A stretch of 32,000 bases of DNA from Candidatus Saccharimonadota bacterium (GTDB taxonomy: Bacteria > Patescibacteriota > Gracilibacteria > UBA1369 > 2-02-FULL-48-14): assembly GCA_016699145.1 (NCBI GenBank), contig CP064962.1:270001-302000 (forward strand), in the 5' to 3' direction. The notes beneath the pieces were generated by a model that was not told the origin of the DNA, made no database searches, and saw only the letters and a program-made list of their open reading frames with translations. Positions 1 through 32,000 of this stretch are shown here, one piece after another (position 1 is the stretch's first letter; each line of letters begins with the position of its first letter). A program made the translations under genes and the position numbers.

Positions 1-1851
1 GAAGAAGGAGGTAAAATTTTTGAAGAACTCACAGGAAGAAACATCAATAAAAGCATTGCCATTTTCGTGGGTGGAGAACTGATTTCCGCTCCCACGGTTC
101 AAGCTCAAATCAGCGGTGGACAAGCACAAATTTCAGGGAGTTTCACCATTGAAGAAGCTCAAGAACTGGCTCGTGATCTCAATACCGGAGCCATCCCTGC
201 CCCCGTTGAACTGGTGGGACAACACAACATCAGCGCCACCCTTGGGGAAGAAGCGTTGAATCAAAGTTTACACGCAGGACTCATTGGTGTGCTCGTGCTG
301 GCCCTCTTCATGATTCTCTACTACCGCTTGCCAGGACTCATCGCCTCTGTCGCTCTGGCCATCTATTCGGCCTTGCTCATCTTCGTGATCAAAAGCTCAG
401 TCCCCGTACTGCTCTCCATCTTGGTCAGCCTGGGCATCTTCTCTTACCTCGTCTACCTCATCCTCAAGAGTCGTGATTCTTTAGGAGAAAAATGCATCGC
501 CTTTGTAGTGGCTTGTTTTGGACTCTTCTTCCTGGCTTCCGTACTGGCTAGCCCCATCACCCTGACCTTAGCGGGCATCGCCGGGGTCGTGCTCTCTATT
601 GGAATGGCCGTGGACGCGAACATCCTCATTTTCGAACGCATGAAAGAAGAACTCCGAGAAGGACGTACCTTACACAGTGCCATCGATGAAGGGTTCAAGC
701 GAGCCTGGGAGTCCATCCGCGACTCCAACTTTTCTTCGCTCATCACTTGTGGCATTTTGTTCTACTTTGGCTCCTCCATCATTCGTGGTTTTGCAGCCAA
801 CCTAGCGCTCGGTATTTTGGTTTCCATGTTCAGCGCCATTTTGCTCACACGCACCTTGTTGCTCTTCACTGCCGAAAGCGGCCTTTCTAAAAAAATGGGG
901 CTCTGGGGCAGCAACATCAAAAAAGAACCCAAACCTTGGCCTATCATGAAGTTCTCTGGCCTTTGGACAGCTCTCTCTGGCCTGCTCGCCGTAGTGGCCA
1001 TTGTGGCCGTGCTGATTTTTGGAGTACGCCTCGGCCTCGATTTCACCGGTGGAACCAGCCTGGAAGTGAAACTCAATAACCCTGAAATAACCAAAGAAGA
1101 AGTGATCAGCGATGTGGAAGCAGTGGCCAGCGCTCTGGGCGAAGATTTGGGCTCCCCGCAAGTGCTTTCCAACGACGAAGGCCATTTCATCATTCGTCTC
1201 AAACACATCTCTGAAGAAGACCGTGTCGCCCTCATGAGCAAATTCAAAGAAAGCAGTCCCAATTTAGAGGAGATCCGTTTCACAACCGTAGGCCCTGTGA
1301 TCGGAGACACGCTCAAACAAAAAGCAGCTCTGGCCTTGGGACTCACTTCCATCATGATTGTGCTGTACATTGCCTTTGCCTTCCGACGCATCCCTAAAGA
1401 GGTCAGCCCTTGGCGCTTTGGGATGTCCGCTATTGTGGCCTTGATCCACGACGTGCTCATTGTTTTTGGCGTCTTCGTGGTGCTCGGGCATTATTACGGA
1501 GTAGAGATGGACGCCCTCTTCATCACGGCGCTGCTCACCATCATGGGATTCTCGGTGCACGACACCATTGTGGTTTTCGACCGTATTCGCGAGAATTTGC
1601 GTCACCGCAGTGAAAAAGAAACTTTGATGGAAACCGCGAACAAAGCCCTCAATCAAACACTGGCGCGTTCCATAAACACTTCCATTTCTACGCTCATCAC
1701 CATCGTGGCCATGCTCATTCTGGGCCCCGAAAGCATTCGCATGTTCCTACTCGCGCTGACCGTGGGTATTGTGGCCGGAACCTATTCCTCCATCTTCATT
1801 GCCAGCCCTCTCATGGTTTGGTGGAACAACTGGGCCGTCAAACGTCGATAA
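1..1851 (+). CDS. secDF: Fused protein-export membrane protein SecDF (5' end cut by window edge)
   Basis: Frame 1 is open from nt 1 (EEGGKIFEELTGRNINKSIAIFVGGELISAPTVQAQISGGQAQISGSFTIEEAQELA, a SecD head-domain motif), so the listed GTG at 67 is internal. A SecD TM bundle (GMAVDANILIFERMKEE) is followed by a SecF module (LGLDFTGGTSLEV, GFSVHDTIVVFDRIREN). Confidence 0.9.
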   Translation, partial: EEGGKIFEELTGRNINKSIAIFVGGELISAPTVQAQISGGQAQISGSFTIEEAQELARDLNTGAIPAPVELVGQHNISATLGEEALNQSLHAGLIGVLVLALFMILYYRLPGLIASVALAIYSALLIFVIKSSVPVLLSILVSLGIFSYLVYLILKSRDSLGEKCIAFVVACFGLFFLASVLASPITLTLAGIAGVVLSIGMAVDANILIFERMKEELREGRTLHSAIDEGFKRAWESIRDSNFSSLITCGILFYFGSSIIRGFAANLALGILVSMFSAILLTRTLLLFTAESGLSKKMGLWGSNIKKEPKPWPIMKFSGLWTALSGLLAVVAIVAVLIFGVRLGLDFTGGTSLEVKLNNPEITKEEVISDVEAVASALGEDLGSPQVLSNDEGHFIIRLKHISEEDRVALMSKFKESSPNLEEIRFTTVGPVIGDTLKQKAALALGLTSIMIVLYIAFAFRRIPKEVSPWRFGMSAIVALIHDVLIVFGVFVVLGHYYGVEMDALFITALLTIMGFSVHDTIVVFDRIRENLRHRSEKETLMETANKALNQTLARSINTSISTLITIVAMLILGPESIRMFLLALTVGIVAGTYSSIFIASPLMVWWNNWAVKRR

Positions 1852-1888
1852 AAGCCATTGGGTGCAATAAAAACCTATGTTACACTAG

Positions 1889-1919
1889 GCCCCGCCAGAT
1901 TGGCGGGGCTTTCTCTTCC
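1889..1919 (+). terminator. Rho-independent terminator after secDF
   Basis: GC-rich hairpin GCCCCGCCA-gat-TGGCGGGGC (1889..1909) followed by the T-rich tract tttctcttc, 38 nt after the secDF stop. Confidence 0.6.
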
Positions 1920-1951
1920 AGCCCAGATCTTCAGAAGGAAATCAAAAAAAT

Positions 1952-2028
1952 GCACCCATAGCTCAACTGGATAGAGCACTGGTCTTCGGAACCAGGGGTT
2001 GGGGGTTCGACTCCCTCTGGGTGCACCA
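1952..2028 (+). tRNA. tRNA-Arg (anticodon UCG), CCA encoded
   Basis: Manual cloverleaf: acceptor GCACCCA/TGGGTGC, D arm GCTC-AACTGGATA-GAGC, anticodon arm CTGGT-CTTCGGA-ACCAG (U33, anticodon TCG, G37), variable loop GGGTT, T arm GGGGG-TTCGACT-CCCTC, discriminator A, then CCA. Confidence 0.9.
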
Positions 2029-2133
2029 GTTACTGCTTAGAAAGTGGATCAGTTTTTTACTGTGCAAACTTGTTCCACAAAATATTCAAAGCCATCCATT
2101 ATTTCTTGAGAATTCATTGCATATTCTCGATCA

Positions 2134-3999
2134 TCACCAAAAAACTTTACGCTGAGCCTTCATTAAGTAATTATCATAATACGTGTAAAGAGCGACTGCT
2201 CTTCGAGAATTATCTCCATCAATTGGAGTAAGTCTAACAACATATTCATATCCAGAAAATTGCGAACGAGCAATCTCCCAACTCACCCGAACTTCACCAC
2301 TCTCTCCATTCTCTCCATCAAAATAGTATACGTATAAACCAGGATCACACTTACCCCTATGCAGAGCATAAGCAGCATTGAATTGCGCTTCCGAAGGCAT
2401 TGTATGCGTAGGAACAGCCTTTTCCTTTTCCTTCGGCGCCTCCGGTTTCACAGCACTGGCTTTTATCACTTTAGCCTTCGATGAAGAAGTTGAAGCCGGT
2501 TTAGTTGAACCAGAAGTTTTCGCCGATGCCACGGGTTCTACAGCTTTAGTATGCGAAAATTTTGCAGCCTTGAGACGCTCAAGCCATTCCCTATAACGTC
2601 CCGTCACAAGGTCCACATATTCTTCAACCGTTTGTCTAGCCTTGGCACTGCCCTCCCCTTTACTCGTTTGCAAACGCACATTCAAGTCCACTCCCAATTC
2701 TTGACCTTCTTGTAAAATACTTCGGACCACACAATCTTCCATCAAATCTTTACCCGTTTTCGCAAAAGCCTCTCGGATTTGCTCATCTTCGAAACCCAGC
2801 TCATGCTTTTCATTGAACTGAAACGCTGCCAGTAAAGTGGAGGAATCTCTAGTTGAATCAGGCAAACCTTTAGCCGTATAAAAAACCAAATCTCCATCCA
2901 CTTCCAAATCAGGAGTTACACCCTGCAAAATCACCTGAATTTTAGCCTTAAAGTGAGCAAAAGGCCCACCTTTATAGTCCCCAATCACAGATGGCAAATC
3001 ATTGCCATAAACTTCTTGCAATGCTTTGAGAAGTCGTACGGTGTATTGAATGCCCGTTTCAGGAGAGTTAAGCAATTCCAACTGACGCATGCGCAACTGA
3101 TCAGGAGTCAAAGTCTTCCGCTCTTCTAAAGAAAAAGTATTCCATGCGTTGATTTGAGTGGGCCCAAGCGAATGCACCAAGCCCAAAGCTAAAAATTCCC
3201 AATCTTCACCAAACCGCTGCACAATTAAAGCACGCGTATTTTCCTTTCCTTCAGCTTTAAGAGCATCAATCCCATCATGCAAAATTTTAAGCACACTCCC
3301 TTCACTTTTAGCAGCTTTAGCACGGTCTAAAAAAGGTTCATAATCGTCATAAATGCCCAAATCTTTAGCCCATTGCAAAGCCCCAGGATACTGCTTCTCT
3401 TTTGCCTCAATAGTGTCAGAAATTTCACTCCGTACTTGTCCAGATGTAAATGCTGGATCCACCTGGAAATCAGATTCTGTTTCAATAAAGGCCAATAACA
3501 AAGCCATCTTAGTTACAGTCAGTGGATACCTTTCCTTTTCCATGGCACTCACAAGAGCGTTAGCCCAACGCCCAGCCTCCACCTCATCGTTCGGAAAACG
3601 GAATTCCAAAGCAGACTGCAGCGCCCTTTTCGCCAAAGCAGGCTCCAAAGCTTCCGCTTGAGGAGGAGGCGTCAACTCCCACTCAGATGCCCCACACTCT
3701 GGTTCCTGCACCGATTCTATCTCAGTTTCAGAAGAAGGCAGCGATGCCGTAGGAGTTCCCCAATGTTCGCTTAGGGCGGCAATCGCTGTACCAAGCTTGA
3801 GCCTCTGTTCTAAAAAGATACCTCCTCCCGTACCAATACCACCAAAAGCTGCCAATACGAGCCCCTTTCTCAAATGACTTCGGATTTTATCTAAAAAACC
3901 TCTACTGGAAGCAGAAGGGACATCCCTCGATGAGGAGCCTCTCCTCAACGGATTGAGAGCTCGAACAGATTTCCCATACTTTTCCTCAGGCTTGCCCAT
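2134..3999 (-). CDS. Membrane-anchored hypothetical protein (possible divergent lytic-transglycosylase-like domain)
   Basis: Long ORF. The listed start at 4011 is TTG, and the first ATG is at 3999 (MGKPEEKYGK). It has one N-terminal TM (GLVLAAFGGIGTGGGIFL), an ALLLAFIETESDFQVDPAFTS segment, a later SLGPTQINAWN segment, and an Ala/Ser/Lys-rich linker before a C-terminal ~90-aa domain. No family is confidently recognised. Confidence 0.7.
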   Translation of the reverse strand: MGKPEEKYGKSVRALNPLRRGSSSRDVPSASSRGFLDKIRSHLRKGLVLAAFGGIGTGGGIFLEQRLKLGTAIAALSEHWGTPTASLPSSETEIESVQEPECGASEWELTPPPQAEALEPALAKRALQSALEFRFPNDEVEAGRWANALVSAMEKERYPLTVTKMALLLAFIETESDFQVDPAFTSGQVRSEISDTIEAKEKQYPGALQWAKDLGIYDDYEPFLDRAKAAKSEGSVLKILHDGIDALKAEGKENTRALIVQRFGEDWEFLALGLVHSLGPTQINAWNTFSLEERKTLTPDQLRMRQLELLNSPETGIQYTVRLLKALQEVYGNDLPSVIGDYKGGPFAHFKAKIQVILQGVTPDLEVDGDLVFYTAKGLPDSTRDSSTLLAAFQFNEKHELGFEDEQIREAFAKTGKDLMEDCVVRSILQEGQELGVDLNVRLQTSKGEGSAKARQTVEEYVDLVTGRYREWLERLKAAKFSHTKAVEPVASAKTSGSTKPASTSSSKAKVIKASAVKPEAPKEKEKAVPTHTMPSEAQFNAAYALHRGKCDPGLYVYYFDGENGESGEVRVSWEIARSQFSGYEYVVRLTPIDGDNSRRAVALYTYYDNYLMKAQRKVFW

Positions 4000-4032
4000 A
4001 AATCCATGCAATTAAAACATGATAAAAACTCA

Positions 4033-4061
4033 TTGTCAAACATTTGCCAAAAGAGTAAAAT
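4033..4061 (+). promoter_or_regulatory. Sigma70-like promoter (TTGTCA-17 nt-TAAAAT) for the 4082 gene
   Basis: -35 TTGTCA at 4033..4038, 17-nt spacer, -10 TAAAAT at 4056..4061, 20 nt upstream of the ATG at 4082. Confidence 0.4.
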
Positions 4062-4081
4062 AGACTCTTAATAAGGTTCGC

Positions 4082-4507
4082 ATGGAAACGAAAACTGAGA
4101 CCACAGAATACCGCCAACCCATTGAAACAGCTGGAAGCTATACTCTGGACTTAGCCGAGGTAGAAGAATGGATACGACAAAAGCGATCTTTTAAAGTGAC
4201 TCTGCATTTTCATTACAAACATGGAGGATGGTCCGCCATGAAACAGGACTACGTTTGGCTGGCTGGAATTTTACAAGAACCGGTCTTCAGCACTGTAGCG
4301 GGTCCTAATGACCATTGTTCCACAGCGACCTGCACCCAAGAAGGCATCGTAAAAGCAGAGCTTAAAGAAGACGTAAAGCTTTCCATCAAATGGAGATTTT
4401 TAACAAAAAAAGAAACCGCAGGGGAAACACTGCTCGCAATCACAGACAAGGTTTTAAGCTCAATTTTCAAACTTATGAACTGGAAACCAACGGATAGGAA
4501 GCCCTAA
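4082..4507 (+). CDS. Hypothetical protein, 141 aa, no recognisable domain
   Basis: ORF with an ATG start preceded by a good promoter-like element. No TM segment, signal peptide or known motif. Confidence 0.55.
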   Translation: METKTETTEYRQPIETAGSYTLDLAEVEEWIRQKRSFKVTLHFHYKHGGWSAMKQDYVWLAGILQEPVFSTVAGPNDHCSTATCTQEGIVKAELKEDVKLSIKWRFLTKKETAGETLLAITDKVLSSIFKLMNWKPTDRKP

Positions 4508-4510
4508 TCT

Positions 4511-6685
4511 TCACTCGCGTATCAAATCCATGACCACTAAGTAACGGTAAAGCTCCACGGCCATTTCAGATCGAGAGCGCCCTTCAGTGGCTTCAAAAAC
4601 AGTGCCAGGTTCTTCTTCTAAAATACCCAATTCCGAAGCCTCACTCACATAAATGGAGTACCAGGCATGGGAGTTCAAATCTTCATAAGGCAATTCCTCC
4701 GTCACCGTCCCTTCTTGAAGGCCGGCCTCATAAACATTGAAAAGCATCTTCAAGGCCTCCACCTTGTTGACCGGTTCCCCGGGCTTAAAGCTGCCATCCG
4801 CGTAACCATTCACCCACCCCTCTTCTTTGGCATAACAAACGTATTTAGCGTACCACGCGGTGCCCACATCGCTAAAACAGTTATTGTAATGAGCTCCAGG
4901 AGTGTAACCTCGACCTTCGATCAAAATCTTCAAAAGTTCTGCACGATTGATGGTGACCTCAGGTTTGAAACTTCCATCGGCATACCCTTGAAAAACGCCT
5001 CCTTCCACCAAGGCATGAATCTCGGCATAGCGAGAATGAAGATAAGAAACATCCGAGAAAATCCATGCTTCAGGAGTTACGGCAATTATGGAACTCGCAT
5101 CCACAATGGCCACTCCATTTTCATTGTAAGTTTCCAATTCAAAATAATAGGTTTCCCCCGCCTCCAAACCGCTGATGGTTGCAGAAGTGGTGTAGGCATG
5201 AGGAATGACTTGAGTGAATTCCAAATCGTCGTCTTCGGTTCCATAGTGCACTTCATACGAAAAGACCGAGTCCCGCACCAAACGATTCCAATCCAAAGAA
5301 ACGGAATCCTCATCATAAGAGATCACGCTCAAAACCAAGGTGTTGAGCTCTCCTTTATCGCTCGAAGAAATTTCCCCTTCCTTCGTACCGGCATCTTCAT
5401 CAGTATGAGTCGTTTCCACCTCCACCTGAGCATTGGGAGCCCCAAATTCAGCCCAAAAATTATAAAGATGCCCCTCATCGAAATCGGTGACTCCATTGAG
5501 TTGCGACGCCTCCGCATCCAAAGGAGAAATCACCGCCACTACTCCTTCCACGCCACTCAAATCGGAAAGCTCCAAAGCCTCCTCCATGACTTCATCGGGA
5601 CCTATCGTTTGAGAAGTAGATCGGAGCAAGTTTGCACCCTGCTCGTCATAGGGCACCAAAGTGACCGCAAAACGGATGTTTTCAGGTTTTTGAATATGGA
5701 AATAAAAACTGGAATCCGAACCCGTGTTTTCAAAATAGATGTAATTGCTGCCATACAAAGCAGGAGCATAGTTGGAATCCAATTGCTGATAATCCGTCCC
5801 CGTCTCCCCTTCCAAAAGCAAAACCGAAGGATATAAATTTCCTTCTTCATAAGGTTCAAGGCTCAAATTCCAAAGCGTGAACTGACGAAACACTTCGTTG
5901 AATTCATCCCCCCGAGCGGCCACCACACTTCGAACAGTTTCATACAGTCGAAGGTCACTTTCATATTCCACTTCAGAAGCAATATACGCTTCCCAAATTT
6001 CTTTCACCACATTGTCATTATAGTATTCTGACAGAAAGCGAGGCCAAATGTTGAGTCCGTATTCAAACAAAGAACCCGTGGGAACAAACGAGGCAAAAAT
6101 GGAATAATCCGGATAGTCAAAAAAGTCGGCCAAATAATTCACATAATCATTGATGGAATCGTATTGCAGATCCTCCACCCAAGTGGCCGTGGCCTCAGCC
6201 CAGTTGATGCCAGGATAAGTGTAGGCGAAACTCACTCCATAACCGAATTGAACCGTATGAAAAATTTCATGGCCCGTCGTGACCTGCAAATATTCTTCAG
6301 AAAGCCACGGATCCAAAGCCACATAAGGGTCCCCATTGCTGAGCAAACTGGTCACCCCCAAACTCCCGGACGCAAGATATTGATCCGTATCGTCCAAAAC
6401 AATCAAAAGCAGCTCCCCTTCTTCCATGGGGTCTGGATAATGAAGGTCTTCTATTAAAACTCCATACGCATACTCGGCAGACTCAGCCACAATGTCCACA
6501 ATATCAGGAAGATCATTGCCATCTTCATCCGCTTGCTCCATCAAAAGCTCAGAAAATTCAATACGATAATGCTCCGTTTCATAGGAATACTGCTTGATGA
6601 GACCATGCCCCAACTCCACCGCTTGAGCAAAATCAGGTGTGAGTAAAAGAACAAAAAAAGGAAGGACGTAACGAAGGTTTTTCAT
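4511..6685 (-). CDS. Secreted HExxH zinc metalloprotease with FN3-like domain and two C-terminal SLH domains
   Basis: The probable start is the ATG at 6685 (MKNLRYVLPFFVLLLTPDFAQA, a signal peptide). TTGHEIFHTVQFGY is encoded at 6257..6271, with a downstream WAEATATWVED. The FN3-like segment is SVSLDWNRL...YEVHYG...ISGLEAGETYYFELETYNENG. The two SLH repeats are FSDVSYLHSRYAEIHALVEGGVFQGYADGSFKP and FSDVGTAWYAKYVCYAKEEGWVNGYADGSFKP. Confidence 0.8.
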   Translation of the reverse strand: MKNLRYVLPFFVLLLTPDFAQAVELGHGLIKQYSYETEHYRIEFSELLMEQADEDGNDLPDIVDIVAESAEYAYGVLIEDLHYPDPMEEGELLLIVLDDTDQYLASGSLGVTSLLSNGDPYVALDPWLSEEYLQVTTGHEIFHTVQFGYGVSFAYTYPGINWAEATATWVEDLQYDSINDYVNYLADFFDYPDYSIFASFVPTGSLFEYGLNIWPRFLSEYYNDNVVKEIWEAYIASEVEYESDLRLYETVRSVVAARGDEFNEVFRQFTLWNLSLEPYEEGNLYPSVLLLEGETGTDYQQLDSNYAPALYGSNYIYFENTGSDSSFYFHIQKPENIRFAVTLVPYDEQGANLLRSTSQTIGPDEVMEEALELSDLSGVEGVVAVISPLDAEASQLNGVTDFDEGHLYNFWAEFGAPNAQVEVETTHTDEDAGTKEGEISSSDKGELNTLVLSVISYDEDSVSLDWNRLVRDSVFSYEVHYGTEDDDLEFTQVIPHAYTTSATISGLEAGETYYFELETYNENGVAIVDASSIIAVTPEAWIFSDVSYLHSRYAEIHALVEGGVFQGYADGSFKPEVTINRAELLKILIEGRGYTPGAHYNNCFSDVGTAWYAKYVCYAKEEGWVNGYADGSFKPGEPVNKVEALKMLFNVYEAGLQEGTVTEELPYEDLNSHAWYSIYVSEASELGILEEEPGTVFEATEGRSRSEMAVELYRYLVVMDLIRE

Positions 6686-6775
6686 AAAATATAAGAAGGC
6701 GTGAAGCAGGCGCCTCATTAAAACACAGACTCGCACTTTTTGTAAAACCCTTTATAGTGAGACAAAAATCCCCCT

Positions 6776-8725
6776 ATGAACTACGCCGACGTTTTCGTTC
6801 AGCATCCTTATTCTCGCAAACAAGCCTCCTTCGTTTATAAAATCAAAGAAGGAATGCACCTTCAAGCCGGAGACGGCGTGCTGGTGCCCTTTCAAAAAGG
6901 AGAAAAACTGGGCCTGGTGCTGCGAATCCATCAAGAAACCCCTTCCTTCAAAGTCAAAGAAATCACTTCTCTTCTCGAAGAGCAACCGCTGCTCTTTCCT
7001 TGGCAAAGGGAACTGGCACAATGGATAAGTGAATACTATTTTTGTTCATTGTGGGATGCCCTACGCCTCTTTTTACCCAAAAACATCTTTAAAAAAAGCC
7101 GGGCTAAGAAAGTTATGAACAAAAAAAATACCCAAGAAAAAAACGAGAAAATACTCAATGAAGAGCAGCAAAAAATCCTCGATTTTTTCTTCCAAAAAAA
7201 ACCTAAAAAAAGCCTCATCCAAGGGGTAACCGGCTCTGGCAAAACCGAGATCTACAAACGGCTCATCCAAAAAACACTAAAGGAAGGGGGACAAGCTCTG
7301 CTCTTGGTGCCTGAAATCTCACTCACACCTCAATTCATCCATTATTTTCAAGAAGATTTCCCTGACCTCGCCGTGATGCACAGCAGAGTGAGTGAAGGCG
7401 AGCGTACCGAGCAATGGAGAAAAATCAAAAAGGGAGAACTGAATCTTGTGCTCGGTTCCCGCTCCGCTACTTTTGTGCCCTTTAAAAATTTACAACTGAT
7501 TGTGATGGATGAAGAGCATGAATGGAGCTACAAACAAGATCAAAGTCCTCGCTATCACACCCGAACCGTGGTGGAAAAAATACAAGAACTGAGCTCCTGT
7601 GCCCTGGTCCTCGGCTCCGCCACTCCCAGCCTCGAAAGTCGTGCCCAGGCCGAAGTAGGAGCATTGACCCACTTCACCTTGCTCAAGCGGGCCCTAGGAA
7701 CTCCTTTACCCAAGGTAGAAATCGTCGACATGCGCGACGAATTGAAAAAACAAAATTTCAGCATGTTCAGCGAAAAGCTTGAACAAAAAATTAGATCAGC
7801 TCTCGACGCCAAAGAACAAGTTTTGCTCTTCTTGAACCGACGCGGCTCCGCCAGCTCCACCCTCTGCCGAGAGTGCGGCAAAGTCTGCGAATGCCCCGAT
7901 TGCCATTTCCCTTTCACCTACCATGCTCGAAACTTCTATCGACCTCTTTTGCTATGCCACCATTGTGGAAAGCAAGTGCCTTTACCCGAGCACTGTGAAC
8001 GCTGCGGCAGTGTGCGCATCAAACAATTGGGTGGAGGAACCGAGAAAGTGGAAAACGAATTGCAGCGCCTTTTCCCACAAGCCCGATTGGCTCGCGCCGA
8101 CAAAGACACCATGAGCAAAAAAGACAGCTTCACAGCTCTGCATCAAAAAATGAAAAATGAGGAGGTGGACATTCTCATCGGCACTCAAATGATCGGCAAA
8201 GGTTGGGATCTGCCCAAAGTCAGCCTCGTGGGTATTTTGCTCGCCGACATGGGTCTCAACATTCCCGATTTCCGCAGCTCAGAACGAGGCTTTCAACTGC
8301 TCACTCAAGTGGCAGGCCGGGCCGGACGCGCCGACACTCAAGGCCAGGTGCTGGTTCAAACATACAATCCTGAACATCCAGTGATTCACTACGTGCAAAA
8401 TCACGACTACGAAAGCTTTTACGAACAAGAAAAATGTTCAAGAGAAATCGATTTACTTCCTCCTTTTGGAAAAATCGTTAAAGTGATTTTTTTAGAGAAA
8501 AGTGCCACACTCTCAGAAAAAAAGGCCAAAGCCCTCTTAGAATTTTTACAAAACGACCTCTCTCATAAAAGCTACGCTGCCCCTGCTTTTCTAAACAAAA
8601 CCAAAGGCAAAATCCAATGGAATGTACTGGTGCAAGGCCTTCATCCTCGCAAGCTGATCCAAAACTGCCCCAAAGAACTCCTAGAAGGGGCCCGCATCGA
8701 CGTGGACCCTATGATTTGCATTTAA
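6776..8725 (+). CDS. priA: Primosomal protein N' (replication restart helicase PriA)
   Basis: Walker A GVTGSGKTE, DEEH box (VMDEEHEWSYKQ), Cys-rich zinc-binding insert (CRECGKVCECPDCHFPFTYH...CHHCG...CERCGS), and helicase motif VI (QVAGRAGR). Confidence 0.92.
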   Translation: MNYADVFVQHPYSRKQASFVYKIKEGMHLQAGDGVLVPFQKGEKLGLVLRIHQETPSFKVKEITSLLEEQPLLFPWQRELAQWISEYYFCSLWDALRLFLPKNIFKKSRAKKVMNKKNTQEKNEKILNEEQQKILDFFFQKKPKKSLIQGVTGSGKTEIYKRLIQKTLKEGGQALLLVPEISLTPQFIHYFQEDFPDLAVMHSRVSEGERTEQWRKIKKGELNLVLGSRSATFVPFKNLQLIVMDEEHEWSYKQDQSPRYHTRTVVEKIQELSSCALVLGSATPSLESRAQAEVGALTHFTLLKRALGTPLPKVEIVDMRDELKKQNFSMFSEKLEQKIRSALDAKEQVLLFLNRRGSASSTLCRECGKVCECPDCHFPFTYHARNFYRPLLLCHHCGKQVPLPEHCERCGSVRIKQLGGGTEKVENELQRLFPQARLARADKDTMSKKDSFTALHQKMKNEEVDILIGTQMIGKGWDLPKVSLVGILLADMGLNIPDFRSSERGFQLLTQVAGRAGRADTQGQVLVQTYNPEHPVIHYVQNHDYESFYEQEKCSREIDLLPPFGKIVKVIFLEKSATLSEKKAKALLEFLQNDLSHKSYAAPAFLNKTKGKIQWNVLVQGLHPRKLIQNCPKELLEGARIDVDPMICI

Positions 8726-8727
8726 AC

Positions 8728-9195
8728 TCACTCCGTCACTTCTGTTTCAGGTTCCTCCAACTCTGATTCTTCTACCACTGTCCTCACGGTGTTATAAATG
8801 CAAGCCATTTCTGTATTGACGCAGACATCTAAAGCACCACTGTAATCTCCAGGAGTGATCGGATCCATAAGGAAACTAATCTCCAAGGACTCCCCCAGGG
8901 GCAAGTTCTTTTTGTAATCAAAACTCATAAAGCCAAAAAAGTCGAACTCCCAGCTTTCAACATAGGCAGGAACCGACTCTTCCATAAGAATCCCTTCCAA
9001 GTAATCTAGGCCAACATCAATACTGGTCAAAGTTTGAGATTCAGTGGATTCATTTGTAACTTTCAGAACAATATCAAAAGTCTCACCCACTTGTACCCGA
9101 CTGGGAGCATCAATGGTGACTGTAACATCTTCAGGATAAACACATCCATTCAAAAGAAGGGCAGAAAGAGCAATAAATAAAAGAATTTTTTTCAT
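8728..9195 (-). CDS. Lipoprotein, Ig-like/CARDB-like beta-sandwich (hypothetical)
   Basis: The probable start is the ATG at 9195 (MKKILLFIALSALLLNGC, a lipobox). The pattern VQVGETFDIVLKVTNESTESQTLTSIDV is typical of CARDB-type domains. Confidence 0.65.
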   Translation of the reverse strand: MKKILLFIALSALLLNGCVYPEDVTVTIDAPSRVQVGETFDIVLKVTNESTESQTLTSIDVGLDYLEGILMEESVPAYVESWEFDFFGFMSFDYKKNLPLGESLEISFLMDPITPGDYSGALDVCVNTEMACIYNTVRTVVEESELEEPETEVTE

Positions 9196-9256
9196 ATAGA
9201 GGAGTGTACTCACATCTTAGCTTTTTTTAAAACAAAAATTAAGCTATAAATAGCCC

Positions 9257-10222
9257 ATGCGCATTCTTTCTGGAATCAAACCCACCGGACGACCTCATCT
9301 TGGAAACTATTTGGGCGCCATGCGAGAGCACATTGCCCTGCAAAATGAAGGCCATGAATGCTTATATTTTGTGGCCGATTACCACGCCCTCACCACGGTG
9401 AAAAACGCGGCCGATCTCAAAGAATTTCGCCGCGGAGTGGCTCTCGACTACCTCGCCCTTGGACTCGATCCCAACAAAGTGACTTTTTTTTACCAAAGCG
9501 CTGTTCCCGAACATGCCGAACTCGCTTGGATTTTAAACTGCATCGCCCCTCATGGGCTCCTGGAACGCGCCCATGCTTGGAAAGACGCTCTCGCCAAGGG
9601 TCAAAGGGAAATGAATGTGGGGCTCTTCACTTATCCAGTACTGATGGCAGCGGATATTTTGATTTACCAAACCAACCAAGTCCCTGTGGGCCAAGATCAA
9701 AGACAGCACGTGGAAATAGCACGAGACATTGCCGAAAAATTCAATGGACATTTCGGAGAAACCTTCACCCTTCCTGAACCTCGCATCGAGAAATCCGTGG
9801 CAACTGTCCTTGGAACCGACGGACAAAAAATGAGCAAAAGTTACGGGAACACCATCTCTATTTTCGACGACGAAGCTGTCATTAAAAAACAGATCATGGG
9901 CATCAAAACCGCCAGCATCGATTTGAAAGACCCCATGCCCATTGAAAATGATCTCATTCTAGGACTTTATGAACAATTTTCTAGTTCACAAGAACTCGAC
10001 GCCTTAAAAGCCAACTATCGAGCTGGCGGCTTCGGCTACGGAAAGGCCAAAGAAGCTCTCTTTGAAAAAGTACTGCACTTTTTTGCAGAAGCACGAGCTC
10101 GTCGTAAAGAACTCGAAAGCTCTCCTCAACTTGACGAACTCATGGAGCTTGGCGCTCAAAAAGCACGCACGCTCGCTCAAGCCACCATGCACTTGGTTTA
10201 CAAAAAAATAGGCCTCGATTGA
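9257..10222 (+). CDS. trpS: Tryptophan--tRNA ligase
   Basis: Class I HIGH-type motif (GIKPTGRPHLGNYLGA), a KMSKS motif, and the TrpRS-typical YPVLMAADIL...VPVGQDQRQHVE. Confidence 0.93.
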   Translation: MRILSGIKPTGRPHLGNYLGAMREHIALQNEGHECLYFVADYHALTTVKNAADLKEFRRGVALDYLALGLDPNKVTFFYQSAVPEHAELAWILNCIAPHGLLERAHAWKDALAKGQREMNVGLFTYPVLMAADILIYQTNQVPVGQDQRQHVEIARDIAEKFNGHFGETFTLPEPRIEKSVATVLGTDGQKMSKSYGNTISIFDDEAVIKKQIMGIKTASIDLKDPMPIENDLILGLYEQFSSSQELDALKANYRAGGFGYGKAKEALFEKVLHFFAEARARRKELESSPQLDELMELGAQKARTLAQATMHLVYKKIGLD

Positions 10223-10233
10223 CCCCATGCCCC

Positions 10234-10860
10234 ATGAAAAAACTCCTCGCCCTTATCTTAAGCCTCACCTTATCGGCTCCTTTATCCCTGGCAGAGAGCA
10301 GTGCCTTGGACTGCAGCCATCCCTTTGCCGACCTCACCGACCATTGGGGTGAGAATTCCATCTGCGAGCTCTATGAACTGGGAGTGGTGAGCGGCTACTC
10401 CGAAAAAACCTTCAGCCCCAACACTGAAATGACCCGCGCCGAGTTCGTTAAAATTCTCGTCGAAAGTTTGGGATACCACGTTTATGCGGTTCAAAGCGCC
10501 GCCTTCACCGACCTTCATCCTCAAGATTGGTACTACGCCGTGGTGAGCTTCGCCCGGTCCAAAGGCTTTATCTCGGGTTATTCAGATGGGAGCTTTCATC
10601 CCAACGCCCCCATCACTCGGGCAGAAGCAGTGGAATTGCTCATGAATGCCTCGGGCCACTCCAGTGCCGACACCACGAATTTAAACCACCAATTTTACGA
10701 TGTCACTGCCGAAGATTGGTTTGCCCCCGCCTTGGCCTTAGCCTTAGAAAACGACATTGTTCAAGGATATGGAGACGGAAGTTTTCGCCCAAATAACCCT
10801 ATTTCCCGAGCCGAAGCTTGCGAAATTTTGGTAAACGCCTTAACCACGGTACTCAATTAA
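10234..10860 (+). CDS. Secreted protein consisting of three SLH domains
   Basis: The listed start at 10219 is TTG. The ATG at 10234 gives the signal peptide MKKLLALILSLTLSAPLSLA. There are three SLH repeats: FADLTDHWGENSICELYELGVVSGY, FTDLHPQDWYYAVVSFARSKGFISGYSDGSFHP and FYDVTAEDWFAPALALALENDIVQGYGDGSFRP. Confidence 0.85.
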   Translation: MKKLLALILSLTLSAPLSLAESSALDCSHPFADLTDHWGENSICELYELGVVSGYSEKTFSPNTEMTRAEFVKILVESLGYHVYAVQSAAFTDLHPQDWYYAVVSFARSKGFISGYSDGSFHPNAPITRAEAVELLMNASGHSSADTTNLNHQFYDVTAEDWFAPALALALENDIVQGYGDGSFRPNNPISRAEACEILVNALTTVLN

Positions 10861-10878
10861 AAAACTCTTCCAAAACGC

Positions 10879-10907
10879 TTGAAAAAAAGCTCATTTTCGG
10901 GTAGAAT
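10879..10907 (+). promoter_or_regulatory. Sigma70-like promoter (TTGAAA-17 nt-TAGAAT) for the 10932 gene
   Basis: -35 TTGAAA at 10879..10884, 17-nt spacer, -10 TAGAAT at 10902..10907, 24 nt upstream of the ATG at 10932. Confidence 0.45.
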
Positions 10908-10931
10908 AGAGAGATTCATACAAAAACAAAA

Positions 10932-15997
<5,066 letters not shown>

Positions 15998-16001
15998 AGT
16001 T

Positions 16002-16796
16002 ATGATTCCTATTCTGTACGAATCCGGTTTTATTTCCATCCAAACCCTCTGGGTCTTCGCGGCCATCGCGGTACTCATCTCCAGTTATCTAGCTATTGAG
16101 CGACTCAAAAGAGCTCGTGTCAATTTCACTTTGCTCATTGAGCACAGCACCTTCATTTTAATTTGGAGCCTCCTTGTATCCCGCACCTTGTTTTTCATCA
16201 CGAACCACGATATCTATCGCCCCGCTTTCGACCTCAGAACTTTTTTCAGTTTCTTCTCCATTTGGGACCAAGGCCTTTCTTTTTGGGGCGCCATTTTTGG
16301 AGGAGGAATCGTGCTTTTCCTTCGGCTGAGAAAATCCGAAGAAAGCCTTTCTCGTTGGGCCGACGCCCTCATGGTGCCTTTGCTAGTGGGCCTTGGCATC
16401 GGAGCTCTGGGCGCCTTTTTAGGGGGATACGCCTACGGCACACCCACCGAACTTCCCTGGGGAGTGCTCTATGAAAGTTTCAATGTGAAATACACCGTGC
16501 CCATTCATCCGGTGCAACTCTATGAATGCTTGGCCATAGGATTGATTTTAGTCGGGAAACGCGGCTTGCAAAAAAAGACCTCTTGGTTCCAAAAAGACGG
16601 AAACTCCGCCCTCTACTTTGCAGGCAGCTACAGCTTCATCTGCTTTTTTCTTGAATTCCTAAGAGGAGATGATACACTCCAGCTCTTGGGTATTCGCCTC
16701 ACTCAAATTGCTTTTTTCTTTTTAACCCTGCTCTTCGCTTTCTTCATTTGGAAGCGCCTTAAACACCCTCACCATGGATCTCCTAAAACTCTTTAG
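16002..16796 (+). CDS. lgt: Prolipoprotein diacylglyceryl transferase
   Basis: The probable start is the ATG at 16002 (MIPILYESGFISIQ). The protein is polytopic, with the Lgt signatures YGTPTELPWGV and IHPVQLYE. Confidence 0.85.
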   Translation: MIPILYESGFISIQTLWVFAAIAVLISSYLAIERLKRARVNFTLLIEHSTFILIWSLLVSRTLFFITNHDIYRPAFDLRTFFSFFSIWDQGLSFWGAIFGGGIVLFLRLRKSEESLSRWADALMVPLLVGLGIGALGAFLGGYAYGTPTELPWGVLYESFNVKYTVPIHPVQLYECLAIGLILVGKRGLQKKTSWFQKDGNSALYFAGSYSFICFFLEFLRGDDTLQLLGIRLTQIAFFFLTLLFAFFIWKRLKHPHHGSPKTL

Positions 16797-17190
16797 TCCA
16801 GCTTACCTCTTCGATGCTTTTCCTGGCGCTGAATTTCCTTCACGCGTTTGGGTTTACGGCTTTTTCTTAGTGCTTTTTCTCTTGGGTTTAGTCCTGCCCC
16901 GCTACTTAAAAAACCGACCCCAAGCAAAAATGGAGCGCGTCTTTTTTGGAGGAATCCCCTATCGACTTTGTGAATTCGCCGTCGTAGGACTTTTCTTCAC
17001 CTTCTTAAGAGATCAAAATGTGCCTTACCTCGGCATGCGCGTATGGATGCTGGCCGTCGGCCTCTTCCTGCTCATCTACTTACTGTACGTTTGGAGGAAC
17101 TACCGCAAAAACTTTGCCACAGTGCTTCTCGCCAAAGAAAGCAAGAAAGAAGTGGATAAATATCAGCCCAAAAAGAAGACTCGCAAGTAA
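16774..17190 (+). CDS. Small membrane protein (about 3 TM, basic C-terminal tail), hypothetical
   Basis: The ORF overlaps the lgt 3' end by 23 nt. It has hydrophobic helices and a Lys-rich tail (KESKKEVDKYQPKKKTRK). Confidence 0.55.
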   Translation: MDLLKLFSPAYLFDAFPGAEFPSRVWVYGFFLVLFLLGLVLPRYLKNRPQAKMERVFFGGIPYRLCEFAVVGLFFTFLRDQNVPYLGMRVWMLAVGLFLLIYLLYVWRNYRKNFATVLLAKESKKEVDKYQPKKKTRK

Positions 17191-17192
17191 AG

Positions 17193-17702
17193 CTAGGCCA
17201 ATTTCAAAACCTCATAATCGGTTTTTCCATCCTTCATACTCACCGTCACCACATCGCCCACTTTAGCTCCAATGAGGGCCATCCCCAAAGGCGCTTCGTT
17301 AGAAATGCGACCATTGAAGGGATCAGCCTCTGTGGAACCTACCAAAATCAAATCAAACTCGGTCTTTTTCTTTAGATCCTTGATTTTAACTTTGGTTCCA
17401 ATTTCCACCACTTGCTTGGAGTGAGACGTGGTGTCCACCACCTTGGCACTCTTGATCATTTCTTCGAGTTCAAGGATACGTCCCTCCATAAAAGCTTGCT
17501 CGTTCTTAGCTTCTTCATATTCGGAGTTTTCAGAGAGGTCTCCATAACTGATGGCCTCCTTGAGACGTTCAGCCACTTGGCGACGACGAGTGGTGCTTAA
17601 AAGTTCGAGTTCATCTTGAAGAGCCTTGAGGCCTTCTTTGGTCACAACCAAGGCTTCATCATTTGAGCAGCTTGGGCTTTTTGGTGGTTTTGCGGTTGCC
17701 AT
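17193..17702 (-). CDS. greA: Transcription elongation factor GreA
   Basis: Coiled-coil N-domain with the GDLSENSEYEEAK motif and a C-terminal globular domain (ISNEAPLGMALIGAKVGDVV). Confidence 0.9.
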   Translation of the reverse strand: MATAKPPKSPSCSNDEALVVTKEGLKALQDELELLSTTRRRQVAERLKEAISYGDLSENSEYEEAKNEQAFMEGRILELEEMIKSAKVVDTTSHSKQVVEIGTKVKIKDLKKKTEFDLILVGSTEADPFNGRISNEAPLGMALIGAKVGDVVTVSMKDGKTDYEVLKLA

Positions 17703-17733
17703 AAAGGGTTTGTTAAGAGTCTAAGGGTTAAAA

Positions 17734-19050
17734 TCAGAAGTATGAACGAATCTTAATGCTCTTGGGATGTTCGCGCAATTTGTGAAGCACCTTGGCTTCA
17801 AGCTGACGGATACGTTCACGAGTCACGCCAAATTCATTGCCCACTTCTTCGAGCGTGTGCCCAATACCATCCTTGAGCCCAAAGCGCATCTCAATGATTT
17901 TGCGTTCACGAGGCGACAAATATTGCAGCATCTCATGGATATTCTCTTTGATGAGCTGGCGATTCGTTTGCTCGGAAGGACTGAGTGCATCGTCGTCTTC
18001 AATAAAGTCTCCCAGCTTGCTGTCTTCCTCGGCGCCCACCGGGGCTTCGAGAGAAACAATATCTTGAGAAATTTTAAGAATATGGCGCACCTTCTTCTCA
18101 TCCATATCCATTTCAGCCGCAAGTTCTTCAATCAGCGGCTCACGCCCAAGTTCCTGCACCAAGCGGCGCTGGGTGTGAGTGAGTTTGTTGATGGTCTCCA
18201 CCATGTGCACCGGAATACGGATGGTGCGAGCCTGATCCGCAATGGCACGGGTGATGGCTTGACGAATCCACCAAGTGGCATAGGTTGAGAATTTGAATCC
18301 TCGGTTTGGATCGAATTTTTCTACCGCACGGAAAAGACCAATGTTTCCTTCTTGAATGAGGTCCAAAAAGCTGAGCCCGCGTCCAATGTATTTCTTGGCA
18401 ATCGAAACCACGAGACGAAGGTTCGCCTCGGCGAGTTTGGCCTTAGCCGATTGATCGCCCTTCGCAATCTTGCGTGCGAGATCCGCCTCTTCTTTTGCCG
18501 TGAGCAAATCCACTTTCCCAATTTCACACAAATACATGCGAATGGAATCGTTTGCAATTTCCGAAAGATCGACGGTCTTTTTTGCCTTGTCCTTCTTTTT
18601 TTGAGCCGCAGCCGCTGCTGCGGCTGCATCGTCGTCATCGTCCTTTTTTTTCTTTTTGGCGGCTTTGTCTTCTTCAAGTTCATCTTCCCCATCTGTTGCC
18701 CCTTCAGCAAATTCATCTTCCGGCCCCGCTTCCACATCCGCAAGTTCCAAAAGATCATCGTCCAGCAAATCTTCATCCGAAGGACCCTCCTCCACTCCTT
18801 TTTCTTCTTTCTTTCCCCAGATCATCTCATCTTTTCGATCGATGAGTTCAATGCCAAGCTCCATGAGAAGCGTATAAACTTCATCGGCAAATTCAATGTC
18901 CTCTTCCAAGTTGGGAAGGGCATGCATGAGTTCTTGTTGAGTGACGAAACCGCGTTGACGACCCTTATCGACTAAATCCCGCACTTCTTGAGGATATTTA
19001 GCCAAGTTCTCTTCAGAGAAGTGAGCGATGAACTTCTTCGTTCGGGCCAT
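17734..19050 (-). CDS. rpoD: RNA polymerase sigma factor RpoD (primary sigma70)
   Basis: Regions 1.2 to 4.2 are recognisable: [58 protein letters not shown] and [28 protein letters not shown]. An acidic/low-complexity insert lies in the N-terminal half. Confidence 0.95.
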
Positions 19051-19052
19051 GA

Positions 19053-20810
19053 TTAGAGGGTTTCGAAGTAAAGCAGCGTGAGGACTTTGACGAACTCTTC
19101 TCGAGCGCCTTCGCTCGTGGGGTTTTTCACCTCGGCTTCAAAGGCGATTGCGCGAAGTTTTTCAACCTGTTCCAGACCACTCCAAAACGTCTCGTCCACC
19201 GTGCCCGCACGATTATAGTGATCTTCAATCTGTTTGTAAATGGAACTTGCAGGCACTTCCGTGCTGAGTTTGGCAAGTTGAGCCGAAAAGTCTTGGCGGA
19301 AGTCCAAATAATGGCCTTCTTCAAGGCGGTAATAAGGTTTGATGAGGTCTTGTTGCTCAGCATTTTTTACAAAAGTTTCAAAACCATCAAGGCCTTTCCA
19401 TAACTCAAAGAAAAGGTCTGGATATGTAAGGAGCAAGCCCAAAAAATAAGTGACCAAGCGTTCTTTGTGCGAAAGTTTGCTGCCAAGAACTTCTTCCGTC
19501 TTTGCATGACTTCGACGAGGATTCACCTTCATCTGCTTCAAATAATCATAAAGCATCTCCACCGGCGTACCCACTTCCTTAGAAAGTCGCTTCAAATAAT
19601 GGTCTCGCTCCACCGGATGCTCCACACCCCGAAGCAGTTCTAAAAAAGCATCCGAAAAAGCCTTCTTCCCCAGCGGCCCACCAAGGTCGAATTGCTTTTG
19701 ATATTTTTCAAAATAAAAATCCAAATACGGCACTCGTGCCGAAACCGCATCCACCCACAATTGTGGATCTTGTTTCACGGCATCCGCAGCGTCTTTCCCT
19801 TCTGGAATTTGCACCACATGAATCTCAAGCCCCAGCGGTTGAGCAGTGAGCACCGCGCGTAAAAGTGCATCTTGCCCCGCCCCATCCGAATCAAAGGCCA
19901 AAGCCACTCGTTTAGTAAAACGTTTCACCAACTTGAATTGCTCCTCCGTAAGCGCCGTACCCGAAGTTGCCACCACATTGTTGACGCCCGCCTGCCAGGA
20001 GGCCATCACATCAAAGTAACCTTCCACAAAAACCGCCAAATCCTCGTCCTTCACAAAGGGTTTCGCTCGATTCAAATTGTAAAGCACGCTGCCCTTGTGA
20101 TAGAGCTCGTGTTCCGCAGAATTCAAATATTTAGGGTTGTCGCCCTTCTTAAGAGCGCGTCCACCAAAGGCAATTGTGTCCCCTTGCACATCGTGGATGG
20201 GGAACATCAGCCGCAAACGGAATCGATCGATCACTTCACTGGCTTGGGCATCGCGAGCAAGCACCAGTGTGCTGCGCAAAAGATCGTTTTTTTCATGTTT
20301 TTTTTCCAGCAAGGTTCGGTACAAAAGGTCTTTTCCATCCGGCGCAAAACCCACTTCAAAAGTTTTAATCGTGGCCTCGTGCATACCGCGCCCCTGGAGG
20401 TAAACGAGCACTTTTTCGGCATCTCCTTTTTCGAACAATTTTTGAACAAAAAAATTATTCGCATCCTCGTGAGCCGCCTTGAGTCGCTCTTTATCATCTT
20501 TCGAAATTTTAGGTGTAGATCCTGAAAATTTCGGCAAATCCACATGTGCTTTCTCTGCTAAAATTTCGAGGGCTCCTCGAAAATCCACACCCTCAATGTC
20601 TTGAATGAATTGAAAGATGTCCCCGCCCTTTTGGCAGGAAAAACAATAAGCCAACTGCTTTTCGGGGCTGACGTAAAAACTCGGCGTTTTTTCCTGATGA
20701 AAAGGGCAGCACGCCTTCAAATATTTGCCGCTGCGTTTGAGTTGCACATAGGGCGCCACAACGTCCTCCACCGAAAGTTTGGATTTGATTTCTTGAACCG
20801 GATCGAGCAT
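19053..20810 (-). CDS. dnaG: DNA primase
   Basis: Zinc ribbon [34 protein letters not shown] and a TOPRIM domain ([19 protein letters not shown]). It lies directly upstream of rpoD with a 2-nt gap. Confidence 0.93.
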
Positions 20811-20836
20811 TGAGGGGCTTAGAGAGCCGGATTATA

Positions 20837-21406
20837 TCACAAAGCTTTAAATTCCACGCTTTCCTTGAACAAAGTGCGGATTTCCTCGTAACGAAGTCCA
20901 GGGCAAATTGCGGCCGGAGAAAAGACTCCATAAAAATCGGTACCCTGTTGGTCAAATAAAAATTCCAGGCCCGTGAAGCCCTCACATATTCCTCCTTCTG
21001 AATCCCATTCAAAAGCTTGAGCAGAAGCAAGTTCCATCTCTCGAAGGCTTTCTATGGGATTTCCATCGTCATACTTTTGATCACTCAGATACTGCTCTGC
21101 CGGAGACAAAGCTTCCCTTCCAAAACTATTAACAACAAGCGCGGGGCCAGCATGTTCATAAACTCCCCCCTCCTCATTCCATTGCATAAAAATCAAGGTT
21201 TCTCCATAAGAGCCTTCCCCCACCGTTTCACGGAAAATAAAGAGGTCACCAGGGTAATCAAAACTGAGCAAATCATCGGAATATTGTTTCACCGAAGTCT
21301 CTTCCATAGAAGACAGATCGGTAGACTCGTCTGCGGGAGCCACCGTATTGCACGCCGAAACCAAAGCGAGTGAAAGGACTGCGACTAAAGAAAAAAGCTT
21401 TTTCAT
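20837..21406 (-). CDS. Lipoprotein, hypothetical
   Basis: Signal peptide with lipobox MKKLFSLVAVLSLALVSAC. No recognisable domain. Confidence 0.65.
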   Translation of the reverse strand: MKKLFSLVAVLSLALVSACNTVAPADESTDLSSMEETSVKQYSDDLLSFDYPGDLFIFRETVGEGSYGETLIFMQWNEEGGVYEHAGPALVVNSFGREALSPAEQYLSDQKYDDGNPIESLREMELASAQAFEWDSEGGICEGFTGLEFLFDQQGTDFYGVFSPAAICPGLRYEEIRTLFKESVEFKAL

Positions 21407-21425
21407 GATTTCCAGGTTTTATGAT

Positions 21426-21959
21426 TTAAAGAGTTTGAATATTCAAGTTTTTCAGAATTTGATCCAAAGCTTCACGCCCAGCCTCGGCATCGGCCTCAGG
21501 ACAGGTCTTCAAGACAAAACGCAGCACCTCTTCAGAAAAAGGAACCAAAGTCACACTCAGCGCGCAAGTGCCCTCCGCATCCATAAATTGATAAACATCA
21601 TACGATCCGACCCGAACCGGCGCCCCGGCTTTTTCGGCATCTTCAGCCACTGCAGCCACCCAATCGCTCATCACTTCCAGGCTGCTGCCTCCTAAAATTT
21701 CAAAGTGAGGCACAGAGGCATCCGCCGTTTCCATCAAAGTCATCAGACCTCCATCGTATTTCATGGAGTAAGAAAAAGTGCCATTTTTACTGGAGAAAGC
21801 TGCATCCAGTGGCAATTCCATCGCGGCTTCAGAAGAAAGGCTCACCACACCCTGCAAGTCCGTGTTAGACACTTCCAAAGGTTCTTCGTCCACTTGAGGC
21901 TGACAAGCGGTCACGAGCAAAGAGAGGGAAAAAAAGGCGAACAAGAGTTTTTTGGGCAT
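21426..21959 (-). CDS. Lipoprotein, hypothetical (distant paralog of the adjacent lipoprotein)
   Basis: Signal peptide with lipobox MPKKLLFAFFSLSLLVTAC. It shares a C-terminal two-Cys pattern with the 20837..21406 product. Confidence 0.65.
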   Translation of the reverse strand: MPKKLLFAFFSLSLLVTACQPQVDEEPLEVSNTDLQGVVSLSSEAAMELPLDAAFSSKNGTFSYSMKYDGGLMTLMETADASVPHFEILGGSSLEVMSDWVAAVAEDAEKAGAPVRVGSYDVYQFMDAEGTCALSVTLVPFSEEVLRFVLKTCPEADAEAGREALDQILKNLNIQTL

Positions 21960-21984
21960 GGAGGAGGAAAAAGACAGCCTCAGT

Positions 21985-23043
21985 CTAACTCGCTGGTTTT
22001 TTGGAGTAAAGCAAAAGCATCAATAAAAGCATGAAACCCAGCACCAAGATCAACGCCAGCAACTTGCCTTCCGTGTGCAGCAACAGAGCCAGCGAACCGA
22101 AAAGCGCAGAGCTGAGGGTGTAAAAGAGAACAATGCCCCGATCGGAATAACCCGCTTTTTGCAAACGATGATGCAAATGCCAAAGATCCCCCTTAAACGG
22201 CGATTGGCCCTTGAAAAGGCGACGCAACAAAACCCAAACAAAATCAAAGAAAGGAAAACTCAAAACCAAAAAAGTGGTGGCTATTTTTCCTCCAGAAATG
22301 AAAGCCGTCACGGCCAGCAAAAAACCGAGCACCATAGAGCCGGTGTCTCCCAGCAACATTTTGGGTTTAGGAAAATCCCAATACAAAAAAGCCAAACTCG
22401 CTCCAAACAAGATGGCCGAAAAGGCCACCGCCAAGGTTTGATCCACGGAATGAAAACCCGGCCTCATGCTCAAAACCAAAAGCACAAAAGACGCCACCGA
22501 AGAAACGCCGCTGGCCATGCCGGGCACTCCATCGATCCAATTGAAGGCATTGACCATGGCCACCACCCACGCCACCGTCAACAAGTCGGCTAAAATCGTA
22601 AACGTAAACGTGAGTTGCCCCAAGGTTACGGGGAACTCCCACACATCCAAAAGAAGGGGTTCGGGACCAAAAGGATTGGTGATGGAGCTCACTCCAAGGC
22701 CTCCCAAGACCAGCAAAAGCGCAGCCACGATTTGAATGGCAAAACGAAGGTAAGGGGAAAGTCCACGGCGATCATCCCAAAAACAAGTGATGGCCAAAAG
22801 AAGCGTGGCCAAAAGCACCGCTAAAACAGAGGGGCTCAAAGGCAAAAAATGCAAAACGGTGAACAAAATACCCAGCACCACCGCCACTCCCCCAGGGTAA
22901 GGAATAGGAGCACGATCATGACCGTAACGCTCCGGCCTATCCATCAGCCCCCAGCGAGGGAAAAAACGATGCGCTAAAAAAGAAAGCCCAAAAGTACTGA
23001 CGAAAGCCGTTGAGAACAAAGCCAAACAAGAAAGAAAAGGCAT
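21985..23043 (-). CDS. Polyprenyl-phosphate N-acetylhexosamine-1-phosphate transferase (GT4 family, WecA/TagO-like)
   Basis: Polytopic membrane protein with GLMDRPERYGHDRAPIPYPGG, NAFNWIDGVPGMASG and LGDTGSMVLGFLLA. These are closer to WecA/TagO signatures than to MraY. Confidence 0.85.
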   Translation of the reverse strand: MPFLSCLALFSTAFVSTFGLSFLAHRFFPRWGLMDRPERYGHDRAPIPYPGGVAVVLGILFTVLHFLPLSPSVLAVLLATLLLAITCFWDDRRGLSPYLRFAIQIVAALLLVLGGLGVSSITNPFGPEPLLLDVWEFPVTLGQLTFTFTILADLLTVAWVVAMVNAFNWIDGVPGMASGVSSVASFVLLVLSMRPGFHSVDQTLAVAFSAILFGASLAFLYWDFPKPKMLLGDTGSMVLGFLLAVTAFISGGKIATTFLVLSFPFFDFVWVLLRRLFKGQSPFKGDLWHLHHRLQKAGYSDRGIVLFYTLSSALFGSLALLLHTEGKLLALILVLGFMLLLMLLLYSKKPAS

Positions 23044-23073
23044 GGATTATTTATCTCACAGAGCTTAGAAATT

Positions 23074-23718
23074 TCAAAGCTTAAATTCACCAACGCGAGT
23101 GCGTCGAAGACCCGTTAAAATGGCTCCACAGCCCAATTTTTGCCCCAAATCGTGCACCAAGGACCGAACATAAGTGCCACTGGAAACCCGAACTTTAAAA
23201 GTGAGGCGCGGCAAGTGCAATTCCAAGTCCTCACCTTGCATTTCCACTTCCACCGCTTTCAACTCCACAGGTTTGCCAGCACGAGCCAGCTCATAAGCCT
23301 TTTTACCCTGAATTTTTTTAGCGGAAAAAGCAGGGGGCATTTGCAAAGTTTTGCCCCAAAAAGAAGCCAGCACTTCTTGAACAGTTTTTTTGTTCAATTG
23401 ACCTAAGTCAAATCCTGTTTCTTTCACCTGCCCCTCAGAATCGTAAGTGTCCGAAATTTTGCCCAACTCCGCTTCCACTTCATATTCTTTATCTGCCTTC
23501 ATGTACTGCGAAATTTGCTGGGTGGCTCCTCGCCCCACCGCCACCACCAAAAGTCCCGTTGCCAAAGGATCCAAGGTGCCCAAATGTCCAATTTTTTTCT
23601 CCTTCAAAAGGCCGCGCAGTTTGGCCACCACGTCGTGGCTGGTCCAAGCCGTGGGCTTATCCACCAAATAAAAACCTGGCACATGGGATTCACGAAAGGG
23701 GAAAGGAAAATCACTCAT
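23074..23718 (-). CDS. truB: tRNA pseudouridine(55) synthase
   Basis: The listed start at 23727 is TTG, and the ATG at 23718 gives MSDFPF. The catalytic motif is [16 protein letters not shown]. Confidence 0.9.
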
Positions 23719-23723
23719 ATAAA

Positions 23724-25034
23724 TCAATTTAGAGGCACCTCAATGTCCATGGGACGACTTAAAATTTCACGCACAATTTTGCGATCATCATGCGGAATTT
23801 TGGTTTTGCCCACCACTTGAAACTCCTCGGCTCCCTTTCCGGCCACCACCACCGTATCCCCCGCCCGAGCCAGGCCCAAACCAAGACGTATGGCCTCCCG
23901 TCGATCTAAAATCTGCCAAAACCCTTTGCCTTCTTCTCGAGGAATCCCCTCGCGCACCATGGCAGCAATCCTCAAATGGTCTTCTGTAAAAGGATCGTCA
24001 TCGGTTAAAATCACCCCGTCCGCATACTTGTGAGCCACCGCCCCCATTTTAGGCCGCTTTGTAGTGTCCCGGTCACCCGTGGCCCCAAAAACCACAATGA
24101 GCTTTCCCGGTGTGAGTTCACGGAACATGCTGAGCACTTGATCGAGAGAATCCTCGGTATGAGCATAATCCACCACCACCGTGAACGGCTGCCCCTCTTG
24201 AATGACTTCAATGCGACCCGAAACCGGCGTCATGGCATTCAGTGCCGTTTGAATGCTTTGCAAGTTGATACGATGAGCCGTCGCTACCGTCGCCGCCGCC
24301 AAAGCATTGTAGACGTTCATACGTCCCGGAATGTGCAAGTCAATATTCACTTCTCCATTTGGAATCCGATACAAAAAGCGCGTCCCATCCGGACGAGTTT
24401 CCAAATTGCGAGCCACATAGGCCCCCTTTACCACTCCATATTCAAAGACTTGATCCACCGGAAAATCTCTAAAATAAGGCCCGGCAGCTTCATCCATATT
24501 CACCACAGAAACTTTGCCCATGCCCGGTTTGCGCGGAGACACATTGAGCTTGGCAAAAAGACGTCCTTTGGCCTTCATGTATTCCTCCATCGTTTGATGG
24601 TAATCCAAATGATCTTGAGTCAAATTGGTGAAAACCGCCGTATCGACATTGATGCCCCAAATGCGATTTTGAATCAGAGCATGGCTGGTCACTTCCAAGA
24701 CCAAAACTTCACAACGCGCATCCGCCATTTCTCGGATTTTGCGATTCAAATCGAAAGGGCTCATGGTGCTCTGCTTGGTCAGGTTCACTTCCTCTTGATC
24801 TCCCACTTTAAAATTCACTGTGGTGAGCAAACCCGTGCGCTTGCCGGCAGTTGAAAAAATCTTATGGATCATATTGCACGTGGTGGTCTTGCCCTTGGTG
24901 CCTGTGACCGCAATCACCACCATATTTCGCGCAGGAAAACGATAAAAAAGCGCCGCACAAACAGCCTTCCATTTATGATAGAGCAATCGCAAAGGATGCT
25001 GAGGCGGAACAAGCTTGCGGAAAAAATCCTTCAT
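23724..25034 (-). CDS. murE: Mur ligase, MurE-type (UDP-MurNAc-L-Ala-D-Glu:diamino acid ligase) with a short N-terminal domain
   Basis: P-loop VTGTKGKTTT at aa 44-52, DYAHTEDSL, GDRDTTKRPKMG, and TDDDPFTED in place of the TDDNPRTE motif. Confidence 0.8.
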   Translation of the reverse strand: MKDFFRKLVPPQHPLRLLYHKWKAVCAALFYRFPARNMVVIAVTGTKGKTTTCNMIHKIFSTAGKRTGLLTTVNFKVGDQEEVNLTKQSTMSPFDLNRKIREMADARCEVLVLEVTSHALIQNRIWGINVDTAVFTNLTQDHLDYHQTMEEYMKAKGRLFAKLNVSPRKPGMGKVSVVNMDEAAGPYFRDFPVDQVFEYGVVKGAYVARNLETRPDGTRFLYRIPNGEVNIDLHIPGRMNVYNALAAATVATAHRINLQSIQTALNAMTPVSGRIEVIQEGQPFTVVVDYAHTEDSLDQVLSMFRELTPGKLIVVFGATGDRDTTKRPKMGAVAHKYADGVILTDDDPFTEDHLRIAAMVREGIPREEGKGFWQILDRREAIRLGLGLARAGDTVVVAGKGAEEFQVVGKTKIPHDDRKIVREILSRPMDIEVPLN

Positions 25035-25055
25035 GGCATGGGGTCAAGCGGGGCC

Positions 25056-25084
25056 ATTATAAAAGTCCACCCCTTGTTTGTACA
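25056..25084 (-). promoter_or_regulatory. Possible promoter for murE (minus strand TGTACA-17 nt-TATAAT)
   Basis: On the minus strand there is a perfect TATAAT (25056..25061) 21 nt upstream of the murE ATG, with TGTACA (25079..25084) 17 nt further upstream. Confidence 0.3.
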
Positions 25085-25087
25085 CGT

Positions 25088-25450
25088 CTAAAACAAATCT
25101 AAAACAGACCTGACTTTTTCCACATCCTTTTGAATGTGCAGCTTCAAAGCTTCCACGGATTCAAAAGTCTGCAATTCCCGGATTTTTTTCACCACCTCCA
25201 CCGTGGCCTGTTCACCATAGACCTCACCCTCAAAATCGAGCAAAAAAACCTCGACTCGAACCTGAGCGTCTTTGAAAGTCGGCTGCGGACCAAAACTCAT
25301 GGCCCCTTTAAAACGACCTTTTTTCAAAGTGACCCAAACCGCATAAACTCCATGTTCCAAACCTGAAAAGTTCCCTTCTACATTCAAAGTGGGAAAGCCC
25401 ATAGCGGCCCCCCGCCCCGCCCCGTGTACGATTTCACCTATAAGTTGCAT
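25088..25450 (-). CDS. Riboflavin kinase (stand-alone RibF C-terminal-type domain)
   Basis: The probable start is the ATG at 25450 (MQLIGEIVHGAGRGAAMGFPTLNV). The rest is GVYAV...FGPQPTF...VEVFLLDFEGEVYGEQATVEVVKKIRELQTFESVEALKLHIQKD. No FMN adenylyltransferase domain is encoded upstream. Confidence 0.8.
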   Translation of the reverse strand: MQLIGEIVHGAGRGAAMGFPTLNVEGNFSGLEHGVYAVWVTLKKGRFKGAMSFGPQPTFKDAQVRVEVFLLDFEGEVYGEQATVEVVKKIRELQTFESVEALKLHIQKDVEKVRSVLDLF

Positions 25451-25497
25451 CAAAAAAATGCTATCATAAAGACAGTCCAAAATTAACCCCACGCTTC

Positions 25498-25899
25498 ATG
25501 TACACTTATTATGGAATTTGGATCGACCACGCCAAAGCCTTCGTTCTCAAAGGCAACAAAATGGGCGAGTTCACCTTACAATTCTTGGGCTCCAACGTGG
25601 AACCCCACAATCACGGAGGGGAAAGTGCCGAACACCTCACCGTGACCAATCAACACCGCCACGAAGAACGCCGCAAAAATGAGATGAAAGCCTTCTCACG
25701 CGAAATTTTAGAACTCATCAAAGACCCGGACGAAATCGTGATTTTTGGACCCGGCACCGCCAAACACGCCTTCAAACACGAACTCGAGGCACACAAAGCT
25801 TTGGCCTCCAAACTCAAAGGCGTAGAAACATCCGACCACCTGAGCGAAGCCGAGCTCAAAGAATTTATGAAAGACTATTTCAATTTGCCTCAACATTAG
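25498..25899 (+). CDS. Hypothetical protein, 133 aa (weak resemblance to the host-attachment/eRF1-like small protein family)
   Basis: ORF with an ATG start. The pattern WIDHAKAFVL...MKAFSREILELIK...DEIVIFGPGTAKHAFKHEL...LSEAELKEF recalls Host_attach-type proteins. This comes from memory and has not been verified. Confidence 0.55.
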   Translation: MYTYYGIWIDHAKAFVLKGNKMGEFTLQFLGSNVEPHNHGGESAEHLTVTNQHRHEERRKNEMKAFSREILELIKDPDEIVIFGPGTAKHAFKHELEAHKALASKLKGVETSDHLSEAELKEFMKDYFNLPQH

Positions 25900-27064
25900 A
25901 GGCCCCAAAACTCAAGTTTGAAAAAAGCAGCAGGTAAAAAAACAAATCGTTTTTAAACCAAGGCGTGTCGATGAGGCCGTGAATAAGAAAGTAGAGCAGT
26001 ACATAAGTCGCAAAAAGGCGCACTCCTCGGCTTTTTTTAGCCGTGAACAGGGTCCACAAACAATGCCCCAAAAGGAACACGCTAAAAAGCAGGCCCAAAA
26101 GCCCATGGTTCACCCAAAAAAGCAGAAAGACATTGTGCGGCTGCAAAACGACATAATCCAAAGGTTCACTCCCCAAAACTTCCGCTACATTTTGCTCGTA
26201 ATGCATTTGGAATTGACCCAAGCCCAAGCCCAAGAAAAAATGCCGAGGCTGCTCGAGCAAAAAGGCCGTGGTCTGCCAAATTTGGCCGCGCTCATCCAAA
26301 CTGGAATAGTCGGTTTGAAGTGTGGGTAAAATCTTCACATAAAAGGCAAAAATCAAAAAAATCAGTCCCAATACCCCCACCAAACCTTTGAACCAAAAAG
26401 TCTTAAAAAACGGCAGCGGAGCAGCCCTCAGTCCATAAAGCCCAAGCACACCCAAAGCCCCCCCCATGGCACCAAAAGAACGAGTGGCCAAAATCAAAAG
26501 CCCCGTGATTAAAAAGGGAATCCAAAGCCGCAAACGCTTTGGTTTTTCCACGAGTTCAAAGGCAAAAAACAAAAGCGCCGGAATCAAATAAATCGCCAAA
26601 TAAACAGCAGAATCCAAAGGACCTGCCAAACGCCCATCGAGCATCACATTGAAACCAAGTGCGTTGTAAAGCACAGAAAAAAGTCCGAAACAAAGCGCCC
26701 CATACGAAAGAATTTTAAGCCCTTTCCAACGTTGTTCGTCAGTGCTGTAGGTCTGCAAAAACGTGACCGCAAGCAGCGTTCCAAAAAAGACAAACTTGGC
26801 AAAACGCAGAGCATTCACCGCATCGAGCAAAGGCAGCCACAATAAACTCAACAAAGAAAGTCCTACAAAAATCAGCAAAACTCTTTCACCAAAAAAACCC
26901 TTTAAAACAGCTCTGGGTCCCTTCACCACCACCAGGCAAAAAAAGGCAGCCAAGATCAAGATTTCTTGCAGATTGCTGGGGTAGAATCCAAAAGAAAAAC
27001 GCAGCAAATAAGACTGCAAAAAAAACAAATTGAGCCCCAGTAAAAAAGGAAGTATTTTTTTCAT
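25880..27064 (-). CDS. O-antigen ligase/polymerase family (Wzy_C-type) membrane protein
   Basis: The probable start is the ATG at 27064 (MKKILPFLLGLNLFF), sharing its A with the TGA of the upstream gene (TGATG). It is polytopic, with a loop carrying LDERGQIWQTTAFLLEQPRHFFLGLGLGQF...LQPHNVFLLFWVNHGLLGLL, the R..W...P..G.G.G.F...HN signature of this family. Confidence 0.75.
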   Translation of the reverse strand: MKKILPFLLGLNLFFLQSYLLRFSFGFYPSNLQEILILAAFFCLVVVKGPRAVLKGFFGERVLLIFVGLSLLSLLWLPLLDAVNALRFAKFVFFGTLLAVTFLQTYSTDEQRWKGLKILSYGALCFGLFSVLYNALGFNVMLDGRLAGPLDSAVYLAIYLIPALLFFAFELVEKPKRLRLWIPFLITGLLILATRSFGAMGGALGVLGLYGLRAAPLPFFKTFWFKGLVGVLGLIFLIFAFYVKILPTLQTDYSSLDERGQIWQTTAFLLEQPRHFFLGLGLGQFQMHYEQNVAEVLGSEPLDYVVLQPHNVFLLFWVNHGLLGLLFSVFLLGHCLWTLFTAKKSRGVRLFATYVLLYFLIHGLIDTPWFKNDLFFYLLLFSNLSFGASNVEAN

Positions 27065-28053
27065 CACAATAAGCTTGCCATAAAAAACCAAAAAAGAAAG
27101 GCATGAGAAGCGGTCAAGTGCGGCCACTCTAAAAACGCCAAAAGCCCAAAACAAAGAAGGCTGGTTGCCAAAGCAAAACGACCTTGAATATCCCTTTCTT
27201 GAATCCAAGGCAAAGTTTTGGCCAAAAGCCAAAGACCGGAAGAAAACAGCAAAATCAAAGCAAAAAAGCCGGGAAAAGAATCAAAAAAAGGCAAGGGAGG
27301 CAAAAGTAAAAATCCCTTTTGATGAAGCCAAAAAAGGCCGCCATAAAAGACGAGGCTCCAGATGCCCACGGCCAGCAGCCGCCAAACCCGCTTGGGAAGC
27401 CGAAGCAGCGCAGAAATTCCAAGACAAAAAAGCACCACCCAAAACACCCATAAAGCTTGCAGCAGGATCAGTGCTATCCCTGTCATCAAAAGCACTCCCA
27501 AACTGAAAAGCAAATCTTGTTTAGAACTGAAAAAAACACTTCGTAAAAATGAAAGCACAAAAGCGGAGCCAAAAATCACTAAAAGGGCTCCCTCACCCCC
27601 AAACGGAGCCTCTAAAGGAAGCACCCCTCCACCACGTGAGAGAAAGGTCTGAACCACTGAAAGCGCCAAAAATAAAGCAGCGACCATAAAAGCTCTTTGA
27701 GACAAAAGCAGCATGGAAGCTTTTTCACGAAAAATACTGCGAGCCATCACAAAATAAAGCAAAGGGAAAAGTAAAACTGTTTTAAGCCCCTCCAAGCCCA
27801 AGCCCAATTGTAAAGTCCAAATCCCGAGGCCCAGCACAAAAAGAGGAACAGGCCACAGCTTCCATTCGTGACGGCGAAAAGACTCATGTTCGAATAAAAA
27901 GTAAAACAAGATCGCCGCCAAAAACACCTCCGGTAAAGTCACCGGCACCCCTAAAAAAATCCCCTGAACCACATACAGGGGGAAGAGTAAGGGCAAAAGG
28001 GCCACCAATCGAGGAAAGAGTCCACCCGGCAAAGGCCTCAAAAAAACACTCAT
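27064..28053 (-). CDS. Polytopic membrane protein, hypothetical (N-terminal similarity to the adjacent O-antigen-ligase-family protein)
   Basis: It has about 9-10 hydrophobic helices. The N-terminal segment FPLYVVQGIFLGVPVTLPEVFLAAILFYF parallels FLQSYLLRFSFGFYPSNLQEILILAAFF of the downstream gene. The large loop motif is absent. Confidence 0.6.
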   Translation of the reverse strand: MSVFLRPLPGGLFPRLVALLPLLFPLYVVQGIFLGVPVTLPEVFLAAILFYFLFEHESFRRHEWKLWPVPLFVLGLGIWTLQLGLGLEGLKTVLLFPLLYFVMARSIFREKASMLLLSQRAFMVAALFLALSVVQTFLSRGGGVLPLEAPFGGEGALLVIFGSAFVLSFLRSVFFSSKQDLLFSLGVLLMTGIALILLQALWVFWVVLFCLGISALLRLPKRVWRLLAVGIWSLVFYGGLFWLHQKGFLLLPPLPFFDSFPGFFALILLFSSGLWLLAKTLPWIQERDIQGRFALATSLLCFGLLAFLEWPHLTASHAFLFWFFMASLL

Positions 28054-28097
28054 AAAATCCGGAAATTAGAAAGCTTTCAAACCGCTGCACAAATCCC

Positions 28098-28736
28098 TCA
28101 AAGCCGCCATAGGGTCAGCCGCTTTGACCACCCGCTGGAAACCAAAACACCCACTGCCCCCAATTCCAAGGCCTTGCGCACGTCGGCCCCTGTTTTAATG
28201 CCAGCCCCCACAATCACCTTACCAGGGCCAATCCTATTCACTGCCTCTTGAATCAGCTCGGGGCGAGCCGAAGAAACCGATACATTTCCCCCGATCAACT
28301 CCGGCACTTCCACCGCCACAAAATCGGCACCCATTTGAGCAAATTTATTCCCCTCTTCTTCATTTTCAGCACAAACCACGCTGAGCATTTTATATGGCTT
28401 CATCCGTTCCAAAGCCCGCTGAATTTCAGAGTCGGAAAGACGACGTTCAGAATGATTGAGCATGCTGCCATCGATGCCCTTGGAACGAGCCACTTCAACC
28501 GGGATTAAACCTGTATAAGCGCCATAATTCACCCCATCCATATGCTGAGACAGCACGGGAATGCTGACCGCAGCCGCCAACATTTCAAGATCCAAAACCA
28601 TCCCGATGATCGCCACATGCACCCCCATTTCATTGGCCACACGTTCGTGCATTTTGGCAAGCTCCACAGCCCGGGCCCCAACGGCCTCTTCATAAGCTTT
28701 AAAATTCGTGATGAGAATGGGCGTTTGCAAGGGCAT
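28098..28736 (-). CDS. tpiA: Triosephosphate isomerase, archaeal type, with a C-terminal frame disruption
   Basis: ILITNFKAYEEAVG, VLSQHMDGVNYGAYTG, MLNHSERR, AVEVPELIGG and VGAGIKTGADV match the short archaeal-type TIM rather than the bacterial GNWKMN type. After VLVSSG the annotated frame reads WSKRLTLWRL*. The conserved tail VVKAADPMAALRDLCSGLKAF* is encoded in the -1 frame and ends at 28066. Confidence 0.85.
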   Translation of the reverse strand: MPLQTPILITNFKAYEEAVGARAVELAKMHERVANEMGVHVAIIGMVLDLEMLAAAVSIPVLSQHMDGVNYGAYTGLIPVEVARSKGIDGSMLNHSERRLSDSEIQRALERMKPYKMLSVVCAENEEEGNKFAQMGADFVAVEVPELIGGNVSVSSARPELIQEAVNRIGPGKVIVGAGIKTGADVRKALELGAVGVLVSSGWSKRLTLWRL

Positions 28737-28756
28737 GAACAGGAAGGAAAAGGCGG

Positions 28757-28785
28757 TTGTAAAAAATCAAAAATTATGATACACT
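28757..28785 (+). promoter_or_regulatory. Possible promoter (TTGTAA-17 nt-TACACT) for the large + strand ORF
   Basis: -35-like TTGTAA at 28757..28762, 17-nt spacer, -10-like TACACT at 28780..28785, 30 nt upstream of the ATG at 28816. It sits in the 79-bp divergent intergenic region shared with tpiA. Confidence 0.3.
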
Positions 28786-28815
28786 GTAAGGATTTAAAAC
28801 CAAAACAAAACGCGT

Positions 28816-31800
28816 ATGGCAATTTTCCCGCATTCATCAGCCTTCTTCAATCCGTGGAAGAAAAATCTCTTCTTCTTCATGAGCGGAGAAGCTCCCAGTA
28901 GCGGCGCAGAAGCCTTGCCCGCTTGGAAGGAAACTTTGCTTTTGCAAATAGAGCAAGCCGAGCTACGCACTGAAGACGAAGACCGTCTGAGAAAAGAAGT
29001 GAAAGACTGGAAACCCACTGAAAACGAACGTCAAGATCAATTTGAACTGCGCATGAGATACGCCACCAATAAAGCTGAAATAGCCAAACGCACAGGAGAA
29101 AAATACGGGGATCTAGTTAAAGAACTCACCGCTGGAAAGAAGGCTAAAGACGCCTTGCCGTTTTTACAAAACACAGAGGGCAAATCTCTCTCTGACCACG
29201 TGGCCGACCATGAATTGGAACAAGGCAAGCAATTCACCGTGAACTTCGGGGTTGGAGTGGAAGGCATCAATCAAACACAAGCTCGCCAAGCTCAACGCCG
29301 CATTGGTCTGCACCACATTTTTGCCGATCAACCAGAAATCACCAGACTCGCCGTAACCGATACAAAAGGCAACACGGTAACTGTCCTACGTTGCCCCGAC
29401 GGACGCTATCGAGAAGAAGGCAAGCTCAATAAGAAAAGACATCACCCCATCTACCAAGGATACAGCGTAAAAATTCTTGAAATTGGAGGAAAAGATGAAG
29501 CCAAGAAAATGGCCACACAAGAAGCCGAAATGAAGTCCGATCAAAAGATGGAAAAGGCCGCACAAAGCCGCTTGCAAGACGCTCAAGCAAGCGAAGCGAA
29601 AGCAGCCGAAAGCAGCAGTGTCGCTCAAAATGAGACTCATAAAAAAGCAGCCCTAGAAATGGCCGGTGTTCAAAGCGGCAAGCCCGAAGCAGTTGCTAGT
29701 GAAATTGCACTCAGCCCCGAAGAAGAACAAGCCTTCAACGAACAAAACCGGCTCTTGAGAAATGGTGTGAACGCTTTGACTCAAGAAGTCTTCCTCAGCG
29801 ACTCGAAAGCCGGGGAAATAAAGACGGCCTGCGAACAAGAACTGACCGATAAAAAGTTCAAATCCATCGTCTATGAAGGAAGAGAAGGAGAACTGCAAAA
29901 AGTCACCCTCACTTTAGTGGATAAAAAGGGAATCGAACACAAATACACAGGAACATCCAGTCACCCCATTGGCGTCAATGCTTTTGTGGATGAAAACTTA
30001 CCCGGAATCGCGCCCGGCGCAGAAAGCGTCAAAGCCTATGCTTGGAACCGCGAAGCTTTTAAAGACTTAATCAAAGACCTCGCCAAAACAGGAGGAGAAA
30101 TCGTTCACCCTGAACACAGTTCCCCTTATGACAATGGAGTGATCTATGGAGGCGTGCGAAAAGCCGCAACCACCGGTGAAGAAGGCGGAACCCTTGCTGA
30201 AGTGGCCAACCCTGAATACGGAAAAGCCCACCAAAACCTCAGCCAAGTGGATAGAAACAACGACGGCAGCATCGACATCAAAGATTACGAATATGTACAA
30301 AGCCTCAAAACAGGCGAAGGCGCTCGCCTGCCCGACGCCCTAAAAAAGTGGACCGTCGCCGATTTTGAAGCCAACAAGCACCGCATCGATCACATGGATC
30401 AATTCTGGGATTCCCTGCAAGTGCTCGGTAAACAAAGCGGAAAAACCGAAATGGAACTGCTCAGACCCTTTTTGGATGGAAATAAAATCACCTATCAAGA
30501 ACTCTGCCGTCAAGTGTATGGACAAAGTCCCGAAAAGCTTTGGGAAGATTATTCAGAAATGCGCGATGCCTTAACAAGGCAAAACGCTCAATCCGACAGT
30601 GAAAAAACAAACATCAAGAAGAAAGACCGCATGGGAGAAAGCAAGGACGAATACTACACCTATGCCGAACTCAAAGCAGCCACTCAAAACGATGAAGCCT
30701 TCTTTGAAGCCAGCTATCGCCTGCTCGAAGCCACTCGCGTTTTAGAAAAAAACAAGAGCAGCATTGTGGAAGGATCGGTGGAAAACGGCACCCCAGAAAC
30801 AGCCAAAAAATTGGTGGCTCAACTCTTCGATCCCACCGATACGGCTCCCCTTGCCAGACGCACGCTCGGCGAAGTTTTGCGAGGCGAAGAAATCGAAGCC
30901 AGCATGGATTCCACTCATCGGGACTACTTAATGAAAGGAGAAAATCGTTACGAAACTCACATCTCTTCCGCAGGAGCGTATGCTTTGCTGCTGGGGGAAT
31001 TCGCCCACGGGGCTGAAATGGACTACAAAGGGCTCTCTGCTCGGCTCACTCAAATGCGCAAGGCCGGTCTTCTGTTTTACGAACAAATGGCTCCTAAAGA
31101 CCAAGAACGCCTCAATCGTTCCCTAGCCAAAGAATGGGGCATTACAGCCGAAGCCGTGCCTGCAAAACTGAAAGCGGCCGCTGAAGGCGCAGCCTTGGAT
31201 GAAAACAAACTCCAGTCTGAAAAGCCCTTCACTCCAGAAGAAATTTTGCTCATTCAATTGGGCATGATTCCCGAGGCCTCTCGCCGTGAAGCCGCAGACG
31301 TCGCCAGCGTAGAACGCATCAAACTCAAAGAAATGAATGAAGAAGCTCGAAACAAAGTGGCCGAGGCCGTCAAAGCCATCGGAAAGGCTTATCAAGAAAA
31401 AACAGGTCAAACTCTCTCCGAAGAAGAGCTCAAGAGCTTGGAACAAGAAGCCTTGAACCAACTCGTCATTCGTGAAAACAAAGGGGCCCTCGGTCTCGCC
31501 TTCAAAGTCAGCGACGGAAACGTGGATGCAGGAGCAGGTTATGCCCGAGAATTGGTCCGTGTGCCCATGGGCGACAAAGGGTACCTCAGCATCAACGCTG
31601 GAGTAGGAGTCGCTTGTATTGAAGAACTCCGCATCGTCGAAACACTCAGCGTGGGCGCCGATGTCAAAGTGGGAACTCGCTTTGGAAAAGAAGACCAAAA
31701 CCGCGCTTCCGCTGCGGTGGGAGCAGCCATCTCTGTAGGAAAGGTGAACCTGGGGGCCAAAGTCGGCATACAAGTCAAAAAAGACAGCGAACGCGTGTGG

Positions 31801-32000
31801 TACCTTGGAACCGGAGTGGGAGCCGCAGTGGGCCTCGGCCTTGAAGAAGGCGGCACTTCCGTGAAATTGGCCTACCTGGAAGCAGGCCGTGATTTGAACG
31901 CAGCAGCTCAAAGAAAATTCCGTGAACTCAAAGAAAAAAATCCTGAGTTTGAAAAAGAACTCAACGACTATATTCTTAAAACCTTGGACGCCTATCGCGC
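28816..32000 (+). CDS. Very large hypothetical protein (at least 1,061 aa, 3' end beyond the window); not present in the supplied ORF track
   Basis: I translated frame 1 codon by codon. There is a stop at 28795..28797, the first ATG is at 28816, and no stop follows through 32000. Codon usage resembles the neighbouring genes. The N-terminus is MAIFPHSSAFFNPWKKNLFFFMSGEAPSSG. I recognise no signal peptide or known catalytic motif. Confidence 0.8.
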   Translation, partial: MAIFPHSSAFFNPWKKNLFFFMSGEAPSSGAEALPAWKETLLLQIEQAELRTEDEDRLRKEVKDWKPTENERQDQFELRMRYATNKAEIAKRTGEKYGDLVKELTAGKKAKDALPFLQNTEGKSLSDHVADHELEQGKQFTVNFGVGVEGINQTQARQAQRRIGLHHIFADQPEITRLAVTDTKGNTVTVLRCPDGRYREEGKLNKKRHHPIYQGYSVKILEIGGKDEAKKMATQEAEMKSDQKMEKAAQSRLQDAQASEAKAAESSSVAQNETHKKAALEMAGVQSGKPEAVASEIALSPEEEQAFNEQNRLLRNGVNALTQEVFLSDSKAGEIKTACEQELTDKKFKSIVYEGREGELQKVTLTLVDKKGIEHKYTGTSSHPIGVNAFVDENLPGIAPGAESVKAYAWNREAFKDLIKDLAKTGGEIVHPEHSSPYDNGVIYGGVRKAATTGEEGGTLAEVANPEYGKAHQNLSQVDRNNDGSIDIKDYEYVQSLKTGEGARLPDALKKWTVADFEANKHRIDHMDQFWDSLQVLGKQSGKTEMELLRPFLDGNKITYQELCRQVYGQSPEKLWEDYSEMRDALTRQNAQSDSEKTNIKKKDRMGESKDEYYTYAELKAATQNDEAFFEASYRLLEATRVLEKNKSSIVEGSVENGTPETAKKLVAQLFDPTDTAPLARRTLGEVLRGEEIEASMDSTHRDYLMKGENRYETHISSAGAYALLLGEFAHGAEMDYKGLSARLTQMRKAGLLFYEQMAPKDQERLNRSLAKEWGITAEAVPAKLKAAAEGAALDENKLQSEKPFTPEEILLIQLGMIPEASRREAADVASVERIKLKEMNEEARNKVAEAVKAIGKAYQEKTGQTLSEEELKSLEQEALNQLVIRENKGALGLAFKVSDGNVDAGAGYARELVRVPMGDKGYLSINAGVGVACIEELRIVETLSVGADVKVGTRFGKEDQNRASAAVGAAISVGKVNLGAKVGIQVKKDSERVWYLGTGVGAAVGLGLEEGGTSVKLAYLEAGRDLNAAAQRKFRELKEKNPEFEKELNDYILKTLDAYR

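Follow-up and report, generated by a model that had tools for sequence, protein, structure and literature searches.

A giant gene divergent from tpiA and its apparently undescribed protein family in Peregrinibacteria/Patescibacteria

The locus and its open reading frame

The window, which here means the whole 32,000-nucleotide stretch of DNA that was analysed, ends within a very long open reading frame on the plus strand. The earlier note had read this frame as free of stops from 28798 to 32000 with its first ATG at 28816, and translation agrees, giving 1,067 codons without a stop; no GTG or TTG start lies between 28798 and 28816. The 1,061 codons from the ATG onward are 100% identical, with 100% coverage, to the N-terminus of IPG41_01615 (P0001 below), a hypothetical protein of 1,751 aa from Candidatus Peregrinibacteria, and represent the 5' 61% of the gene. 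The gene had been called hidden: it is indeed absent from the ORF track, but it was already in GenBank. The reason proposed for its absence also holds, as the tool leaves out ORFs that run off the window end and this frame has no stop in the window. Likewise, tpiA is transcribed divergently across a 79-bp spacer, as had been described. The features of the locus are as follows.

28098..28736, minus strand: tpiA, the divergent neighbour (NF003302 at 2e-65), in a position kept in every related locus examined
28757..28785, plus strand: promoter-like element read from the sequence, with a -35 TTGTAA (28757-28762), a 17-nt spacer and a TG-extended -10 TGATACACT (28777-28785)
28786..28815, plus strand: A-rich leader GTAAGGATTTAAAACCAAAACAAAACGCGT, which lacks a Shine-Dalgarno at the spacing normally seen before an ATG
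28816..32000, plus strand: first 1,061 codons of the 1,751-codon giant gene, IPG41_01615 (GenBank identity, dN/dS); the stop lies outside the window

The alternative that this is not a gene at all, being instead an open frame arisen by chance, a pseudogene or an artefact of assembly, draws on nothing but the missing entry in the ORF track, and the window edge accounts for that gap. As the earlier note had argued, the frame is not a product of chance: at the base composition of the window, 1,067 stop-free codons have a probability of 1.4e-23, and the GC content, claimed to be about 48%, was measured at 47-52%. Full-length homologs are present in independent assemblies and dN/dS is 0.14-0.26. 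Hence, we regard this alternative as refuted and the gene as virtually certain to be real; it is expressed-looking, annotated in GenBank and uncharacterised.

The promoter-like element is invariant or nearly so in five genomes whose synonymous sites are saturated, and the 79-bp spacer as a whole is 87% identical across the five, a conservation that exceeds that of the coding sequence. A consensus scan recovered the equivalent site in L001 (TTGAGA-17-TACACT, with TG), but did not list that of the window, which scores 8/12 and falls under the threshold. Judged from its sequence, the element at 28757..28785 probably functions as a promoter.

A lineage-specific family under purifying selection

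The earlier note had recommended extending the gene and examining its conservation and dN/dS. The GenBank match supplied the full length, and syntenic homologs supplied the downstream partners. Five close homologs of 1,751-1,883 aa are collinear with the giant protein over its full length. A HMMER profile search of 1.84 billion representatives returned 33 proteins, nearly all of 1,400-1,800 aa and of the same architecture, and a third, word-indexed protein search with a 32-sequence alignment added only P0037, in which SH3b-like repeats were considered and found to be unsupported. The family thus comprises approximately 35 representatives of 1,400-2,000 aa, and where source names are given they are only Peregrinibacteria/Patescibacteria. 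JGI metagenomes were scanned for peptide patterns and for the conserved leader motif, and gave no matches.

P0001 shows the hallmarks of the family, namely full-length collinear similarity, the N-terminal peptide, the beta module, adjacency to tpiA and the C-terminal motifs HIxxWN and MGFxxxCxNFT, the last two of which fall beyond the window end. Purifying selection spans the whole gene (dN/dS 0.14 at unsaturated dS (0.71), and 0.19-0.26 elsewhere) with no sign of diversifying variation. In every related locus examined the gene appears once and in the same place. The order greA-rpoD-dnaG-GT4-truB-murE-ribF-...-Wzy_C-tpiA, followed divergently by the giant gene, a large secreted protein and holA, is kept even at 22-25% identity. 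The earlier note had named toxin-like functions among its suggestions; the gene is no accessory, toxin-like one, being syntenic, present in single copy, part of the core genome and subject to purifying selection. At this locus the role of surface protein falls to the Cys-rich partner encoded downstream.

Domain layout of the giant protein

AF2 models were built for the protein in two halves from a 5-sequence alignment (pLDDT 58 for the N-terminal and 38 for the C-terminal half), and together with the alignment they suggest the following layout within the window.

28816..28881, plus strand: N-terminal peptide, aa 1-22, consensus MA[ILV]xCxNxGFxxPFxxxxxVF[LF], 56% invariant in close homologs
29206..29493, plus strand: N-terminal alpha/beta domain, aa 131-226, motifs TVDF ... 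R..DGKY ... GD.V.V (AF2 pLDDT 61-84)
29494..29715, plus strand: Ala/Glu/Lys/Gln-rich long helix or linker, aa 227-300 (AF2 helix 226-282; 18% invariant)
29716..30105, plus strand: second alpha/beta domain, aa 301-430 (AF2 helices 301-343, strands 346-381, pLDDT ~60-76)
30106..30303, plus strand: variable, probably disordered linker, aa 431-496 (indel-rich alignment, pLDDT 23-38), housing an EF-hand-like loop
30304..31455, plus strand: all-helical domain, aa 497-880 (AF2 helices, pLDDT ~65-87)
31477..31893, plus strand: Gly/Ala/Val-rich amphipathic beta module, strands 1-8 of 10, aa 888-1026, ending in a conserved G.xRDL..V..KK motif
31894..32000, plus strand: start of a helical hairpin (aa 1027-1105) inserted before strands 9-10 (AF2 secondary structure, alignment)

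The N-terminal peptide can be recognised in most of the distant members and does not correspond to a Sec, Tat or lipoprotein signal. The alpha/beta domain that follows is present twice in P0011; its best PDB profile match, to ShyA domain 2, is not significant (E 0.2). The best-conserved stretch of the protein is aa 497-580 (30304-30555), with 60% of its 84 residues invariant. The EF-hand-like loop that had been noticed is present as DRNNDGSIDIKD at aa 479-490 (30250-30285), yet it falls short of significance and is not conserved: the Pfam EF-hand_1 match (PF00036) has an E-value of 0.2 and 11.7 bits against a cut-off of 25.4 and is lost when the full-length protein is scanned, and the loop sits in an indel, missing in three of five close homologs (P0002, P0003 and P0005) and loose in P0004. 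A His/Cys catalytic pair suggested by the conservation pattern, H1468 and C1673, was rejected, as the two lie 205 positions apart in a region predicted to be all-helical.

The Gly/Ala/Val-rich module that the earlier note had placed near aa 890-1024 is real and forms part of a conserved run of ten amphipathic β-strands predicted by AF2, of which strands 9-10 (aa 1106-1135) lie outside the window. The strands are 7-16 residues long and alternate with a two-residue period across the family, with a hydrophobic face of 62% VILFMWYC and 15% Ala and a polar face of 29% Gly, 27% STNQ and 20% DEKR. The Gly/Pro-rich hydrophobic hairpin at aa 1106-1135 reaches Kyte-Doolittle values of 1.7-1.9 in many members. 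Matches of this module to known barrels and pores are all below significance: Porin_4 (PF13609) has an E-value of 0.036 and 14.3 bits against a cut-off of 27, OMP_b-brl (PF13505) an E-value of 0.026 in only one of 31 members, and the profile of an aerolysin-type crystal protein (2ztb) an E-value of 0.53. The model of the module itself has a pLDDT of 28-44, and its top Foldseek matches are transmembrane barrels, none at E <= 0.001; the low-confidence C-terminal model (pLDDT 38) aligns with a designed 10-strand barrel at TMt 0.68-0.72. In its ten amphipathic strands, with a hydrophobic face opposite a Gly/polar one, the module resembles the small transmembrane beta-barrels of 10-12 strands (Porin_4, OMP_b-brl, OpcA, OmpW, FapF and the designed TMB10). 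It differs from them in being internal to a protein of 1,751 aa without a signal peptide, in scoring below significance, in carrying a 79-residue helical hairpin between strands 8 and 9, and in coming from a lineage not known to have an outer membrane. To our knowledge, CPR bacteria are regarded as lacking both an outer membrane and BAM.

Searches against known families

The protein had been described as a giant orphan of a small-genome bacterium with no recognisable enzyme or transporter family, and this description stands for a member of the CPR. Profile and structure searches, as had been proposed, gave no significant family match by Pfam, NCBIfam, PDB sequence or Foldseek. Pfam, NCBIfam, PADLOC and PHROGs run on P0001, its homologs and the downstream partner yielded nothing significant except a LysM domain in P0034. 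None of the anti-phage and phage models (PADLOC, PHROGs) matches P0001 or P0009, and P0034 matches LysM-related PHROGs only. Searches of PDB sequences with phmmer and with the family profile returned only noise at E > 0.2, and Foldseek against the PDB with the AF2 models gave no match at E <= 0.001. A Foldseek match in BFVD (E = 1.4e-4) was set aside as meaningless at an rmsd of 40 Å and a TM of 0.08. Rfam found a single tRNA, elsewhere in the window. These sequence comparisons indicate that the giant protein is a member of an apparently undescribed Peregrinibacteria/Patescibacteria family without a known-family match.

The exception, P0034, is a syntenic ortholog whose locus has the same gene order. 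It carries a canonical LysM (PF01476) at aa 139-170 (37.1 bits against a cut-off of 20.9, Pfam 3e-9), which matches PDB LysM chains at about 5e-11 (5.5e-11) and occupies the position of the family's N-terminal alpha/beta domain. The usual ligand of LysM domains is peptidoglycan, which they bind outside the cytoplasm. Pfam detects no LysM in P0001 or its close homologs, and the idea that the N-terminal domain of the family is a divergent LysM was rejected when hhalign, comparing alignment A8 with the P0034 LysM, gave a probability of 0.1%.

Cellular location and downstream partners

The earlier note had reported no signal peptide, which proved correct, and there is no hydrophobic helix either: signal peptides, hydrophobic N-terminal segments and helix-like transmembrane segments are absent in 38 of 38 family members. 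Lys+Arg makes up 11-15% of all members and 9-16% of every domain. In these genomes exported proteins have 2.9-5.8% and cytoplasmic proteins 9-17% (Mann-Whitney p = 1.5e-5), a comparison of about 70 proteins sorted by a crude classifier. Cys accounts for 0.40% of P0001 and 0.1-0.5% across the family. We consider it probable that the giant protein is cytoplasmic. A surface, host-interaction or toxin role, for which giant orphan proteins had been put forward, is disfavoured by the absence of an export signal and by the cytoplasm-like Lys+Arg content of every domain.

In related genomes the giant gene is followed by a 43-55-aa lipoprotein, then by a secreted Cys-rich protein of 1,300-1,400 aa and then by holA. 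The lipoprotein is a lipobox mini-ORF between the two large genes, separated by gaps of a few to about 30 nt, and this spacing suggests that the giant gene and its partner may be co-transcribed. The Cys-rich partner has a signal peptide, 2.0-2.7% Cys and an acidic composition, and is 41-70% identical between loci. Large lineage-specific proteins of 1,200-3,900 aa without functional annotation, including a large Cys-rich extracellular type, have been reported from Peribacteria/Peregrinibacteria (Anantharaman et al. 2016, PMC4736985). The downstream partner fits the description of that Cys-rich type exactly in its signal peptide, Cys content and acidity. The giant protein is like the reported proteins in phylum, size range and absent functional annotation, but differs from them in lacking a signal peptide and high Cys and in its cytoplasm-like Lys+Arg; its family is not described in that paper.

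Potential roles of the giant protein

Our main reading, to which we would assign a probability of roughly 0.35, is that the giant protein is a cytoplasmic scaffold at the membrane that works with a co-transcribed surface protein. The protein would stay in the cytoplasm as a large multidomain scaffold, and the conserved Gly/Pro-rich amphipathic beta module (aa ~890-1135) would tether it to the cell membrane from within. There it would cooperate with the small lipoprotein and the secreted, acidic Cys-rich surface protein, as the inner part of an apparatus for attachment or of the envelope that is specific to the lineage. The parts of this reading differ in strength: that the protein may be coupled to the Cys-rich partner, physically or functionally, we put at even odds, its association with the membrane somewhat short of even, and the scaffold role is likewise suggested rather than observed. 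An analogy is offered by the Mycoplasma attachment organelle, whose proteins HMW1, HMW2, HMW3 and P200 are giant, lack signal peptides, have acidic Pro-rich tails and, in small-genome host-dependent bacteria, support from the cytoplasm large surface adhesins encoded nearby. The giant protein is unrelated to them in sequence: no Pfam family, theirs included, matches it. Peregrinibacteria differ from Mycoplasma in having a cell wall (murE and SLH proteins are encoded in the window), and are not known to have an attachment organelle. It should be noted that the LysM in P0034 counts against a cytoplasmic scaffold, which leaves this domain unexplained.

Rather unlikely in our estimation, the protein could instead be soluble in the cytoplasm with a lineage-specific housekeeping role in cell organisation, division or the handling of nucleic acids or metabolites, its adjacency to the surface protein being historical and its beta module an ordinary soluble barrel or sandwich with a hydrophobic core. 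The lack of export signal, the composition and the strongly conserved order of housekeeping neighbours (tpiA, murE, truB, dnaG, rpoD, holA, glnA) agree with such a role, and a two-residue alternation is expected of a soluble barrel too; yet for a surface exposed to solvent the polar side of the strands has an unusually high Gly content, and the operon-like spacing to the lipoprotein and partner and the LysM in one ortholog both speak against it. That LysM, at the position of the N-terminal domain, would rather suit an envelope protein exported by an unrecognised Sec-independent route, perhaps via the conserved N-terminal peptide. Its N-terminal region would bind the wall, an OMP-like barrel of ten strands would sit in a membrane or an outer layer, and the C-terminal region would lie outside. 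The strict strand alternation, the Pro/Gly/acid-rich C-terminal tails and the envelope genes nearby (Wzy_C, GT4, murE, SLH proteins) are consistent with this, and the weak porin and OMP matches together with the barrel-like AF2 model, whose Foldseek list is mostly transmembrane barrels, are no less compatible with an envelope location than with a cytoplasmic one. We nevertheless hold export to be unlikely, considering that all 38 members are without a signal peptide, that their Lys+Arg content exceeds that of each exported protein in these genomes by a factor of two to four, that no barrel match is significant and the model is of low confidence, that hhalign detects no resemblance to LysM in the N-domain of the family itself and that CPR bacteria are regarded as having neither an outer membrane nor BAM.

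In domain order such an architecture resembles the inverse autotransporters (intimin/invasin, type Ve secretion), which share the order of LysM (in P0034 only), barrel-like module and large C-terminal region. The giant protein differs from them in having no signal peptide, no Pfam barrel-family match and no LysM in the protein of the window, in placing about 890 residues before its barrel-like module where intimin has roughly 200, and in a C-terminal region that is helical and not Ig-like. In its boldest form, which we rate as very unlikely, a Sec-independent giant protein would combine a genuine OMP-like 10-stranded transmembrane barrel with an ancestral wall-binding module in a supposedly single-membrane CPR bacterium, serving as a conduit into the partner's membrane or as part of an unrecognised outer envelope layer. 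Large clostridial toxins are also large, lack a signal peptide and have a central hydrophobic module, and this resemblance, with the non-significant aerolysin-type match, brings to mind an effector aimed at the host, or a pore-forming toxin, that would be released or injected and insert its amphipathic hairpins into a partner organism's membrane; Peregrinibacteria have indeed been proposed to be symbionts (PMC4736985). The fixed core-genome position, the purifying selection along the whole length without diversifying variation, and the absence of any toxin, immunity, defence or phage family match or catalytic domain make a toxin highly improbable.

Implications for Peregrinibacteria

The giant family is among the largest proteins of these genomes, and its gene precedes that of a very large Cys-rich surface protein. 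CPR bacteria, the Peregrinibacteria included, are uncultured organisms with tiny genomes that are believed to live on other cells, and much of their conserved proteome is without annotation. Because the gene is found in every examined locus, in the same place and with a promoter and leader more conserved than its coding sequence, it is a testable candidate for a core, lineage-specific structural function. Should it be neither a cytoplasmic anchor of a surface apparatus nor a barrel-containing envelope protein, it would be an ordinary conserved hypothetical protein. Either of those two roles would give insight into CPR cell biology, and if the boldest form of the envelope reading were true, the family would offer a specific candidate for the means by which these symbionts link up with their hosts or feed from them.

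The giant gene and its protein family

Translation of the plus strand yields 1,067 stop-free codons from 28798 to 32000, a stretch with a chance probability of 1.4e-23 given the base composition of the window. The frame has its first ATG at 28816; the open stretch 5' of it contains no alternative start codon. The uninterrupted giant ORF described in the earlier note as reaching the window end is thus confirmed, and its absence from the ORF track is explained, because ORFs running off the window go unlisted. The gene is real and is already annotated, though merely as hypothetical, since all 1,061 residues in the window coincide (100% identity) with the N-terminal part of GenBank hypothetical protein IPG41_01615 (P0001; 1,751 aa), encoded on a 1.34-Mb contig. 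The window holds 61% of the gene. Two minus-strand ORFs antisense to its Gly/Ala-rich beta module, 31123-31911 (262 aa) and 31539-31856 (105 aa), were rejected as shadow ORFs because open stretches on the antisense strand shift in place and length from one homolog to another.

Four further proteins (P0002-P0005; 1,768-1,883 aa) align end to end with P0001 at 45-61% identity. In codon-level comparisons of the close homologs, dN/dS is 0.14 in the sole pair with unsaturated dS (0.71) and 0.19-0.26 in the remaining pairs, where dS is saturated; the giant gene is protein-coding and under purifying selection. An HMMER search with a profile built from aa 516-1680 recovered 33 proteins from 1.84 billion cluster representatives at E <= 0.001, and 22 of these passed E <= 1e-30. 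Nearly all are 1,400-1,800 aa long. They align collinearly with the whole of P0001 (17-27% identity), and any name given by the source reads "hypothetical protein", assigned to Candidatus Peregrinibacteria or to the Patescibacteria group. This is an undescribed protein family, so far known from Peregrinibacteria/Patescibacteria only. In one related locus (L007), approximately the first 190 residues, including the FVYLNGGA motif, form a separate ORF (9396-9968) before the distant member P0037 (10001-16078), which points to a split gene or else to an error in the assembly.

With the one exception of a LysM domain in the syntenic ortholog P0034, P0001 and its homologs matched no Pfam, NCBIfam, PADLOC or PHROG family. 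Neither the protein nor the family profile gave more than noise against PDB sequences, and Foldseek with the N-terminal model (pLDDT 58, the better of two) found nothing significant in PDB and nothing meaningful in BFVD. No characterised protein is detectably related to the family, whose mix of features is unusual. The P0034 LysM (aa 139-170) is canonical: it scores 37.1 bits, where the Pfam cut-off is 20.9, and matches PDB LysM chains at 5.5e-11. In the multiple alignment it falls where the family has its N-terminal alpha/beta domain. A LysM-like domain cannot be claimed for the window's protein, because direct profile comparison of the P0034 LysM with that domain shows no similarity.

Promoter region and genomic neighbourhood

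The divergent tpiA gene lies at 28098-28736 on the minus strand, leaving the 79-bp spacer (28737-28815) that had been reported from the sequence. The spacer is 87% identical among five genomes with saturated synonymous sites, and the following elements can be read in it:

28757-28762, plus strand: putative -35 element, TTGTAA
28777-28785, plus strand: putative TG-extended -10 element, TGATACACT

A 30-nt A-rich leader follows the -10 element, with no Shine-Dalgarno sequence at the usual distance from the ATG, and similar elements are recognisable in more distant loci. This conserved spacer, with its promoter-like elements and leader, supports 28816 as the true start and suggests that expression is tightly controlled. 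The tpiA product is short (212 aa), and its match to NF003302/PRK04302 (2e-65), the archaeal-type triose-phosphate isomerase, is much stronger than to the standard bacterial TIM models.

The same neighbourhood was found in every locus fetched, including members at just 22-25% identity:

Upstream genes in related loci: greA, rpoD, dnaG, a GT4 (MraY/WecA-like) transferase, truB, murE, ribF, a Wzy_C protein and tpiA
On the strand opposite to tpiA: the giant gene, a gene for a 1,283-1,427-aa partner protein, then holA
Partner coordinates: L001, 15304-19587; L005, 14931-18782; L007, 16310-20440; L002, 7920-10172
Lipobox mini-ORF: L001, ~15144-15301; L002, 7731-7889; L003, ~11148-11296; L005/L006, 14798-14929

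The window carries the same upstream genes, and for its own genome we infer the downstream arrangement (lipoprotein ORF, partner, holA) from the related loci. The partner has a signal peptide, 2.0-2.7% Cys, 3-7% Lys+Arg and a strongly acidic composition (D+E 12-21%), and no known domain was matched in Pfam, NCBIfam, PADLOC or PHROG. Its identity between loci is 41-70%; between L001 and L005 it is the better conserved, at 41% versus about 22% for the giant gene. It fits the "large, cysteine-rich extracellular proteins" that a published study describes in Peribacteria (PMC4736985). The giant gene and the partner flank an ORF of 43-55 codons that carries a lipoprotein lipobox (L-x-x-C), leaving just a few to ~30 nt on either side; the ORF is conserved in four lineages and had not been called as a gene in L001 or L003.

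Several other features of the window were observed. A 329-aa multi-pass membrane protein without a family match is encoded between the Wzy_C protein and tpiA (27064-28053, minus strand), and its gene is present in L002 and L003 and absent from L001, L004 and L005. Because this ORF overlaps the longest Wzy_C reading (25880-27232, minus strand) by 169 nt, Wzy_C probably starts further downstream. SLH domains occur in three proteins (4511-6736, minus strand; 10219-10860 and 10932-12935, plus strand), one of which also has a fibronectin type III domain; the SLH domains indicate wall-anchored surface proteins in this organism. A 458-aa protein (14621-15997, plus strand) has no Pfam match, and its N-terminus presumably resembles those of PilC/GspF platform proteins. 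The sole Rfam match in the window is a tRNA gene (1952-2025, plus strand).

Protein architecture

The giant protein is divided as follows:

aa 1-22: conserved N-terminal peptide, MA[ILV]xCxNxGFxxPFxxxxxVF[LF] in most members; distinct from Sec, Tat and lipoprotein signals
aa 131-226: alpha/beta domain
aa 227-300: long helix rich in charged residues
aa 301-430: another alpha/beta domain
aa 431-496: variable linker, probably disordered
aa 497-880: helical domain whose first 84 residues are better conserved than any other part (60% invariant)
aa ~890-1135: Gly/Ala/Val-rich module of eight strands, a 79-residue helical hairpin and two further strands
aa 1141-1345: mixed alpha/beta domain
aa 1360-1700: helical domain with nearly invariant motifs HIxxWN and MGFxxxCxNFT
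C-terminus: acidic, Pro/Gly-rich tail

The Gly/Ala/Val-rich module proposed in the earlier note is real and conserved. The EF-hand-like loop proposed alongside it (aa 479-490, 30250-30285) is not taken as a functional EF-hand, because its score is not significant (E 0.2), it sits in the variable linker and it is missing from three of the five close homologs in the alignment.

The ten predicted strands of the beta module show a strict, family-wide alternation of two faces, one hydrophobic (62% VILFMWYC, 15% Ala, 6% charged) and one polar (29% Gly, 27% Ser/Thr/Asn/Gln, 20% charged). Matches to Porin_4 (E 0.036) and, in another family member, to OMP_b-brl (E 0.026) are weak and non-significant. 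The AF2 model of the half containing the module is poor (pLDDT 38); transmembrane barrels, including a designed 10-strand barrel (TMt 0.68-0.72), dominate its Foldseek list, with none at E <= 0.001.

Cellular location and proposed role

Among the window genes and those of L001, L005 and L007, the composition splits cleanly: signal-peptide proteins (SLH proteins, lipoproteins, partner) contain 2.9-5.8% Lys+Arg and cytoplasmic housekeeping proteins 9-17% (Mann-Whitney, p = 1.5e-5). In the giant protein the share is 11-15% across all members and 9-16% domain by domain. An N-terminal hydrophobic segment or helix-like TM segment was found in none of 38 members, the sole strongly hydrophobic stretch being a Gly/Pro-rich hairpin (aa 1106-1135). 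The cytoplasm-like composition argues that the whole protein stays in the cytoplasm, and so speaks against the surface or toxin-like role suggested from the sequence; a host-directed pore or toxin is very improbable.

We tentatively propose, at a probability of roughly 35%, that the giant protein is a membrane-associated cytoplasmic scaffold, functionally coupled to the lipoprotein and the Cys-rich surface protein. The amphipathic beta module would anchor the scaffold on the cytoplasmic side of the membrane, and the three genes would be co-transcribed. The closest analogy is with the giant cytoskeletal proteins that underpin adhesins in the Mycoplasma attachment organelle; no Pfam family matched the giant protein, so there is no sequence evidence of kinship. 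The strand pattern is compatible with a membrane-exposed barrel or hairpin array, and also with a soluble hydrophobic-core barrel; that the protein is simply soluble in the cytoplasm and unrelated to the partner is possible, if doubtful. The P0034 LysM and the OMP-like module point toward the envelope and away from the cytoplasm, in unexplained conflict with the composition; a Sec-independent envelope protein bearing a true barrel is unlikely.

Many conserved hypothetical families are present in CPR genomes, and interest in this one is therefore moderate. It is quite improbable that a Sec-independent protein of a single-membrane symbiont contains a genuine OMP-like barrel, but this would be of high interest if true. 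The Lys+Arg split could be used to predict protein localisation in this lineage.
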